Origin: a virus
IMG/VR virus record: IMGVR_UViG_3300045988_073070
Direction: 5' to 3' (one strand)
DNA: 64,000 bases
Under the pieces are notes generated by a model that did not search any database, was not told where the DNA came from, and saw only the letters and a list, made by a program, of their open reading frames with translations. A program made the position numbers and the translations under genes. Positions 1 to 64,000 of this stretch are shown piece by piece. Each line of letters begins with the position of its first letter. Position 1 is the first letter of the stretch.

Positions 1-1221
1 TACAATATAGAGCTGAAAGACTTCTTTGAGTTGAATCGGGAATTGATTTGGCAACAATATACCGATTACGATAAAACCATTGAAAAAGCAGGAACTGGTA
101 AGTGGCCAGAGTCAGCGTCAGACCTTACTGAGAACTCATGGTTGCCCTGCCCTTGTAACCTCAAAATACAAGCAACGAAAGTTACGGCTGAGTTAGCCAT
201 CAGTCAGACCAACTTCCAGTCAGAAACAGGCGATTTTTATGCCTTTGCATCTGATGAGATAGCAAACATAATTCAAGACGGGGGTTATCAGATAGCCGAA
301 GCCGTGAAGAGGAATCCCGTTGCGAGAGTTTATGGTTGGTTTAAGTCAATGTATTTCGTACATTCATTGAAGAATGAGGGTTTGGCTTATACTTTGAATG
401 ACGATTTTTTTGATATATCTCAATTCATTGTAAACTTATCAACGCTTCAAGCGAAAGATGGTGGAAGTTTCTCTATGCGTTTACCTATTGTAAATATATT
501 CAAATACGCTAATGGAGTTGGTGTAAATGATAATGATGTTGTTTATAGTGGGACGCCATACGCAGATTTGAAAAAAGATGGAAATAGTTATCGGAATTTG
601 TACATGAAAGACGAGGAATTTTATTCCAAGAATATGTACGGAGAACTTGAATCAAACTATTTCAATTGGCTAATCAGTTCAAACGACCTTCTGTTCATAT
701 CCTTTGAGCAATTGGAAATGGAAGAGGATTCCGACAAGGATGAAATGAGAACGAAAATAGCGAACGGAGTTTTTGATATGATAGCTTTGGTAGATGACGT
801 TAAGGTTGTAGCTGATTCTGCGGGTTCAAATGGATATGTAGAAGTAACGGGAAGGGATTTGATGAAACTTCTTATTGAGGATGGCTCTTTCTTTTTTAAT
901 CCTTCAACGACTTCTGACCCAAGCAATATATTCATGAATGAACAAAGCTATGGTAAGCAAGGAGACATACGAGAAGCCGACCAGATAAATAATACCTACA
1001 ATAATCCAATAAACCGACTTCGGAGAGTAACGGGAGAAATTGATATATTTGCCAATAGAATCAATATGGATTTGAGCTATATATTGAAGGGCGTTATTTC
1101 TCAATTGTCGAATGTTGAGGTTGTGCCTGGATTTGTATTCGATGCTTGGGGCGAAAAAAGAACAACCTATTTGGAATTACAACCATTAAGAAAAGAGGAA
1201 ACAACGAATGGCAACAATTAA
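1..1221 (+). CDS. virion (tail-region) structural protein, 5' end cut by window edge
   Basis: Frame 1 is open from base 1 to the stop at 1219-1221. The ORF-track start at 31 is a TTG and is probably internal. The stop region overlaps the next gene's start. No catalytic motif recognised. Confidence 0.6.
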   Translation, partial: YNIELKDFFELNRELIWQQYTDYDKTIEKAGTGKWPESASDLTENSWLPCPCNLKIQATKVTAELAISQTNFQSETGDFYAFASDEIANIIQDGGYQIAEAVKRNPVARVYGWFKSMYFVHSLKNEGLAYTLNDDFFDISQFIVNLSTLQAKDGGSFSMRLPIVNIFKYANGVGVNDNDVVYSGTPYADLKKDGNSYRNLYMKDEEFYSKNMYGELESNYFNWLISSNDLLFISFEQLEMEEDSDKDEMRTKIANGVFDMIALVDDVKVVADSAGSNGYVEVTGRDLMKLLIEDGSFFFNPSTTSDPSNIFMNEQSYGKQGDIREADQINNTYNNPINRLRRVTGEIDIFANRINMDLSYILKGVISQLSNVEVVPGFVFDAWGEKRTTYLELQPLRKEETTNGNN

Positions 1222-2800
1222 AACTTTCATGAAAGGCTTTTTGGTAGGTCAATCGCAACTTAATGTTACAAGCGACTTCGGCAAAAGACATATGAATGGT
1301 AAGATAAGAAACCATAACGGGATTGACTTTGGCGTTCCCGTAGGTACTGTTTTGAAAGCTCCTTTGGCTGGTACGGTTATAAAGAAAACTGTTCAAAAGA
1401 ACGGAGCTGGATTGTACGTTGCTATAAGATACATTGCTGATATGGGTATGTATTTTGATATATACTTTATGCACATGCATACTGTTGAATCAAGCATATC
1501 CGTTGGCGTATCAGTAGCCGAAGGTCAAACGATAGGAACGACTGGCGGAGCGAAGGGAGACCCAAACGCAGGGCATTCAACTGGCCCACATTTACATCTT
1601 GAAGTTCGTAGAAGTGGAACTGTACCTGTTGACCCAAAGTATTGGTTTTTAGCAAAGGAAAGACTTTATTCAGTTAAGTACAAAAAGATATTGAACTATG
1701 GAGACCCAACTTGGTTATCATTTACGGATGCTTCTTTGAAATCTCAAACAGCTTATAAGTATTCAGCCCAAGCCGATATGACAATGGCTGATGCTACTGA
1801 ATATGTTCCGATAAAAAAGAAATCTCAACCCAATACCGAAGCGAAAGAGAGACTTGCCCCAGGCATTTGGCAGATAACTAAACTTTTGGTTGATAGCTCC
1901 GTTGCTGATAAGCAAGTTTTTGATTCGGGAATATCTACTCAAATGGGAAGTATATTGAATTTCTTCCATAAGGTTTGTCAAGAGCCTTTGGTTGAAATGA
2001 TGGGAGACACGTTTGGTAGTCAATATTATTGGATAGTTCGCAGACCGCCTTTTGATAAAGAGAATCTGACGAAGCTGATAGAAAGTGCGAACTTTGTACT
2101 GAACGGAGATGATATCATAAATACCAATTTATCTTGGAACAACCAAGAGATATTTTCATGGTATCGTTATGTGCCGTATGGCGACCTTTTGGGAATACCC
2201 GAAGCTCAATTGTTCATGCCTGCGGTGTTCTTCCCAGAATTTGCTGCGGTATGGGGAAGCCGACCGCTTGCTGTAGAATCTAACTATTACAATTGGGCTC
2301 AATCAGGACGTTGGAATAATGATAAGACCGAGCAAAAGAATAACGGAGACAGAATCATTCGCAATGCAGTACGTGATTTCAAATACCTTATTGAAAGCAA
2401 TGCTTACAATGCATTCACCCGAAGGGGCACAATAACACTCATGGGCGACCGAAGAATCAAACGGGGAACGTTGGTGACTCATACTTCTGGTGAGATATTC
2501 TATGTGGATTCGGTTCAAAATGAATATTCTGTTTTCGATAAGCAAATAACGAGAACAACAACGCTTACCGTCTCCAGAGGAATGTATCCAAAATTTATTG
2601 ATGGTTTTGAGATTAATAACAAAAAGTATAGTTATTTCAACATCATAGACTTTGGTGAATTAGACATTGAACAGATAACTTCGGAGAATTGGAAAAAGCA
2701 AATTTCAAAATGGAAAGTTGATATTGATAACTTCGGATTCTTTATGTCCAAGCAACAACTGTTTTGGAGTAACATTTGGTTAAATAGAAAAAAGCAATAA
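1208..2800 (+). CDS. tail-associated peptidoglycan endopeptidase, N-terminal M23/LytM domain
   Basis: Both M23 signatures are present: 'HNGIDFGVPVGT' (HxxxD) and 'GHSTGPHLHLEV' (HxH). A ~380-aa C-terminal extension follows. The gene is embedded in the tail gene block. Confidence 0.85.
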   Translation: MATIKTFMKGFLVGQSQLNVTSDFGKRHMNGKIRNHNGIDFGVPVGTVLKAPLAGTVIKKTVQKNGAGLYVAIRYIADMGMYFDIYFMHMHTVESSISVGVSVAEGQTIGTTGGAKGDPNAGHSTGPHLHLEVRRSGTVPVDPKYWFLAKERLYSVKYKKILNYGDPTWLSFTDASLKSQTAYKYSAQADMTMADATEYVPIKKKSQPNTEAKERLAPGIWQITKLLVDSSVADKQVFDSGISTQMGSILNFFHKVCQEPLVEMMGDTFGSQYYWIVRRPPFDKENLTKLIESANFVLNGDDIINTNLSWNNQEIFSWYRYVPYGDLLGIPEAQLFMPAVFFPEFAAVWGSRPLAVESNYYNWAQSGRWNNDKTEQKNNGDRIIRNAVRDFKYLIESNAYNAFTRRGTITLMGDRRIKRGTLVTHTSGEIFYVDSVQNEYSVFDKQITRTTTLTVSRGMYPKFIDGFEINNKKYSYFNIIDFGELDIEQITSENWKKQISKWKVDIDNFGFFMSKQQLFWSNIWLNRKKQ

Positions 2801-2801
2801 T

Positions 2802-3776
2802 ATGAATACCATTGGACTTGTAAAGGTTGAGACGGGAGTAGGTTCAGGCGGTGTAGGCTTTTTAGTCGTACCAGATGAAATTGACCGTGTGCAATATATA
2901 GAAGATTGCTACCGCACTCAAACCGTTTCGATGAACGGTGGTGAGGGTTACGGTTATTACAATTCAGTACGATGCCCGCAAAACATTCTTGAAAATCTTC
3001 AATTCCCTACGGAAACGAGCCGTGGGACACCTGTCGTTTGGGTCAAGGACGGTATGAGTCATTTGCCCGTTATCGTTGGTTGGCTACGTCCAGAAGGAGA
3101 CTTTTATGCGTTGGGAGAAAATCAATGGAGAGTTTCAAGAGGTAACGACAAGCGGAATGTTGAGCTATTTGTTGATGGTAATGTAGCTGCTCTTCAAATC
3201 AGCGTCATGGGCGATAGTGAAGAGCCTGCCAACGTTGATATAAAATTGACGAGCCAAAATCAAGATTCCGTATTTAATCTTTCTTCGGATAATGAAATAA
3301 ATCTTAATGCAGCCAAAAAGGCTACCATTTCAGGAGACAATGAGTTGGACTTCAATATCAAGGAAAAGGGAGAAGTCAAGGGTCAAATAAGATACTTGAT
3401 TGGGGAAGGACTTTCAATCATATCCGAGAAGAACGTTTCATGGACTATCCGAGATGATGAGGATAAGGAATTGACTACAATGACGTACAAGGCTGGTACG
3501 GGCTTTGTATATAAAGACGAATTTGGAAATGAGATAAAGTGTTCTGACGGACTGGTAGAATTGATTAGCAAGCAAATAAACCACAATAGCGGAAAAGAGC
3601 CGATGGTTTTGGGAGATACGCTTGAAAAGATATTGAATGACCTTTTAACGGCAATACAAAAATTAACCGTTATTTCTCCTGTGGGAGCTACATCACCGCC
3701 AGTTAATATAGCCGACTTTGCTGAAATACAAGCGAGGTTGGATACAATCAAAAGTAAAAAATCTAATTTGGAATAA
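2802..3776 (+). CDS. baseplate/tail-tip protein (possible hub or spike; positional call only)
   Basis: 324-aa ORF starting 2 nt after the previous stop. It lies upstream of the gp25-like and J-like genes. No diagnostic motif. Confidence 0.65.
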   Translation: MNTIGLVKVETGVGSGGVGFLVVPDEIDRVQYIEDCYRTQTVSMNGGEGYGYYNSVRCPQNILENLQFPTETSRGTPVVWVKDGMSHLPVIVGWLRPEGDFYALGENQWRVSRGNDKRNVELFVDGNVAALQISVMGDSEEPANVDIKLTSQNQDSVFNLSSDNEINLNAAKKATISGDNELDFNIKEKGEVKGQIRYLIGEGLSIISEKNVSWTIRDDEDKELTTMTYKAGTGFVYKDEFGNEIKCSDGLVELISKQINHNSGKEPMVLGDTLEKILNDLLTAIQKLTVISPVGATSPPVNIADFAEIQARLDTIKSKKSNLE

Positions 3777-3778
3777 TT

Positions 3779-4045
3779 ATGCCATTAGCAACAGAAGTAT
3801 TGAGAACAACTCTCAAAGCAAAAATCAAGGAAGCTCTTGACCAACCGATTGATGAAAAATCGGATTCCGAAGCGGTAAAGAATAGATTTGCCGAAAACAT
3901 ATCAAACGCAATAGCCGATGGCGTTGACGCTTGGATTAAGACAGCGACCGTTACAGTGGCTCAAGGAATACCAGTGGCAACAGCAGGAAGTCCTACGGCA
4001 CAGACAGGTGCAACAACAGCTCCTGGCACTGGAACAATCTCTTAA
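3779..4045 (+). CDS. small virion-module protein
   Basis: 88-aa ORF with its ATG 3 nt after the previous stop. The C-terminus is Ala/Thr/Gly-rich ('ATAGSPTAQTGATTAPGTGT'). Confidence 0.55.
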   Translation: MPLATEVLRTTLKAKIKEALDQPIDEKSDSEAVKNRFAENISNAIADGVDAWIKTATVTVAQGIPVATAGSPTAQTGATTAPGTGTIS

Positions 4046-4073
4046 CAGTTATTAAGTTGTAAAATTAAACAGT

Positions 4074-4826
4074 ATGGGAGTTTTAGGAAATTCAGTAAAC
4101 GAAGTATTGGAACAATCGAGGTCATTAGTGATGACGGTTGGGAAGGCTGCTTTACACTCTATAGCTCCAGACAACTTTGAATATTATCTTTGTTCTTTGG
4201 AACTTATTGATAGTGCTGGAAATACAAAGGGTTTTTTGTCTTTCGTTGTTATGCCAAATAACTATATGGAGACGAGAACAACGGTTGGTTCGGTTACTAA
4301 AACCCAAAGTGGTGTAACTACATTATATAACAGCACATTCGCTCCGAGAGATATTTCAATTCAAGGAACGTTTGGACGAAAATTGAGACTTTTGCTTGGC
4401 TTAAAAGAGGTTGAGGATAAGAATGATAAAAGTATTCCATTTTTCAATGGTCAATTCGGCAAAGTATTAGGTCAGGAAGTTCTGGTGAAGACGGGATATG
4501 GTTTGACGAAGATGCTACAAAAGATGGTTGAAACTACTTATAAGACCGATGAGCAAGGTGGTTCACATATACTTCTTTTTAGCAATTATTCTTTGAATAC
4601 CAATTACGTTGTAGAAGTTTTGCAGGATTCTTACAGTCAAAGTATAGATAACAATATGCTTTGGTTTTATTCTTTGGAAATGAAAGCCGTTGCACCTCAA
4701 TCAGCCGTACAACGTGGAGAGAATTTTAGCAAGACCGCTCAACTAATAACAACCGTTGCAGCAGGAGCGATAGCGAAGGGAATTGGTAATATATTGAACT
4801 CCGTAACAAGAGCGATAAATTTGTGA
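4074..4826 (+). CDS. virion-module protein (hypothetical)
   Basis: 250-aa ORF preceded by 'AAGTTGTAAAATTAAACAGT' (start-proximal TGTAAA motif). Its stop lies 2 nt before the next start. Confidence 0.65.
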   Translation: MGVLGNSVNEVLEQSRSLVMTVGKAALHSIAPDNFEYYLCSLELIDSAGNTKGFLSFVVMPNNYMETRTTVGSVTKTQSGVTTLYNSTFAPRDISIQGTFGRKLRLLLGLKEVEDKNDKSIPFFNGQFGKVLGQEVLVKTGYGLTKMLQKMVETTYKTDEQGGSHILLFSNYSLNTNYVVEVLQDSYSQSIDNNMLWFYSLEMKAVAPQSAVQRGENFSKTAQLITTVAAGAIAKGIGNILNSVTRAINL

Positions 4827-4827
4827 T

Positions 4828-5748
4828 ATGGAAAGTATTGTAATAGAATTTCAAAAAGTAACGAAATATCCGTTGGTTGAGTTTCTGACTCAATACAGGA
4901 ATTTTATGCTCAATTCCTATCCAGAGATTGACCGCTATTTTTCGGGAGAAACTGCGTCAATAGATAACGCTCATTTGATTGCTCTGAAGAACTTGACTAA
5001 TGAGTGTGGTAATTGTATGTCGCAATTCAAAAACTTTGCTAATAAGTTCGACAAGTGCGGTTATTGGGAATTGATGGAATATATAGGAAATTTGGAAGAT
5101 ACGATTGATAAAATCAACAAACTTCCGAAGTTCCGCAGAACGTCTTTGACCAAGCGAGGTTATCAACCAGTAGTTCAAGTAGCAACGGATGTTGGCGGAT
5201 TCCGTACTATGGAAGATGTTGCGAATATTGTTCAAAATCTAAACCAAGATAATTTCAATTGGGTTGATTTGATGTTAAGCAATGACTTAAACGAGGTAGA
5301 TTGGGAGATTGATAAACTCACTCCGTTGAACGTATTGATAAATAATACGGTTGATGTAGTAGTTACAACGATTCTTGACCAACCTATCGGAAAGCGTATC
5401 TATGGGAAGGATATAAACAGAAAGATTACTTTTGTAGATAACGACTTGGATATAAAGATTTGGCAAGATAATATTGAACAAAAGTGCGATATATTGTTAA
5501 GTCTGAAACGTGGCGATGTTCCCGAAAATATGTTATTTGGTCAAAACACTGAATTGACTATCGGAGTAACGTCAAAAAGTTTCTCCTATCCAGAGTTGGT
5601 TAAAAATCTACAAAACACGTTCTTACAAAACGACTTGTTCCAATATGTAGAAATAACCAAGTTTCAATATGAGAACGGCTCTATGTTTATGTATTGCGAG
5701 ATTAAGACAAAATATGATTATAAAACCGAAAGAAAGATTGTAGTATGA
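4828..5748 (+). CDS. baseplate wedge protein with gp25/gpW-like C-terminal region
   Basis: 'KCDILLSLKRGDVPENMLFGQNTELTIG' resembles the gp25/GPW signature (iL.T..GeR...p.fG). The gene sits immediately upstream of a baseplate-J-like gene, which is the canonical W-J order. Confidence 0.6.
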   Translation: MESIVIEFQKVTKYPLVEFLTQYRNFMLNSYPEIDRYFSGETASIDNAHLIALKNLTNECGNCMSQFKNFANKFDKCGYWELMEYIGNLEDTIDKINKLPKFRRTSLTKRGYQPVVQVATDVGGFRTMEDVANIVQNLNQDNFNWVDLMLSNDLNEVDWEIDKLTPLNVLINNTVDVVVTTILDQPIGKRIYGKDINRKITFVDNDLDIKIWQDNIEQKCDILLSLKRGDVPENMLFGQNTELTIGVTSKSFSYPELVKNLQNTFLQNDLFQYVEITKFQYENGSMFMYCEIKTKYDYKTERKIVV

Positions 5749-6941
5749 TTACAAAAATAATTCCTGTAAATGAGCTCAAGCAGATGTTCCTTGAAATCTT
5801 TCTTAACAAGACGGATAAGGTCAACGATGTTTCTCAAGAATCTGTATTGAATGGCTTTGCCTTCGGATGCGCCAAAGTGGGTCAGAAGTGTTTGGTCAAT
5901 CAAGCGATTGTTGAGGGGCATATTTTTCCTGATACGGCTTATGGAAAGTATTTGGATGACCTTGCTAAAATTCGTGGCGTAGCTCCGAGATTTGGCGCAC
6001 AAGGCTCTTCCACTTATTTGAGATTGGTAGGAGATGAAGGAACGACCTATTTGGCTGATGTGACTACCTTTACAAGTTCTTCGGGCGTTAATTTCTCTTT
6101 GGAAAATGACGTTGTGATAGGTGTGAATGGTTTTGCTTATGCAAAAGTCAAAAGCGATTCCGAAGGAGCTTCAACGAACGTTGACCCATTGTCTATAAAT
6201 AAGCTCACCCCAGTTCCTTCTGGACATATAGCTTGTACAAATGAATACCGAGCTACGGGTGGACGAGACGATGAGGATGACGATTTGTTCCGAATAAGAA
6301 TCAAAGAAAGCGTAAACCAATTGGCGAGAAATACACTGTCTTATTTGGAGCAAGTGTTTATGAAAATAAACAATAATGTTTTGAAAGTTCATAAGGGCGG
6401 TGTTGATAGCGATGGAAGATTCAACTTGATTGTGGTATCGGTAAATGGACAAGACTTCACGGATGAAGAATTTAACCAGATATTGAGCCAAAGCGAGGAA
6501 TTTTTGACGTTATCGGAGTTATTGAGCACATCAACTGGATATTCCTTGAAACTCAATAATGTTAATTGGTTACCTGTTGACGTGGAGTTCCGAGTGGATA
6601 TTGACCCAGCCTATGACCAAGATAAAGTAAGAAGGGAAATCCAAATTCAGATGGGCAAGATGTTTGACTATCGTTTCTGGAAGTACGGGGATAAAGTTGA
6701 ATGGGAAAACCTTTTATATGCCGCCAAGAACGTTGATGGAGTGCGATATGTGCCCGATACGCATTTTTCACCTCATGCTGATATAAACGTTCCCGAATAT
6801 CGACTACCACGCATAAGAGGGTTTGTAATGCGTGACCTTGATGGGAATATCATAGAAGATAATGGCGGTGTATTGAGTGAGTTCTTCTATCCCAACGAAA
6901 TTGATTATTCATTCCAAGCATCTGTATTAACGACAATATGA
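5745..6941 (+). CDS. baseplate J-like protein
   Basis: 'ATGGRDDEDDDLFRIRIKES' matches the Baseplate_J hallmark (GG.d.Esdeel+.R). 398 aa. ATGA overlap with the upstream gene. Confidence 0.7.
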   Translation: MITKIIPVNELKQMFLEIFLNKTDKVNDVSQESVLNGFAFGCAKVGQKCLVNQAIVEGHIFPDTAYGKYLDDLAKIRGVAPRFGAQGSSTYLRLVGDEGTTYLADVTTFTSSSGVNFSLENDVVIGVNGFAYAKVKSDSEGASTNVDPLSINKLTPVPSGHIACTNEYRATGGRDDEDDDLFRIRIKESVNQLARNTLSYLEQVFMKINNNVLKVHKGGVDSDGRFNLIVVSVNGQDFTDEEFNQILSQSEEFLTLSELLSTSTGYSLKLNNVNWLPVDVEFRVDIDPAYDQDKVRREIQIQMGKMFDYRFWKYGDKVEWENLLYAAKNVDGVRYVPDTHFSPHADINVPEYRLPRIRGFVMRDLDGNIIEDNGGVLSEFFYPNEIDYSFQASVLTTI

Positions 6942-7252
6942 CAACCGAAGTACCAACAAGAACAATAACCGAGATGAAGGATGGAGAAGGCGTGAACTTA
7001 TCTATCCTTTGCGTTCCTTCAATACAGGATGATGGTTCGGAAAATCCGACAATTTATTCATCCAAAGTATTGGAAGAGCCTTTGACCGTTGATACAGTTG
7101 ATGGAATAGAAGGTGAGTTGATAATTTCTTCCGAAGAAACAAATGCAGGAAGTCTCAACAACGCTGGCGACTTTATAGTCAATACCGAGATTGATGACGC
7201 TGATAAGTATTCGGTTGACCAAACAGAGGGGGATTTGCTATATGAAGAATAA
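6938..7252 (+). CDS. small acidic virion-module protein
   Basis: 104-aa ORF with ATGA overlap to the J-like gene. Very acidic. Confidence 0.55.
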   Translation: MTTEVPTRTITEMKDGEGVNLSILCVPSIQDDGSENPTIYSSKVLEEPLTVDTVDGIEGELIISSEETNAGSLNNAGDFIVNTEIDDADKYSVDQTEGDLLYEE

Positions 7253-8927
7253 CAAACTATTAGCAGTTGGAGATATATTGATTGTAAACGTCCATTCTCA
7301 AATGAGTGGACGGGTTCAATTGTTATCCTTTGTAGATGACCTCACAGGAATTGATACCAATAGAAACATACAAAGAGAGTTCCGAATAACGGTTGATGAT
7401 ACGTTCTGGACTGAATGGACAAATTTGACCGATGAGAATTTAGCAAAGACCGATTCAACGTTTGTTGATGGATTCTTTACAATTCAAGTTCGTTACACAC
7501 GCATAGGCTCTGACGAGACGGGAGAAATAGAGTTCAACAGTATTAACTTCTCAGGACACGTTGAACCCAAGATTTTAGTAGCACCTACAATCGAAGGCAG
7601 CATCTTCGCTGATACTATTAATGAGCCTGAATTAAAAGTCTTGGAAAGGAACATTTTCAAGAAATTATATTATCGTGGAATTTTACCTCAATATATCATA
7701 CGTGCCGACAATTCCGATATAAAAGAAGATAAGGACTTTGCTGACCTTTGGAGTTCGGTTGCTAAATTCTTTGGTTTGTTTATACGATTCTTCAAGAGAT
7801 ATGAAAATTTCAACGATGATTATTCTTTGTTGTATGAATACGTTCGACAGAATGGTTTGTATTTTGATGAGTCAAAAATAACTCTTGAAGATTTACAATA
7901 TTTAGCTCAGCACTTCTATGACCAGATTCGTCAAAGAGGAACGAATATGATATTCAAGAAAAAAGGAGATGTCTTGGCTGATGGAACTATTGTACCGATT
8001 AATGGCGAATTTATTCGTTTGATGAGAACGAAGATATATGATGAGCTTTTGTATGAAGTCCTTCCTTTGAACAAAATAGGTTGGTGCGTTGGTCAATCAT
8101 CTCCGATGTGGAGAGGTACATCACGCTCCAAATTTTTGAATAAAACAAAAGAAGATACCGAGAATTTCCAAGACCTATCTAATTTTGTATTGAATCGTGA
8201 AGGCAATGCTTCATACGCTCTATCTACTTTTGATGGCAAACAAGTTTTGATGTTAAGAGCCAATACGGGTGGAACGGCAGGACTTGGAAGATTGGATGAA
8301 GAACAAGACGTTTCAAACAATCTCTATATTGCCGATTCAAGAATGGATTATGAGATAACTTTCGCTTTCCGAATTTTGAGCACTTCCAGCGCAAATTCTC
8401 ATTTACGTTTCGGAGTTGAGGGATTTGATTCATCAAAGAATAAATTGAACGATGCTTTCATTTTACCAAGTGGTGATTCTGTTTCTGAATCCTTCTTTGA
8501 TATTGATACGCTGAATAAGCGAAAGGATTGCTGGTATTATGTTCGTGGAATCATACACGCCTATTCTACCCAGAATGTTGACGAGAATCCGAAAACTAAT
8601 ATTGGATTTGGGAACAACTTATATTTCAATAACTCTTTTGTCAAATATATATTGCCGAAGATTCAAGTCACTGGTACTTCCGATACCCAAATAGCAATTT
8701 GGGATTATAAGATAAGACCTTTGGTGAGAGGAACAAATATATTGCCGTTGAAAGACGGTCAAGCGAACGCAATGAGCTTGGGATTTATTCAAAGTTCACG
8801 TGTATTCTTTATATACGTTAAGAGCAATAACAATTCCTTGTCTCAACAAGAGTTGACCGAGATAGTAAACAAATATTTACTTCCGTTCAACTTCAACACC
8901 ATTTATGTATATATTAACAATTTCTAA
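7242..8927 (+). CDS. baseplate/tail fibre-associated protein (hypothetical)
   Basis: Long ORF. I chose the ATG at 7242 (MKNNKLL...), which overlaps the previous stop by 11 nt, instead of the track start at 7191. Confidence 0.65.
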   Translation: MKNNKLLAVGDILIVNVHSQMSGRVQLLSFVDDLTGIDTNRNIQREFRITVDDTFWTEWTNLTDENLAKTDSTFVDGFFTIQVRYTRIGSDETGEIEFNSINFSGHVEPKILVAPTIEGSIFADTINEPELKVLERNIFKKLYYRGILPQYIIRADNSDIKEDKDFADLWSSVAKFFGLFIRFFKRYENFNDDYSLLYEYVRQNGLYFDESKITLEDLQYLAQHFYDQIRQRGTNMIFKKKGDVLADGTIVPINGEFIRLMRTKIYDELLYEVLPLNKIGWCVGQSSPMWRGTSRSKFLNKTKEDTENFQDLSNFVLNREGNASYALSTFDGKQVLMLRANTGGTAGLGRLDEEQDVSNNLYIADSRMDYEITFAFRILSTSSANSHLRFGVEGFDSSKNKLNDAFILPSGDSVSESFFDIDTLNKRKDCWYYVRGIIHAYSTQNVDENPKTNIGFGNNLYFNNSFVKYILPKIQVTGTSDTQIAIWDYKIRPLVRGTNILPLKDGQANAMSLGFIQSSRVFFIYVKSNNNSLSQQELTEIVNKYLLPFNFNTIYVYINNF

Positions 8928-8940
8928 AAATAAGAACGCT

Positions 8941-10320
8941 ATGTCAAAGTTGAAAATTAGTGAAAATTTATTCCTTGAAGTAGCGGAGCTGAACAGGCTT
9001 GTCCGATTCCTTAAAACAGAAGGATATGAGCAGCTTGTAAAGTCTATGGTAAAGTCATACGGAATAGTTAGCAATGCTGAAAATAACTATTACAAGGTGA
9101 CTTCAAAGGTTGGTACTTCCAATAGTATCATTATCAATCCTGGCATTGCCTTTGATTCCCAGCTCCGAGCTATCAAAATGGAAAACTCACTGGACATGAC
9201 CATAACCAATACGGGTATGGTACGTTGGTTGATTTTGCAATATAAATCTACCAATTTTGAGAAAGGAACGGTTGCTGTAACCGCTGACGGAACGATTCAA
9301 GGAACAGGAACAGCTTTCACAGAAGTATTAAGAGGACAACCAAACTTTCCAACGAAAGTAGTTTTCAATTCTTCTACCAATACAGAAGAATATGAAGTTG
9401 TATCGGTAACCAATGATAATTCGGCAATCCTTTCAGGCTCTTTCATTCCCGAAGCTGGTTTGAGGTATTCTGTTGTTGGAGCTTTCACACCTGGTTTTGA
9501 ACCGACCGAAGAAAACAAAAGAATTTATGAAATGGATAGTTATGAAATAACCATCATAGATTCGGCTGACGTTCCTTCCTTGACTGCTGACCAATTCGTT
9601 TTGGCTTCAATAGAGTTTTCTGGCAATGGTATGATAATAACCGACAGACGGTCAGGATATATGTTTAATAGCTCAAGTTACACGGGCGGTATCAAGCCGA
9701 CTACGGATGAGCTTGTAAGTTTGTTGAGGATTCAAAGGATTCAAACAAACCTTTTGGAAGTTTCTATTGAACATGGATATTCCATAACGGGTTTTGAAGT
9801 AATAGAAACCACAACGGCAACGATATTCCGAATAAAAGCAGGTAGTAGCAATTTCTTGGGCACTGGAGCTATTCCCAACAGTATGTTCAAGAATTGGGTA
9901 TTGATTAACAAAAATACTTTGAAAAAAGTAGCTATTGACGACAATACCGACCATGACTTGTATATCTCCAAATTTGATGAGGACGTTATCGCAGGGGACG
10001 TATCGCAATTTGCTGTTTGTCCACCATATCCAGAATTGGAATACCGAATTTCATACGCTGGAGATAGTGTTTCGGCAGCTCCTTCTTTCCATCTGGTTAC
10101 GCAAGGAAGTAATGCGAACAAAATATTGATTCCCGTTCCGTATGGAGTTATAACAATCAGTTTGCGTTTTCGTCTTATTGACGGAGATGAATCAACTCCT
10201 TGGCAAAAATTCTCAATAGCCGAATATGTCAACGAGAACGGAGAAAAGCAAATGATTGGAGATTCTCAATTTATAATCACGGTGAACGAGCCTGTTGTTG
10301 AACTCAGAAATTATTCGTAA
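8941..10320 (+). CDS. tail/baseplate structural protein (hypothetical)
   Basis: I chose the ATG at 8941 (MSKLKISE...), just after the previous stop at 8927. The track start at 8905 would overlap the upstream gene. Confidence 0.65.
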   Translation: MSKLKISENLFLEVAELNRLVRFLKTEGYEQLVKSMVKSYGIVSNAENNYYKVTSKVGTSNSIIINPGIAFDSQLRAIKMENSLDMTITNTGMVRWLILQYKSTNFEKGTVAVTADGTIQGTGTAFTEVLRGQPNFPTKVVFNSSTNTEEYEVVSVTNDNSAILSGSFIPEAGLRYSVVGAFTPGFEPTEENKRIYEMDSYEITIIDSADVPSLTADQFVLASIEFSGNGMIITDRRSGYMFNSSSYTGGIKPTTDELVSLLRIQRIQTNLLEVSIEHGYSITGFEVIETTTATIFRIKAGSSNFLGTGAIPNSMFKNWVLINKNTLKKVAIDDNTDHDLYISKFDEDVIAGDVSQFAVCPPYPELEYRISYAGDSVSAAPSFHLVTQGSNANKILIPVPYGVITISLRFRLIDGDESTPWQKFSIAEYVNENGEKQMIGDSQFIITVNEPVVELRNYS

Positions 10321-10324
10321 AGAT

Positions 10325-11224
10325 ATGATGATATATTTAACAGGTGCACAAGCACCATTAACAAAGTCTGACTGGGCAAGTCCCCAGTCAGACGTTAATA
10401 AGAGTTTGGGTGGGTATGTTTCTTCAACTACAGTTCCCAACGGAGCTTTGAATGTAGTCTTTGACCTTATTTCTTCTTATACTTTGGAGAAGCGTACACC
10501 TGAAACTCTTGCTTTTGCGTTGATAAACAAGTTCGATAAACCTGTTAAAGACGTTGAGCTGAAACTTGTAACAGATGAAGGAAATTTGGCTATGTTCAAG
10601 ATAGCAGCCGTTTCAGTGGATTCCGAGACTATGGCAATGGAACATATTGCTAATAGATATGAACAGCCGATTAATGCCGAGTTTCATGACGCTTCTTTCT
10701 ATCGAGCAGCTGTTGACGTTCGTATCGTTACGCCAGCCGTTAAGGGGGAAGAAATTGTATTTTATCCGATGAACGTTGTTGTGGAAGTAAAAGAAAGCGG
10801 ATTGGAAGGAACATGGGAAGCAATTTGCGATGCTTTTGACGATGATGACACCTATCGGGCGAAACGACTTACAGCTGATACTTTCAGAATCGAAAGAAGG
10901 GATGAAACGGTGCTTTCCGAGCCGTTACCATGCTCTTTTATATCCACGGAAGGTTCTTCCTTCATTTTCGATGGAGAATTGCGTAACAAGGCAAATAACA
11001 CTGTTCTTTTATCTGATGAACTTGCGGCAGGAGCTTGCATTGGAATTTGGGTTCAAAGACGTATTAAACGCACCAAAGGATTATCCAACGAAGAAATACT
11101 CAAAAACTACAAAGATAAGTTTAATTATCCGACTATTGAAGAGGTTGATTTGGTTATCAATTATAACGAAGTTGAAGACGATAAGAACTATCAGGAAAAC
11201 GAGTACGATGAAGAATATTCATAA
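10325..11224 (+). CDS. tail/baseplate structural protein (hypothetical), acidic C-terminus
   Basis: I chose the ATG at 10325 (MMIYLTG...), 5 nt after the previous stop. Confidence 0.6.
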   Translation: MMIYLTGAQAPLTKSDWASPQSDVNKSLGGYVSSTTVPNGALNVVFDLISSYTLEKRTPETLAFALINKFDKPVKDVELKLVTDEGNLAMFKIAAVSVDSETMAMEHIANRYEQPINAEFHDASFYRAAVDVRIVTPAVKGEEIVFYPMNVVVEVKESGLEGTWEAICDAFDDDDTYRAKRLTADTFRIERRDETVLSEPLPCSFISTEGSSFIFDGELRNKANNTVLLSDELAAGACIGIWVQRRIKRTKGLSNEEILKNYKDKFNYPTIEEVDLVINYNEVEDDKNYQENEYDEEYS

Positions 11225-11247
11225 TTTATAAATAATTTACAACGATT

Positions 11248-14200
11248 ATGGCGGGTTATAATGACACGAAGGCAATGATTATCAGTACCCTTATGGGAAG
11301 ACCTGCGGGTACTGAAATTCAGCCTGAAAATCAACAAGCGTATGAGTTAAATATGCTTGACTACATTCGGAGCTTGGAATTGATTTCAAGCAGTTCTATT
11401 ATCGGAGTGGCTGACGAATCAACAACTCCGGTGCAACCCGATAATGCAAGGGTGAGTTATATTGCGGGAGTTGCTCAAAATAGAACAGTTACTTTCCAAA
11501 ATTTTATAGGACAAAATGGTCAGCCATTGTCGATTACTACGAGTGATATGGAAGCCTATCTTGTAATATTACTTTGGAATGCTCAATATTGGACAATGCA
11601 GGCAATTCCAACAAATATAATAAGTTCGGCAGAAACGGCTTATTTTTATTACAATTACAACATACGAAAGACATACACATCAGTATCGGCAATGAACGCT
11701 GATTCTGTCAATCCTATTGGAGTTGATGGAAAGCCTATAAAAGTCGGTGATTTAGTTAGCATTGTTAATAGCAATAATAGTAGTGAGAATGGAATGTATA
11801 GTTACACTGGTTCAGAGTGGCAATTCCAAACAAGTTATAATTTTCAGTTAGTTCAATCATTAGGCAATGACCCAAATGTTGGCGTATCTCAACAAGGATT
11901 AACGAAAGTGATAAATCGCTCAAATGTTGTTAACCCATCATCCATAAATTGGGTATCTGGCTCATATATCAATACAACTGGCGGAACGACTAATAATTCA
12001 ACTTTCTCTCATAGTGAAAATTATATTGATATTTCAGGAGCTATTTCCATAGACATAACATCAATATTTTATACAAACGCTTGCTTGGCATTTTATGACG
12101 AAAATCAAACTTTCATTTCAAATATTCAAGAAAGCAGCGGTAATGATACAACCGTGATTAGAAAATCTTACGGAGTTCCTTTCAGAGCAAAATATATTCG
12201 TATATCTTGTTTAACTTCTTTCAAAGATTATTGCATATTGTCGTTTACTTCCAATTCTGATTTGAAATCAATTGGAAATATTAAAGCTGCATTTGCTATT
12301 CCGAGAATAAACTTCACAAAAAGAAGTCCATTAAAGTGGGATGACTTAATCACAGTCAATAATTCCACTGGAACTGTAACTTTCAATACTCCGAGTGTGG
12401 TTTTTGGATTGCCTTACAATAATTCAAATTATATTCGTTTTGATAATTTTCAAATTCAATTCGATATAACGAAAGAATGGGGCGTTGCTTGTGTTCGTGT
12501 TCCCGCTAATTGGTTAAGCGGTACGAATCAAGCGGTATTACTGAATACGGCTGACGTGGAATTGCATTATTATGGAGATGCTTGGGAGTTGACGCCTGAC
12601 CGAATACCGCTTTGGTTTTGGAATAAAAATACTGGTAATTTATTTTCTCCGTATTTTTCTCTGTTGATGATTACTGAAAATTATCCTTCTCTTGTTACTA
12701 CTGTAAGTGGACTAAATGCTCAGTTTGTCAAACTGAGCGGATATTTTAATTCAGCATTTGAAATTAAGCAAGAGCCGCAATATGACGGTATTTTTGTAAA
12801 AGCAGGAGTTGGATATTGGACAGCCGCAGTTGGTAGTCCAATAGCAATCAATCCTGCCGCATCTTATTATTACATGAACATAATGGATGTAACTCCTGGT
12901 CAAAGATTACGTCTTTCTGGTTTTTATACTCCGCAATCTGGTATAGGGATATGTGCTTATATAGATGCAAACGGCAATTATCTTTCAAGACTTTCTTCAG
13001 GAGCTAACTTTGCTACTGGAGAATATGATGTTAAGATTCCAGATAACGTTTATAAAATAGGTATATATTTTAATAATACAGGCGGTTCAGCATGGCCAGT
13101 TGAAAATGCTAAAATTATATTGGGCGATTATTCTATAAAATTATTAGCTGAAGCCCTTCCAGAAGGATTGGAAGATTTAGCAAATATTCCTACGAGAGTT
13201 GCTGATTTGGAAAATGTTGAAGATTTTTGTTATGACGTTAAACAGCAAAAAGTTTACGATTATGAACTTTACGGCAAAGGAGTTTGGCAATCAACGGGTC
13301 AAGTTGTAGGACAACCAGTATTATTATCAGCAAGTGAAAATTACGATGCTCAACCGTTAATTTCAGTAAAACAGGGCGATTATGTTAACGTAAAGGGAGT
13401 ATATTCTGCGAGTTCTGGAGTAGGATGTTTCGCATTAATAGATGCAAACGGCAATTATCTTGGTAGAAAGAATTTCGGTAATGCCATTGAATCAGATTCA
13501 GTTTTGGGTAACTATAAGTTTCTCATTGATAATGCTGCTACTGTTAAAATAGGTTGGTATATTGATAATAGACAATCCGAAACTTTTCCACCTGCTAATG
13601 CTAAAATTATATTGAACGAAGGTGATTTAACTTTATCTTTGACAGATGAGTACAAGACTGTTTTAGAAGAAAGTTTGAAATTAAATCCAGAAAGTGAAAT
13701 GGATTTAGTTGCTCAAATGTATAATCGTGGAGCAACTAATAAGAAAGCTAACACAAAGAAGAAATGTATTTTGATTTGGGGCCAAAGTAATGCTGATGGA
13801 CGAGATGCTTTGGCAGATGCTCCGCAATACATAAAAGACTTGAATTACATTTTGCCCAAAGCTCAACTTTGTAATAATGCAGCTGGTACGTTCGCTGTAT
13901 GGAATCAAACTACTGCTTGGGCGTTCAAATTGATAACGGCTTATTATTTAACTGAAGTAGATAATGAGGAATGTTATTTTATCAATTTGACTGTTGGCGG
14001 TACAAGTATGGCGGAAACAGGAACAACTACTCAGCACTGGACGCCGTTCTTCGATAAATTAGCATCCACAGATACTTCATTGTTGAGAAATCTTGAAGAT
14101 AGAACAAGAAATGCTTTGAAAGCTCTTTCGGATGAATTTGAAATCGTTGGTATCATAGGTCATCAAGGAGAAGGTGACAAAGACGCAGTTTCAGCAGCTC

Positions 14201-15027
14201 AATATCATAAAAATTTGATATGTTTTATATCTTATTTAAGAGGCGTTGTTGGAAACCCTTATTTGCCTTTTGTTTCGGGAACTATTCCACATCTTTCGAG
14301 TTCTTATAATAAGGTGGTTGAGGAAGCTCAATTGCAGGCTATGCGAGAGGACTATTATACATATTATGTAGATTTGTCCCAAGGAACAATGTTTGACGGT
14401 TTGCACTTTGATGCGGCAACTTCTGAATATTTCGGTATTTCTGTTTATAATAAGTTGAAAGAATACTTCGCATTAGCAGCATTGAGAAAATTATACAACG
14501 ATAAACCTGTTTTGCAAAACAACTCTGGACAAATAAAAGTAGGTTATACAGGATTATCAAGAACTAATTTTGTAAATGGTACTGTATATGCCCTTCCTTT
14601 TAATACGGCAGTAGCTACGGTTGCCCCTTCTCCGCTGACTAAATATCCATATGGCAGTGTTAAAAGTTATGCTGCTATGTATTCATCTTCATCAAGAAAA
14701 TTGAGAGAGAACAATGTTTATGGACAAGTTCATCGTTGGAGAATTCAAGCAACCTATTCAGGAAAGGCTTCTGCTAATAATGGTCAATTGGAGTTTCGTT
14801 TGAACAATACGGTAAGCGGATTTATTGTAACATCTGAAATTACATTACCAAGCGGATTAACAGAGGGAAATATAACTTGCGAATTAACCACAATAGCGGA
14901 CAGCAATTCATTGTCTGGAACTAATGGTTATGTTCTGGAAGTTATAAGTTCATTCACTGACGCTAATTTAGTTGTCAATGTTACTTCTATAACGAGAATA
15001 AGCGAAGCAACTGAAAATGTGTCGTAG
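11248..15027 (+). CDS. tail fibre / receptor-binding protein with repeated carbohydrate-binding-like domains and an SGNH (sialate-O-acetylesterase-like) esterase domain
   Basis: 1259 aa and the last gene of the virion block. 'KKCILIWGQSNADGR' (about 13761-13805) is the GQSN catalytic-Ser block of DUF303/SGNH acetylesterases. 'DGLHFD' (about 14395-14412) supplies the D-x-x-H block. Two clear internal repeats are listed separately. Confidence 0.8.
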   Translation: MAGYNDTKAMIISTLMGRPAGTEIQPENQQAYELNMLDYIRSLELISSSSIIGVADESTTPVQPDNARVSYIAGVAQNRTVTFQNFIGQNGQPLSITTSDMEAYLVILLWNAQYWTMQAIPTNIISSAETAYFYYNYNIRKTYTSVSAMNADSVNPIGVDGKPIKVGDLVSIVNSNNSSENGMYSYTGSEWQFQTSYNFQLVQSLGNDPNVGVSQQGLTKVINRSNVVNPSSINWVSGSYINTTGGTTNNSTFSHSENYIDISGAISIDITSIFYTNACLAFYDENQTFISNIQESSGNDTTVIRKSYGVPFRAKYIRISCLTSFKDYCILSFTSNSDLKSIGNIKAAFAIPRINFTKRSPLKWDDLITVNNSTGTVTFNTPSVVFGLPYNNSNYIRFDNFQIQFDITKEWGVACVRVPANWLSGTNQAVLLNTADVELHYYGDAWELTPDRIPLWFWNKNTGNLFSPYFSLLMITENYPSLVTTVSGLNAQFVKLSGYFNSAFEIKQEPQYDGIFVKAGVGYWTAAVGSPIAINPAASYYYMNIMDVTPGQRLRLSGFYTPQSGIGICAYIDANGNYLSRLSSGANFATGEYDVKIPDNVYKIGIYFNNTGGSAWPVENAKIILGDYSIKLLAEALPEGLEDLANIPTRVADLENVEDFCYDVKQQKVYDYELYGKGVWQSTGQVVGQPVLLSASENYDAQPLISVKQGDYVNVKGVYSASSGVGCFALIDANGNYLGRKNFGNAIESDSVLGNYKFLIDNAATVKIGWYIDNRQSETFPPANAKIILNEGDLTLSLTDEYKTVLEESLKLNPESEMDLVAQMYNRGATNKKANTKKKCILIWGQSNADGRDALADAPQYIKDLNYILPKAQLCNNAAGTFAVWNQTTAWAFKLITAYYLTEVDNEECYFINLTVGGTSMAETGTTTQHWTPFFDKLASTDTSLLRNLEDRTRNALKALSDEFEIVGIIGHQGEGDKDAVSAAQYHKNLICFISYLRGVVGNPYLPFVSGTIPHLSSSYNKVVEEAQLQAMREDYYTYYVDLSQGTMFDGLHFDAATSEYFGISVYNKLKEYFALAALRKLYNDKPVLQNNSGQIKVGYTGLSRTNFVNGTVYALPFNTAVATVAPSPLTKYPYGSVKSYAAMYSSSSRKLRENNVYGQVHRWRIQATYSGKASANNGQLEFRLNNTVSGFIVTSEITLPSGLTEGNITCELTTIADSNSLSGTNGYVLEVISSFTDANLVVNVTSITRISEATENVS
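12886..13124 (+). repeat. tail-fibre internal domain repeat, copy 1
   Basis: 'GQRLRLSGFYTPQSGIGICAYIDANGNYLSR...KIGIYFNN...ENAKIILG' is paralogous to 13363-13617. The two share an identical 24-nt core 'ATAGATGCAAACGGCAATTATCTT' (12961 and 13441). A more divergent third copy lies at about 12024-12215 ('ACLAFYDENQTFIS...AKYIRISCL'). Confidence 0.75.
13363..13617 (+). repeat. tail-fibre internal domain repeat, copy 2
   Basis: 'GDYVNVKGVYSASSGVGCFALIDANGNYLGR...KIGWYIDN...ANAKIILN' pairs with 12886-13124. Confidence 0.75.
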
Positions 15028-15056
15028 TGTATTGCTTAAATAAGTGAAGTTAATTA

Positions 15057-15095
15057 AGAGACGGGAGTGTATTGCTTTCGTCTCTTTTTCTTTTG
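15057..15095 (+). terminator. intrinsic terminator after the tail-fibre gene
   Basis: 7-bp stem AGAGACG (15057-15063) / CGTCTCT (15079-15085), a 15-nt loop, then TTTTTCTTTTG. Confidence 0.7.
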
Positions 15096-15257
15096 TATTC
15101 GTGCTATCGTATATCGGTGAAGGGAAATTATCACGGTTAATAATAGCAGTGCCGAGCAAGCATGAAAATGCTCACTATCCGAAGCGAGGTTCAAAGTTAT
15201 AAACGGAGCGTGAACGTCTTCACCAGTAACGCCAATTAAAATCGCAGCACTGTCCTT

Positions 15258-15384
15258 TATCAAACGGGGGTAAATTTCTGACAACTGCGTACTCATACCC
15301 AAGTAAATTGATTGTTTAACAAAAAGGGGGAACGGGGGTCAAAATTTCTTTGCTTCTCACCCCAAGTAAAATTCAAAGATTGCG
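15258..15384 (+). promoter_or_regulatory. tandem G5-box / CCAAG-TAAA(A)TT repeat units upstream of the replication module
   Basis: Unit 1 runs 15262-15329 and unit 2 runs 15330-15384. Each contains 'AACGGGGGT.AAATTTCT' followed by 'A(C)CCCAAGTAAA(A)TT'. The double G5 'AAAGGGGGAACGGGGGT' is at 15323-15339. The function (promoter, origin or operator) is inferred, not shown. Confidence 0.35.
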
Positions 15385-15750
15385 ATGAAGAAAACAGTTT
15401 GGAGCATATTTCGGGATTTGGTCAACTCCAAAGAGGTTGGCACCGAAATTACAAGGCAAGAGATTCTTGACGAAATAGAACGACAACTCATTGAGTATGG
15501 AACGTTCATTGAAACAAAAGGAGTAAAACGAGCAAGATTTTCATCAGTTACGTTGGATTGTGCTCGCAATATGGCTACGGGCAGATATTATCTTGAAAAG
15601 ACCGAGCGAGTTGGTCACTATAAGATAATTTGTCATTTTCCGCCAGATTACACCGTGTCGCAGTTGAGACGAGATTACGACCGAGAAATGGCGATGATGG
15701 CTGAAAGAAATAATCATGGTAGCAATTGTAAAGATAAATCGGATAAATAA
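15385..15750 (+). CDS. hypothetical protein, first gene of the replication module
   Basis: 121-aa ORF and the first ATG after the 357-nt non-coding gap. Confidence 0.6.
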   Translation: MKKTVWSIFRDLVNSKEVGTEITRQEILDEIERQLIEYGTFIETKGVKRARFSSVTLDCARNMATGRYYLEKTERVGHYKIICHFPPDYTVSQLRRDYDREMAMMAERNNHGSNCKDKSDK

Positions 15751-17206
15751 TTTGACTTATTCGTTCAAGCTATCTACCAAAGAAGGTATAAGGCATGTTG
15801 CGAAAGCATTAACGTTTCGCAATCCAGACCCATTTGCGTATAGTAGCAGAATAGAGAAGTTTGATAAAAAGAAGTTTACGTTCAAAATAGGCATGATGCC
15901 AACGCTTGAACGTTATTTAACCAAGAAAGGCGTTGAGTACGAAGTAGAGGACTACGCATTTGATTTGCCCGTTGGGGTTGAAGTGGATGACCGAATGACG
16001 GGCAAATACATTCACCAAAAGAGAGCCGTTGAAGCATTCTTCCGAAAGAGGTTTGGAATCATAGTTGTCCCAACGAGAGGCGGAAAGACTTTCATTGCTT
16101 CCGAGATTTGCCGAATATTCTTGAATACGGATGACGGCAAATTTTTATTCCTTACAGATAACACAACGTTGTTTAATCAAGCTGTTGGAGACTTACAAGA
16201 GTTCTTCCAGAGATACGGTGGTGTAGAGGTAGGAGAGATAAAAGCTGGCAAGATTGACACTGGCAAGCGCGTAACTGTTGGAATGATTCAAACCGTCCAA
16301 AGTACACTATCGAAGCGTTGTAAGGACAAAAAGAAGAAAGCGGAGCTGACGAAGTATTTGCGTGAGTTGAAGTTTCTTTGTGTCGATGAGATACATGATA
16401 ACTGCTCCGATTCCAAATTGTCGATATACAAGAAGTGTAAGCGGTTGGAATATCAACTTTGTCTTTCAGCAACTCCGTATCGCACGGGAGCTTTGGTGCA
16501 AAATTTGAAGCTCAAGGAATGGAGTGGTGATGTTGTTTATACAATAACCGAAGCAAAGTTGAGGAAACGAAAAGTGTTGTCGGATTACAAAGTGTTCATG
16601 CTTTTGGTAAATCATAACAATCTTGAATACGATACGAAGGTTGATGATTATGACCAATACCGAAAGGACTTGATATTTCATTCAGCCTATCGGAACGGGG
16701 TATTGCGTATGGTGGTTAAGATTCTACGGAGATTGAACCTGAAAACTTTACTACTATTCCAATCGAAAGAGCATGGCTACACGATGGAACGGCTCACGGG
16801 CATACCTTTTATCTGCGGTGATAATACGGGTGAGGAAAGAGAGGAAGCAAAAGAAGCCTTCTTGGAAGGAAAAGGCGGTATGTTGTCTGCTTCGGGGATA
16901 TTCAAGAAAGGCGTAACACTTCCAGCCGTGGAAGTAATGATTAACGTAGATGGCGGATTGGAAGATGCTAATACGATTCAGAAAAAAGGGCGTGTTCTTG
17001 GAGCTACCAAAGATAAACAACGGAGCTTGATAATAGACTTCTTTGACGAGTTTGACGCATACTTCTCAGACCATTCGGGGGCAAGGTTACAGACCTATAT
17101 TGACGCTATCGGAGAGAAGCGTGTGGGAATCCTTGATACCGAAATTGACGATTGCTACGAGACTTTGGAACGATGGATTAAAAGGTGGTTCAAATTAGAT
17201 GAATAG
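15716..17206 (+). CDS. SF2 DEAD/DEAH-box helicase (UvsW / type III res-subunit-like)
   Basis: Walker A 'VVPTRGGKTFIAS', motif II 'LCVDEIHD' and motif III 'SATPYR', plus a C-terminal helicase domain. Confidence 0.85.
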   Translation: MVAIVKINRINNLTYSFKLSTKEGIRHVAKALTFRNPDPFAYSSRIEKFDKKKFTFKIGMMPTLERYLTKKGVEYEVEDYAFDLPVGVEVDDRMTGKYIHQKRAVEAFFRKRFGIIVVPTRGGKTFIASEICRIFLNTDDGKFLFLTDNTTLFNQAVGDLQEFFQRYGGVEVGEIKAGKIDTGKRVTVGMIQTVQSTLSKRCKDKKKKAELTKYLRELKFLCVDEIHDNCSDSKLSIYKKCKRLEYQLCLSATPYRTGALVQNLKLKEWSGDVVYTITEAKLRKRKVLSDYKVFMLLVNHNNLEYDTKVDDYDQYRKDLIFHSAYRNGVLRMVVKILRRLNLKTLLLFQSKEHGYTMERLTGIPFICGDNTGEEREEAKEAFLEGKGGMLSASGIFKKGVTLPAVEVMINVDGGLEDANTIQKKGRVLGATKDKQRSLIIDFFDEFDAYFSDHSGARLQTYIDAIGEKRVGILDTEIDDCYETLERWIKRWFKLDE

Positions 17207-17795
17207 GAAACAAAAACAATTGTATAGACAATCGGTTGATATGTTTATAGATATGTTGGAAACGATAACCAAACGGAAATGTAATTACAGGTGTAATGAT
17301 TCCGATGTTGGTTCGTTTGAAACGTTCTGTAACGAGTTCGACACGAATATTATCGGCATGTCCTTTATCAAGACGTATCTTGAATACCAATTCCAAAGTT
17401 GGTTCAATACGGGAACGGATAAGGACTATTCAAGAACAGTCAGATTCAGTTGGATGTTTGGAGCGAAAGCAATAAAACGCTGGCGAGTATTCAAACCCGA
17501 AGTGAACGTGAAGATTGTTCGAGGTCACATAAAAAAGTTGGGTATCTACAAACCGAAGGTGAGCCGAGAAACGAAGATACCAGAGTTAATTTTAAGGATA
17601 AGACCTGCTGAAGAAAACTTCAAAAGGGAGTATCACAACACCCAGAGGGGATTCGCATGGTGTATAGCGAATACAACGTTGTATAACCATAAAAGTTCCC
17701 TTTGTGTTCGTTGTAGCTTCAAGAACGAATGTAAGGAAGTTCTGGAGAAACAATATCCAAAAGTATATGTAAAACGAGGTTATGGCAAGAAATAA
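17199..17795 (+). CDS. hypothetical protein between the two helicases (possible loader/accessory, positional only)
   Basis: 198-aa ORF overlapping both neighbours. Cys-rich C-terminus 'CVRCSFKNECKE'. Confidence 0.6.
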   Translation: MNRKQKQLYRQSVDMFIDMLETITKRKCNYRCNDSDVGSFETFCNEFDTNIIGMSFIKTYLEYQFQSWFNTGTDKDYSRTVRFSWMFGAKAIKRWRVFKPEVNVKIVRGHIKKLGIYKPKVSRETKIPELILRIRPAEENFKREYHNTQRGFAWCIANTTLYNHKSSLCVRCSFKNECKEVLEKQYPKVYVKRGYGKK

Positions 17796-19161
17796 CGCAT
17801 TAACAAGTAATTATATCAACGAGCTATTTGCGGCTGCGTTTCAACGTAGGGGTGTATTTGATACGATTCGTGAATATCTCAAATTCTCCTACTTACAAAC
17901 CGAAGCCGAAAAGCAACTATGGCAGTGGGCGGTTAAACAATACGACCGAACAGGCAAAGTACCAACGATTGGTCAACTACAACAACAGTTCTCCGAGAAT
18001 GAGAAAGTGTTGGATTTTATTGTAGATATAGCCGATGTTGAGTTTGACGATGAAGATAATTTTGAGGAAGGCTTGATGCATACTTTTGAGGACTTTATCA
18101 AAAAGATGAAGTTTCTTGAGGTAAACGATAAAATTGTTGATATTTATAATAGGGGTGAGAAAGACAAAGCGTATGAGACTTTTGTGAAGTATGCTGAGGA
18201 CTTTGGTAAATTCTCTATTATGAAGCCGAAGTTTGAGACGGTGTTTGGAGACTTCGGAGAACGTCAAGCAAAACGAAAGAGCGAGGATTACAATTTCAGG
18301 TTCAAGATTCCTACGGGAATAGATGAAATTGATTATAGGCTTGGCGGTGATTACGGTGGGCCAGAAACGGGTGAATGCGTTCTTTGGCTTGGAGATTCGG
18401 GAGCTGGTAAGAGTCAGTGTTTGGTTCATCTTGGTATAGCTGCCGCACGTCAAGGATTCCGAGTTGCGCACTTTCAGTTGGAAGGTACAAAGGAACAATG
18501 CTTGAATCGTTACGATGCTGCTTGGACAGGTACGTTATATCAAGATGTGAAACTTGGTAACATTACCGATAAGAAAATGGAAGTTACCAAGCGTATCATC
18601 AAGAAGCTCAAAAAGTCTGATGTTATTGTAAGCTCCGAAGAAAAGTGGGGTGGTAAGAGCCTTGTTGATGTTCGTAGGGAACTGAAAGAAATGGAGAAAA
18701 TCTATGGCAAGATAGATGTAATTGTCATAGACTACTTGGAATTGTTAGAGGTTGGTGATGGTATAGTGTATATGCCAAAAGATGAGCGATTCCGTCAGGC
18801 GAAACTTGCGAAGGGTATGAAGGCTTTGGCGATGGAGTTTAATGCCGTAGTACATACCGCAACCCAAGCAAGTAATATTCCCGAAGAACAGAAGAACGAC
18901 CCAGAGTTTGTAATAACGAGAGCGCAGTTGAGTGAGGATAAGGGAAAGATACGACCGTTTGATATTTTCATAACGATTAATCAAACCCGTGATGAGATGC
19001 GAGAGGAAATCATGCGACTTCATACAGATAAGCTCCGAGACTATAAAAACGGAGAGCCTGTTCACATTTGTAATAATTTTGCTTATTCACGTTTCTACGA
19101 TAGAATGAGAACATTGAATACAGATTGGGATGAAAGAGAGGAAGCGAACGAGGAAGATTGA
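17782..19161 (+). CDS. DnaB-like replicative helicase
   Basis: RecA-fold C-terminal domain: Walker A 'WLGDSGAGKSQCLVHLG', 'FQLEGTKEQCLNRY' (a SLEMs-like block) and Walker B 'VIVIDYLELL'. Confidence 0.8.
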   Translation: MARNNALTSNYINELFAAAFQRRGVFDTIREYLKFSYLQTEAEKQLWQWAVKQYDRTGKVPTIGQLQQQFSENEKVLDFIVDIADVEFDDEDNFEEGLMHTFEDFIKKMKFLEVNDKIVDIYNRGEKDKAYETFVKYAEDFGKFSIMKPKFETVFGDFGERQAKRKSEDYNFRFKIPTGIDEIDYRLGGDYGGPETGECVLWLGDSGAGKSQCLVHLGIAAARQGFRVAHFQLEGTKEQCLNRYDAAWTGTLYQDVKLGNITDKKMEVTKRIIKKLKKSDVIVSSEEKWGGKSLVDVRRELKEMEKIYGKIDVIVIDYLELLEVGDGIVYMPKDERFRQAKLAKGMKALAMEFNAVVHTATQASNIPEEQKNDPEFVITRAQLSEDKGKIRPFDIFITINQTRDEMREEIMRLHTDKLRDYKNGEPVHICNNFAYSRFYDRMRTLNTDWDEREEANEED

Positions 19162-20107
19162 TGAAGCGGATTTGAAAGACATTCTTGTCAATCCGACTTT
19201 GAACCGTAGAGGACAATACATTTGCGATTGTCCTTTTTGCGGAAAGGAAAAGCATTTTTATATCTCCAAAGATACCCAGATGTGGGATTGTAAGAAGTGC
19301 GGCGAATATGGAAATATTTACAAACTTCTAAAACGTCTCAATAAAACCTACCTTCTGGGTGGAGCTACGATTGAGGACACCGATATTCTTACCAGTATCA
19401 AGGTATGGTTGGAAGAGCAAGCAGAATCTGACGATACAGTATTGGAAGAACTTCCTGTGAAGAAGTTACCTGTGGGGTGGAAGATAAGCGAAAAGAGCAC
19501 ACCGTATTTATTGGGTAGAGGCATTACACCCGAAGATTGCAAGCGGTATAATATCGGAGCTACTGATTTGTATAGAAAGTACAAGAATTATGTTATCATT
19601 CCGATTTACGACAATGGTGAAATAAGAGGATTCTTGGGACGATACGGAGCAAAACACGTTCCCGAAGATAAGTTGCGTTACAACAACAGTACGAATACTG
19701 AGTTTGGTCAATTGCTATTCGGATATGACGAGATTGTAAAGAATAAGACTTTGACCGTTATTTTGGTAGAAGGTGTCTTTGATAAGATAGCGGTTGACAA
19801 AGTTCTTCGATTATGGGAAATTGACGAAATAAAGTGCGTTTGTACGTTCGGCAAGAAGATAAGCCCAGAGCAACAAAAGAAACTTATACAAAAGGGAATT
19901 GAGAATGTTGTTTTGTTATATGACTTCGATGCTATCAAGGATATAAAAAAGTATGGATTGGAACTTGAAGAATCGTTCAATACAACTATTACTTATACAA
20001 TGAAAAAGGACATTGATGAGTGTACCAAAGATGAAGCATTGGAAGTTTTTAACAACGTAAAACGACCGAGAGAGTTTAATGAGGATGTTATTGGAAAATT
20101 AAAGTAG
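19130..20107 (+). CDS. DnaG-like primase (zinc finger + TOPRIM)
   Basis: Zinc ribbon 'CDCPFCGKEKHF...WDCKKCGEYG'. TOPRIM 'VILVEGVFDKIAV' and 'VLLYDFDA'. Confidence 0.8.
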   Translation: MKERKRTRKIDEADLKDILVNPTLNRRGQYICDCPFCGKEKHFYISKDTQMWDCKKCGEYGNIYKLLKRLNKTYLLGGATIEDTDILTSIKVWLEEQAESDDTVLEELPVKKLPVGWKISEKSTPYLLGRGITPEDCKRYNIGATDLYRKYKNYVIIPIYDNGEIRGFLGRYGAKHVPEDKLRYNNSTNTEFGQLLFGYDEIVKNKTLTVILVEGVFDKIAVDKVLRLWEIDEIKCVCTFGKKISPEQQKKLIQKGIENVVLLYDFDAIKDIKKYGLELEESFNTTITYTMKKDIDECTKDEALEVFNNVKRPREFNEDVIGKLK

Positions 20108-20110
20108 GTT

Positions 20111-20545
20111 ATGGAACATACAAAAACAAGAAACCTTTCAGTTGCCGAATATTTTTTGCAGTTACAAAAAGAATATTTGACTGCTGAGTTTAGGCGAAAA
20201 ATATATTTCAATCCCAAAGATAAGGCGTATTACCAGAAGGTGATGGGCTTCAAGAAGGAGAAGATTGAAAGTATAGCAAAAAGAAATCGTTTGAAGAGCA
20301 TTTTTAATGACAACGTTACTTTAAGCGAGATACAAAGAGAATTGTTCACTTTGGACGGAAAGCCGAAGTTTGAGATGACGGATATTGACCGTGAAAATTA
20401 CTACGCAACGGGCAATGAGTTTTCCTATAAAGGAGAAATATGGACGCTTGACCAAGTGAACGATGATGGAAGTTTAACGCTTTATTCATTGAGCCGTGAG
20501 CAATATGAAAATGCAACCCAAGATGAGGTTTGCCGAATATTATAA
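20111..20545 (+). CDS. hypothetical protein
   Basis: 144-aa ORF starting 4 nt after the primase stop. Confidence 0.6.
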   Translation: MEHTKTRNLSVAEYFLQLQKEYLTAEFRRKIYFNPKDKAYYQKVMGFKKEKIESIAKRNRLKSIFNDNVTLSEIQRELFTLDGKPKFEMTDIDRENYYATGNEFSYKGEIWTLDQVNDDGSLTLYSLSREQYENATQDEVCRIL

Positions 20546-20568
20546 AAGAACTTGCGAAAACCCAATTT

Positions 20569-20635
20569 AAGTTTGGTTTTACCTGAGAATTGCTTAACAA
20601 AAGTTAAATTTTTGGGTAAAACCAAACTTTTTTCG
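20569..20635 (+). terminator. long perfect inverted repeat (terminator and/or operator) ahead of promoter A
   Basis: AAGTTTGGTTTTACC (20569-20583) and GGTAAAACCAAACTT (20615-20629) form a perfect 15-bp stem. The 31-nt loop contains the nested palindrome TTAACAAAAGTTAA. A T-run follows. Confidence 0.55.
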
Positions 20636-20643
20636 TAAAAAAT

Positions 20644-20674
20644 TTTGTAGTTTGGAAAATAGTCTCTATCTTTG
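20644..20674 (+). promoter_or_regulatory. Bacteroidota-type sigma-A promoter A (-33 TTTG / -7 TAnnTTTG)
   Basis: TTTG at 20644-20647, exactly 19 nt, then TATCTTTG at 20667-20674. It shares the extended 'TTTTGTAG' with promoters B-D. Confidence 0.75.
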
Positions 20675-20700
20675 TATCAGAATCGTAAATCAAATTGTAA

Positions 20701-21351
20701 ATGACGATGGAGAAAAAACAAAAAATTTCAGAAACTTTGTACCATAGATACGAGTATCTTGCAAAGAAATATGCAAGCCGTATTTATTCATACGAACAAT
20801 TATCATACGAGTTCGATGATTTGGTGCAGGAGTTCCGAATAAAGATATTCACGTCAATAAAGAGCTACGGAAAGCGTTGGTTAAAATATCGGAAAGAAGG
20901 TTATGCGAAACCTGTGCCCTTGAAATATTATCTTGAAGCTGCTTGTGCTAATAAAATGAGAGACTTCATGAAATATATAACAAGGGAAAATTACAAAGTA
21001 AGGATTGACGAAATCAATTATGACTTTGGGGTGGAAATGGATTCCGAGATTATTCCAGAGCTTAACAAGTTCGTCATTAACGGAATAGATTTATTGGAAG
21101 GATTAACGGGAAAGGAGAGAGCAATATTCAGTTTGTATCTCCGTGGGCATAGCTCAAAAATTCTTACCAAAGTTTATTTTAACAACGCCAAAGAGAAGGC
21201 AAAACGAAAAGAAATTTTGGACAGTGGTGACGAGCCGTTTGGAGTAGCAGATATAATAGAAATGCAATGTAACTTCTTAATCAAAAAGTATGGTAGTGAA
21301 TTGCAGCAACTCCGTAGGACTTTCGCAACTTACAACTTTGATGAAGAGTAA
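20701..21351 (+). CDS. divergent sigma-70-family-like protein (candidate phage sigma factor 1)
   Basis: Region-2-like 'DDLVQEFRIKIF...PLKYYLEAACANKMRDFMKYI'. Region-4-like 'LTGKERAIFSLYLRGHSSKIL'. It is the first gene downstream of promoter A. Confidence 0.55.
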   Translation: MTMEKKQKISETLYHRYEYLAKKYASRIYSYEQLSYEFDDLVQEFRIKIFTSIKSYGKRWLKYRKEGYAKPVPLKYYLEAACANKMRDFMKYITRENYKVRIDEINYDFGVEMDSEIIPELNKFVINGIDLLEGLTGKERAIFSLYLRGHSSKILTKVYFNNAKEKAKRKEILDSGDEPFGVADIIEMQCNFLIKKYGSELQQLRRTFATYNFDEE

Positions 21352-21396
21352 CAAATAATTAGACAATTTTTAATAAACAATTAAATCGTAAAAAAG

Positions 21397-22740
21397 ATGG
21401 CAACTAAATTGACCGCCAATGTGGCAAAGAGAGTTAAAGCATTAGGAATTAATGCAACAACTGACGAGGCAGCACGCCCAAAACTTCTGGAAATTCTGGA
21501 AGAGAATGGAATTGAGCAGATGGACGATGAGGACATCACAACTCTGGTAGAAATCGCAGAATCTTTCGTGGACGCAGATGCGGACGGGGATGATGAAGGA
21601 GACGAAGAAGCGGAAAACGATGCTTTGGCTGAAGAAGTTGAAGAGGAAGAAAAACCGAAAAAGGGAGCAAAGAAAGCTACCAAGAAAGCCGAGCCTGAAC
21701 CCGAAGAAGAAGATGAGGACGAGGAAGAAGAAAGCGATGATGAGGAAGAATCTGACGAGGATTCCGAAGAAGGCGATGAGCTTGACGACATGGACAGAGG
21801 TGAGTTGAAAGACTACATCAAAGAAAACGAATTGGAAATCACCGTGAAGAAATCTTGGAGTGATGACGACATTCGTGAAAAAATCCGTGAAGCTATGGGC
21901 GATGAAGAGGATGAGGAAGAAGATGAAGCACCTGCTCCGAAAAAGAACGCCAAAACTGCGGCTGCTCCGAAAAAAGAGGAAAAGAAAGCCGACAAAAAAG
22001 AAGCTCCGAAGGCTTCAGCCAAAAAGGAAGACAAACCGAAGGCTGACAAAAAAGCTACTGCGAAACGTGGTAACAAACTTGACCCGAAGAACAACGAAGA
22101 AGACAGAAAACATTTTGACTTCTTGAAGAAGTTGTTCCCTGAAAAAGATTACATCTATGCTTGGGTTGCAAGTGCTGGCGTAACAATCAAGTACAAAGGC
22201 AAAAACAGCAACCGTTCTCTTATCAGCCTTGAAAATTGTACGCTCAAGGGAGAAGGAAAGAATGCGGTTATGACTTGCAACCTGTACCTGCTTATCTTCA
22301 ACGGCAAATACGAAGCGTTGGAAAAAGCCGAAGTGGAATATGAAAAATGTTGGAGTGGTGCTCCGATGTTGAAAGCTATCGAAGTAAGCGAAGCCGTTGA
22401 GGTCATTGAATCTCTGAAAGACGAAATGGACAAGATGGTAGGCGGTATCGACAAGAAGTTGGGAGACAACCGCAAGAAAATGGAAGAAGGTTTGAAGAAG
22501 GACAAGAAAGCTGCCGGCAAAGCATCATCCAAGAAGGCTTCTGACGATGAAGAGGAAGAAGATGAGGACGAGGAAGAACAGCCGAAAGCAAAAGCGAAAC
22601 CTGCCGCAAAGAAGGCTTCCAAAAAGGTAGAAGTGGAAGAGGACGAAGAAGATGAGGATGACGAGGAAGAAGCACCCGCACCGAAAAAGAAAGCGACCTC
22701 AAAGACCGCTACCAAGAAAACGGTAAACAAAAAGAAATAA
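21397..22740 (+). CDS. large polyampholyte protein (poly-Asp/Glu and Lys/Ala tracts around a globular core)
   Basis: 447 aa with long D/E runs and K/A/P runs. It carries the 'DDMDRGELKDYIKENELEITVKKSWSDDDIREKIREAMG' module shared with 29120-30463. Globular core lies at about aa 235-345. Confidence 0.7.
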   Translation: MATKLTANVAKRVKALGINATTDEAARPKLLEILEENGIEQMDDEDITTLVEIAESFVDADADGDDEGDEEAENDALAEEVEEEEKPKKGAKKATKKAEPEPEEEDEDEEEESDDEEESDEDSEEGDELDDMDRGELKDYIKENELEITVKKSWSDDDIREKIREAMGDEEDEEEDEAPAPKKNAKTAAAPKKEEKKADKKEAPKASAKKEDKPKADKKATAKRGNKLDPKNNEEDRKHFDFLKKLFPEKDYIYAWVASAGVTIKYKGKNSNRSLISLENCTLKGEGKNAVMTCNLYLLIFNGKYEALEKAEVEYEKCWSGAPMLKAIEVSEAVEVIESLKDEMDKMVGGIDKKLGDNRKKMEEGLKKDKKAAGKASSKKASDDEEEEDEDEEEQPKAKAKPAAKKASKKVEVEEDEEDEDDEEEAPAPKKKATSKTATKKTVNKKK

Positions 22741-22771
22741 GCCCAACCAGACTTATTGTAATTGGAAAGGG

Positions 22772-22808
22772 AGTAGCTTGTAAAAGTTGCTCCTTTTCTT
22801 TTCTCCCA
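22772..22808 (+). terminator. intrinsic terminator (conserved GGAGTrGC-TTGTAAAA-GTyGCTCC family)
   Basis: GGAGTAGC (22772-22779), loop TTGTAAAA, GTTGCTCC (22788-22795) with two G-U pairs, then TTTTCTTTTCT. Confidence 0.75.
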
Positions 22809-22882
22809 GCGTTATCAACGTTATAAGATACGAACGAAAGAATAAAGAAATTAAGTCATTTTAACAAATAAATTAAGTTGAT

Positions 22883-24082
22883 ATGGAAATTCCGAAAAAC
22901 AATTGCTTTTTTCCCGATTATGGAGTGGCGAAAGTAGAAACGTTTGGGATGTTGTACCCTGTAATTAATGATTACATCTTAACCAACAAACAAAAAGAAG
23001 AAAGCCGAGCAGGAGATGTAAAGGAACTGCTGGACGTCAAAACAATCATAACCAATCCTTATCAACGTTGCGTTGGCGGTTATGGTAGAGACATCAATGT
23101 ATTCTTTCTTCTTGCCGAAGCTATGTGGATAGCTGTTGGAAGAAAAGATGTAGAGTTTTTGGAAATATTCAATTCACGTATGAAGGACTTCAGTGATGAC
23201 GGAAAGACTTTCCACGCACCATACGGATTCCGATTGCGTCATTGGGGTATTCGTACCGAAGACAAATATGAAAGCGGAGTTAATGCCGCTCAAGGATATG
23301 ACCAAGTAGCAGATGCAATACGGCTCTTGTCCGAGAATCATAACACACGTCAGGTAGTTATGGCAATATGGAATCCGAGTTTTGACTTGGGAGCGAAAAG
23401 CAAGGACATTCCTTGTAACGACCTTGTGATGTTGAAGATTCGTGATGGTAAGATGGTCACCACAATTCAGAATCGGAGTAATGACCTTCATTGGGGATTG
23501 CCGACAAATATATTCCAATTCTCTTTCTTGACCGAGATTATGGCGACTTGTCTTGGTATCGAATTGGGAACACAAACACACAACTCTCAAAGTCTTCATA
23601 TTTATGATTGGAACGGTACGGCAAAGAAGATGCAAGAAATCTTCAAGGCTTCGGGAACGGGGCATTCACTTTATGAAGCTACGCCAGCCGAAGCGAAACC
23701 GATGGACTTTGCTTTCAATCATGAGGTTGCAATTAACCGTCTCCGTGAAGTAGATTCACATTTGAATATCGTTATCGAAAATCTTCTCAGGATAAAGAAT
23801 GGAGAAGATGAGATACAAGACGAAATTAAGCAGCTACAAGACTTTTCAACCTTCTTCTTTAATACTTACCAGCTCCTGAAAATATACGTGCTCTACAAGC
23901 ATAAAAACAAGCTGGCTAAAACGGATATTGAAAAGGATGCTATTCGCAAAACAGCGATAGCCGAAATTGAACTGTTGGAAGCCGAAGGAGCAAAAGATTG
24001 GGACATGGCAATACTTGCAAAGAACTTCTTTCACGCAAGGTTAAGTAAACCAATGAAGCATAAATATCTTGGGAAGCTATGA
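22883..24082 (+). CDS. thymidylate synthase (ThyA) family enzyme, divergent, with C-terminal extension
   Basis: Aligns by eye to E. coli ThyA: 'FHAPYGFRLRHW' (GPVYGKQWRAW), 'RQVVMAIWNP' (RRIIVSAWN), 'IPCNDLVMLKIRDGKMVTTIQNRSNDLHWGLPTNIFQF' ([38 protein letters not shown]) and 'LHIYDWN' (THLYSNH). At 399 aa it is longer than canonical ThyA. Confidence 0.8.
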   Translation: MEIPKNNCFFPDYGVAKVETFGMLYPVINDYILTNKQKEESRAGDVKELLDVKTIITNPYQRCVGGYGRDINVFFLLAEAMWIAVGRKDVEFLEIFNSRMKDFSDDGKTFHAPYGFRLRHWGIRTEDKYESGVNAAQGYDQVADAIRLLSENHNTRQVVMAIWNPSFDLGAKSKDIPCNDLVMLKIRDGKMVTTIQNRSNDLHWGLPTNIFQFSFLTEIMATCLGIELGTQTHNSQSLHIYDWNGTAKKMQEIFKASGTGHSLYEATPAEAKPMDFAFNHEVAINRLREVDSHLNIVIENLLRIKNGEDEIQDEIKQLQDFSTFFFNTYQLLKIYVLYKHKNKLAKTDIEKDAIRKTAIAEIELLEAEGAKDWDMAILAKNFFHARLSKPMKHKYLGKL

Positions 24083-27000
24083 CCGAAAGTTTACAAAAAT
24101 GGATTGAAGAAAATCATTTGGTAATATCAGAATCGTCTTTGAATGGTTCTGATATTATCTCTATTGAAGGCATGGGAACATTCTTATACCTTCACCCGTT
24201 TGACGGGAAAATAATTGACGAAGATTTTGGCTTTATATTATCCGATGAAGAATTTGATATGTTGGATGAGGCGAAAGTGAACTTCATTCTATTTGAGTTT
24301 GGTCAAAAATTCTATTATTCGGGAATAAAGAAAACCAAAAACCGCTACAACGAATTAATCTTCAAACCTCAATTCAATGACTTCAAATATCTTGGAGTAA
24401 CAAGCGAGGAATTTATAATGGACTTTTCTCACTTGGGCGTTCATTCGGAGTACGAAATATTGAATGGCTCTGGCGGTTGTGAGGTATGGGCAAAGAAAGC
24501 TAAATTCACTGGCGTTAAGGCTCTTGGAATATGCGACCGAAATACTTTGGCTGGAGCTTTATCATTCCAGAGCTTTTGCGATAAGTATGGCGTGAAATCG
24601 GTTATCGGAGAAACCATAACCGTTGCCAAGGACTATGATGCTGAAAAAGAGAATCAAGAAACCTTTGAACTGAAAGCCTACATATTGAACTACGAGGGGT
24701 GGAAAAACCTTTTGTTGATTAATAAGGCTATGAACGTAGATTACAACGGATTCATTCCAGACAATGAATTGTATAAGCGAGGAAAGGGATTGGCGTTGGT
24801 CATACCCAAAGAATCGGAGTTCAATTACATTAAGGATGAAAAGAAGGAAGTTATCAAGCTCATAGCAAAGTATAAGAAGCATTTTACAAGAGTTTATTAT
24901 CAGATAGACACCGTTGAGTACGTTTCGGATTCTTTATTCAAGAAGCACTTGGAAAACATTGATACATATATCTGCGAATATAAGAAATATGTCAAACCAA
25001 TTCTCATAAATGATTCCTACTATCTTGACCGTGAAATGCACGAGTTGAAAGGAGTTCTGAACAAGGTATTAGGAAAAGCAGCACCCGAAGCATTGAACCA
25101 ATATTTCAAGAGTTGTCGAGAAACGTTTGATGAATATGCCGATTGGCTTGACGAGGTTGAACCGTTATTCCAGACAATCATAGAAGGTATTGAAAATGCC
25201 AACCGATTAGCAGACCGAGTTGACTTCAAGATTCCTTCGGGAGAAAGAAAGCTGCCTCACTTCGAGGTTGATGACCCAGTAGCACTGTTCTTCGATATGT
25301 TGGAGAAAGGAGTTCAAGAACGTCTTTCACATCTTCCAAAGAAAGAGTTTGAAGTGTATATGAAACGCTTGGAAATCGAATGTAATGTAATTGTACCGAA
25401 TGACTTGGTTGATTACTTTATGATTCTTTGGGATATAATCAATTGGTGTAAAAAGAATGGTATAATGGTAGGCACTGGACGTGGTTCGGTTTGCGGTAGT
25501 CTTGTCGCTTATTGTTTACACATTACAGATGTTGACCCATTGAAATACGGATTGATGTTTGAACGTTTCTTGAACGAAACACGTGTATCGGGAGAGCGAG
25601 CAAAGTCAGCCGATAGTATGCCCGATATTGATGTGGACTTTCCAACGGAACACCGAGATGCGGTGAAGAACTATATCAAGGATAAATATGGGTATGATTA
25701 CACTTGTTCTATCGGAACGTACACCCGAATGAAACTCAAGACTTGCTTGAAGGACTTCGCCAAAGTAAAGGGTTTGCCGTTCGATGTAATGAATAAACTC
25801 ACGAAGGATATTGACGACCAAATTGAATACACTTGGGGAGACTTAATTGAATACGCAAGTAAATCGAAAGCCTTGTTCAAGTTCGTTCAGGAGAATCCTG
25901 ATATTGTTCATTTGACGAAATACGGCATGTTACAATGCAAGGCTGCTTCGGTTCACCCTTCTGCTGCGATTATAGTTCCAAAGCATACGGTTGATGGAAC
26001 AAACCGAGAAATTGATATTTGGGAATGGATGCCCGTTAAGAAAATTGATGGCGTTCTTGTATCGGAGTGGGAAGGTAAATACATAGACAAGTCTGGATTC
26101 TTGAAAGAAGATATTTTGGGACTTAATCAGCTTGATAAGTTCAAGAGTATGGAGATATTGATTCAGAAGAACTACGGGAAAAAGATTGATTGGAATCAGA
26201 TTCCTTTGGACGATGAAGAAACATTCAAATATTTCAAGAGAGGTTGGAATGAGGATGTATTCCAATTTGGTACACAAGGCTTGATGAATTATAGCCGACA
26301 AGTGAAACCTGATACTTTGGCGCAACTAATAGCCATGACGGCTCTATTCCGACCTGGCCCAATGGAGCTTAATGCACACTCAGATTTTGCCGATATTAAG
26401 AACGGAAAGAAGAAGCCAACATACGACTTCGGAATGGAAGAGATAACTGGGGAAACCTTTGGATTATACGTCTATCAAGAGCAAATCATGAAGGGTGTAG
26501 TTGTGGGCGGTTTAACCGAAGTTGAATCAGACATTCTCCGTACTACTATCAAAAAGAAAGACGTCAAGACACTATCATCATATGGCGAAAAATTCAAAGA
26601 AGGATATTCAAAATTATTGGAGAAAAACGGCATAGAGAATCCGAAGGAATATGCGGAGAAGGTATGGGCAAAATTGCTTGCTTTCTCTGGATATGGTTTC
26701 AATAAATCTCATGCTGCGGCTTATTCCATAATGTCCTATTGGAGCCAATATATGAAAGTTAATTATCCGTTGGAGTTTTGGACAACTTCTTTGCAATATG
26801 CCAAAGAGGGTGAAGTGCCATACCGATTAGCGGAGTTAAAGAAAACAGGCGTTGAAATCGAAATACGACCGCCAGATGTTAATTTCTCCGAGCAAACATT
26901 CACTTGTGACCCGAAAGAACAACGCATCTTCTTCAGTTTAACAAAGATTAAGGATGTTGGTGAAAAGGTAGTTCCATATATCATGGCTGAACGTGAGAAG

Positions 27001-27618
27001 GGTGGAAGATTCTTTTCATTGGAAGAGTTCGTTGAAAGAGTTCCGTCAAAGGTAAACAAGAAAATCATAGAGAGGTTAATTGTTGCGGGAGCTTTTGATA
27101 TTGTTGAAAATGTAAAAAATCCGAGAGATAGAAAGAAGTTGTTGCAATGGTATCTTGATTATAAGAAAGCCGAAATGCCGAAAGATTATCAAGTGCCCGA
27201 AAGTGAAACAAATTCATTTTGGGTATTCGAGCAAAAACGTTTGACGGGATTTGGTGAAGTAGATTATGAGACAATGATTCGGGATGCTATTCCAAATAAA
27301 AGAGTGGCAAAGTTATACGTTAATGACTTTGAGTTCTCCAATACGAAGGAAGGCAAAGAAGCCACAATTGCAGGCAAGTTAATATACTACCAAGAACGTA
27401 GCATCAAGAACGGAACAATGGTCAGCGTTAATATAGACTGTAACAATACTATCATACCCGTAACACTTTGGCCAGATGCGGTTGAGAGACTTCCTGAAAA
27501 TATATCGGAGTATAAAAACCGAGTTGTGGCAATATCTGGACGGGTCAAGAAAGATAAGTTCAAAAACCAAAAAGTTCTCTATTCAGATGATAGAACAAAA
27601 ATTTATATAATATCGTAA
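24079..27618 (+). CDS. dnaE: DNA polymerase III alpha subunit (DnaE-type, PHP domain + palm/fingers + OB)
   Basis: PHP 'HLGVHSEYEILNGSGG' and 'LGICDRNTLAG'. Palm 'GTGRGSVCGSLVAYCLHITDVDP' and 'PDIDVDF'. Also 'LYVYQEQIM' and 'FNKSHAAAYS'. 1179 aa. Confidence 0.95.
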   Translation: MTESLQKWIEENHLVISESSLNGSDIISIEGMGTFLYLHPFDGKIIDEDFGFILSDEEFDMLDEAKVNFILFEFGQKFYYSGIKKTKNRYNELIFKPQFNDFKYLGVTSEEFIMDFSHLGVHSEYEILNGSGGCEVWAKKAKFTGVKALGICDRNTLAGALSFQSFCDKYGVKSVIGETITVAKDYDAEKENQETFELKAYILNYEGWKNLLLINKAMNVDYNGFIPDNELYKRGKGLALVIPKESEFNYIKDEKKEVIKLIAKYKKHFTRVYYQIDTVEYVSDSLFKKHLENIDTYICEYKKYVKPILINDSYYLDREMHELKGVLNKVLGKAAPEALNQYFKSCRETFDEYADWLDEVEPLFQTIIEGIENANRLADRVDFKIPSGERKLPHFEVDDPVALFFDMLEKGVQERLSHLPKKEFEVYMKRLEIECNVIVPNDLVDYFMILWDIINWCKKNGIMVGTGRGSVCGSLVAYCLHITDVDPLKYGLMFERFLNETRVSGERAKSADSMPDIDVDFPTEHRDAVKNYIKDKYGYDYTCSIGTYTRMKLKTCLKDFAKVKGLPFDVMNKLTKDIDDQIEYTWGDLIEYASKSKALFKFVQENPDIVHLTKYGMLQCKAASVHPSAAIIVPKHTVDGTNREIDIWEWMPVKKIDGVLVSEWEGKYIDKSGFLKEDILGLNQLDKFKSMEILIQKNYGKKIDWNQIPLDDEETFKYFKRGWNEDVFQFGTQGLMNYSRQVKPDTLAQLIAMTALFRPGPMELNAHSDFADIKNGKKKPTYDFGMEEITGETFGLYVYQEQIMKGVVVGGLTEVESDILRTTIKKKDVKTLSSYGEKFKEGYSKLLEKNGIENPKEYAEKVWAKLLAFSGYGFNKSHAAAYSIMSYWSQYMKVNYPLEFWTTSLQYAKEGEVPYRLAELKKTGVEIEIRPPDVNFSEQTFTCDPKEQRIFFSLTKIKDVGEKVVPYIMAEREKGGRFFSLEEFVERVPSKVNKKIIERLIVAGAFDIVENVKNPRDRKKLLQWYLDYKKAEMPKDYQVPESETNSFWVFEQKRLTGFGEVDYETMIRDAIPNKRVAKLYVNDFEFSNTKEGKEATIAGKLIYYQERSIKNGTMVSVNIDCNNTIIPVTLWPDAVERLPENISEYKNRVVAISGRVKKDKFKNQKVLYSDDRTKIYIIS

Positions 27619-27628
27619 ATCAAATTGT

Positions 27629-28270
27629 ATGTTAAGCAAAATTATTTTAGGCAAGTACCTGCAACGACTTGACAACATCAAGCAATGGCAGGAAATGGAC
27701 GTTTTCAAGGAAGAAAGCGTGAGTCAACATTCGTATAAAGATTCAATTTTTGCGAGAGTATTATTGGAAGATATATTCGGCAACAATCAAAGTCCGAAGG
27801 TAGTTCAGTTCAAATTAGATGTAGTTACAAGAACACTTCTTCACGACTGGGATGAAGCCTTGATTCTACGAGACATGTCTCACGAGACCAAATACAATCC
27901 TTACAACGGAGAGGAAATCAGAAGGTGCTTAAATGCCCTTTCCAATCATATTGCGTTGAATGAGTTCCGAGAGGTTGACGAGGATTCTTGCGACACGGAT
28001 TCGTCACGTATGATGTGGGGAATGATTTGCGCTTGTCCAGAGCCAGTAAAGAGTTTTGCTAAACTATGTGATTGGATTGCGTTATTCTTTTATATGCAAA
28101 GGGAAAAGCATCTGGGCAATAAGGACTTGGAGAAATCTTGGAACATTGCGGCAAGTAAATTTCCCGAAGCGATTGACAATGTAATAAATGTGTTGAAGGG
28201 ATATTTCCCGAACGAGAAATTGAACTTTGATGAATTGTATAACTTAAAAACAATTTTTGAAGATGAGTAA
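27629..28270 (+). CDS. HD-domain phosphohydrolase, YfbR-like 5'-deoxynucleotidase family
   Basis: 'ESVSQHSYKDSIFA' (compare ENVAEHS) and 'LLHDWDEALILRDMSHE' (compare LLHDasE..tGD). Preceded by the 18-mer ATCGTAAATCAAATTGTA. Confidence 0.7.
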   Translation: MLSKIILGKYLQRLDNIKQWQEMDVFKEESVSQHSYKDSIFARVLLEDIFGNNQSPKVVQFKLDVVTRTLLHDWDEALILRDMSHETKYNPYNGEEIRRCLNALSNHIALNEFREVDEDSCDTDSSRMMWGMICACPEPVKSFAKLCDWIALFFYMQREKHLGNKDLEKSWNIAASKFPEAIDNVINVLKGYFPNEKLNFDELYNLKTIFEDE

Positions 28271-28565
28271 ACAGGAACAGGGTAAAGAGATGACCAAAGA
28301 AAGTATCAATGGCATCTTTGATGGCATGACTGATACGTTGTTGAAGAAGAATGCCGACTACAAAGGAGCGAGTTTTGACTTGGGTTTGAACGGGAATATG
28401 GTTCATATTTGGGACAAAGTTAGAAGATACAGAAGTATGGTGGAGAATCAGAATCACGGAATCACGCCAAACTTTGAAGGTATCGAAGACACTTTGAAAG
28501 ATATTATTGGCTATGCCGTTATTGGCTTGCATATCTTGAAAAAGGAAAACGAAGAAAAGGAGTAA
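28263..28565 (+). CDS. DUF1599-like (nucleotide-modification-associated domain 1-like) small protein
   Basis: 'KKNADYKGASF...HIWDKVRRYRSM...EDTLKDIIGYAVIGLHIL' follows the DUF1599 pattern (K..DYG.a....i.dK..Ri..l....E...D.i.Y.i.al) as I recall it. I used the ATG at 28263; the track start at 28257 is a TTG. Confidence 0.5.
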   Translation: MSKQEQGKEMTKESINGIFDGMTDTLLKKNADYKGASFDLGLNGNMVHIWDKVRRYRSMVENQNHGITPNFEGIEDTLKDIIGYAVIGLHILKKENEEKE

Positions 28566-28572
28566 CATCAAT

Positions 28573-29094
28573 ATGGAAAAGAAAGTAATTACCATTGGCG
28601 GTCAAACCTACGTGTTAAGGTTTGATGACTTTGACGAAGATGTTGATATTGATTCTTTGTTAAAGATAGACTATTCCAATTTAATCGGAGAGCTTATCAC
28701 CTTCCCAGTCATTGTAAACCGTTTTGGTCAATTGCTTGCGGAAGCCGAAAGTCAAGTTGCTCTTGCTAAATTAAATTTGGAAGTAACGGAAGCCAAACTC
28801 AAAGAATCAATGCGAGTTAAATTGGCAGACCGTAACGGGAAAGCTCCGAGCGTTGACGCTGTAAATTCTGCTGTTACGTTGGAGAAGGCATATCAGGCAA
28901 TGCGTAGGAATTTGATTGAGAGACAAAAGACAAGAGACTATATGAATTCAATCTTTTGGTCAGCCAAAGATAAGAGCGAAAAGTTGGATAAATTGTCTTT
29001 GACTATTCAGCCGAATGATTTGCCCGATTCGGTTATCGAAGGTAGAGTGAACAACGTTCTTATAAAGAGAACAAAGAAATTAATTGGAGATTAA
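28573..29094 (+). CDS. hypothetical coiled-coil protein (possible UvsY-like recombination mediator, positional)
   Basis: 173-aa ORF directly upstream of the SSB and UvsX-like genes. Only loose resemblance to T4 UvsY. Confidence 0.55.
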   Translation: MEKKVITIGGQTYVLRFDDFDEDVDIDSLLKIDYSNLIGELITFPVIVNRFGQLLAEAESQVALAKLNLEVTEAKLKESMRVKLADRNGKAPSVDAVNSAVTLEKAYQAMRRNLIERQKTRDYMNSIFWSAKDKSEKLDKLSLTIQPNDLPDSVIEGRVNNVLIKRTKKLIGD

Positions 29095-29119
29095 AATAAT
29101 TTTACAAATTCAAAAGATT

Positions 29120-30463
29120 ATGGCTGTAAAGAAAACAGAAAAGAAAGGTGGCGCAGATTTGAGAGCGCAACTCAGACCGACTTCAATCAAGAAGTTGAAG
29201 AAGGTTGTCGATGAAGACAATGAAATGGTAGGTGCTCAAAGTAATGAGTATCTCAACCTTGAGGATGGTAAAACGCTCAAGATTCGCATTTTCCCTGCAC
29301 ACCCTGGTCAAGAAAACTTCTATGTAGCAAAGAAATGTTACTGGTTGACCGTAGAAGGAAATGACGGAGAGCCGAGACGCACGACCGTTCTTGATTCCGT
29401 AGTTCATGGTGGAACAGAGAAAGACTTGTGTGCCGAGTTCATCAAGTACGCCAAAAAGAAATGGGCAAAGGATTCCGAGAAAATGGAGTGCTTCAGCGGT
29501 CAGGATTCGTTGAGCCCGCAATACACCTGGTTGTGCTATGCTGATAAGGTAGTAGCCGATGAAGAACTGCGTGCGAAGCTCTGGGAGTTCAAGAAAATGG
29601 TAAGGGATGCGATGAACAAATTGGCGTTCTCCGAAGATGAGGATGAACCAATTGAAGTTGACCCGTTCACTGACCCAGACGAAGGACTTCCAATCATGGT
29701 TAAATACATGAAGAAGCCGAACAAAAAGAAAGGCGAAAACTACTATGAGGTATCATTCCCCAAAAAGGTAACGGCAAGACCGTTGAGCGATGAGGAAATT
29801 GAATATTTCATGGGATTGAAACCGCTTTCTGAAGTTATCCCGACTTATGCGATGCGAGACTTTGAACGCGCTTTGGAAGGCTTGCAGAACTTTGACGAAG
29901 AACACGACCTTGAAATGTTTGAAGACGAGGGTTGGTTGGAAATCGTTGAGGAAGTAAAAGCTCAGTATGATGCTGAAGATGACGAGGAAGAAGAAAAGCC
30001 TAAAAAGAAAACTTCCAAGAAGGTAACTAAAAAAGCCAAAGACGTGGAAGAAGATGAGGATGACTCTGACGATTCGGATGATGAAGAGGAAGAAGAAAAA
30101 CCGAAGAAGAAATCAGCACCCGTCAAAGGCAAAAAGAAACCTGAACCAGAGGAAGAAGATGACGATGAGGAAGCGGACGAGGATGAAGAAGAATCAGATG
30201 ATGAGGACGATTCAGACGAAGCCGAAGATGACGGATTGGATGATATGGACAGAACGGAGTTGAAGAAGTATATCAAAGACAACGGTTTGGAAGTATCGGT
30301 CAAGAAGTCAATGTCAGACGATGACCTGCGTGAAGCTATCCGAGAAGCCATGGATGATTCCGAAGGAGACGATGAAGCGGATGAGGACGAAGATGACGAG
30401 GAAGAAGAAAAGCCCAAGTCAAAAGTCACAATGAAAGACATTCGCAAAAAGTTGGGTAAATAA
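29120..30463 (+). CDS. gp32-like single-stranded DNA-binding protein with very long acidic C-terminal tail
   Basis: The blocks 'GKTLKIRIFPAHPG', 'WEFKKMVRDAMNKLA' and 'DPFTDPDEGLPIMVKY' parallel T4 gp32 'GQAVIRFLPS', 'YRFGKKIWDKINAMIA' and 'VDVTCPWEGANFVLKV'. The C-terminal ~170 aa are poly-D/E and poly-K. I used the ATG at 29120. Confidence 0.6.
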   Translation: MAVKKTEKKGGADLRAQLRPTSIKKLKKVVDEDNEMVGAQSNEYLNLEDGKTLKIRIFPAHPGQENFYVAKKCYWLTVEGNDGEPRRTTVLDSVVHGGTEKDLCAEFIKYAKKKWAKDSEKMECFSGQDSLSPQYTWLCYADKVVADEELRAKLWEFKKMVRDAMNKLAFSEDEDEPIEVDPFTDPDEGLPIMVKYMKKPNKKKGENYYEVSFPKKVTARPLSDEEIEYFMGLKPLSEVIPTYAMRDFERALEGLQNFDEEHDLEMFEDEGWLEIVEEVKAQYDAEDDEEEEKPKKKTSKKVTKKAKDVEEDEDDSDDSDDEEEEEKPKKKSAPVKGKKKPEPEEEDDDEEADEDEEESDDEDDSDEAEDDGLDDMDRTELKKYIKDNGLEVSVKKSMSDDDLREAIREAMDDSEGDDEADEDEDDEEEEKPKSKVTMKDIRKKLGK

Positions 30464-30485
30464 ACCATGTGACTAAAATAAATTG

Positions 30486-30521
30486 GAGCCAACAGTTGAA
30501 ATACATTGTTGGCTCTTTTTG
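30486..30521 (+). terminator. intrinsic terminator after the SSB gene
   Basis: 9-bp perfect stem GAGCCAACA (30486-30494) / TGTTGGCTC (30507-30515), then TTTTT. Confidence 0.75.
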
Positions 30522-30535
30522 TAAAAGTATATAAA

Positions 30536-31669
30536 ATGAAGAATAATTTAATTGACAAAATCGTTAAGAAGTTTAACAGCGATGATGTTATAAAGTTCTC
30601 CGATAAGGACGGATTCAGCGAGGTCAAAAGCTGGGCACATACGGGCAGTCCTACGCTTGATTATAACCTTCGGACTTTCGGACTACCTACGGGCATCATA
30701 GAGATTGCGGGCAAAAGCCGTAGTGGTAAAACTACGCTTGGACTTATGGCAATGAAATACTTCTTGAAAGAGAATCCCGATAATGGGGTGGCGGTTATCC
30801 TTTCCAGTGAGAATCGTGATAACAAGGATTATGCTTTACAACTTGGTTTGCCCGTTAATCAGATAATCATTGTAAAGATACGTTATGTTGAAGCGATGTT
30901 CTTGCAAGTCAAGAAACTTATCAGCGATGCAAAAGAAGTTTTGAAAGCTGAAAAACTCACGCCCAAGTTCTTCTTTCTTTGGGACAGTCTTGGAGCTACA
31001 TTATCAAAGTCCGAGCTTGAAACTATGGAAGAGAACACCAAGCGATTGGATAAGGAGCTTCAAAAAGGTACGGACGTTGAGGACATTGAATTGAAGAACG
31101 AGAAAATGATGGCATTCGCCAAAGAAGCGAAGAAGTTTGCGAAGTTCATCATGTCCGAGATGTATAGCAATATCATGCACTTTGTAATGTTGAATCATCA
31201 ATACGAACAAAGCACCATGGGTATTTCTACCAGAAAGAGTACAGGCGGTGAGTGGGTAGAGTTGATGCCAACGATACGTCTATCAATGAAACTCAAAGGG
31301 CACGAGAAGATTGACGATGTAGAGGTTGCCCAAATAACAGAAGTGAAGGTTGTTAAAAACGACTTTGGAAGCCGAAAGAAAACAGACATCAGAATCCTTC
31401 TTGGTTATGGCATTATACTTTCACAGGAAGATATTGAGTATGCTCTTGAGACGGGAATACTCAAAAAAGAAGGAGCAAAGAAGGTATCATTTTTGAAAGG
31501 CAAATTGTCGTGGAGTTCTCCGAGAGAATTATTCAAACTTTACCAAGAACATAACCCAATGCTGAATGTTCTTCATATGAAGATAAAATCGGCAATGCAA
31601 AAGGACTTGGTTGAGTTTAGAAATTCCTTGCTAAATGGAGAAGGAGATGACGAGGAAGATGATGAATAA
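30536..31669 (+). CDS. RecA/UvsX-family recombinase
   Basis: Walker A 'IAGKSRSGKTTLGLMA' and Walker B 'FFFLWDSLGAT'. Acidic C-terminus. I chose the ATG at 30536, downstream of the terminator hairpin. Confidence 0.8.
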   Translation: MKNNLIDKIVKKFNSDDVIKFSDKDGFSEVKSWAHTGSPTLDYNLRTFGLPTGIIEIAGKSRSGKTTLGLMAMKYFLKENPDNGVAVILSSENRDNKDYALQLGLPVNQIIIVKIRYVEAMFLQVKKLISDAKEVLKAEKLTPKFFFLWDSLGATLSKSELETMEENTKRLDKELQKGTDVEDIELKNEKMMAFAKEAKKFAKFIMSEMYSNIMHFVMLNHQYEQSTMGISTRKSTGGEWVELMPTIRLSMKLKGHEKIDDVEVAQITEVKVVKNDFGSRKKTDIRILLGYGIILSQEDIEYALETGILKKEGAKKVSFLKGKLSWSSPRELFKLYQEHNPMLNVLHMKIKSAMQKDLVEFRNSLLNGEGDDEEDDE

Positions 31670-31686
31670 ACAGAGTTAATAAGGGT

Positions 31687-32772
31687 ATGAAAAAGAAAGC
31701 AATTGGCATACTAATAAATGACCCGCATATCGACAAGGATAATGGTGGGCTGGTTCAATATATTTTTAGCCAGCTCATCAATCTTTGTAATTATTATGGA
31801 ACAAACAGAATATTCTGCGGTGGGGATATATTCACCAATCGTTCTGGTCAGCCGTTATCTTGTCTCATGGATTGGAGAGATATATTGAATATGATTGACC
31901 AAGCTGATATGGAAATTCACGTTATCCCAGGCAATCATGATAAGACAGATTCAGACGATGAGAAAAGTTATTTGGATGTTTATAGTGAGCGGTGTTTTCA
32001 TCTTTACCGTTCTGGTGTACGTAGGCTTATTGATGGGGTGGTCATGGCATTTATTCCGTACTTCAAAGATGATAAGTGGATTGAGGAATTTCAAAAGGTT
32101 GAAGAAGAAATCGAAGAAAACCTCAAAGACGGGGATATTGACGAGAGTTGGCCAACAATCCTCATAACTCATTCGGGATTCGATGGAGTTGTAAATAATG
32201 ACGGCACAACAGTTAAATCTATTATTAAGCCGTCTATGTTCGATAACTGGACAAAGGTATTGATTGGACATTATCATAACGCAAGTAAGTTAGCGGATAA
32301 TGTTATATATACAGGTTCAGCATACCAAAACAATTACGGTGAAAACATAACCGATAAAGGATTCACGGTCATATTCAATGACGGTTCAACGAAGTTCATT
32401 CCAAGTAAATTCCCGAAGTATATCAAGGAAGTTATTGACGTTAATGATAAAGAGACGTTGATGAATTTATTGGAGAAATACGGAGACGAAGAACGTGAGG
32501 ACTTCATAAGATTCGTATTCCGTGGAAAGAAAGCCGATGCTCATAAAATCAATATATCCGAAATCCAAACCAAATACGGAATAGATTGCAAATTTGAAGC
32601 CGAAGAACAATTGGAAGCTATGGAGATAAGCGAGAATGAAGAAGTTTTGAGCTACGATTCAAAAACGCTTCGACAAGACTTCATCAGATTTTGTTCCGAA
32701 AACGGTATCAAGGGAGAAAAGTTCAAATATGGTTTGGATTTGATAAAACAAGTTAAATATGTGGAATCCTGA
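31687..32772 (+). CDS. sbcD: SbcD/Mre11-family nuclease (T4 gp47-like)
   Basis: Calcineurin-like phosphoesterase motifs: 'DPHID', 'GGDIFTN', 'VIPGNHD', 'ILITHSG' and 'IGHYHN'. Confidence 0.85.
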   Translation: MKKKAIGILINDPHIDKDNGGLVQYIFSQLINLCNYYGTNRIFCGGDIFTNRSGQPLSCLMDWRDILNMIDQADMEIHVIPGNHDKTDSDDEKSYLDVYSERCFHLYRSGVRRLIDGVVMAFIPYFKDDKWIEEFQKVEEEIEENLKDGDIDESWPTILITHSGFDGVVNNDGTTVKSIIKPSMFDNWTKVLIGHYHNASKLADNVIYTGSAYQNNYGENITDKGFTVIFNDGSTKFIPSKFPKYIKEVIDVNDKETLMNLLEKYGDEEREDFIRFVFRGKKADAHKINISEIQTKYGIDCKFEAEEQLEAMEISENEEVLSYDSKTLRQDFIRFCSENGIKGEKFKYGLDLIKQVKYVES

Positions 32773-34636
32773 AAGTATAATAATAGATAATCTGTTTGCG
32801 CATAAACATTCGGAGTATCGTTTCAAAAACAATCGTTGTACGGTTATCTTTGGAAAGAACAACACTGACCGTGGAATGCAAAACAATGGAGCTGGTAAGA
32901 CTACCTTGCTGGAAGGAATTGCCATAGCTCTTACAAATGAGAGTTTGAGAGACGTCAAGAAAGATTCTTTTATCAATAGAGAGGAAGAAGATTGCGGTGT
33001 TGATTTTACTCTTGTAAATCCAGTGTTAAAAAAGAAGCTCCGAATTGTACGCAAATTTTATCGTGGAAATAAACCCGTGAAAATTGAGTTGTATGAAAAC
33101 GATAAACTCAACAAGCAAGTTACGTCAGTAGCCGAAGCAAACAAGCGAGTATTTGAATTGATAGGTATAAGCCGTGAGGATTTGTTGCGTTACTTCATAA
33201 TAAGTCAAGACAATCGTTACACGTTCTTTACAGCTTCTGATGGAGACAAAAAGGAAATAATGAACCGCATCACGTCAGCCGATATGGTGAACCCTGTCTT
33301 GGAAGAACTTTCGATGCGTCTGAAAGAAAAAGAAGCAGAATACAAGATTGTTTCCGATGAGGTAAACGAGTTATCCACGAGGAAGGAGATACTTGAAGAG
33401 CAAGCACGTAATGTATTGGAAAATGATACTACTGCCGAAGAACTTGAAGCACTCCGAGAATCGAAAGCCGAAAAAGAAGCGGAGCTTGAAACCGAGCGTG
33501 AAAATTTGTCCAATCTTGAAAAGAAAGTAAAAAGAAAGCTCAAAGAAGTAAACGAGCTGAAACCGAAAGTCAAAGACAAAAGTAAATTGGTTGAGATAAG
33601 GAAGAAGTTGAAGAAGGAATTTGATGAAACTGATTCGGACTTGACCGAAGCACGTTCAACCGTTCGACAACTGAAAGCCGAATTGGAAGAAGTCATTACC
33701 TGTCCAAAATGTAGTCATGAGTTTATCAAAGAATCTGAAATGGAATTATCCGTCAAAGAAATTAGAGAGCTTTTGACACAAGCCACACTCGTTCAATCAG
33801 AATTGGAAGAAACCTATTCCACCCAGCAATCGAAGCTCAAGGAGTTGAAGAAAAAGATTGATGAAGCGGATGAGATTCAAGAATCACTTGAAGAAGCCGA
33901 AAGCGAACATAAACGGCTGACCAAGCGTGTATCTAACAAGAAAGCTGACATTGAGGATATTGAAACCAAAATAGAGAGTATTTCAAAAGAGATTACAACG
34001 CTCAAGAATCGAAAGAAAGACAACAAAATATTAAAGAATATACAAAACCAAATAAAAGAATCTCAAAAAGAGATTGATGAGAAGTTGCCGAAAGTTACGG
34101 AGCTAACCAGCGATATTGAATTGATTAGATATTGGCAGTTCCACATGGGACGTTCGGGATTCACGACCTACCTTGCGAATAAATCTATCAAGGTCATAGA
34201 AGGTATTACCAACTCATTCCTGCGTAAATTTGACGTTGATTTATCGGTTATCATAAACGGATTCACGGTGCTTAAATCGGGAGAAGTACGGGAGAAGATT
34301 GACGTGTTCGTTCAGTCTGATGGTACGGATGCCGAGACTTTCAAGGCGAAATCAGGCGGTGAGAAAGGACGTGTAAACTTGGCAGGAGTTCTTGGAATAC
34401 AACATCTCATAAATCTATCTACAAATGGTAAGGGGTTAAACCTTCTTTGTTTTGACGAGTGCTTTCATGGTATAGATTCCGAAGGTCAGGAAAATATTAT
34501 CAAAATCATGGAAAAAATGGGTATTACGATTTTGATGATAACCCAAAACGTATCGGAAAACTTCAACAACGAGAATAAGTTGTTTGTGGTTAAAGACCGT
34601 AAAATAGCACGTTACGTTGAAAATTTACAAAGTTAA
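32759..34636 (+). CDS. sbcC: SbcC/Rad50-family ATPase (T4 gp46-like)
   Basis: Walker A 'NNGAGKTTLLEGI'. Long coiled coil with the zinc hook 'CPKC'. ABC signature 'SGGEKGRVNLA'. Walker B/D-loop 'LLCFDECFHGID'. Confidence 0.9.
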   Translation: MWNPESIIIDNLFAHKHSEYRFKNNRCTVIFGKNNTDRGMQNNGAGKTTLLEGIAIALTNESLRDVKKDSFINREEEDCGVDFTLVNPVLKKKLRIVRKFYRGNKPVKIELYENDKLNKQVTSVAEANKRVFELIGISREDLLRYFIISQDNRYTFFTASDGDKKEIMNRITSADMVNPVLEELSMRLKEKEAEYKIVSDEVNELSTRKEILEEQARNVLENDTTAEELEALRESKAEKEAELETERENLSNLEKKVKRKLKEVNELKPKVKDKSKLVEIRKKLKKEFDETDSDLTEARSTVRQLKAELEEVITCPKCSHEFIKESEMELSVKEIRELLTQATLVQSELEETYSTQQSKLKELKKKIDEADEIQESLEEAESEHKRLTKRVSNKKADIEDIETKIESISKEITTLKNRKKDNKILKNIQNQIKESQKEIDEKLPKVTELTSDIELIRYWQFHMGRSGFTTYLANKSIKVIEGITNSFLRKFDVDLSVIINGFTVLKSGEVREKIDVFVQSDGTDAETFKAKSGGEKGRVNLAGVLGIQHLINLSTNGKGLNLLCFDECFHGIDSEGQENIIKIMEKMGITILMITQNVSENFNNENKLFVVKDRKIARYVENLQS

Positions 34637-34670
34637 TACCTAAATGTAGAACATGAAACTTTTATTATAA

Positions 34671-35183
34671 ATGGATAATAAAGATTGGATTAAATATCTG
34701 AAAGATAAGAAGATAATTGCTATTGACCCTGGCAAACACGGGGGCATAGTTGTTTACTCTATTGACCGAGACGAATTGATTGAAGTCATTCAGATGCCAG
34801 AGACACCGCAAGACATTCTCAACTTCCTATCGAAGTATCAGAAGAACAGCGTGTGTTATATGGAAAAGGTTGGCGGACTACCAGGCATGGGTGGTTCTGC
34901 TATGTTTAATTTCGGTGAAGGCGTAGGATGCTTGAAAATGGCTCTTTTAGCTTTGAAGGTGAAAACGATAACAGTTACACCTCAACAGTGGCAGAAACAG
35001 CTACAATTAGGCTCAAAGGGCAAGAAAAGTACGAATGAGTGGAAGACTAAATTAAAAGAGCGAGCACAGCAGTTGTATCCGACCGTAGGAGCTAAATTCA
35101 ACTTGAAAACAAAACAAGATTGGCTCAACGTGTCGGATGCTTTGTTAATAACCGAATATGCAAGATTAACAGAAAAAGTTTAG
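34671..35183 (+). CDS. RuvC-like Holliday junction resolvase
   Basis: 'IIAIDPGKHGGI' (first catalytic Asp), 'YMEKVGG' (Glu) and 'SDALLITEYA' (C-terminal Asp block). Confidence 0.65.
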   Translation: MDNKDWIKYLKDKKIIAIDPGKHGGIVVYSIDRDELIEVIQMPETPQDILNFLSKYQKNSVCYMEKVGGLPGMGGSAMFNFGEGVGCLKMALLALKVKTITVTPQQWQKQLQLGSKGKKSTNEWKTKLKERAQQLYPTVGAKFNLKTKQDWLNVSDALLITEYARLTEKV

Positions 35184-35187
35184 AGAT

Positions 35188-35532
35188 ATGACCAAATTTA
35201 TTTGTAGAAACGAAGCCTGTAAGAAGTTCGGAGTTGAGGATGAATATACATCTTTGACTTACAAAGTAGTTAATGGACATCTTCAAGCAACTGTAGCACC
35301 GTGTCCTTGTTGTGGAGAGATAAGAGAGGAAATCAATCCAAACAAAGATATTCCGTTATCGGAGAAAAATATAAGCATTGGTAAGTACGCTTCAGCAAGC
35401 AAGGAACAAAAGACCGAGATGTTGAAGAAGCGTTCTCATGACCATTACGAAAAGACGGTTAAACCGTTCAAGGAACATCAGTTGAACGAAGCAATGAATC
35501 AAATGAAGGAGTACAAAAAGACAAAGCAATAA
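35188..35532 (+). CDS. zinc-ribbon protein (hypothetical)
   Basis: 'CRNEACKKFG...CPCCGE' four-Cys ribbon. 114 aa. Confidence 0.6.
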   Translation: MTKFICRNEACKKFGVEDEYTSLTYKVVNGHLQATVAPCPCCGEIREEINPNKDIPLSEKNISIGKYASASKEQKTEMLKKRSHDHYEKTVKPFKEHQLNEAMNQMKEYKKTKQ

Positions 35533-35537
35533 ATGGT

Positions 35538-36161
35538 ATGGGCTTGGAGCATGAGATTTTTAAGATTGATTATCATTACCGACCAAAACAGGTTAATAAA
35601 TTCTTGGTAATGATTAAATTTGGCAATACGGAAAAACGAAGATTGGCGTTCAAAAATTTAGTTTTCCGTATGATGAAGGATATAGTGGTAAAAAACATAT
35701 CCAATTATTTGAATTTGTTGAATAATACTCCGATGAAGGATAACTTGCCCGATAGGGATGAACTTGTTTCGGAGTGCTTCTTGATATTTAACAAATGTAT
35801 TGAAAAATACAAAGTGCTCCCAAGTCACAACTTCTATTTCTATTTCAACAAATCATTGAGTAGAAATTTCTTCAGAGATTATCAGAGAGCCTTGGTCAAT
35901 GACAAAATAGAATTGACCGAAGCAATCTACACCTGCCACCCTGACCTACGGGAAAGTGAACGACCGAACACCGTTGCTATTCTAATGGATAATATGAATT
36001 TCAGCGACCTTGAACGAAGGATAAGCGAGAGCCGAATGTTGGGTCAGAAAACATCAGAGTTCTTGGAAGCCAATCCCGATGTAACAAGCGGACAATATTC
36101 CAAAGCTCTAAAACATATCAAAGAAATGTTAAACGAATTAAAAGACAAAGGTGAGTTATGA
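35538..36161 (+). CDS. possible divergent sigma-70-family-like protein (candidate sigma factor 2)
   Basis: Region-2-like 'DELVSECFLIFNKCIEKY...FYFYFNKSLSRNFFRDYQR'. Region-4-like 'FSDLERRISESRMLGQKTSEF'. The resemblance is weak. Confidence 0.45.
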   Translation: MGLEHEIFKIDYHYRPKQVNKFLVMIKFGNTEKRRLAFKNLVFRMMKDIVVKNISNYLNLLNNTPMKDNLPDRDELVSECFLIFNKCIEKYKVLPSHNFYFYFNKSLSRNFFRDYQRALVNDKIELTEAIYTCHPDLRESERPNTVAILMDNMNFSDLERRISESRMLGQKTSEFLEANPDVTSGQYSKALKHIKEMLNELKDKGEL

Positions 36162-36514
36162 ATACACAAATTGATTTTTCGCTTTTTCAAAAAGCAATTG
36201 AATCGTTAATATTGGAAGGTTGTACGATTCTCCAAGTTATACTTCCTGATAATTCTTGTGCTTTCTTTTCGGTTTGGAGCTTTACAGAATCATTCTTCAA
36301 CAGTGCTCAATCGGTTGATTTCAATACCGTAGAAGGAATAAACATCACAGAGTTCTTAAATAAGCAGGCATCGCAATATATGAATCGTAGTTCGTTTATT
36401 GCGGCTTATAATAAAGTTGTTGACGATTCGCCAGTTGTTCAATGTCAATTTCATAAGAACGCAGTTTGGTTCAAATGGCAGCAGGTTGGCGATGAAAAGA
36501 AACGGAGATTGTAA
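36158..36514 (+). CDS. hypothetical protein
   Basis: 118-aa ORF with ATGA overlap upstream. Its stop abuts the next ATG. Confidence 0.55.
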   Translation: MNTQIDFSLFQKAIESLILEGCTILQVILPDNSCAFFSVWSFTESFFNSAQSVDFNTVEGINITEFLNKQASQYMNRSSFIAAYNKVVDDSPVVQCQFHKNAVWFKWQQVGDEKKRRL

Positions 36515-38005
36515 ATGAAACCGAGTAAATATCAAGAAGCGATTTACAAAACATTCAAATTAACCAAGCGAGACATTAACATCTCAGCCGTTGCGGGTTC
36601 AGGGAAAACAACCGTATTATTGGAGCTATTGAAGTATGTTCCTGACGGGGCAAGTTCTCTGTTCCTTGCTTTTAACAATTCAATCATTGACGAGTTAAAA
36701 GACCGTAACACCCGAAGGGATGCCGAGATAATGACGATACATTCTTGCGGTTGGCGTTCTATTCTTTGTAGATATGGAAGCCGAGCAAAATTGAATCCGA
36801 ATAAGGGAATTGCTAAAACGGAACAAGTTTTGAAGAAATTCAAAGACGAGATTGGAGATAAGCAACGTGGGTGGTTTTTCTTTATCATTCCGAAGCTCCT
36901 TGACTTGTTGCGTTGTAACCTTTTGGAAAACGAGAAGGAATCATTTGAATGGATTGCCGAGCATTATGACTTCAATATATCGGAAATTGAAATCAAAATA
37001 GCTATCGAAGTATTCAAGCTCATGCAGAAGGACAAAGGTCAATTTGACTTTATGGATATGATTTATCAACCCGTTGTTGATGCGTCAATCCGATTCCGAA
37101 AGTTTGATTTTGTACTTTGCGATGAAAGCCAAGACTTTTCAGTTTGCCAACACGAGTTTATAAAGCGTTGTTTGAATCGAAAAGGCAGACTTATAACGGT
37201 TGGAGATAGGAGACAAGCAATATATGGTTTTGCGGGAGCTGATGCGGAATCGTATGATAAGTTAGCAGAGATAAACGGAAAGGCAATCAAGTTACCACTT
37301 TCAGTATCGTACCGTTGCGCCAAATCAATAGTCCGAGAAGCCCAAAAGATAGTTCCTGAAATCTCTTATGCTCCGCACGCTATCGAAGGAGAAGTGAGAG
37401 ATGGAAGCCTTTTGGAATTGGACTATGGAGATTGGATTCTTTGTCGTAATTTGAAGCCGTTGGTTCAAACCTACCTTTGGTTGATGAAGAATAAAATCAA
37501 GTCAAAGATTCGAGGCAAGGAAATCGGAGAAGGGATATTGGCGTTGATTAGCAAAACAGGCGGTAAAACGATTGACGGATTGTTAAGAAATCTTGATTTG
37601 GAAAAGGAGAAACTTCACAACAAGCTAAAACAAAGAGGGGTAAAACGACCGAGCTTGCACCCGAAGATGGAAGTGTTGATGCAAAAGATAGAAGTTATCG
37701 AATGTCTGTGTGAAGAAGTAGATACTGTTAAGGACTTGAGAAATTTGATTAGCAATATTTTCTCTGACGAGGTTAAAGGAATACTGTTAAGCACTATACA
37801 TAAGGCGAAAGGATTGGAAAATGATAAAATATTCTTTCTTTCGCCAGAGTTAATTCCAAGTAAGTACGCAACCCAGCCGTGGCAGTATGAACAAGAACAA
37901 AATCTCAAGTATGTAGCAATAACAAGAGCCAAAAGTTCATTAGTGTACGTATGGGGAAACGTGTTTACAAAAGATATACAACAACGAATTAAATTATCAA
38001 GATAA
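36515..38005 (+). CDS. UvrD/Rep/PcrA-family SF1 helicase
   Basis: Motif I 'AVAGSGKTTVLLE', II 'VLCDESQDF', III 'VGDRRQAIYGFAGAD', IV 'SYRC', V 'STIHKAKGLE' and VI 'YVAITRAKSSL'. Confidence 0.9.
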   Translation: MKPSKYQEAIYKTFKLTKRDINISAVAGSGKTTVLLELLKYVPDGASSLFLAFNNSIIDELKDRNTRRDAEIMTIHSCGWRSILCRYGSRAKLNPNKGIAKTEQVLKKFKDEIGDKQRGWFFFIIPKLLDLLRCNLLENEKESFEWIAEHYDFNISEIEIKIAIEVFKLMQKDKGQFDFMDMIYQPVVDASIRFRKFDFVLCDESQDFSVCQHEFIKRCLNRKGRLITVGDRRQAIYGFAGADAESYDKLAEINGKAIKLPLSVSYRCAKSIVREAQKIVPEISYAPHAIEGEVRDGSLLELDYGDWILCRNLKPLVQTYLWLMKNKIKSKIRGKEIGEGILALISKTGGKTIDGLLRNLDLEKEKLHNKLKQRGVKRPSLHPKMEVLMQKIEVIECLCEEVDTVKDLRNLISNIFSDEVKGILLSTIHKAKGLENDKIFFLSPELIPSKYATQPWQYEQEQNLKYVAITRAKSSLVYVWGNVFTKDIQQRIKLSR

Positions 38006-38148
38006 TGGAAGACATAAAGAAGAAAGTTCAAGACGATGAATTGAACATAGAGAAGGGGCAAGACCTTCACAATCAACCGAGAAAGTTCATACCAGTTCCC
38101 AAAGTTAAATCTGAAAAGGATAAAGACAAGAAAGAACAAAAGAAATGA
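38005..38148 (+). CDS. small Lys-rich ORF (47 aa), not in the ORF track
   Basis: Read by hand: MEDIKKKVQDDELNIEKGQDLHNQPRKFIPVPKVKSEKDKDKKEQKK. It has a TAATG overlap with the helicase stop and fills the gap up to 38152. Confidence 0.35.
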   Translation: MEDIKKKVQDDELNIEKGQDLHNQPRKFIPVPKVKSEKDKDKKEQKK

Positions 38149-38151
38149 TTT

Positions 38152-38526
38152 ATGGATAAACAACGGTTTTTCTTATTCCGAAGAAAGCGAGAGGACTATG
38201 ATGGATATTATTACATTCAGCATATGACGTCTCCGAGCCATGACGGTGGGTTATCCAATTCATGCTGGCCAGAATTTGCTTGGCGTGGGCAAACTGCTTT
38301 GGAAGTAGAAAAGATGAAGTATATGATTAGCATCTCAAATTATAAAGATAAGGTTTGGGAGCTGGTTGAATACGAAATGGATAGTGACACGCCATCTTGG
38401 GCAATACAACCCGAAAAGATTGATTATGTAAACCACTTCAACGGTTTGCGTGAATTAACTCCGAAGGAGAAGGAAGATTTGGAAGTTTTCAAAATTAAAG
38501 CATTGGAGCGATATGGAAAAAGATAG
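38152..38526 (+). CDS. hypothetical protein
   Basis: 124-aa ORF that overlaps the next gene. Confidence 0.55.
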   Translation: MDKQRFFLFRRKREDYDGYYYIQHMTSPSHDGGLSNSCWPEFAWRGQTALEVEKMKYMISISNYKDKVWELVEYEMDSDTPSWAIQPEKIDYVNHFNGLRELTPKEKEDLEVFKIKALERYGKR

Positions 38527-38926
38527 ACTATATTTTTACAAGACAAACACCTACAAGATTATTGGTGAATGTCATATGAAGGATTCTGAAAAGAATTGGA
38601 TTGAAGCGGTACGATATGTTGATATCAATTCCGATTACAAAGGAGAGTTCGTCAGAGCGAAAGAACAATTTGAGAATCGGTTTATTCCAGCTGTTCTTCG
38701 GGTTGGTGATAAAGTTATGATTATATCCCACGGCAAGTTCGTAGGAGTTACCGAAGTGGTTGATGAAATGGAAGAGTTCGTATCATTGAAACAATCTATC
38801 GGGGATGCTCCGAAAACCTTAACAAAAGAGGTGAACAAACAAGGTTACATCATGATGCATCATCATTGGGAATTTTACATATACAACGAAACAACTTGCA
38901 ATGCGAGACAGATAGAGTTCAAATGA
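38513..38926 (+). CDS. hypothetical protein with DUF1653-like N-terminus
   Basis: 'YFYKTNTYKIIGECHMKDSEKNWIEAVRYVDI...EFVRAKEQFENRF' follows the DUF1653 pattern (Y+HYKG..Y.v...a.h.e....vvY......vRp...F) as I recall it. Confidence 0.55.
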   Translation: MEKDRLYFYKTNTYKIIGECHMKDSEKNWIEAVRYVDINSDYKGEFVRAKEQFENRFIPAVLRVGDKVMIISHGKFVGVTEVVDEMEEFVSLKQSIGDAPKTLTKEVNKQGYIMMHHHWEFYIYNETTCNARQIEFK

Positions 38927-38971
38927 TACGTTTTTTTATTGGGGGGCATTTGATTGTCCATTGTTCAAGAT

Positions 38972-39005
38972 GGAGTGGCTTGTAAAAGTCGCTCCTTTTT
39001 ATTTT
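38972..39005 (+). terminator. intrinsic terminator (same conserved family as 22772)
   Basis: GGAGTGGC (38972-38979), loop TTGTAAAA, GTCGCTCC (38988-38995), then TTTTTATTTT. Confidence 0.75.
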
Positions 39006-39043
39006 CCAAGGTTATTAACAATATCAATGTAAATTATAAGAAC

Positions 39044-39451
39044 ATGAAACGTAGAACGAATACACCTGAACGCTTATTGGCGTTGCGAAAAAATGAAATC
39101 TTTGTCTTTGGCTCTAATATGGGCGGCAGACACTTCGGTGGAGCAGCTAATTTAGCATATAAGTCATTTGGAGCTGAATGGGGCGTTGGAGAAGGCTTAA
39201 CAGGACGGAGCTATGCAATTCCCACTCTGACGAGAGAAGGGCAGAAAATGATGCTGGAAGCTATCGGAACGAGCATTGTACGAATGTATATGGAAGCGAA
39301 GGCAAACCCTGAACTTGATTTTGTCGTTACCAAGATAGGTTGCGGCATAGCAGGATTTGAGGAAGATGAAATCATTCCCCTATTCCGAGAAGCAGAGAGA
39401 GTTGTTGGTAAATTGGAAAACGTAATACTACCAAAGGGATGGGAAAGTTGA
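39044..39451 (+). CDS. conserved hypothetical protein ('FVFGSN...GAA...SYAIPT' family)
   Basis: 'NEIFVFGSNMGGRHFGGAANLAYKSFGAEWGVGEGLTGRSYAIPT' looks like a recurrent uncharacterised phage/bacterial family with a Rossmann-like feel. I cannot name the family with confidence. I chose the ATG at 39044, downstream of the terminator. Confidence 0.6.
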   Translation: MKRRTNTPERLLALRKNEIFVFGSNMGGRHFGGAANLAYKSFGAEWGVGEGLTGRSYAIPTLTREGQKMMLEAIGTSIVRMYMEAKANPELDFVVTKIGCGIAGFEEDEIIPLFREAERVVGKLENVILPKGWES

Positions 39452-40932
39452 AAGGCAAAAAGATTCCGAGAAAGCTCAAGAAGGAGTTTTGGAAGATAGA
39501 AAGTTGGCAAGTTCAAGCTCCTATGCACCGAAGCGGATTCCATACTGACCCGCACGGCAGAGGTGATTCACGTTGGGACTTTTGTTCTTTTATAACAAGA
39601 GAGACTTTGAAACTAAAAGACGGTGTTAAGGTGAACAAATGGACACGAAGGCTTATCAGACGTTTGTATAATGAGAAGCTCAAAGGACACCGATACTTTG
39701 CGGAGAAGATTATGAAGAATGATTGGAGTCATCCAAATTTCCCTGACGAATATTACCAAAAGATGGTACGTTCAAAAACTTCTGAAGAGTTCCGAAGGGA
39801 ATATTTGAATGAGCCTATCCCAGATAACAATGCTGTTTTCAAAGGACTTCCTGAACTTGGTAAGTATTCCAAAGTAAGACAATTGGACAACGGACTCAAA
39901 CCAGGGTTCATTATAATTGATGATATGGACGATTCTATGCCTAATTTCCGTACCAAGCAAGAAGAAATGGAATGGATAGAGCGTATGAAGTTATGGCATA
40001 GCGCAATGATTCAACCTGACGTTAACGGAGAATGTTTTGCTCCAAAAGCCGTATTGAAAATCAAAGAAGGAGCTATCAGCCCAGAGAAGTTGGAAGAGTT
40101 CAAACAGGAATGGAACAAACAAATGCAATCGGGTATGCCTTTGACTCTTGGAGATGAAGCGACCGTTGAATTCATTCCGAGTAAAAGACCGCACCGACTT
40201 CATAATCATCCAAGAAAAGAAATGGAACTTTGCGCTGAAGATGAAGTTATTGTTGATATAGAGTTTATAAGGGAGTTTTGTTGGTATAGACCTTTGATTG
40301 ACGGAGCTACTGGAAGATATGACGACAAACACGTAATAGTACGCAAGAATGAATACCGAGCAAAGGTTGAAGGCTCAAGAGAGAGAGAGACCAGAATATT
40401 GACAACATACCGTAAAAAGAAGCGTTATGTTGAAGAGGTATTCTCAATGCTTTCCGAGTCATATCAGAACGTTGAAGGTGGACTTCTTTACCGAAGTGGT
40501 GAAGAGTTGCTTAGCAAGCAGAATAATGTTTGGAAATTGCTCTTTAATTCCGATAGTGAACGACCGCAGGTGATAATAATATGGAAAGATACGGAATTTG
40601 GTAGAAAGATGACCGCTTGCGGATGTACCCAAACCAAAGTATCAAAACAGATGTTACTTGAAGAACTTCACCGAGATTTGGAGCGAGGGAATATATGGGC
40701 AGAGGTATCGGATAAGATTGAGCATTGGTTAAATCGTTGCGATGTTCCAAGACTACCTTTCAGAGTTGCCCAAGAGTTATTAAAAGACAAGCATCTCATA
40801 CCCTTGGGGGATGGTTATCATTATACGAGAAAAATCCAAGGATTCAGAAAACAAAAGATAATATTTGGGAAAATTAATGAAAAAGCGTATCAACAAAGGA
40901 AATCCGATTCACGGGTTGGAAAAGATTCCTGA
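39439..40932 (+). CDS. hypothetical protein (497 aa)
   Basis: Long ORF with no diagnostic motif set. See the rejected note on 'EFRREYLNEP'. Confidence 0.65.
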   Translation: MGKLKGKKIPRKLKKEFWKIESWQVQAPMHRSGFHTDPHGRGDSRWDFCSFITRETLKLKDGVKVNKWTRRLIRRLYNEKLKGHRYFAEKIMKNDWSHPNFPDEYYQKMVRSKTSEEFRREYLNEPIPDNNAVFKGLPELGKYSKVRQLDNGLKPGFIIIDDMDDSMPNFRTKQEEMEWIERMKLWHSAMIQPDVNGECFAPKAVLKIKEGAISPEKLEEFKQEWNKQMQSGMPLTLGDEATVEFIPSKRPHRLHNHPRKEMELCAEDEVIVDIEFIREFCWYRPLIDGATGRYDDKHVIVRKNEYRAKVEGSRERETRILTTYRKKKRYVEEVFSMLSESYQNVEGGLLYRSGEELLSKQNNVWKLLFNSDSERPQVIIIWKDTEFGRKMTACGCTQTKVSKQMLLEELHRDLERGNIWAEVSDKIEHWLNRCDVPRLPFRVAQELLKDKHLIPLGDGYHYTRKIQGFRKQKIIFGKINEKAYQQRKSDSRVGKDS

Positions 40933-41515
40933 TTCAGAATTGTTAAAAATATCACAACAAGAAGTAGGGCAGTGGAAATCATACGCCCAAGAACTTGAAG
41001 ACAAAGTAACGGAGCTTGAACTAAAGTTAGCGGAGAAAGAAGAAGCCTACAAGCTGACCGAAGAAGATAAACGAGCCGTAACAATGAAGCTCCGAGAAGA
41101 TGAGATTTGGAACAATACCAAAGCGCAAGTGAAATCCTTACAAGAGCGTATAAAGAAAGTTGAAAAGACAAACAAAGAATACATAGCAAGGATATGCCAA
41201 TTGTCCCAAGAAAAGAAAATTGATAGAAGCAAAGAATATCTACTTTGCGCAGCTATCCGAAGAAAAGAGGAAAGGGATTGCCCGAAAGTATATTGGGAAC
41301 AATTCCGAGATATATACAAAATAGAGCTTGGTTGGCGTCATCCAGACATTCTTCATAGATTTATTGGAGAAGTAACAAAAGACCCAGATGACCAAGGATT
41401 CTACACTTCCAAAGGAAGGTTTGTGACGAGAGAAGAAGGACTGATAATAGCAAGAGCCGCAGGACAGGTTGGAGATATTATCGGTGGAGTTCTAACAAGT
41501 GAAGATTTATATTGA
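40877..41515 (+). CDS. hypothetical protein, N-terminal coiled coil + conserved C-terminal domain
   Basis: ATG at 40877; the track start at 40865 is a TTG. The C-terminal 'GFYTSKGRFVTREEGLIIARAAGQV...LTSEDLY' looks like a recurrent phage domain of unknown function. Confidence 0.6.
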   Translation: MKKRINKGNPIHGLEKIPDSELLKISQQEVGQWKSYAQELEDKVTELELKLAEKEEAYKLTEEDKRAVTMKLREDEIWNNTKAQVKSLQERIKKVEKTNKEYIARICQLSQEKKIDRSKEYLLCAAIRRKEERDCPKVYWEQFRDIYKIELGWRHPDILHRFIGEVTKDPDDQGFYTSKGRFVTREEGLIIARAAGQVGDIIGGVLTSEDLY

Positions 41516-41517
41516 TT

Positions 41518-42003
41518 ATGGACGGGAAAGCAAAAGACGAATTTTTCAAACGAGGTTATGGTTTGGAAATGGAAGACAAGCAAAAAGGAACGAGAATGAG
41601 GGCATACTTCCCAGAAGAACTACGAGCGTTTGAGCAAGATTACAATAACAATCGTATCGTGATAGGTTGTTCGGTTTGCGGACGGGATTTTGTAATCAAA
41701 AAGAACGCAAAAGGAAAACGACCGAAGTTTTGTCCAGATTGCAGAGAGAAGCGCAAGAAGTTGGCATCCAAGAAATACTTTGACTCAATTAAGGTATCGG
41801 GCAAATACACCGAAGATAAAGCCGAGTTATTGAAGATGTTCTATGTAATGCGTAGCTACGACAAAAAGATACAAAAGATTTTGAAGGAAGCAGTTCACAT
41901 AGAGAACAGACCGATATTGAAAGCGGTTGCCCGTATATTACAAATATTCTTGAATCGTTTCCAAAAGTATTTGGGAGAGGAACAAATAAATTTGATAAAA
42001 TGA
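41518..42003 (+). CDS. zinc-ribbon, Lys/Arg-rich protein (probable nucleic-acid binding)
   Basis: 'CSVCGRDF...FCPDCREKRKK'. ATG at 41518. Confidence 0.6.
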   Translation: MDGKAKDEFFKRGYGLEMEDKQKGTRMRAYFPEELRAFEQDYNNNRIVIGCSVCGRDFVIKKNAKGKRPKFCPDCREKRKKLASKKYFDSIKVSGKYTEDKAELLKMFYVMRSYDKKIQKILKEAVHIENRPILKAVARILQIFLNRFQKYLGEEQINLIK

Positions 42004-42161
42004 AAAAGGAAGATGAAGAATTATTAGCAAAATCGGGGTGGGTAGTGGAATGCGAGTCACCTCTTGAAATAAGACACGAGGATGGAAGTTTCGCTACAAT
42101 GCAAGCAGCCGAAATGGTTTTGTCAGTATTACAAGAAGAAGATTCAATTGTTTGGAAATAG
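42000..42161 (+). CDS. small ORF (53 aa), not in the ORF track
   Basis: Read by hand: MKKEDEELLAKSGWVVECESPLEIRHEDGSFATMQAAEMVLSVLQEEDSIVWK. ATGA overlap with the upstream stop. Confidence 0.4.
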   Translation: MKKEDEELLAKSGWVVECESPLEIRHEDGSFATMQAAEMVLSVLQEEDSIVWK

Positions 42162-42163
42162 TT

Positions 42164-42418
42164 ATGACCGAAAAAGCATTAAAGAAACTCATCAAAGGTT
42201 ACGACCAAGAAGCGGTGCTCAAGAAGGATTCCCTGACCGAGTTCCGCATCTTTCTTTATTCAAAAAAGAAACGCTATCCGATTACAAACGCAATAGACAA
42301 AAAGGAAGATTGGAAGATAACAAGAATATCCGAGTATGACCCAATAGACGAAACCAAACCCAAGATTGTCATTTCCCTACAGCGTTTGTATTTGAAGAAA
42401 GAACGCAGGAAAGTATAA
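42164..42418 (+). CDS. hypothetical protein
   Basis: ATG at 42164 (MTEKALKK...), 3 nt after the previous stop. Confidence 0.5.
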   Translation: MTEKALKKLIKGYDQEAVLKKDSLTEFRIFLYSKKKRYPITNAIDKKEDWKITRISEYDPIDETKPKIVISLQRLYLKKERRKV

Positions 42419-42489
42419 AGAAATGCAATTAAATACAATACAAGTACAAGTATTAAGAAGGAGTATTGTAAAATCAAATTGTAAAATGT

Positions 42490-43728
42490 ATGGAAGAAAG
42501 TAAAAGAATACCTATCCCAGAGGACGTTGTAAACCCAAAAGAATATCTCAAATGGTATGCCTTAAATAAGCATCCATTATTGAGGAATCCTTACCAAACG
42601 ACTTCGGATGGGGAAGAAGTAAACATAGCAATGTTACCTCATAGGCTCAAGAAAGCTATTGAGCATTTGTCTCCCAAAGAACAAGAAGATTTGCTAAATC
42701 TCAAGAAGCAGTGGATTGGACTAAATTCCAAAAGAAACGTAGCAAAGGCGATGGCGTATGGAAGAATGGGTTGTTTGGGCGGTAAGAAACCCGAAGAAGT
42801 ACGTGTAATGAAACTCACTCCTTTTGAGGAAGATATTATGGAGCTTCTTGGACGTATGTTTACCATTCCCGAAGTAGTAAAGATTCTTGGAGAGGATAAT
42901 GGGATTGTGATAGACGAGGACGATGTAAAGAAAGTTTTGAAGCGTAATATTGTAGAGATAGAGCGAAAGCGTGAAGAGTATCGCAATAAGATTACGGATG
43001 TCAGACTTTATAACAAACGCCCAAGACTTGACGAGTTGGGTTGGATGTATAGTAAAATGAAAGCAAGATATATTGCGCTGAACTCTATTGACGCATACAA
43101 CGCAATGCTACGAACGCTTGAGCAAATTCGCAAAGAATCCGAAGGAGACATTTTGAACATCAACGGAGTTCTTGACGTAAATATCGAAGTCCAAATACAA
43201 AATCATATCCAAAAGGAAATTCTCAAAACTATCAATCTAAAAGAGATTATATTGGGACGTGTAGCGGCAAGGATGAACTTCAGCTTACCAAAATTGATTG
43301 CTGGGTTACATAATTCTTATTACGCAAAATTCGTTGATATATCGGGAGACTACGATGCGGATGCTGAAATGATATATCCTTCAACTATGGCTTATGACTT
43401 CACCGCTATTGAACGACAATCGGGCAGAGAGGTACAAGACATAAAAGCAGAGGATGTAACCGAGCAAGAGAAGTCCTCAGCAGAACGTACCAAAGAGATG
43501 TTCTTGAAGAAGATTCGGAAGCAAAAAGAGGATTTGGAAAAACGCAATGCCGCTTTCGATGCAGAGGCAGAGATAGCAAAAGAAAAGATGAGCGAAGATA
43601 TATATGAACCTGTAAAGCGAGGAAAGGGCAGAGCAAAGGATAAAACACCACCTTCCAAAGAGAAGCGGAGTGGGGCAAGGTTTAAAAACAGAGACTACTA
43701 TACAGGTGAATCTAAAAAGAAGAAATAA
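42490..43728 (+). CDS. hypothetical protein (412 aa), helix-rich with basic C-terminus
   Basis: Preceded by the tandem motif 'ATTGTAAAATCAAATTGTAAAATGT'. Possible HTH around 'FTIPEVVKILGEDNG'. Confidence 0.65.
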   Translation: MEESKRIPIPEDVVNPKEYLKWYALNKHPLLRNPYQTTSDGEEVNIAMLPHRLKKAIEHLSPKEQEDLLNLKKQWIGLNSKRNVAKAMAYGRMGCLGGKKPEEVRVMKLTPFEEDIMELLGRMFTIPEVVKILGEDNGIVIDEDDVKKVLKRNIVEIERKREEYRNKITDVRLYNKRPRLDELGWMYSKMKARYIALNSIDAYNAMLRTLEQIRKESEGDILNINGVLDVNIEVQIQNHIQKEILKTINLKEIILGRVAARMNFSLPKLIAGLHNSYYAKFVDISGDYDADAEMIYPSTMAYDFTAIERQSGREVQDIKAEDVTEQEKSSAERTKEMFLKKIRKQKEDLEKRNAAFDAEAEIAKEKMSEDIYEPVKRGKGRAKDKTPPSKEKRSGARFKNRDYYTGESKKKK

Positions 43729-43934
43729 TGGACTTACAAGAATTTATCAAACAAAACATTCCCAACGTAGAAAGTAGGGAAGATTTTAAGCAATATGTTT
43801 CTTTGAAAGAATGTCTTGCCGATGATAGTTTGTATGACCGCAAACAAGCAGCCGAACATTTTGAGAAATTTCTTGAATTGAAAGATAAGCTGTTTGATGA
43901 ATCAATCGGGAATTATTTGAAGAAAAGACAATGA
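43728..43934 (+). CDS. hypothetical small protein
   Basis: 68-aa ORF with TAATG overlap. Confidence 0.5.
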   Translation: MDLQEFIKQNIPNVESREDFKQYVSLKECLADDSLYDRKQAAEHFEKFLELKDKLFDESIGNYLKKRQ

Positions 43935-44152
43935 CAAATGAATCAAATAAAATCTACCAAACGAAACTTGAAGAAGCAAATAATGTTTTGTATAAGGTAG
44001 TAGATGATTTACAAAAAGAAGGAAGGAGCTTGAGAGAAATCGGAAAGCTCCTTTCAATTAAGAGAGCTGACTTGCTCAAGATTCTTCACCGAGACGTTGG
44101 TAATTTGTCTTATTCGGCAATATTACGCATTCAAAGTTCTTTATCAAAATGA
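43931..44152 (+). CDS. small helix-turn-helix protein
   Basis: 'GRSLREIGKLLSIKRADLLKIL' is an HTH-like segment. ATGA overlap. Confidence 0.55.
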   Translation: MTNESNKIYQTKLEEANNVLYKVVDDLQKEGRSLREIGKLLSIKRADLLKILHRDVGNLSYSAILRIQSSLSK

Positions 44153-44733
44153 TTGATATGAAAACATTAGAATTAAGCCAAGAAGAACTTTACCAGTTAA
44201 TGATATCACTCAGTCCTCATACGGAGCTTGACGGGTATCGGGAATTACAAAACAAGATACGCAAAGCAATGGGCTTTCCCGTAGGTTTTGAATATGACCA
44301 AAGCTATGATAACGTAGCAAGGTTGATGATGGAAGCAATGCAATACGATAACGGAATGTGCGACCGTTACAACCGTGAAACCTATCCTGACAAATGGGTT
44401 GAACTTATTCGACAAGCAGCTGAGAAGTTCTTCCAGTTCAATACCGAATTGCTCAACGAAGAAACTATTGAAGAAATAGGAACAGGTGGAGAGGAAACCG
44501 AGATGGAAGAAAAGTATGGTCACATTGAAGGTTGGAAAGAATTGAACCGAGTTCTTGGTCATTACTTCGACCACTACCCAGAGGAAGATGAATATCAAGG
44601 TGATTGGGAGTTGTACGATTATAAGTGTCGTCAAAAGCCTGATTGGATATACCGTTGTAAGAAGTGCGGTTGTACGAAGGTAGGAGAAAAGCCTCAAGTT
44701 TGCGATTGCGATAAAATAGAATTGGTAAAATGA
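44149..44733 (+). CDS. acidic protein with C-terminal zinc ribbon
   Basis: 'CRQKPDWIYRCKKCGCTKVGEKPQVCDC'. 194 aa. Confidence 0.6.
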   Translation: MIDMKTLELSQEELYQLMISLSPHTELDGYRELQNKIRKAMGFPVGFEYDQSYDNVARLMMEAMQYDNGMCDRYNRETYPDKWVELIRQAAEKFFQFNTELLNEETIEEIGTGGEETEMEEKYGHIEGWKELNRVLGHYFDHYPEEDEYQGDWELYDYKCRQKPDWIYRCKKCGCTKVGEKPQVCDCDKIELVK

Positions 44734-45134
44734 GGATTCTTTGCGTGCTACAAAACGCTTGGGGTGATAGACAACTTCCAATAGTCTTTTGCCCCAATCC
44801 TTTTAATAAGAGTGCGAAGGTTATACGGAAAATGGTAGGTGATAATTATTATGACTTTTCCAATACTACTGACGTTGTTACAAGTAGTCCGAAGGGTAAA
44901 CCTTCACCGAACTATGAACACTTCAGAAAAGTCATGGATATGATGCCTAAATATGATTTGATATTAGTCTGCGGAAGGCAAGCCGAAGAAACGGTGAGAA
45001 AGTTCCAAGACGAGATAAGACAAATTGGTAAGCCAATCATATTCGTACCTCACCCAGCCGCAAGAAATCTTACCAATAAGAGAATAGCAAAGATTAACCG
45101 AGTTATACAAATTGTAAATAAGATTGTAAAATGA
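44730..45134 (+). CDS. hypothetical protein
   Basis: 134-aa ORF with ATGA overlaps on both sides. Confidence 0.6.
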   Translation: MRILCVLQNAWGDRQLPIVFCPNPFNKSAKVIRKMVGDNYYDFSNTTDVVTSSPKGKPSPNYEHFRKVMDMMPKYDLILVCGRQAEETVRKFQDEIRQIGKPIIFVPHPAARNLTNKRIAKINRVIQIVNKIVK

Positions 45135-45346
45135 GTAACAAAGTAAATATAGCAAGACCGATTCTTGACGACCTTCAGCGTATGATGAATGAAGGTATCT
45201 CTGTACCGAGTTCCGTTGAGCTTTGGCGTAGTAAGCACCATATAAAAGCCGAAGATTGGTTGCGTTGGGCTCAAGATAACAAAGAGTATTTTCAAGGCAT
45301 GATTCGTCAAGAACTTGCTTATAAACGTTCAAACAAATATGGCTAA
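45131..45346 (+). CDS. hypothetical small protein
   Basis: 71 aa. The start is preceded by 'CAAATTGTAAATAAGATTGTAAA', which lies inside the upstream gene. Confidence 0.5.
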   Translation: MSNKVNIARPILDDLQRMMNEGISVPSSVELWRSKHHIKAEDWLRWAQDNKEYFQGMIRQELAYKRSNKYG

Positions 45347-45379
45347 AACGAAGGTTGAGAGAGAGAGAGTCAGAATACC

Positions 45380-45868
45380 ATGGAGCAAGAAATAGCAGCA
45401 TTGTATGAACGTTTGTTACGTCAAGCCAAGTTCTACTATCCGAGAAGTACGGATGACGCATATGACCTTTGTAATGATACGATGGTAAAGATGCTAACTA
45501 ACCAAGACAAATTCCAAGAAGGTACAAACTTATACGGTTGGGCGTGTATGATTATGCGCAATCTCTTTATCAACGATTATCGAAGGACTTCCAGACAAGG
45601 CTTTGTAATGGAAAGCGAACAAGAAGGTGCGGATGTATTTGGACGGCTTGAACTCTTTGCTCCTGATACGGACGATTATTCAAGAGAATTGGACATACGG
45701 GAAGCAATTGATGCACTACCAGAAAACGAGCGTGTTTGTATTAACTATTTGATTTGCGGTTATTCCTACGAACGAATGGCAGAGATATTTGAAGTACCAA
45801 TCGGAACGGTCAAAAGCCGTATTCATTTAGCAAGAAAGAAGTTACAAAAAGTCTTGACGAGATATTAA
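45380..45868 (+). CDS. ECF-type sigma-70 family RNA polymerase sigma factor
   Basis: Region 2: 'AYDLCNDTMVKML...FQEGTNLYGWACMIMRNLFINDYRR'. Region 4: 'LPENERVCINYLICGYSYERMAEIFEVPIGTVKSRIHLARKKL'. Confidence 0.9.
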   Translation: MEQEIAALYERLLRQAKFYYPRSTDDAYDLCNDTMVKMLTNQDKFQEGTNLYGWACMIMRNLFINDYRRTSRQGFVMESEQEGADVFGRLELFAPDTDDYSRELDIREAIDALPENERVCINYLICGYSYERMAEIFEVPIGTVKSRIHLARKKLQKVLTRY

Positions 45869-45899
45869 CAAAGTTTCTTACCAAAAGAAAGGAGTTGTT

Positions 45900-46208
45900 A
45901 TGAAAAAGTTTGAGCCTACAAAGAAAGGAATTTACAAATATGAGGTGTACGACTACAACGGCAATTATATACCTTATGAATTGAGAGTTGAAGTGTTTGG
46001 TGAATCCGATAGTGGAAAGACTTATCAAATCAAAACTCTTGAGGTAGGAGCTGGACGACTTGCATACGTTGGAACGCTCCTTTGGGTTCACAAAAGAAAA
46101 GTAATAATTGTAAATGACAACGGAAATGAAACAAGTAGAAACACCTCAGATGTATCTGAAGATAATGAGGACACAACTGGTTATTGGTGGGAAGAGGCAT
46201 TTGGATAA
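45900..46208 (+). CDS. hypothetical protein
   Basis: 102-aa ORF whose 3' end overlaps the next ORF by 95 nt. Confidence 0.55.
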   Translation: MKKFEPTKKGIYKYEVYDYNGNYIPYELRVEVFGESDSGKTYQIKTLEVGAGRLAYVGTLLWVHKRKVIIVNDNGNETSRNTSDVSEDNEDTTGYWWEEAFG

Positions 46209-46374
46209 GCGTACCGCCAAAGTAACGGACTTGGAAGAGTATCGGAGAAGCATACGTCAGGAACATGAAGGAGAAGCGTTGGAAGCAATATTCTTTACCT
46301 ACGAGGAAAGACCGATGCCCAAAGAGCAAAGTAAATTACAAATAACAATTAAATACGAAAGAGAGTATGTTTAA
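46114..46374 (+). CDS. hypothetical protein (start uncertain)
   Basis: The ATG at 46114 is directly preceded by 'AATAATTGTAA' (start-proximal motif), but it overlaps 45900-46208 by 95 nt in another frame. Alternative ATGs lie at 46126 and 46165. Confidence 0.45.
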   Translation: MTTEMKQVETPQMYLKIMRTQLVIGGKRHLDKRTAKVTDLEEYRRSIRQEHEGEALEAIFFTYEERPMPKEQSKLQITIKYEREYV

Positions 46375-46909
46375 TATTGGAACAATTTTCATAGCCGTGA
46401 TATCAATTATCATTTTGGCTATCGGTGTGACGTTATTCCGAATGGTAGGATTCACCCGTTGGGCTATCATAGACGGTTTACGTTTGAATCGTTTATTCAA
46501 GCAACCCAAAAGGGAAAGTTTGTCATTCGTGGAATTGAAATCTCATGTAGCAAACGTTCTTTGGACAAAGATGAAAGGGGGCAAGCCTACTTATAGGAAT
46601 GGTTCAAAGCTCCAAGAGATTAATCCATTGTCCGAAGAACAAGGACATAAGTATGTAACGATAAGCCGTGATAATCGTCCATTCCAGAACGTTTGTCATA
46701 TTCTTGTAGATACCGATATTGCGGGAATAGAAGTCAAAACGACCGTAGTTGCCCAAGATACCAAAGCATACGAGAATATGATGAATATAATGGGTTGGAA
46801 TTTGAAAGAGGTTTTGAGGAATCTACGAGCCGTTGACGCTGGGGATTCCGAAGCGAAGCAAAACATCATTGACCGATACATAGAATATATGTTGAGGGAA
46901 ATTTTGTAG
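46367..46909 (+). CDS. membrane-anchored protein (one N-terminal TM helix)
   Basis: 'IGTIFIAVISIIILAIGVTLF' is hydrophobic. 180 aa. Confidence 0.6.
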   Translation: MFNIGTIFIAVISIIILAIGVTLFRMVGFTRWAIIDGLRLNRLFKQPKRESLSFVELKSHVANVLWTKMKGGKPTYRNGSKLQEINPLSEEQGHKYVTISRDNRPFQNVCHILVDTDIAGIEVKTTVVAQDTKAYENMMNIMGWNLKEVLRNLRAVDAGDSEAKQNIIDRYIEYMLREIL

Positions 46910-46931
46910 TTTTCATTATGATGATTTGGGA

Positions 46932-46966
46932 AAGCTCTGGTTTGCGAAAATCGGAGCTTTTTTTGT
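46932..46966 (+). terminator. intrinsic terminator ahead of promoter B
   Basis: Stem AAGCTCTGG (46932-46940) / TCGGAGCTT (46951-46959) with two G-U pairs, followed by a T7 run. Confidence 0.7.
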
Positions 46967-47036
46967 TGCCTTTCGTTAAAAAGTTACCAAGAAAAGTTAA
47001 ATATTGTCGATTTACCAAAAATAATTTGGAAAAAGT

Positions 47037-47067
47037 TTTGTAGATTAAATTATTGTTCGTACCTTTG
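47037..47067 (+). promoter_or_regulatory. Bacteroidota-type sigma-A promoter B
   Basis: TTTG at 47037-47040, 19 nt, TACCTTTG at 47060-47067. Upstream AAAGTTAAA at 46993-47001 and TTTACCAAAA. Confidence 0.75.
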
Positions 47068-47154
47068 TACCGTAATCAAGAACGAAACATCTGTTAAGGT
47101 TACAAAGTTAGAAACAATAAACATTAAAATATCAACTTATAAAATTTGGAAATT

Positions 47155-48390
47155 ATGGCAACGAAAGTAAACAACAATCAGGTAAACGAGAGCGCAAACG
47201 AAATGATGGACGCAAGAATCGTTAAATTGAATGAATTGAAAGGTGTAAAGATGGCAAACCTTTCCAAAGGTAAACGACCTGCTGCGAAGGAAGCAAAGCT
47301 CCAAGCAACGTACATTCTTGACAATTGGGATAACGAGTTTGAATTGGTGAAGATGCTTAATGATACCGAAGTCGTATTCAATGATGATATCAAAGCTATC
47401 CTTTCCAGTCGTCTTCAAAACTTTGCTGACGCCAAGGAAGCGTGCAAGAAGGCGGTTGAGGAAGCTCCGAAGAAGGAGAAGAAAGCAAAGGCTCAACCCA
47501 AAGAAGAAGTCAATCAGGAAGCTCCGAGCGTTAAACTGACCAAGAACGAAATGGAAGTGCTTATTGGTATGGCGGTTAATGCCGACCATTACGGAGAACA
47601 TAACGCATTTGTATTATCGGAAATCAAATTGGAACGCCCAAGAAGCATCAACTCACTTTCAGGTACAATGTCGGCTTTGAATAAGAAGGGTATGCTGTTA
47701 GCTTGCAATGGAGATAGCTATTTTGACGGTGAATTAACCGAAGCTGGTTTGGCTATGGTAGGTGATATCACTCCGCATTTGAAAGCCTCAAAGAAATTCA
47801 AAGTAGCAGCAACGGACGCAAAGAAAGCTACCAAAGCTGAATCAACTCCGATGGCAGAGGCAAAGAAACCGACCGAGAAGAAAGAAGCTACCAAACCAGC
47901 AACATCTACAAAGAAGGTTGGCGATATTCATAAGAATGGCAAATGGGTATGGACTGAATATGCTCCTGGCAAATTCGATTGGCGGACTATTCCGAGTATG
48001 AAGCAGAAAACGGGAGCAAAACCGAAGGTTGAAACCGAAGGTAAGAAAGCGGAGAAGAAGCAGACTGCTATGAAGTCAAACAAGGCTGAAAAGAGCACTG
48101 CTAAGCAAACGAAGAAGGGTGAGCCGAAGAAGAACTCACCCGAAGCTCCGAAAGTGCTTACAATTGATGGATTTGTGGCTCTGCCCGTCAAGACTGCTAA
48201 AACTAACAAGAAACCTTCACCAGCTCAAGCCGAAGCATTGAAACTTATCAACAAAGGGTATCGGATAACGGCTGACCAAAAGTTCTTTGAGAAGGATGGA
48301 GACCGCAAGAGTTGCAATATGGATAGCGTTACAGCGATGTTTAAGAGATACGGCATTGATTACATTCCCGAAGGACTTATCATCAAATAA
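47155..48390 (+). CDS. Lys/Ala/Pro-rich (histone-H1-like low-complexity) protein with two small globular domains
   Basis: 411 aa. K/A/E/P tracts such as 'EEAPKKEKKAKAQPKEE' and 'KKATKAESTPMAEAKKPTEKKEATKPATSTKK'. It is the first gene after promoter B. ATG at 47155. Confidence 0.7.
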   Translation: MATKVNNNQVNESANEMMDARIVKLNELKGVKMANLSKGKRPAAKEAKLQATYILDNWDNEFELVKMLNDTEVVFNDDIKAILSSRLQNFADAKEACKKAVEEAPKKEKKAKAQPKEEVNQEAPSVKLTKNEMEVLIGMAVNADHYGEHNAFVLSEIKLERPRSINSLSGTMSALNKKGMLLACNGDSYFDGELTEAGLAMVGDITPHLKASKKFKVAATDAKKATKAESTPMAEAKKPTEKKEATKPATSTKKVGDIHKNGKWVWTEYAPGKFDWRTIPSMKQKTGAKPKVETEGKKAEKKQTAMKSNKAEKSTAKQTKKGEPKKNSPEAPKVLTIDGFVALPVKTAKTNKKPSPAQAEALKLINKGYRITADQKFFEKDGDRKSCNMDSVTAMFKRYGIDYIPEGLIIK

Positions 48391-48399
48391 TTAGCAACC

Positions 48400-48594
48400 A
48401 TGAAAAAGACCCAAGTCAATAAGGTTAATCAAGGCACATACTTCAAATTAACCGAGAGCGAGAAAGCACCTGTTTGGGTACGTGGAGAGTTCAGCAGAGA
48501 AGCACAAAAGTATTCGTGCTACAAGTTTGACAATGTGAACCACGAGAAGTTGATGAAAGGTACGCAAACAATATTCGTAGATTTTGAATTTTGA
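48400..48594 (+). CDS. hypothetical small protein
   Basis: 64-aa ORF. Confidence 0.5.
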   Translation: MKKTQVNKVNQGTYFKLTESEKAPVWVRGEFSREAQKYSCYKFDNVNHEKLMKGTQTIFVDFEF

Positions 48595-48595
48595 T

Positions 48596-49066
48596 ATGAA
48601 AGAGAACAGCTTGGTCATAGAACTTCAACACTTCGCAGGATTTATGGAAGGTAGGCAAAAGAAGTTCTATGACCAAATGATAAAAGACGCAAAGCCTGTT
48701 GAGGTTGTAAGTTTATCCGAAGTATTCACCCCAGAGCAGATAGACTTCATAAAGAAGGCGGTGCGACCCAAAGCAAAAGAGTGTTATCGCAATGCTCATC
48801 TGCTTACTTCTATCTTTCCCGAAGCTCTTTATGTGGAAGGGAAAATGACATGCTGTAAATGCTTCGGAATCGAGCATGCTTGGAATAAGATAGGTGACAA
48901 ATACATTGACATTACTATGGAGCTTGTGTTGCACCGAGACCCAACCAAAGAGGAATACATGAGCTTGGGCGAATATAGCGAGGACGTAATATCACCCATA
49001 GTTTTGGAGACGGGATTTTATGGAAACATATATTCCATAGTTTATAACAGAAACAATCGTAAATAA
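48596..49066 (+). CDS. hypothetical protein with transglutaminase-like Cys-His-Asp arrangement
   Basis: 'KECYRNAHLL' (Cys), 'IEHAWNKIGDKYIDIT' (His-A-W ... Asp) follows the order and spacing of the transglutaminase-like cysteine peptidase core. ATG at 48596. Confidence 0.5.
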   Translation: MKENSLVIELQHFAGFMEGRQKKFYDQMIKDAKPVEVVSLSEVFTPEQIDFIKKAVRPKAKECYRNAHLLTSIFPEALYVEGKMTCCKCFGIEHAWNKIGDKYIDITMELVLHRDPTKEEYMSLGEYSEDVISPIVLETGFYGNIYSIVYNRNNRK

Positions 49067-49074
49067 AAATTAAT

Positions 49075-49349
49075 ATGGCAAAGATTTATAAAGCAAACGG
49101 TGAAGTGTTAGACATAGAGCCTAAGAACGGTACAGACTTCAAGTTGGAAGAGTTACAAGCAATTGTAGGCGGATTGATAGACTGCCAAATGACAAACGAT
49201 GGTAAGGATTTGATTGTATTCAATGACGAAGGAAACTCATGGAACTTCCTTACAACGATAATGCAACAAAGATTTACCAAGACAGGGTTTATGAAGGAGA
49301 CTTCTTGGTTGGCGATGTTTTGATTTGTAAAGAAACCGAAATGAAATAA
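49075..49349 (+). pseudogene. DUF3846-like gene interrupted by a 1-nt frame change at an A-run (49233-49235)
   Basis: Frame 1 gives 'MAKIYKANGEVLDIEPKNGTDFKLEELQAIVGGLIDCQMTNDGKDLIVFNDEG' and then runs into unrelated sequence. The -1 frame continues 'KLMELPYNDNATKIYQDRVYEGDFLVGDVLICKETEMK*'. Joined, these match the DUF3846 pattern (LeeLQ..VGG.Ie....l..NEEGKL.gLP.N..A......ivGdvli). Adding one A restores a 91-codon ORF. Confidence 0.55.
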
Positions 49350-49353
49350 TGTT

Positions 49354-49812
49354 ATGGGAAAGTTATATGACCGATTACAGAAGCAATTGAAGATAGAGGA
49401 ATACAAGCAAGACGCTGAAGATTGTCTCAAGATATATGAGAAGCTCAAAGAAATGAATAATGGTAGCGTTTGGGAGTCATCATGGAGCCCATTAACAACT
49501 GTTAAGTTTGTAGGAACATATCCCAATTCCGAAAGGATATACAAACCGAGTCAAGAAGGTTATGTATTTCTGAAAGGTATTGAGAAAAAGAAGGAACGTG
49601 AGGCAGGAGTTCGTTACATACCAGTACAAATGGCTATCATTAGTCATCTATCGGATGCGCAAGCCTGCATGGGTTTAGGTGGTAAATATGGATGGGGCGG
49701 TTATAATCGACATATCAACTTCGCAAAACAATTAGTATTAACATATCCTGATACGACAATCGAAGTATCGGAGAATGAATTGAACGAGCTATGGAAGAAA
49801 ACTATTCAATGA
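49354..49812 (+). CDS. hypothetical protein
   Basis: 152-aa ORF. Confidence 0.6.
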   Translation: MGKLYDRLQKQLKIEEYKQDAEDCLKIYEKLKEMNNGSVWESSWSPLTTVKFVGTYPNSERIYKPSQEGYVFLKGIEKKKEREAGVRYIPVQMAIISHLSDAQACMGLGGKYGWGGYNRHINFAKQLVLTYPDTTIEVSENELNELWKKTIQ

Positions 49813-50009
49813 CCAAAGAAGCGGCAATTGAAGCTATGGAGCAAGGTGGGTATAAAGTTGCCCACCGCTTCTTTTCAGAAGGAGAGTACATATGGTCAGT
49901 CGATGACGAGTATTACAAGGATGAAGAAGGAACTTGGATACCAAAGAAAGACTTTTGGGAATGTCGTACAAAACAAGAATGGGGAACTGGATGGAGAATA
50001 GTGGGTTAA
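49809..50009 (+). CDS. small protein with DUF2829 (Tad2-family)-like N- and C-terminal motifs
   Basis: ATGA overlap start at 49809. 'EAAIEAMEQGGYKVAHRFFSEGEYIW' resembles the DUF2829 N-terminus (eAlealk.GkkvaR.gW..g.yi). The C-terminal 'DFWECR...WGTGWRIV' resembles its 'dllAeDWei' end. Motif-level resemblance only. Confidence 0.45.
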   Translation: MTKEAAIEAMEQGGYKVAHRFFSEGEYIWSVDDEYYKDEEGTWIPKKDFWECRTKQEWGTGWRIVG

Positions 50010-50185
50010 AAATCATTTATCTTGATATAATGATTAAAGATAGGTTTATAACGCAAATACCTTATCCGTATTGTCCGTTGTTTCCTATTGATTCAGAAGA
50101 GCTGAGGAGTTTTATTGAAGATAAAAGACCGAGCTTGAAAAACAAAGATTTTCGCATTGAATTTTCCAATAACAAAGTTAAGTAA
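49991..50185 (+). CDS. hypothetical small protein (start uncertain)
   Basis: I chose the ATG at 49991 (MENSGLK...), which overlaps the previous stop. The track start at 49934 would overlap by 76 nt. Confidence 0.4.
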   Translation: MENSGLKIIYLDIMIKDRFITQIPYPYCPLFPIDSEELRSFIEDKRPSLKNKDFRIEFSNNKVK

Positions 50186-50206
50186 CAAAATTGTAAATTA
50201 AATTGT

Positions 50207-50656
50207 ATGACCAGAATAAATAGTGCTATTTCAGTAAGGTGTTTGACAGATGAACATTTACTTGCCGAGCATAGAGAGATTAAGAGACTACCAGCTTGTT
50301 ACCTCAAAGCAAAAACTTCGGGAGCTTTGAAAAGAATACCGAAGGAGTTCAAATTGGGAACTGGACATGTTACATTCTTTCTTGATAAATTCGCATTCAC
50401 TTATACGAGATACAAAGCTATTCATACTGAATGCTTGCGTAGAGGTTTTCAAGTTACCGATTATTCAGATTTATGGAGAGCAGTTGAACCTACTTCACAA
50501 TGGAAGTCCTACGAGCCTACGAAGGAAGAACTTGAGCTACTTATACAACGTATTACAGAGCGAATACAAGGCAGTAGCAAGACCTTCTTTCACTATGATG
50601 GGAAAGCTATCACTAAGGGTGAAGCAATCGAAATATTAAATTGTAAAACAAATTGA
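50207..50656 (+). CDS. denV: pyrimidine-dimer DNA glycosylase (T4 endonuclease V family)
   Basis: Near-colinear with T4 EndoV: 'MTRIN', 'DEHLLAEHREIKRLP' (DQHLMAEYRELPRV), 'GTGHVTFFLDKFAF' (GAGHVTFFYDKLEF) and 'ECLRRGF' (ECLKRGF). Confidence 0.9.
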   Translation: MTRINSAISVRCLTDEHLLAEHREIKRLPACYLKAKTSGALKRIPKEFKLGTGHVTFFLDKFAFTYTRYKAIHTECLRRGFQVTDYSDLWRAVEPTSQWKSYEPTKEELELLIQRITERIQGSSKTFFHYDGKAITKGEAIEILNCKTN

Positions 50657-50659
50657 ATT

Positions 50660-51244
50660 ATGTTAATAAACAACAACCGTTTGGCCATACAAGAAGCATT
50701 TATGTCTGGCAAGATAAAAGCTATATGCGGCTATCCAGGCATAGGCAAGACCTATCTAACAAATCAAGATTCAAGGTTTGTAGATGGATGGTTATCGGAA
50801 CATCTTTACATAGACAAAGCAAAAGGCATACGCAATCCCGACTTTCCGTCAAACTATATTCGCACCGTTTCAGATATAATCAAGCAAGGAAAGATTGTTG
50901 TAACAGCAATGTCCGAAGAAGCAAGAGATGTATTCAATATGCTTGATATGCCATTCGTGGTTATATATCCCAACGCTTCGGAGAAAGACCGATATTTCAA
51001 CATATACGATACCCGTCCAGACGTTCGGGAATGGATAAGCCTGAATAAACGGGTGTGGGATGATAAGATAAAGAGGATACAGGAAATGAGGGTGCCCATA
51101 GGGTGCTATAAGGATGAAATACCAAAGGGAATGAATCTCACCGAGTATCTAACTCAACTGGGAGTGTTAAGCCTTGTAAAAGTGCCCGAATATGCCTATA
51201 TTGAAACAACGCAAAGTTATCAAGAACAAATAATACAATTATGA
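50660..51244 (+). CDS. P-loop NTPase / kinase-like protein
   Basis: Walker A 'ICGYPGIGKTYL'. 194 aa, a size typical of nucleotide or nucleoside kinases. Confidence 0.6.
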   Translation: MLINNNRLAIQEAFMSGKIKAICGYPGIGKTYLTNQDSRFVDGWLSEHLYIDKAKGIRNPDFPSNYIRTVSDIIKQGKIVVTAMSEEARDVFNMLDMPFVVIYPNASEKDRYFNIYDTRPDVREWISLNKRVWDDKIKRIQEMRVPIGCYKDEIPKGMNLTEYLTQLGVLSLVKVPEYAYIETTQSYQEQIIQL

Positions 51245-51459
51245 GAAAGAAATACAACATTGCAAGAGCAATAAACGTTCTATTCAGTTTAGCAATAGTC
51301 ATAACGATTATGATTTGCGCATATCACGAATGGAGCAAACACGGAGAGTACACAACTTTCAGCTTCATAGCTTCTTTGGTAGTTCATGGCGGGTTGGGAG
51401 TGATGATATATTACGGGGTTGATTCAATACTCCGTAGAGTGTTTCACCAAATTAAGTAA
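51241..51459 (+). CDS. two-TM small membrane protein (holin candidate)
   Basis: 72 aa with two hydrophobic helices ('VLFSLAIVITIMICAY' and 'FIASLVVHGGLGVMIYYGV') and a charged C-terminus. It lies immediately upstream of the transglycosylase. Confidence 0.55.
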   Translation: MRKKYNIARAINVLFSLAIVITIMICAYHEWSKHGEYTTFSFIASLVVHGGLGVMIYYGVDSILRRVFHQIK

Positions 51460-51461
51460 AG

Positions 51462-51908
51462 ATGAGAAAAGTTATGTTATTGGTACTGCTTATTATAGCC
51501 ACGAATTGTAATTTGAATGTGTATCAAGAAGTACGAGAAGAACAATCAACAATTTTATCGGAACAAAAGAAAGAGCCGACCGAGTGGGAAATTTTCATTG
51601 AGGCTCTTATCAACGTAGAAAGCGAAGGCAAAGCGGATGCGGTGGGCAAGACCAACGATGTAGGAATATTACAAATTACTCCTATATACGTCAAGGATGT
51701 CAACCGCATTCTTGGTGAAGAACGATACACACTCAGTTGTCGTACCGATATAGAAAAGAGCTTGGAGATGTTTGAAATTTTACAAAGTCATTACAATCCG
51801 AATAAGGATATTGAAAAGGCTATCAAACTCCACAATCCGAGAGCTGGACAAAGTTATCGAATAAAGATAATGAATCAAATGGAAAATATTAAAACAAATT
51901 TATCATGA
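51462..51908 (+). CDS. lytic transglycosylase (SLT/lysozyme-like) endolysin with N-terminal signal/anchor
   Basis: 'INVESEGKADAVGKTNDVGILQITPIYV' carries the SLT catalytic E-S and GLMQI-like blocks. The N-terminal 'MRKVMLLVLLIIATNC' is hydrophobic. Confidence 0.8.
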   Translation: MRKVMLLVLLIIATNCNLNVYQEVREEQSTILSEQKKEPTEWEIFIEALINVESEGKADAVGKTNDVGILQITPIYVKDVNRILGEERYTLSCRTDIEKSLEMFEILQSHYNPNKDIEKAIKLHNPRAGQSYRIKIMNQMENIKTNLS

Positions 51909-52453
51909 CAAAAGAGGAATTAAAAAGGAAGTATCACGGTCATGCAGTTACTGTGAGTTATCCTATTAGATTGGGCGGTTTTAACGGAGAGCGAGAATCT
52001 TCAGCCAAAACAAATGCTCTAATCAACGCTTGTAAGGGATTGGGATTGCAAGTTGCATTAATGCCAGATATGGCGATGATGACAGGTCATAATGCAAAGG
52101 TGTATGCAATTAGCGACCCAAATGTTAAGCCGAGTTATTCAAACACTCCTTGTTCTTCGATAAGCGTTGAAGAGTTCTTGGAAGATTTTTCTCACTATAC
52201 AAAAGTAGAGGAAGAAAAGCAATTTGTAAAAGCTAAACAACTTCTTGACGAGTTCAAAATTGAATACGGCTCTATCGAAAAGAAACATGAATCATGTACA
52301 TCAACCGATATGTTGGACGAAGGATTCATTCAGGGATATACCTCAAACGAGGCATCACTGTGGTGGCATCCACTGGGTAGGCGTGTTTTCTTTGTTCGTG
52401 GAGAAGGAGCGTTTGAACTTACAGATAAACCAAAGGAGAATGAGCAGAATTGA
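51905..52453 (+). CDS. hypothetical protein
   Basis: 182-aa ORF with ATGA overlap. Confidence 0.6.
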   Translation: MTKEELKRKYHGHAVTVSYPIRLGGFNGERESSAKTNALINACKGLGLQVALMPDMAMMTGHNAKVYAISDPNVKPSYSNTPCSSISVEEFLEDFSHYTKVEEEKQFVKAKQLLDEFKIEYGSIEKKHESCTSTDMLDEGFIQGYTSNEASLWWHPLGRRVFFVRGEGAFELTDKPKENEQN

Positions 52454-52682
52454 TGACTTTCAAAATTATCTTGAATGGCTTTACCAAACTTCATCTCAAA
52501 TATTCGGATTCGATATATCAAGAGAGACTTGGCGAAACAGACCTCATTACGATAATACACAAGAACCGAAAGAAGTTTGGAGCGGTACGCCAAGAAATCA
52601 ATTCACATCAGAACAAAGAGAGTATCTGGACAAAATAAAATCATTAGCAGTAGATGTAGAGTATGAAGAAATTCAAAGTTAA
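52440..52682 (+). CDS. hypothetical small protein
   Basis: The ATG at 52440 (MSRIDDFQNY...) is in frame with track ORF 52245-52682. The upstream part of that ORF overlaps 51905-52453. Confidence 0.45.
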   Translation: MSRIDDFQNYLEWLYQTSSQIFGFDISRETWRNRPHYDNTQEPKEVWSGTPRNQFTSEQREYLDKIKSLAVDVEYEEIQS

Positions 52683-52830
52683 GTTCTTTGGTTCAAAGAA
52701 TCGAAAGGAGCAAATTAAGCAAGTAAAAACCGAAGTTGAAGCCGAGAGCCGTTCAAAAGTTGAGGACATTCTCAGACATGAACACGGTTACGAGGTCATC
52801 AACGGATTAAAGATTCATGAGTATGAATAA
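52663..52830 (+). CDS. small ORF (55 aa), not in the ORF track
   Basis: Read by hand: MKKFKVKFFGSKNRKEQIKQVKTEVEAESRSKVEDILRHEHGYEVINGLKIHEYE. It bridges two genes with overlaps at both ends. Confidence 0.35.
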   Translation: MKKFKVKFFGSKNRKEQIKQVKTEVEAESRSKVEDILRHEHGYEVINGLKIHEYE

Positions 52831-53233
52831 AGCAACGAGAATCGGACTATTCATTTTGGGAGCTTTATTGACCTTGACTCTATTCAAGGGTTGCGGACAA
52901 TACGAGCGTAAAGACCCAAAGACAGTTGTTTATCGGGAGAAGGTAAGCGAAACGGATTCAACCGAGATATGGCGCAACGTAAAGTATGAGCTTGTAAGCG
53001 TTGAACAAGATACGGTGAGGAAAGTTACAAAACCAAGAAACACTTTGGAGATTACACCGCCCAAACCAATACCGATGCCTGAAGATAGAATTGACTTGAA
53101 TAATTATCTTGGAACACCAGACGATGGAACGGATTGGAATTACACCGAGATAAGCGAGGAAGAACAGAAGTATCTTGATGATTTAGGTATATATTGGGAT
53201 AATAACAAAGGATATTGGAGACAAAGAAAATGA
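52817..53233 (+). CDS. putative lipoprotein / signal-peptide protein
   Basis: 'MSMNKATRIGLFILGALLTLTLFKGCGQ' has a signal peptide with a Cys in a lipobox-like position. Confidence 0.6.
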   Translation: MSMNKATRIGLFILGALLTLTLFKGCGQYERKDPKTVVYREKVSETDSTEIWRNVKYELVSVEQDTVRKVTKPRNTLEITPPKPIPMPEDRIDLNNYLGTPDDGTDWNYTEISEEEQKYLDDLGIYWDNNKGYWRQRK

Positions 53234-53514
53234 GTAAATTTTATTGCGTTTATTTGGCATATACAAAATACGAGGTTATGCCTGACGAGGAATGCAACAA
53301 CCCAGACATTCCTAAATACCCAGCCGAAATAGGAAGGGTGAGAGTGTACGACAATCCGAGCGACCAAATGGATTGTTATAGTAATACGATGTGTCCTGCT
53401 TCTCAATGTTTTGAAGCCGATACGAAGGAAGAAATTGAACAAAAGGTTAAGGAGTATCAAAAGAACTTTCAAGACGATGCTTGGCTCAAGGAAAACATAG
53501 AGCCGTATATTTGA
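53230..53514 (+). CDS. hypothetical small protein
   Basis: ATGA overlap start at 53230; the track start at 53215 is a TTG. Confidence 0.5.
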   Translation: MSKFYCVYLAYTKYEVMPDEECNNPDIPKYPAEIGRVRVYDNPSDQMDCYSNTMCPASQCFEADTKEEIEQKVKEYQKNFQDDAWLKENIEPYI

Positions 53515-53539
53515 TACATTGTGGCAACCAATTATAGAA

Positions 53540-53580
53540 GGAGTATAATTCAAACATGGAGTTATGCTCCTTTTAATTTT
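53540..53580 (+). terminator. intrinsic terminator
   Basis: GGAGTATAA (53540-53548) / TTATGCTCC (53562-53570), 9 bp with one G-U pair, then TTTTAATTTT. Confidence 0.7.
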
Positions 53581-53588
53581 ACAATAAT

Positions 53589-53852
53589 ATGAAAAGTCTT
53601 TATGTAGATGCAAACAGCCGTACCGTCCAATGTGCACGATTGAGCATTGGGTTGAACGTAAATGCGGCAGGGGTTGTAGCTCAAATAGAGCCCAACCAGT
53701 TTATCCGAGTTAAGGCAGTAGGCGGTGATGCCGTTATACGTCAGGAAAACCAGTCAGGTGATGGTGTACTTCTTTCCGAAGGAGAAACTGAATACTTCTT
53801 TATTGAATCTCACCTTGAGCTTGTAAGTGGTCAAATCAACGTAATGTATTAA
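53589..53852 (+). CDS. hypothetical small protein
   Basis: 87-aa ORF standing alone between a terminator and the promoter C cassette. Confidence 0.5.
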   Translation: MKSLYVDANSRTVQCARLSIGLNVNAAGVVAQIEPNQFIRVKAVGGDAVIRQENQSGDGVLLSEGETEYFFIESHLELVSGQINVMY

Positions 53853-53949
53853 GCCATGCTGAGAATCGGGAAAATAGGCAAGCTCACGAGCCGCCAAAAG
53901 CCTAAAAAGGCAAGCACTCCGTAACGCAAAAGAAGTTACCAAAAGTTAA

Positions 53950-53984
53950 AAGCGAAGTTTTTACCAAAATTCTTCGCTTTTTAT
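53950..53984 (+). terminator. hairpin/terminator abutting promoter C
   Basis: AAGCGAAG (53950-53957) / CTTCGCTT (53972-53979). The loop contains TTTACCAAAA. A T-run runs into the -33 box. Confidence 0.6.
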
Positions 53985-54015
53985 TTTGTAGTTTGTAAAA
54001 TAGTTCCTACCTTTG
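53985..54015 (+). promoter_or_regulatory. Bacteroidota-type sigma-A promoter C
   Basis: TTTG at 53985-53988, 19 nt, TACCTTTG at 54008-54015. Upstream AAAGTTAAA at 53942-53950. Confidence 0.75.
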
Positions 54016-54042
54016 TAACATAAACATTAAAATTACAAAGAT

Positions 54043-54279
54043 ATGAGAGCAAAACGGATAATGATAACAGTTCTTCCTACAAGAGAAGATTTGTCAAAAG
54101 AGGAACAAGAATTTTTGAATACTTGTAAAATTAACCAATCTGTATATCTTACAGATAAACCTATGGAAGAGGTAAAATCATACTTATACGGAGCTGGGAG
54201 AAATTCATTTGAATTTATTCTTTCCAGAGTAGATGAAATATGTTATAATTCTATGGTAAGAGAGGGATTCATATCATGA
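54043..54279 (+). CDS. hypothetical small protein, first gene after promoter C
   Basis: 78-aa ORF. Confidence 0.5.
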   Translation: MRAKRIMITVLPTREDLSKEEQEFLNTCKINQSVYLTDKPMEEVKSYLYGAGRNSFEFILSRVDEICYNSMVREGFIS

Positions 54280-54464
54280 GAACACGTACTTTCATAATCA
54301 TATTGTTGGTAGCTCTATTCGGGAGCTACCTATACATCAAACTTGTTTGGGGAAGTTTCGGAGCTTTCATGACAGCGTGTCTCATCAAGTCCGTTATCGG
54401 AGTAGGATGTTTGGTTGTTATATTGTTAGCAACGTTAATTATATCAAAAATCAATCGAAAATGA
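54276..54464 (+). CDS. small two-TM membrane protein
   Basis: 'FIIILLVALFGSYLYIKLVW' and 'VIGVGCLVVILLATLIISK'. ATGA overlap. Confidence 0.5.
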   Translation: MRTRTFIIILLVALFGSYLYIKLVWGSFGAFMTACLIKSVIGVGCLVVILLATLIISKINRK

Positions 54465-54658
54465 AAATTGTTATGCGAATATTGTATGCTATTGACGGAA
54501 GGTTTGGACGTAGAGTTCTCAAACCGCAATACCGAGTTTGGTGGAGACTGTTTACCTACGGAACACTGACGGTGTTACTATTCAGATTTGTATTTGTACC
54601 GATTCTTGATTGGTGGCAAGGCGTTGTAGATTTTCTTAATTATGTAATTTGGGGATGA
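54461..54658 (+). CDS. small single-TM membrane protein
   Basis: ATGA overlap start at 54461 (MKIVMRIL...). TM helix 'LFTYGTLTVLLFRFVFVPIL'. Confidence 0.45.
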   Translation: MKIVMRILYAIDGRFGRRVLKPQYRVWWRLFTYGTLTVLLFRFVFVPILDWWQGVVDFLNYVIWG

Positions 54659-54659
54659 T

Positions 54660-54806
54660 ATGAAAGTATTGGAATTTATATTTAGCAGCTTTTGGACGTT
54701 CATTGGTTCGGTTATCCTGATAGGTTTATTCTTTCAAGGCGTTGCTCAAGTTATCCGAGCGATTAAAGGAACGCCAGAGCCAAAAGACGAAAACGATGAA
54801 GATTGA
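54660..54806 (+). CDS. small single-TM membrane protein (48 aa), not in the ORF track
   Basis: Read by hand: MKVLEFIFSSFWTFIGSVILIGLFFQGVAQVIRAIKGTPEPKDENDED. Confidence 0.4.
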   Translation: MKVLEFIFSSFWTFIGSVILIGLFFQGVAQVIRAIKGTPEPKDENDED

Positions 54807-55044
54807 AACAGCCGAAAAGGTCATCAAGAAGATGTCTTGGGAAATAACGAAGCAAGAACGATTCCTTGGACTTGTATCAAGAGCCAATCAGATGAAGCCC
54901 AAAGACCGAGAGAATGTATTGAAGGGAGCTTGTTGGATTGACGGCACAATCGAAACCCAAATCAAGTTTGCGATGGATAAGAGAGCGAGACTGGTGAAGG
55001 CACGTTCAACTCTATCGAAACGATATGGAATATCAATCTATTAA
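54796..55044 (+). CDS. hypothetical small basic protein
   Basis: ATG at 54796 (MKIETAEKV...), overlapping the previous small ORF. Confidence 0.5.
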   Translation: MKIETAEKVIKKMSWEITKQERFLGLVSRANQMKPKDRENVLKGACWIDGTIETQIKFAMDKRARLVKARSTLSKRYGISIY

Positions 55045-55131
55045 CCACATTTGCTGACGATTAACCGAGAGGATGAAGGGAAATACCTTCACGGATAACG
55101 AAAGAGGCAGAGCAATCAAATTTTAAGCATC

Positions 55132-55317
55132 ATGGAAGATATTAAACAAAGACAGATTGAACAGCTCCAACGTGACATAAGGATTCTGGAAGAAATTATT
55201 TCAGGCAAGATGGAGAATTACACCAGTCATCCAATTCCAGTCCTCAAAGAAGGTTTATCGAAGTACCAATCAGATTTGGCGAGGTTACAAGAAAACGTTG
55301 GGCAAAGGGGGAATTAA
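55132..55317 (+). CDS. hypothetical small coiled-coil protein
   Basis: 61-aa ORF. Confidence 0.45.
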   Translation: MEDIKQRQIEQLQRDIRILEEIISGKMENYTSHPIPVLKEGLSKYQSDLARLQENVGQRGN

Positions 55318-55465
55318 AAGGGGGTTACTTCACGAGCGTATGCGAGTGCACGAGGAAACAAGATTTTCAAGATAATTGAATATAGTTTCTTTGGGCACTT
55401 TCTTTGATATATAAGGGGGTTCATGAACCAACGTTACTTCCTTCCAGATATAAAACAAAGACGAT
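55304..55465 (+). promoter_or_regulatory. second G5-box cassette (paralogous to 15258-15384)
   Basis: 'AAAGGGGGAATTAAAAGGGGGT' (55304-55325) parallels 'AAAGGGGGAACGGGGGT' (15323-15339). The proximal G5 (55415-55419) lies exactly 46 nt before the ATG at 55466, the same distance as G5 15334-15338 before the ATG at 15385. Both are followed by 'CCA(A)G-TA(T)AAA..CAAAGA'. Confidence 0.35.
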
Positions 55466-56035
55466 ATGGAAATTGTAAAGAAAATAGCAAAATGGATTCT
55501 CCGAGAGGAACTGAACGACCTTCAGACCACCGTGAATAAGCAAGCCCACGATAAGGTTGAAATGAACAAGCAGATAGCGAGTTTGAGAGAAAGGTTGTTT
55601 GGTTCAAGAAAAGTCCTACTATCCCAGACGATGGTAGAATGTATTGTTAAAATGCTACCTGACCCGAACAAAGCAGGTTGTGGCGGTTTAACTTCTTCGG
55701 ACTTGAAAATGCGAAACATGATTTTTGTAGATGAACTTGGCGGACGACAATATCAACACTCCGTTCGATTCGTTCAGGCTATCGGAGACGATGAACGGTT
55801 ACAAGGTTTAACCATAAACATATCCGAATACAATATCAATGTGTTCGTCCCATTGAGACGGGAGAATGTGAGTTATGAGGTATTCGGAGTACAAACCGCA
55901 ATAGATACTTACTTTTGGGACTTGTATGGAGCAGGCATACGAATGTTGAGCAACGAAGCCTTTGCGATGAGTTCCGAATTTATCAACGCTCAGCATAATG
56001 TTTTGAAAGAATTTAGAGAACAAGGATTGTTATGA
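55466..56035 (+). CDS. hypothetical protein
   Basis: 189-aa ORF. Confidence 0.6.
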   Translation: MEIVKKIAKWILREELNDLQTTVNKQAHDKVEMNKQIASLRERLFGSRKVLLSQTMVECIVKMLPDPNKAGCGGLTSSDLKMRNMIFVDELGGRQYQHSVRFVQAIGDDERLQGLTINISEYNINVFVPLRRENVSYEVFGVQTAIDTYFWDLYGAGIRMLSNEAFAMSSEFINAQHNVLKEFREQGLL

Positions 56036-56352
56036 ATATATTGAACCAAGAAAGTTTTTGTCGTCATTGGTGTAATGACTACGACAAAGTAATGAAGGAA
56101 CAGACCGAAGAATGCGAATGTATTGTAGCTTGTTCAAGTTCGGAGAACGGAATGAATCCAGATGCCTTTGCTGCACAAGGATTGATGATGAAAACCGAAG
56201 AAGAATTGTTTGAGGAAGCCTTGAAAAATTTTGCTAAAAGTGTGTTATTTACAAAAGATGGTTCATTTTGCGTAGATGACTTTGAGAAATATTGGGAAGA
56301 TAACAAAGACAAATTATTGAAATATGACCAAAGTGAGATTAAGCCAAATTGA
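56032..56352 (+). CDS. hypothetical protein
   Basis: 106-aa ORF with ATGA overlap. Confidence 0.55.
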   Translation: MNILNQESFCRHWCNDYDKVMKEQTEECECIVACSSSENGMNPDAFAAQGLMMKTEEELFEEALKNFAKSVLFTKDGSFCVDDFEKYWEDNKDKLLKYDQSEIKPN

Positions 56353-56773
56353 GGAAGGAAGCGGAAAGCCGATGTTCACCCGAAAGCATAAAGGAACGAC
56401 AAAGAAGAAGCCTTTGATTGGAGACATAGACGAAGATGATGAAGAGGATGAAGAGGATTCGGACGATGACTTCAACGACAATGAGGATGAAGGCAAGAAG
56501 CGGTTATCAAAAACAATGCTTCACTTCAAAGACGAAGGAATAACCATATCAGCTTGGGACTTACATACCATTGAAACTGATATGCGATTCGTAGAGAAGC
56601 CGAAAGCCCACTGGGAGTTTGGAATCACTATCAATAAGGGATTGAATCCCAGTCAGTTTATCAATAAAACCGACCTTTCTATGTGGTATTTAAGCGAGGA
56701 AGTAAGGGATGATAAAATGGCAAAAATGCTGGAAATCCTTAAAGTAGAAGGACTCAACGTTATCGAGATATAG
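56324..56773 (+). CDS. hypothetical protein with poly-acidic tract
   Basis: 149 aa with the tract 'DIDEDDEEDEEDSDDDFNDNEDE'. Confidence 0.55.
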   Translation: MTKVRLSQIEEGSGKPMFTRKHKGTTKKKPLIGDIDEDDEEDEEDSDDDFNDNEDEGKKRLSKTMLHFKDEGITISAWDLHTIETDMRFVEKPKAHWEFGITINKGLNPSQFINKTDLSMWYLSEEVRDDKMAKMLEILKVEGLNVIEI

Positions 56774-56824
56774 AGAACGCAAGTATATAGTGTTTGAATA
56801 TTGTTTAATTTAACAAATTGTAAA

Positions 56825-57130
56825 ATGAAAAAGTTTGAATTAGTGCAAGCAATTGCCAAGGAAACGGGTTACACCCAAGAAGTAGTAAACAACGTGGTTG
56901 ATGCAATGCAACCGATTATCGCAAACGCTTGTATCGAAGAAGGCGATGAAGTGAACCTGCCTGAGCTGGGTAAGTTCAAACGTCAGGTGTTCACGGCACG
57001 TAAAGGACGCAACCCGTTGACGGGCGAAGCTCTTGACATTCCCGAATCACACACCGTTGGCTTCAAGGCTACGACCAAGCTGAAGAAAGTTATTCAGCCG
57101 AAGAAAGCCGCAAAGAAGGGTAAAAAGTAA
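56825..57130 (+). CDS. HU/IHF-family DNA-binding protein
   Basis: 'MKKFELVQAIAKETGYTQEVVNNVVDAM...LPELGKFKRQVFTARKGRNPLTGEALDIPESHTVGFKATTKLK' is the canonical HU fold sequence, including the R-N-P arm. ATG at 56825, preceded by 'CAAATTGTAAA'. Confidence 0.9.
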   Translation: MKKFELVQAIAKETGYTQEVVNNVVDAMQPIIANACIEEGDEVNLPELGKFKRQVFTARKGRNPLTGEALDIPESHTVGFKATTKLKKVIQPKKAAKKGKK

Positions 57131-57197
57131 GCATGCTCCATCAAATGCTTTTGAGAACTGGGTTTTGGCGAGTTTAAGTCAGCCCAGTTTTCTTTTT
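57129..57197 (+). terminator. tandem hairpins / terminator after the HU gene
   Basis: AAGCAT (57129-57134) / ATGCTT (57145-57150), then AACTGGG (57156-57162) / CCCAGTT (57183-57189), followed by TTTCTTTTT. Confidence 0.65.
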
Positions 57198-57237
57198 GCC
57201 CAAAGTTTATAATTCCAGAAGATTAAACAATATTATA

Positions 57238-57561
57238 ATGAAAGCAATAACGGAGAAAGAAAAGTTACCAAAGTTTCTTATTGTGAACGGAGTTCCTGAA
57301 ACTCAATCTTACAATAAGCATCTTTTGAAGCCTTGGAAGAAAGGTGAGCTTGTAAAAGTTGCTCCTTTTGAAGAGCAGGTCAGAAACGATAAGTATGACG
57401 ACCAATTGAAATACGTCAAACCAGACAACAATCCTTTGCACTTTCGACAAAAGTATGTAAAGGTTATCCGAAAGGACGACAACGGTGAATGGACTTTGAC
57501 TTACACAGCAGGATGGGAATATTTTGATATGTTAAAAACTAATAAAAAGAACAAAAAATGA
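57238..57561 (+). CDS. hypothetical protein
   Basis: ATG at 57238; the track start at 57196 is a TTG inside the terminator T-run. It contains a 25-nt copy of the terminator-family sequence (57346-57370). Confidence 0.55.
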   Translation: MKAITEKEKLPKFLIVNGVPETQSYNKHLLKPWKKGELVKVAPFEEQVRNDKYDDQLKYVKPDNNPLHFRQKYVKVIRKDDNGEWTLTYTAGWEYFDMLKTNKKNKK

Positions 57562-58187
57562 AAATCAGGAGATTTATTTTGAACCGCATCTTGAATGCGA
57601 GACAGAGAGAAATGATTTGGGCAGCGTTGCTATTTTCGGCTCACACCTACAAAAGACGTGGGAACATGGAAGGATTTGCCGCTGTAACAAGAGTGTTGGA
57701 CGAAACTCAACCGATTCTGGGAGTTAAGGAAAGGACTTGGACAAGAAAGGAAGTTGAAGCCTTGATTGAGGAAAGCTCCGAGCACATCAGCCGAAAGATT
57801 AACGAGATTGCCCAAGACGCATACAAGAAGGGCGTGCATGCAGGGCGTTCCGAAGCTATCCAAGAAAGAATCAAAGAAGACACCGAACACGCTCATCACA
57901 TTGAAGAGTTTGCTGATACGCTCCGACCTTTTGGAATCGTCATTGGTGTAAGACGTAGCGAGGATTCCGAAGGACTTCAACCAGGTCATGAGTTCTCAAA
58001 GGAGAAATGTGAAGGATGCGAGAACAAAGAAGATTGTGAGCTTTACAATGTGGTTCTCAAAGACGAATTTGAGTCAGCCGAAGGAGAGGACGAAAAGAAA
58101 GAGAACGGCACGGAGAAGGCAGAAGAAACCGATGAGCATGCCGATACCGAAGAAGGAAAGACTGAAGGTGAAGACAAACATGAGTAG
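57558..58187 (+). CDS. hypothetical protein, acidic C-terminus
   Basis: 209-aa ORF with ATGA overlap. Confidence 0.6.
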   Translation: MKIRRFILNRILNARQREMIWAALLFSAHTYKRRGNMEGFAAVTRVLDETQPILGVKERTWTRKEVEALIEESSEHISRKINEIAQDAYKKGVHAGRSEAIQERIKEDTEHAHHIEEFADTLRPFGIVIGVRRSEDSEGLQPGHEFSKEKCEGCENKEDCELYNVVLKDEFESAEGEDEKKENGTEKAEETDEHADTEEGKTEGEDKHE

Positions 58188-58213
58188 TCTCCTGTTATTC
58201 CATATATAATCCG

Positions 58214-58260
58214 AATACCGTGGACAAGGTTAATAACTACGTTCACGGTATTTTAATTTA
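58214..58260 (+). terminator. intrinsic terminator
   Basis: AATACCGTG (58214-58222) / CACGGTATT (58244-58252), 9 bp, then TTTAATTT. Confidence 0.65.
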
Positions 58261-58268
58261 ACAAAAGT

Positions 58269-58943
58269 ATGATAACAAGTAATTATATTGTTCACGACTG
58301 CGAAACGGGTGGATTGGATTGCGAAAAGAATCCCATTACCCAATATGCTTGCATTATTCTTGACGGTAAGACTTTGAAGGAGCTTGACCGATACGAGACA
58401 TTTGTAAAACCTTATGCTGATTTGACGATTGAAAAACAAGCTCTTGAAAAGACTATGGTAAGTATGTCTGATATCAAGAACGGAGTTCCTGTCAAGGAGT
58501 TCATTGCCACAACTCACGACCTTTGGAAACAATATCAATCAAAGGCGAAATGGGAAGATGCCCGAAGGTTAGTATCAGTTGGGCACAATATACCATTTGA
58601 CCACCGTATGCTTGAATGGGCATTCCGATATTGCAAGAAAGGAAGTATTTGGAATTTGCTACAAGATAGCTTTATTGATACTATGGTATTAACGAAGATG
58701 ACTTGGGGAATTAACGGAAATGAAAAGATTACACTTTCAGATGCCGTTCGATATGCCAAGTTGAAGATAACGGATGCTCACGGAGCTATGAATGACGTAG
58801 AGGCAACCGCAGACCTTCTCCGTTGGTTCATGAAGAAGCTCCGAAGTAAGAAGGGAGAAGCGAGTGTTGAGAAAGAAGTTAAGGAACGTTTGAAAGGTCA
58901 AGAGTTCTTTGAGTTTCAATGCGGCGGTAAAACTCCAAAATAA
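58269..58943 (+). CDS. DnaQ-like DEDDh 3'-5' exonuclease (Pol III epsilon-like proofreading subunit)
   Basis: Exo I 'IVHDCETGGLD', Exo II 'VGHNIPFDHRML' and Exo III 'HGAMNDVEATADL'. Confidence 0.85.
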   Translation: MITSNYIVHDCETGGLDCEKNPITQYACIILDGKTLKELDRYETFVKPYADLTIEKQALEKTMVSMSDIKNGVPVKEFIATTHDLWKQYQSKAKWEDARRLVSVGHNIPFDHRMLEWAFRYCKKGSIWNLLQDSFIDTMVLTKMTWGINGNEKITLSDAVRYAKLKITDAHGAMNDVEATADLLRWFMKKLRSKKGEASVEKEVKERLKGQEFFEFQCGGKTPK

Positions 58944-58986
58944 AACTTACCAAAGTTTATATAACAAAATTGTAAATCAAATTGAT

Positions 58987-59769
58987 ATGGCACGTGCAAC
59001 AGTTGACGAAGTAAGAGCTGGATTGGAATTGGCTCTTGAAGAGATTCTAAATGTCCAAAACATGAATGTTTGGATAAGTGTTAAAGATAGACCAATTGGT
59101 AAGATTCTTGAAAGCGCAGGAGTTGAGAAGAAATACAACCCATACGTTATGAAGGCTCTTGTTAAATTAGGATTGGTTGAGGAAGAAGGACAGCTTGGCG
59201 GTAAAATGTATAAAATCAAGTCCAAAGTCATTCCCGATGTAAAGTATTTGGTTAAGAAGATTCACGAAGAAGCCAAAGCCGAACGGAAATCATATTACAC
59301 TCCAGTATCGGAGCGAGAGGAAAAGCAATTTGACGGTTATCCTACTTCAAAGCCTTCCGACCTTAAACCAAAACGCCCATACAAGCGCAAAGATGCGCAT
59401 CAATCCGAATACTCTTCACCAGCTGTTAAAACGACACGACAAGTAATTATACCAAATTTGGGTGATATGAGATTCTTGGTATATGAAAACAATATCGTGG
59501 AAGGAAAGATTGTATCACTTCACTTTGGAGAGGACGGCAAGAAAATTATGTATAATATTGAGATAGTTAATACATATTGGATTAAGATGCAGAATGCTCC
59601 GAAGGTAGAAATCAAAGAGGACACGAGAGATTATGATGGCGAAGAAGATGACGTTGAACCAACAAAGTATCTTGTATTGAGAGATATGAGCGTGAAAGAC
59701 TTATTTGAAACACCTGCAATTGCTGCTGAATATCTGGTACGTCATTCAGTCAAATACATTAAGAAGTAA
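58987..59769 (+). CDS. hypothetical protein (possible winged-helix N-terminus)
   Basis: ATG at 58987, preceded by 'AAAATTGTAAATCAAATTGAT'. 260 aa. Confidence 0.6.
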   Translation: MARATVDEVRAGLELALEEILNVQNMNVWISVKDRPIGKILESAGVEKKYNPYVMKALVKLGLVEEEGQLGGKMYKIKSKVIPDVKYLVKKIHEEAKAERKSYYTPVSEREEKQFDGYPTSKPSDLKPKRPYKRKDAHQSEYSSPAVKTTRQVIIPNLGDMRFLVYENNIVEGKIVSLHFGEDGKKIMYNIEIVNTYWIKMQNAPKVEIKEDTRDYDGEEDDVEPTKYLVLRDMSVKDLFETPAIAAEYLVRHSVKYIKK

Positions 59770-59804
59770 CATTATCAAGTATAATAAACAAAATCGTAAA
59801 CGTT

Positions 59805-60560
59805 ATGTCAGAATTGGAAAAGAAAACAGAAGAAGCTCCGAAGCGTAAACGCAGAACGAAAGCGGAGCTTGAAGAAGCAAAGAAAAACGGCACTTACAAG
59901 CCGAGAAAGAAAGTTGTGAAGGAAGAAGTGCCGAACGAGACGAAAGCACCCGAAGAACATGCCGCCAAAGCTCCTATGAAGCCTGAGCAGAGTGTTCTTA
60001 TTATGGCGTGTTTGAATCCGACCGTAGCAGAAGCCGCAACGAAAGCAGCACATGATGCGGGAGTCAAAGTGGTCATTCTTGAAGACCGAGTTATTCACGA
60101 CTATTTGGAAGTAAGAGAAGGTGAAAAACCTCAAGACCTTTCCGACTTCTTGAACAACGCTTCAAACCGTCTCCATGCTGAAGACCAATGTAAGAAACTT
60201 TATGCTATCATAACAAAGGGTGGACGCATTGAAGATTCGGTTGGAAGAGTATTCACGGCAAGCGAGGTTGTGAAAGCTACAAACTTGACTCACTCAAAAG
60301 CGAGAGCCGTGTTTGACCTTCTCAGAGCGTTCGGACTTATTAAGTTCACCAAAGGAAACTTCCAATTTATGTTTACATTCTCCAATGACCTTCGGAGAAA
60401 GACAATCAAAGAAGAAGTTTTGGGAATGTTGAAAGTTATCAACGTGGACATCCAAAGATACCGAGCTTCAATATACAATGACGATTCTTTAACACCAGAG
60501 CAAAAACATGAAATGTATAATGGTTTGGCCAAAGATTTGGACGAGGTATTGGAGTTCTAA
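59805..60560 (+). CDS. hypothetical basic/HTH protein immediately upstream of terL (small terminase subunit is a positional guess only)
   Basis: Lys/Arg-rich N-terminus. HTH-like 'THSKARAVFDLLRAFGLIKF'. 251 aa. Confidence 0.6.
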   Translation: MSELEKKTEEAPKRKRRTKAELEEAKKNGTYKPRKKVVKEEVPNETKAPEEHAAKAPMKPEQSVLIMACLNPTVAEAATKAAHDAGVKVVILEDRVIHDYLEVREGEKPQDLSDFLNNASNRLHAEDQCKKLYAIITKGGRIEDSVGRVFTASEVVKATNLTHSKARAVFDLLRAFGLIKFTKGNFQFMFTFSNDLRRKTIKEEVLGMLKVINVDIQRYRASIYNDDSLTPEQKHEMYNGLAKDLDEVLEF

Positions 60561-60581
60561 TAATTCATAATATAGTGTGGG

Positions 60582-60620
60582 AGCTAACAAGGAGCAATCT
60601 TTGTTAGCTTTTGCCGTTTT
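60582..60620 (+). terminator. hairpin between 59805-60560 and terL
   Basis: Perfect 9-bp stem AGCTAACAA (60582-60590) / TTGTTAGCT (60601-60609), then TTTGCCGTTTT. It overlaps the GTG start proposed by the ORF track. Confidence 0.5.
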
Positions 60621-60633
60621 AAGACGTTTGTTT

Positions 60634-62310
60634 ATGTTAGTAGATTCTTCAGGCACTTTGTTACTTCAAACTCCGATGCACCGATTGGAGTGTTTGAACG
60701 TTGTTGATGAAATAATCGAAGGACTTGATGAGCGAGGAATCAACGAGCTTTTGGAAGGCTCAGAAGGCGACTTGGATTTTGTTATTGATAATTTAGTCCG
60801 AGATACTTTTGAGGTAATGTACACGGGAAAGACTGATATTGACTTTTCTCCTAAATACACCGACCGTCTTTCAGAATCAATTGAGGAAACGTTAAGGACA
60901 AGAAACCTTACATATTTTATCACTTCGGTGATGCCCGACTTTCAATTGTCTTGGCATCATTTGGAATGGGGAGACTTGGTGCACCGATATAGGAAGCTGT
61001 GTATTGAGGCAGCACGTGACCATGGTAAATCTTTCTATTTCTCCAATGCTTATGCAGCTTGGCAATTGTATAAGTATGCCCGACCGAAGGGAACAGTATT
61101 TTCAGCCAGACCTACCAAATCAAATTCCAATCGTGGTTATCTCTTTTCGTTCTCTTTGCAACAATCCGTTGACCTTATGGAGATTCTCAAAGGAACGATT
61201 GAGAGCAACGATATATTGAGACAAAGACTTTTCCCAGATTCAAAACAAAGCGGAGCTTGGGCAAGTACGAATATAGTATGTAAGAACGGAGCGAGATTGA
61301 CGTGTAAGGGATTTGGGTCATCAGTACGTGGTGCTCACCCGTTCTGGATAGTAGTAGATGACGGATTAAAAGATAACGTCATATACAGTCAGCTACAAAG
61401 GCAGAAAAGCATTGATTATTTTCATTCGGTTATTATGAACATGCTTGTGCCAGGTGGGCAGATTATTGTTGTTGGTACTCCATTCCACGCTTCGGATTTA
61501 TATGGAGACTTGAAAAGCAAGAAGGGTTGGTTTGTTATTGAATATCCTGCTATCTTTCCTGATGGTAGAATCCTTTGGCCACAACGTTGGAGTTTCTTTG
61601 ACCTTCTTGATAAGAGAGCTTCACAAGGTAACATAATATTTTCCCGTGAGAACTTATGCCGACCGATTACCAATGAGGCTTCTATATTCCCATTGAAGGT
61701 TTTGGAACGTTCTTTATTGCGTATGGAAAATTATGTTTTGGTACGCAATCGTGATGACTTCCCAATGAAGTTTAACAAGGTTGTTACGGGTTGTGACTTT
61801 GCAATATCTGCAAACGTAGGAAGCGACTACACTGTATTCACAACTTGGGGAGTTGATGACGAGACGGGAGAACGCTGGTTGTTAAACTTCCACCGACAAA
61901 AGGGAATGACGTTCAACGAGCAAATGCAAGTTCTACGAGGAATCAACGCAAGATTCCGTCCAGATACGATGATATTGGAACAAAATACCTTCCAACAGAT
62001 ATTCGTACAGGAGAGCGACCGTCAAGGACTTCCAGTGGTTGGTCATACTACGGGAATAGATAAGTATGATTTGAAAACAGGTTGGCCAGGTTTGGCGATA
62101 GACTTTGAGCGTGGCAAAATACACATTCCCGTAGGAGATGACTATTCACGCAACGTTAAAGACCTCATATTTTCTGACCTTGGTTCGGTGGCGTTTACCG
62201 ATAAGGGATTGGAGAGTGTAGGAGAGCATGATGATATTTCATCCAGCTTCTGGTTAGCCAAGTTGGGAGCTAATTTGATAACAACAGGATTCAAATATAC
62301 ATTTTTATAA
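60634..62310 (+). CDS. terL: terminase large subunit
   Basis: ATPase: Walker A-like 'AARDHGKSF', Walker B 'FWIVVDDGL' and coupling motif 'VVGTPFH'. 'IFSRENLCRPI' is present. RNaseH-like nuclease: 'TGCDFAIS' and 'EHDDISSSFWLA'. I chose the ATG at 60634 over the GTG at 60577 because of the hairpin. Confidence 0.85.
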   Translation: MLVDSSGTLLLQTPMHRLECLNVVDEIIEGLDERGINELLEGSEGDLDFVIDNLVRDTFEVMYTGKTDIDFSPKYTDRLSESIEETLRTRNLTYFITSVMPDFQLSWHHLEWGDLVHRYRKLCIEAARDHGKSFYFSNAYAAWQLYKYARPKGTVFSARPTKSNSNRGYLFSFSLQQSVDLMEILKGTIESNDILRQRLFPDSKQSGAWASTNIVCKNGARLTCKGFGSSVRGAHPFWIVVDDGLKDNVIYSQLQRQKSIDYFHSVIMNMLVPGGQIIVVGTPFHASDLYGDLKSKKGWFVIEYPAIFPDGRILWPQRWSFFDLLDKRASQGNIIFSRENLCRPITNEASIFPLKVLERSLLRMENYVLVRNRDDFPMKFNKVVTGCDFAISANVGSDYTVFTTWGVDDETGERWLLNFHRQKGMTFNEQMQVLRGINARFRPDTMILEQNTFQQIFVQESDRQGLPVVGHTTGIDKYDLKTGWPGLAIDFERGKIHIPVGDDYSRNVKDLIFSDLGSVAFTDKGLESVGEHDDISSSFWLAKLGANLITTGFKYTFL

Positions 62311-62327
62311 CAATAATATAAAGAACA

Positions 62328-62783
62328 ATGAAGAAAAGAGAAGTAAACATTATCATCAAAGGATTCGGAAAACTACCTTTGTATGCTACGGAGAAATCGG
62401 CAGGAGCAGATTTGTATGCCGCCAACGCTCAAGCAATAATATTAGAGCCTGGTCAGAGAGCTTTAATACCAACGGGAGTGTTTATTGAATTGCCCGAAGA
62501 TTCCGAAGCACAAATCAGACCAAGAAGCGGTTTGGCGGTAAAGAAAGGCATAACAGTTCTCAACGCACCTGGCACAATTGATGCTGACTATCAAGGAGAG
62601 GTTGGAGTGCCTTTGATAAACTTGGGACAAGAAACGTTCGTTGTTCAAAGGGGTGAAAGGATTGCCCAAATGGTTTTGAACGGTGATGGCGGATTATTCC
62701 AAGGAGAATGGAAGGAAGTAAAAGACTTTGAACGTGATTCCGAAAGAGGTGCTGGCGGCTTCGGTCATACAGGAATGAAGTAA
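62328..62783 (+). CDS. dut: dUTP diphosphatase (trimeric dUTPase)
   Basis: All five motifs are present: 'AGADLYA', 'RPRSGLA', '[12 protein letters not shown]', 'GERIAQMV' and '[10 protein letters not shown]'. Confidence 0.95.
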
Positions 62784-63022
62784 TGGAACAGTTTAGACAA
62801 TTTACCAACGGCAAAGGCTTATTTATCGGGGTTGACTTCGGTAGAGGTAAAGACTTTGCCGTTGAAACTCAAATACAAAAGCAACCCGATGGTAGCTTGA
62901 AGATATTATCAAGTAATATCATTGGACGTTCGGCAGATATGAGCGAAGAAAGAAAACAACAAATTTGTAATAGATATGAAAGACTTTGCGAAAATGAAGC
63001 CATTGAGCAAAAATCAACTTGA
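62783..63022 (+). CDS. hypothetical small protein
   Basis: 79-aa ORF with TAATG overlap to dut. Confidence 0.5.
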   Translation: MEQFRQFTNGKGLFIGVDFGRGKDFAVETQIQKQPDGSLKILSSNIIGRSADMSEERKQQICNRYERLCENEAIEQKST

Positions 63023-63578
63023 CGACCTTACTGACGGATTGGTAAATGCTATGCGTTATTCCAACCCAGAATTTGAATATCCAGAGTATGACGGAGCGAA
63101 GCCAGACGATGGTGTTCCAGCAGAATGGTTTTATCCAATACATAATGGAACAAATTCGTTCTCCGAACTTACAGCGATACACATGTATGTTACGCAAGAA
63201 GCTACTTTTGAGGATATAGGAGAGTTGATGTTGGGAATTGGTATGACCGAAATGAAGCATTACGACAAACTTTCCGACTTCATAAAGAAATTGGGCGGCA
63301 AGATTGACCAACGCTTCAATAATTCGGGCGTTACCGTAGGAAAAGACGCAGTTGAGGCTTTGACTATTGCTATCGGAGCTGAAAAGGAAACAATTGCGTT
63401 CTATGAAAAGATTCAAACAAGGTTAAAGGAAGTAACGGAAACCAAAACAGTCAAGATAGCTTTTCAGCTTACTTCAAAACTTATAGCCGATGAGGAAGTT
63501 CATTTGGAGTTATTGAAAGAAAGATTAAGACTTTTGGCGGACGAAGAAACCTACAAAAGCGTAATTGATGAAGATTGA
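62976..63578 (+). CDS. ferritin-like / rubrerythrin-like di-metal four-helix-bundle protein
   Basis: Two E...ExxH halves: 'VTQEATFEDIGELMLGIGMTEMKHYD' and 'GAEKETIAFYEKI...ADEEVHLELL'. The start (62976 or 62994) is uncertain. Confidence 0.6.
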   Translation: MKDFAKMKPLSKNQLDDLTDGLVNAMRYSNPEFEYPEYDGAKPDDGVPAEWFYPIHNGTNSFSELTAIHMYVTQEATFEDIGELMLGIGMTEMKHYDKLSDFIKKLGGKIDQRFNNSGVTVGKDAVEALTIAIGAEKETIAFYEKIQTRLKEVTETKTVKIAFQLTSKLIADEEVHLELLKERLRLLADEETYKSVIDED

Positions 63579-63861
63579 AAATTTCATATTGAACATTCTC
63601 CGAAAGATAGAATCATTGAAAGATGGCACGATAGCATACGCCTATCTGGACGGAAATGCCCCGATGACTCATACATGGTATTTGGTGTGCCTTAATGACT
63701 ACGAAATGTATATGAACGATAAAAGGCTCAAGGCTCTGATGAACGCTTGGCACAAGGCAGGAAAAGCATTGGGAATTAAAGTCATTTTTGCATATTGCAA
63801 TCCGAGCGAGGAAAAGTTGAACGAGTTGGCTGAAAAAGACAACCTATTCTTGAACGTGTGA
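63565..63861 (+). CDS. hypothetical small protein
   Basis: 98-aa ORF that overlaps the upstream stop. Confidence 0.5.
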   Translation: MMKIENFILNILRKIESLKDGTIAYAYLDGNAPMTHTWYLVCLNDYEMYMNDKRLKALMNAWHKAGKALGIKVIFAYCNPSEEKLNELAEKDNLFLNV

Positions 63862-63881
63862 GCCGTACTGCTATTTTTGCG

Positions 63882-63920
63882 AAGGGAGTAACCTGTGAAG
63901 GCTATTCCCTTCTTTTTTTT
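63882..63920 (+). terminator. intrinsic terminator ahead of promoter D
   Basis: AAGGGAGTAACC / GGCTATTCCCTT imperfect stem (63882-63893 / 63900-63911), loop TGTGAA, T8 run. Confidence 0.7.
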
Positions 63921-63960
63921 GGTGCCCAAAGTTAAAAAGATAAAATAAATGACAAAAAGT

Positions 63961-63991
63961 TTTGTAGTTACAAAAATACTCCGTAACTTTG
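63961..63991 (+). promoter_or_regulatory. Bacteroidota-type sigma-A promoter D (transcribes out of the window)
   Basis: TTTG at 63961-63964, 19 nt, TAACTTTG at 63984-63991. Upstream AAAGTTAAA at 63928-63936. Confidence 0.7.
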
Positions 63992-64000
63992 TAACATAAA

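Follow-up and report, generated by a model that had tools for sequence, protein, structure and literature searches.

In the Ackermannviridae phages ViI and SH-Ab 15599, the 5-hmdU pathway comprises a hydroxymethylase, a dTTPase/dUTPase, 5-HMUDK as well as Pplase2, with Pplase1 (gp160) as a further member. In SP10 the genes are clustered, and include those for the hydroxymethylase gp188, the fusion protein gp186 (kinase plus Pplase1), the radical SAM protein gp185 and gp218, which Table 3 of PMC5889632 lists under the name 'Kinase2'. SPO1, whose hydroxymethylase gp29 is the 'TS4' of PMC4528723, has no Pplase gene. A dTMPase (PMC8989533) and a dTTPase (PMC13458397) are also known components of hmU phages. 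Here we describe a ThyA-like gene that probably belongs to a further member of this already known kind of pathway, possibly with an additional post-replicative modification. The stretch analysed (the window, 64,000 nucleotides) comes from an uncultured phage that is common in the human gut and has a genome of about 98 kb.

Gene block and family placement

The ThyA-like gene (22883..24082, + strand, 399 aa) is followed by dnaE (24079..27618, +, 1179 aa), which codes for a DnaE-type (Pol III alpha) replicative polymerase with precomputed Pfam matches to PHP, DNA_pol3_alpha, DNA_pol3_finger and HHH_6, and then by genes for a YfbR-like HD 5'-deoxynucleotidase (27629..28270, +) and a DUF1599 protein (28263..28565, +). 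An ORF check and the motif positions bore out all the genes and motifs of the original prediction at their coordinates, and the domain matches given below exceed by far what chance would produce. The dnaE ATG overlaps the ThyA-like stop within ...GCTATGACC... (ATGA), an arrangement that, as first proposed, indicates translational coupling of the hydroxymethylase gene to the phage's own DnaE polymerase, while the DUF1599 gene starts at ATG 28263 (alternatively at TTG 28257) and shares 8 nt with the end of the HD gene. The order sigma-like gene, acidic protein, hydroxymethylase, DnaE, HD and DUF1599 is conserved among family contigs down to 58% hydroxymethylase identity. The closest phage DnaE proteins are those of Bacteroidota phages (31-35% identity). 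The gp29 gene of SPO1 likewise adjoins replication genes, but SPO1 has a Gram-positive host, a Herelleviridae genome and a different, intron-containing DNA polymerase gene instead of the DnaE coupling found here.

The best profile for the ThyA-like protein was PHROG 5131 (1e-72, 246 bits), which is the gp29 family, as SPO1 gp29 itself matches it at 2.5e-136. PHROG 3676 came second (2.5e-47), placing the hydroxymethylase of the ViI and SH-Ab 15599 phages in the same superfamily branch, and the ordinary ThyA profile, PHROG 160, reached 7.8e-33 and 115 bits, less than half the gp29-family score. The best tblastn matches in 50,697 phage records were SPO1, SP8, SP10, CP-51 and related phages (39-46% identity), and several of the top records carry a dUMP hydroxymethylase annotation. 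The closest characterised relatives are SPO1 gp29 (41% identity across residues 42-270, the catalytic core lying at about residues 40-245), SP10 gp188 (40%) and the SH-Ab 15599 hydroxymethylase, none of them nearer than about 41%. These comparisons support the identification of the protein as a gp29-type dUMP hydroxymethylase, not a plain thymidylate synthase. The original prediction had favoured this type of enzyme, and it is upheld by the profiles, by the missed ThyA cutoffs and residue pattern given below, by the lack of DHFR and by the presence of an HMUDK_hel gene.

Nucleotide-pool genes and the proposed pathway

The HD protein, correctly anticipated as YfbR-like, matched Pfam PF12917 (1.5e-11, 44.8 bits, cutoff 25.9) and, under the equivalog cutoff, the NCBIfam 5'-deoxynucleotidase model (1.4e-7). 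Alignment with a verified YfbR reference sequence showed that the YfbR active site is intact, in that W19, H33, H68, D69, E72, D77 and D137 are all conserved, and that R18 is replaced by Q. It is a candidate dTMP-depleting enzyme, and tblastn with it yielded no match in any phage record. A nucleotide-pool enzyme is also encoded beside the hydroxymethylase in ViI and SH-Ab 15599, although there it is a MazG/dUTPase-fold dTTPase and not a YfbR-type HD protein. The hydroxymethylase is also paired with an HD protein in the unrelated Rhodoferax phage P26218. Its gp16 is a hydroxymethylase of the gp29 type (PHROG 5131, 5.6e-132) that shares 33% identity over 303 aa with the protein described here, and directly after it comes gp17, an HD protein that is likewise YfbR-like and conserves these catalytic residues. 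However, P26218 has a 36-kb podovirus-like genome and a different DNA polymerase, and the two HD proteins display no similarity by pairwise BLAST.

The DUF1599 gene is present as described (Pfam PF07659, 3.6e-7, 30.8 bits, cutoff 25; PHROG 1485, 2.3e-17), but its value as evidence is small. The domain also occurs in Gordonia and other phages, beside ThyX/dUTPase in archaeal viruses, and in crAss-like phages, and because of the latter it is a weak marker. Its AF2 model (pLDDT 81) gave only non-significant Foldseek matches against the PDB, among which MazG/DCTPP1 entries were recurrent; the protein may be MazG-like.

Two further genes had been pointed out elsewhere in the window. The one at 62328..62783 (+) encodes a trimeric dUTPase, as expected (PHROG 135, 3.8e-51; NCBIfam dUTP diphosphatase, 4.3e-54, over cutoff), which would supply dUMP and keep dUTP out of the DNA. 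The other, at 50660..51244 (+), does encode a P-loop kinase-like protein with the Walker A motif GYPGIGKT, but one that cannot be recognised as a 5-hmdU DNA kinase or as a dNMP kinase. The protein is homologous to SP10 gp218 (29% identity, E 1e-21), with which it shares PHROG 4182 (2e-21 for the protein and 1.3e-59 for gp218), and phmmer disclosed no similarity to ViI gp243 or SP10 gp186N. The gp218-like family is also found in phages without known hmU, and we regard the protein, tentatively, as a candidate hmdUMP kinase or hmU-DNA kinase. Family scans found no recognisable dTTPase or dNMP kinase, and a dCMP deaminase was looked for and not found.

Taken as a pathway, dUMP from the dUTPase would be converted into 5-hmdUMP by the hydroxymethylase. 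In this reaction, Cys178 would attack C6 of dUMP, as in thymidylate synthase, a methylene would be taken from CH2-H4folate, and water, not hydride, would be added to the exocyclic methylene to give 5-hmdUMP and H4folate. With H4folate as co-product, DHFR would be unnecessary; thymidylate synthase requires DHFR and hydroxymethylase does not (PMC4528723). In the precomputed Pfam annotation of stretches jointly covering the ~98-kb genome there was no DHFR, ThyX or second ThyA. A host kinase, or possibly the gp218-like P-loop protein, would take 5-hmdUMP to the triphosphate, the YfbR-like HD nucleotidase and perhaps the DUF1599 protein would drain thymidine nucleotides, and DnaE, the presumed consumer of 5-hmdUTP, would put 5-hmdU in place of T. 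If the ThyA-like gene encodes a dUMP hydroxymethylase, the phage DNA very probably carries 5-hydroxymethyluracil for thymine, perhaps further modified. Family membership, the residue pattern, gene content and synteny are observed here, whereas the enzyme's product, the parts played by the partner genes and the composition of the DNA are inferred; we judge it likely that the full reading holds, that is, a gp29-type dUMP hydroxymethylase, this pathway, and 5-hmdU replacing T with some of it probably processed further.

A clade-1 Pplase gene and the possible fate of 5-hmdU

The further processing is suggested by a clade-1 aGPT-Pplase gene (L008:18149-19306, 385 aa, Pfam HMUDK_hel 1.7e-48), which was seen in strains 99% identical to the window (L008, L009) and, about 46 kb downstream, lies just outside the window itself. 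Homologues of the protein are SP10 gp186, in its C-terminal half (E 4e-22; Foldseek TM 0.67), and proteins from ViI-like phages, the latter with 24-27% identity across 95% of the length. Its AF2 model (pLDDT 84) matches SP10 gp186, a PhiW-14 protein and a protein annotated 'Pplase1' in BFVD, with E values of 1e-5 to 6e-11. Of eight family contigs identified through the hydroxymethylase, six also carry the gene, and a Cys356-Glu357 pair is invariant across 26 members of the protein family. Since the kinase domain of SP10 gp186 is active without the C-terminal domain, the latter must have a separate function, and the presence of the gene in near-identical genomes suggests that some 5-hmdU is probably processed after replication. 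By analogy with SP10, PhiW-14 and ViI, this step would probably yield a hypermodified thymine or else restore T.

The resemblance to these phages is partial. Whereas the SP10 kinase and Pplase1 are fused, Pplase1 is standalone here and no gp186N kinase homologue was found; whereas the SP10 genes are clustered, those described here are scattered over ~46 kb. Close relatives of the phage carry a radical-SAM gene, as SP10 does, but its product is an rSAM+SPASM protein of 318 aa, and phmmer with gp185 on ORF sets including it gave no match. Sequence searches found no homologue of Pplase2 (ViI gp247, SH-Ab gp7) or any other clade-2 amino-acid:DNA transferase, of a validated 5-hmdU DNA kinase such as ViI gp243, or of a PLP enzyme such as the ViI / SH-Ab 15599 decarboxylase, so that the post-replicative step would take place without the usual partners.

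The same absences fit an endpoint like that of SPO1, in which 5-hmdU is the final base fully replacing T, and the Pplase1-like gene and the P-loop gene serve some other purpose or no purpose at all. The function of clade-1 Pplases has never been demonstrated, and clade 2 was enough in vitro. Against this stands the conservation of the Pplase1 gene in 80 family contigs (54-91% identity) with its invariant Cys-Glu, and we consider such an endpoint a possible but clearly less probable outcome. It is unlikely that an active hydroxymethylase makes 5-hmdU only transiently, with complete reversion to thymine at the polymer level and canonical-looking packaged DNA. SP10, PhiW-14, ViI and M6 do turn part of their hmU into canonical T before packaging (PMC8989533), and the phage has the clade-1 enzyme only, with no transferase of known donor specificity; but complete reversion occurs in no known phage, it would bring no obvious restriction protection, and a reductase partner was not identified.

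Active-site residues and the C-terminus

The motifs IPCN (residue 176; Cys178, Asn179), NRSND (residue 197), GLPTNIF (residue 205; Asn209) and LHIYDWN (residue 238) of the ThyA-like protein were aligned with E. coli ThyA, whose reference sequence was identical to PDB 1aob. In this alignment C146 corresponds to C178, H147 to N179, N177 to N209 and H207/Y209 to H239/Y241, in agreement with the predicted replacement of the PCH His by Asn and the retention of the N177 equivalent. Like E. coli ThyA and T4 gp42, the protein has the core of the thymidylate-synthase fold, in which the catalytic Cys, Y94, the H207/Y209 pair and the Arg residues that bind phosphate are present; retained in ThyA numbering are Cys146, R21, E58, Y94, R126, R166, S167, D169, H207 and Y209. 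In contrast, W80, H147, R127, the C-terminal lid and the DHFR partner of E. coli ThyA are missing. The substitutions at positions 80, 127, 143, 147 and 165 match the SPO1 gp29 signature exactly (W80 lost, R127Q, L143D, H147N or PCH to PCN, Q165N), and the PCN, FSDDG and NRSNDLHWG motifs are also those of gp29, while the canonical ThyA of phage MA9V-3, which has a related DnaE, retains the ThyA residues at these positions. PCN, taken at first as a sign of special divergence, is ordinary among gp29-type hydroxymethylases.

A divergent but ordinary thymidylate synthase making dTMP for canonical phage DNA would account for the Pfam Thymidylat_synt match (3.9e-24, covering residues 76-253 only), for the retained Cys, Asn177, R166, D169 and Y94, and for the annotation of homologues as such in several sources. 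However, all seven matching NCBIfam thymidylate-synthase models were missed by a wide margin (22-78 bits, 77.9 at most, against equivalog cutoffs of 108-427), and the gp29 signature, the profile scores, the lack of DHFR and the T-hypermodification gene of the near-identical strains all make a thymidylate synthase very improbable. A hydroxymethylase specific for cytosine, like T4 gp42 or MilA, with 5-hmC DNA as the outcome, is hardly credible, since, despite MilA CMP hydroxymethylase being among the best PDB sequence matches (6e-18) and an Asp at position 143 in common with T4 gp42, position 177, which confers uracil specificity as Asn and switches it when changed to Asp (PMC8670742), is Asn in all family members and Asp in T4 gp42, identity to the 246-aa gp42 is only ~21% in the alignment, and neither a glucosyltransferase nor a dCTPase nor a carbamoyltransferase turned up.

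The C-terminus had been noted as replaced. It is indeed longer than in E. coli ThyA, with about 155-158 residues after the HxY tyrosine versus 55, but this is no oddity of the protein, because proven hydroxymethylases also carry an extension of >120 aa, that of SPO1 gp29 being of similar length (154 aa after HxY). The ~155 residues are specific to the phage's own family, sequence comparison detecting no homology with the extensions of SPO1 gp29 or other reference hydroxymethylases. In overall length, the gp29-type hydroxymethylases measure 383, 382, 349 and 375 aa.

The ThyA-like gene upstream of dnaE and its enzyme class

The original prediction had singled out a divergent ThyA-family gene, coupled by an ATGA to dnaE, as a possible hydroxymethylase gene, and every gene and motif that it listed was found where it had been placed. 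The gene (22883-24082, + strand) encodes a protein of 399 aa and its ORF ends ...GCTATGACC..., so that, as described, its TGA stop overlaps the ATG of dnaE (24079-27618, 1179 aa); it is co-transcribed and translationally coupled with the replicase gene. The Pfam thymidylate-synthase match (PF00303, 3.9e-24) was limited to residues 76-253. A tblastn search of all phage records yielded SPO1, SP8, SP82G, CampHawk, CP-51, JL, Shanette and SP10 as top matches, with 39-46% identity across the catalytic core, together with a metagenomic "pyrimidine hmase", and several of these records annotate the gene as a dUMP hydroxymethylase. The best profile was PHROG 5131 (246 bits, 1e-72, residues 24-362), which is also matched by SPO1 gp29 (2.5e-136) and by gp16 of the Rhodoferax phage P26218 (5.6e-132), followed by PHROG 3676, the family of the hydroxymethylase of phage SH-Ab 15599 (163 bits), while the general ThyA family, PHROG 160, reached only 115 bits. 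All seven NCBIfam thymidylate-synthase equivalogs remained below their cutoffs, the best with 77.9 bits versus 174.55 and the remaining ones with 22-70 bits versus 108-427. A sequence search of the PDB found no structure of a gp29-type enzyme. SPO1 gp29 has been biochemically characterised as a dUMP hydroxymethylase (Wilhelm & Ruger 1992, as cited in PMC8989533), gp29-type proteins have been grouped as "TS4", apart from true phage and bacterial thymidylate synthases (PMC4528723), and the SH-Ab 15599 hydroxymethylase has been used experimentally (PMC13458397).

We then considered the active site, using as a reference an E. coli ThyA sequence checked as identical to that of PDB 1aob. The motifs IPCN, NRSND, GLPTNIF and LHIYDWN start at residues 176, 197, 205 and 238, respectively, and the alignment equated Cys178 with the catalytic C146, Asn179 with H147, Asn209 with N177 and His239/Tyr241 with H207/Y209. 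This bore out the claims that the protein keeps the catalytic Cys and the N177-equivalent Asn and that the His of PCH is replaced by Asn. The residues of the superfamily chemistry were all kept (R21, E58, Y94, R126, C146, R166, S167, D169, H207 and Y209), and the protein combines the thymidylate-synthase fold and Cys146 with the dUMP-binding set R21, R166, S167, D169, N177, H207 and Y209. In ThyA, W80, H147, R127 and a C-terminal lid ending at I264 are tied to folate positioning and hydride transfer. None of these features was found in the phage protein, where W80 is replaced by K, H147 by N and R127 by Q, and the C-terminus is a different one. At position 80 SPO1 gp29 has G, and at the other positions compared it coincides with the phage protein: both have Q at 127, D at 143 (L in ThyA), N at 147 and N at 165 (Q in ThyA). 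Hence the gp29 signature (PCN, D143, N165, Q127 and no W80) plus Asn177 is the same in the query, SPO1 gp29 and P26218 gp16. In the Chryseobacterium phage MA9V-3, whose DnaE is related to that of the window, ThyA has the ThyA residue at every one of these positions and ends in the ThyA C-terminus. A dCMP hydroxymethylase of the T4 gp42 type is very unlikely, since residue 177 sets uracil versus cytosine specificity (PMC8670742) and, where gp42 has Asp (D179), the query and every family member examined have Asn (Asn209 in the query).

The count of residues after the conserved HxY Tyr, 158 versus 55 in E. coli ThyA, agreed with the prediction that the normal C-terminus is replaced, here by an unrelated tail of about 155 aa. 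It did not hold, however, that this length marks an unusual divergence: SPO1 gp29 (383 aa), SP10 gp188 (382 aa), P26218 gp16 (349 aa) and the SH-Ab enzyme (375 aa) carry 124-154 residues after HxY. Since all the reference hydroxymethylases have a long tail in place of the ThyA lid, such a tail is the norm of the enzyme class. An HMM of the C-terminus only, for which the final 155 residues of 120 members of the family were used, scored the tails of the reference hydroxymethylases no higher than shuffled copies, and hhalign probabilities were below 1%. The tail region is partly covered by the PHROG envelope, which reaches residue 362, and by the BLAST alignment with P26218 gp16, which reaches residue 352.

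The thymidylate synthase reading, which some of the public labels of the family carry, can also be weighed through folate. Thymidylate synthase oxidises folate and therefore needs DHFR, a need that the hydroxymethylase does not have (PMC4528723). Precomputed Pfam assignments across overlapping stretches spanning the genome, partly from close relatives, contained no DHFR, ThyX or second ThyA. Considering that a hydroxymethylase is not DHFR-dependent, the absence of DHFR counts for this activity over thymidylate synthase. Relatives, profiles, residues and folate logic, four independent lines that are all computational, thus agree with the original proposal of a hydroxymethylase instead of a thymidylate synthase. 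The protein falls within the gp29-type hydroxymethylase branch, its active site is intact, and we believe that it is very probably a dUMP hydroxymethylase.

The genes downstream of dnaE and the thymidine pool

The gene that follows dnaE (27629-28270, + strand) had been described as a YfbR-like HD phosphohydrolase, and PF12917 matched it above cutoff (1.5e-11, 44.8 bits versus 25.9). Compared with an E. coli YfbR sequence checked against PDB 2paq, the protein and four family orthologues keep the metal ligands H33, H68, D69 and D137, the catalytic E72, D77 and the base-stacking W19, the sole difference in the HD protein among the residues compared being R18 to Q. It scored below cutoff with the NCBIfam YfbR equivalog NF003009 (31.5 bits versus 122), phmmer against the PDB did not find YfbR, and tblastn against all phage records gave no match. 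The conserved residues suggest that the HD protein is plausibly an active 5'-deoxynucleotidase. It is known that hmU phages empty the thymidine pool by inducing dTMPase and dTTPase activities (PMC8989533) and that the gene adjoining the hydroxymethylase of SH-Ab 15599 encodes a proven dTTPase/dUTPase (PMC13458397). The same adjacency is found in the unrelated phage P26218, in which a gp29-type hydroxymethylase gene is followed by a YfbR-like HD gene. By analogy, a role of the HD protein in dTMP depletion would be a reasonable inference.

The next gene (28263-28565, + strand) overlaps the HD gene by 8 nt and does carry the DUF1599 domain attributed to it (PF07659, 3.6e-7), but as evidence of base replacement it is weak, the domain being spread through crAss-like, Gordonia and archaeal viruses. 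Homologues occurred in crAss-like Bacteroides phages, Gordonia phages and many temperate Firmicutes phages, and in archaeal viruses the gene adjoins ThyX and dUTPase; the domain tracks pyrimidine nucleotide metabolism generally and not base replacement. Its AF2 model is a small helical bundle (pLDDT 81) for which Foldseek against the PDB gave nothing significant, MazG, iMazG and DCTPP1 recurring among the weak matches, and comparisons with the SH-Ab gp18 dTTPase and a Cellulophaga phage MazG by BLAST and hhalign were negative. IMG/VR relatives whose hydroxymethylase is as little as 58% identical keep the order sigma-like gene, acidic protein, hydroxymethylase, DnaE, HD, DUF1599 and a 173-aa protein; in contig L128, the most distant of the relatives compared for synteny, the DUF1599 query had no match. 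The hydroxymethylase-DnaE-HD-DUF1599 block is flanked by two extremely acidic, Lys-rich paralogues (21397-22740, 447 aa, and 29084-30463, 459 aa) that align over 191 aa with 44% identity, have in common a motif of about 45 aa (LDDMDR.ELK.YIK.N.LE..VKKS.SDDD.RE.IREAM) and give only weak "SSB" matches in PHROG.

Farther downstream, the gene at 62328-62783 is a bona fide dUTPase, as had been claimed. Soon 3' of it, with a 79-aa ORF in between, lies a gene for a ferritin/rubrerythrin-like protein of 200 aa (62976-63578) that had no PHROG or NCBIfam match.

A standalone clade-1 aGPT-Pplase and other candidate partners

Two strains that are 99% identical to the window (contigs L008 and L009) extend beyond its end and there, about 6.4 kb after TerL and directly before the portal gene, carry a gene for a Pplase1-like protein (L008:18149-19306, 385 aa) with a strong match to PF18723, the HMUDK_hel helical domain of 5-hmdU DNA kinase (1.7e-48). 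The protein lacks a Walker A motif and is homologous to the C-terminal half of SP10 gp186 (E 4e-22); further homologues were found in ViI-like Ackermannviridae, over 95% of its length, and in a Bacillus phage, where the protein is named "aGPT-pyrophosphorylase clade 1". Since the SP10 kinase domain is active alone (Lee et al. 2021), the C-terminal domain of gp186 is not merely a part of the kinase. The AF2 model of the Pplase1-like protein (pLDDT 84, pTM 0.84) had no significant Foldseek neighbour in the PDB, including the clade-2 Pplase2 entry 8Z2M, and phmmer against PDB sequences gave nothing meaningful. Its matches in BFVD, with E values from 6e-11 to 2e-3, were SP10 gp186, a PhiW-14 protein, a phiRSL1 protein and a "Pplase1" entry. 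A Cys-Glu pair (C356-E357) was invariant among 26 family members and corresponds by eye to the WCCEM near the C-terminus of SP10 gp186; clade-2 aGPT-Pplases are known to have an essential Cys and a nearby Glu. The gene was present in 80 IMG/VR contigs (54-91% identity) and in six of the eight family contigs recovered with the hydroxymethylase. The family thereby presents two features of the hypermodification systems of Lee et al. 2018/2021, namely a dUMP hydroxymethylase, here a predicted one, and a clade-1 aGPT-Pplase/HMUDK_hel protein.

To look for other partners, we ran phmmer with ViI gp243, gp247 and gp226 and SP10 gp186, gp185 and gp218 against the ORFs of the window and of contigs L008, L010, L014 and L095, and with SH-Ab gp7 and gp18 against those of the window, L008 and L010. 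Neither ViI gp243 nor the N-terminal kinase half of SP10 gp186, the canonical 5-hmdU DNA kinases (5-HMUDK), had a match in the first five ORF sets. For the clade-2 aGPT-Pplase, ViI gp247 and SH-Ab gp7 were without match in the respective ORF sets and the domain was absent from the precomputed Pfam lists. No PLP decarboxylase or dTTPase was found by phmmer in the ORFs of the window and flanking loci, motif scans showed no dCMP deaminase signature or further Walker A kinase, and the Pfam listings contained no glycosyltransferase.

The P-loop gene noted in the original prediction does encode a Walker-A protein (50660-51244). This is homologous to SP10 gp218 (29% identity, E 1e-21; both in PHROG 4182), which is listed as "Kinase2" in Lee et al. 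2018 (PMC5889632). Its assignment as a 5-hmdU DNA kinase lacks support, as phmmer disclosed no similarity to the validated kinases, ViI gp243 and the N-terminal half of SP10 gp186; it may be an hmdUMP kinase, a DNA kinase or something different. Members of the gp218-like family have also been found in T5-like phages, PBS1, phiR1-37, Staphylococcus jumbo phages and others, and a phmmer search of PDB sequences with the P-loop protein yielded no meaningful match. Close relatives carry in addition, in a part of the genome outside the window, a gene for a radical SAM protein with a SPASM domain (L014:18650-19606 and L095:10001-10957; 318 aa). It is situated within the structural module, 7.5-9.4 kb downstream of the Pplase1-like gene, and has a CX3CX2C motif at residue 21; its best family matches were peptide/cofactor maturases, all of them far below cutoffs.

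Ending 4 nt before the P-loop gene there is a gene for a T4 denV-like pyrimidine-dimer DNA glycosylase (50207-50656; Pfam Pyr_excise, PHROG 1183 with 8e-34). The idea that it might act as a base-flipping partner was discarded: its N-terminus is that of T4 endonuclease V (MTRIN...) and its family match is strong, which makes a role in ordinary UV repair the simpler interpretation.

Predicted DNA modification and its phage carrier

The genome encodes a dUTPase, an intact YfbR-type nucleotidase and a clade-1 aGPT-Pplase, and lacks DHFR and a true thymidylate synthase. In the pathway that we propose, the dUTPase would supply dUMP, from which the hydroxymethylase would form 5-hmdUMP, to be phosphorylated to 5-hmdUTP. 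Thymidine nucleotides would be depleted and DnaE would put in 5-hmdU for T. Some of the hmU might then be converted on the polymer into a hypermodified thymine, or into T, by a chemistry involving the Pplase1-like protein. The virion DNA probably contains hmU or a derivative, and the chance that the modification goes beyond hmU is appreciable, if somewhat short of even. More doubtful is the proposal of an undescribed thymidine modification that would arise from 5-hmdU DNA without 5-HMUDK and clade-2 transferase, via Pplase1, the gp218-type P-loop protein and possibly the radical SAM/SPASM protein. To our knowledge, every characterised pathway uses the canonical 5-HMUDK kinase and a clade-2 transferase. 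If true, such a modification would give the clade-1 aGPT-Pplases their first assigned catalytic role and, having no clade-2 enzyme, this phage family represents a simple natural setting in which to learn what that role is.

The enzyme class, the pre-replicative logic of the pathway and the Pplase1 domain were already known. What is new is the carrier, namely a human-gut phage family that is recurrent, uncultured and equipped with a DnaE replicase; the set of partner genes, with the YfbR-type HD and DUF1599 genes beside the hydroxymethylase and a standalone Pplase1 without canonical kinase or clade-2 transferase; and the public annotation of the hydroxymethylase family, whose labels are "thymidylate synthase" or "hypothetical protein" and whose proper label is dUMP hydroxymethylase-like. 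Should the prediction hold, a phage lineage recurrent in many human-gut metagenomes would have thymine-replaced DNA, and its encounter with host restriction and other defence systems would be altered. A modified thymine could also change the behaviour of the DNA in enzymatic library preparation and nanopore sequencing.

The exact hydroxymethylase sequence was indexed in 56 sample blocks and the related protein clusters were more than 600. Because public contigs of 98,487 and 98,469 bp showed 100% identity to the window over 12.8 and 21.2 kb, respectively, and further contigs 99%, the window represents about two thirds of a genome of about 98 kb that has been assembled many times from metagenomes. 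Family contigs measure about 95-125 kb and encode DnaE, and one member is deposited as "Caudoviricetes sp." (DAP89483.1). The window has a GC content of about 39% and nearly all its genes on the + strand, and ARAGORN found no tRNA genes in it. It starts with tail and baseplate genes, has TerL at 60577 and contains a replication and recombination module with a helicase, DnaB, primase, DnaE, UvsX, SbcCD, a RuvC-like resolvase, a second helicase and an exonuclease.

Megablast with a 12-kb part of the window found nothing similar at the DNA level among 50,697 phage records, and hence no close cultured relative there. The nearest DnaE proteins (31-35% identity) were those of Chryseobacterium, Cellulophaga, Tenacibaculum and Bacteroides phages, and one DUF1599 homologue was binned in a Prevotellaceae MAG. 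These relatives make a Bacteroidota host likely. Unlike the phages described here, MA9V-3 and the Cellulophaga phiST group have no gp29-type hydroxymethylase: MA9V-3 carries 7-deazaguanine genes (queE, folE, queD) plus a canonical ThyA, and the phiST group 7-deazaguanine genes. The queE, folE and queD genes are also present in Cellulophaga phi13:1, which is among the cultured phages nearest by DnaE. Bacteroidota DnaE-phage lineages therefore seem to carry different DNA-modification modules.

Some other genes deserve mention. There are two sigma-factor-like genes (20701-21351 and about 45380-45868), one with a weak Sigma70_r2 match and the other clearly of the ECF type, and a gene for an HU-like DNA-binding protein (56824-57129); the phage may use them to redirect host transcription. 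Mobile insertions were observed in relatives, with an intein (Hom_end_hint) in one TerL of 918 aa (L094:1682-4438), and in several relatives (contigs L123 and L125-L128) an additional stretch of about 2.5 kb lies in the 5' part of dnaE, where it separates the hydroxymethylase from the dnaE match.
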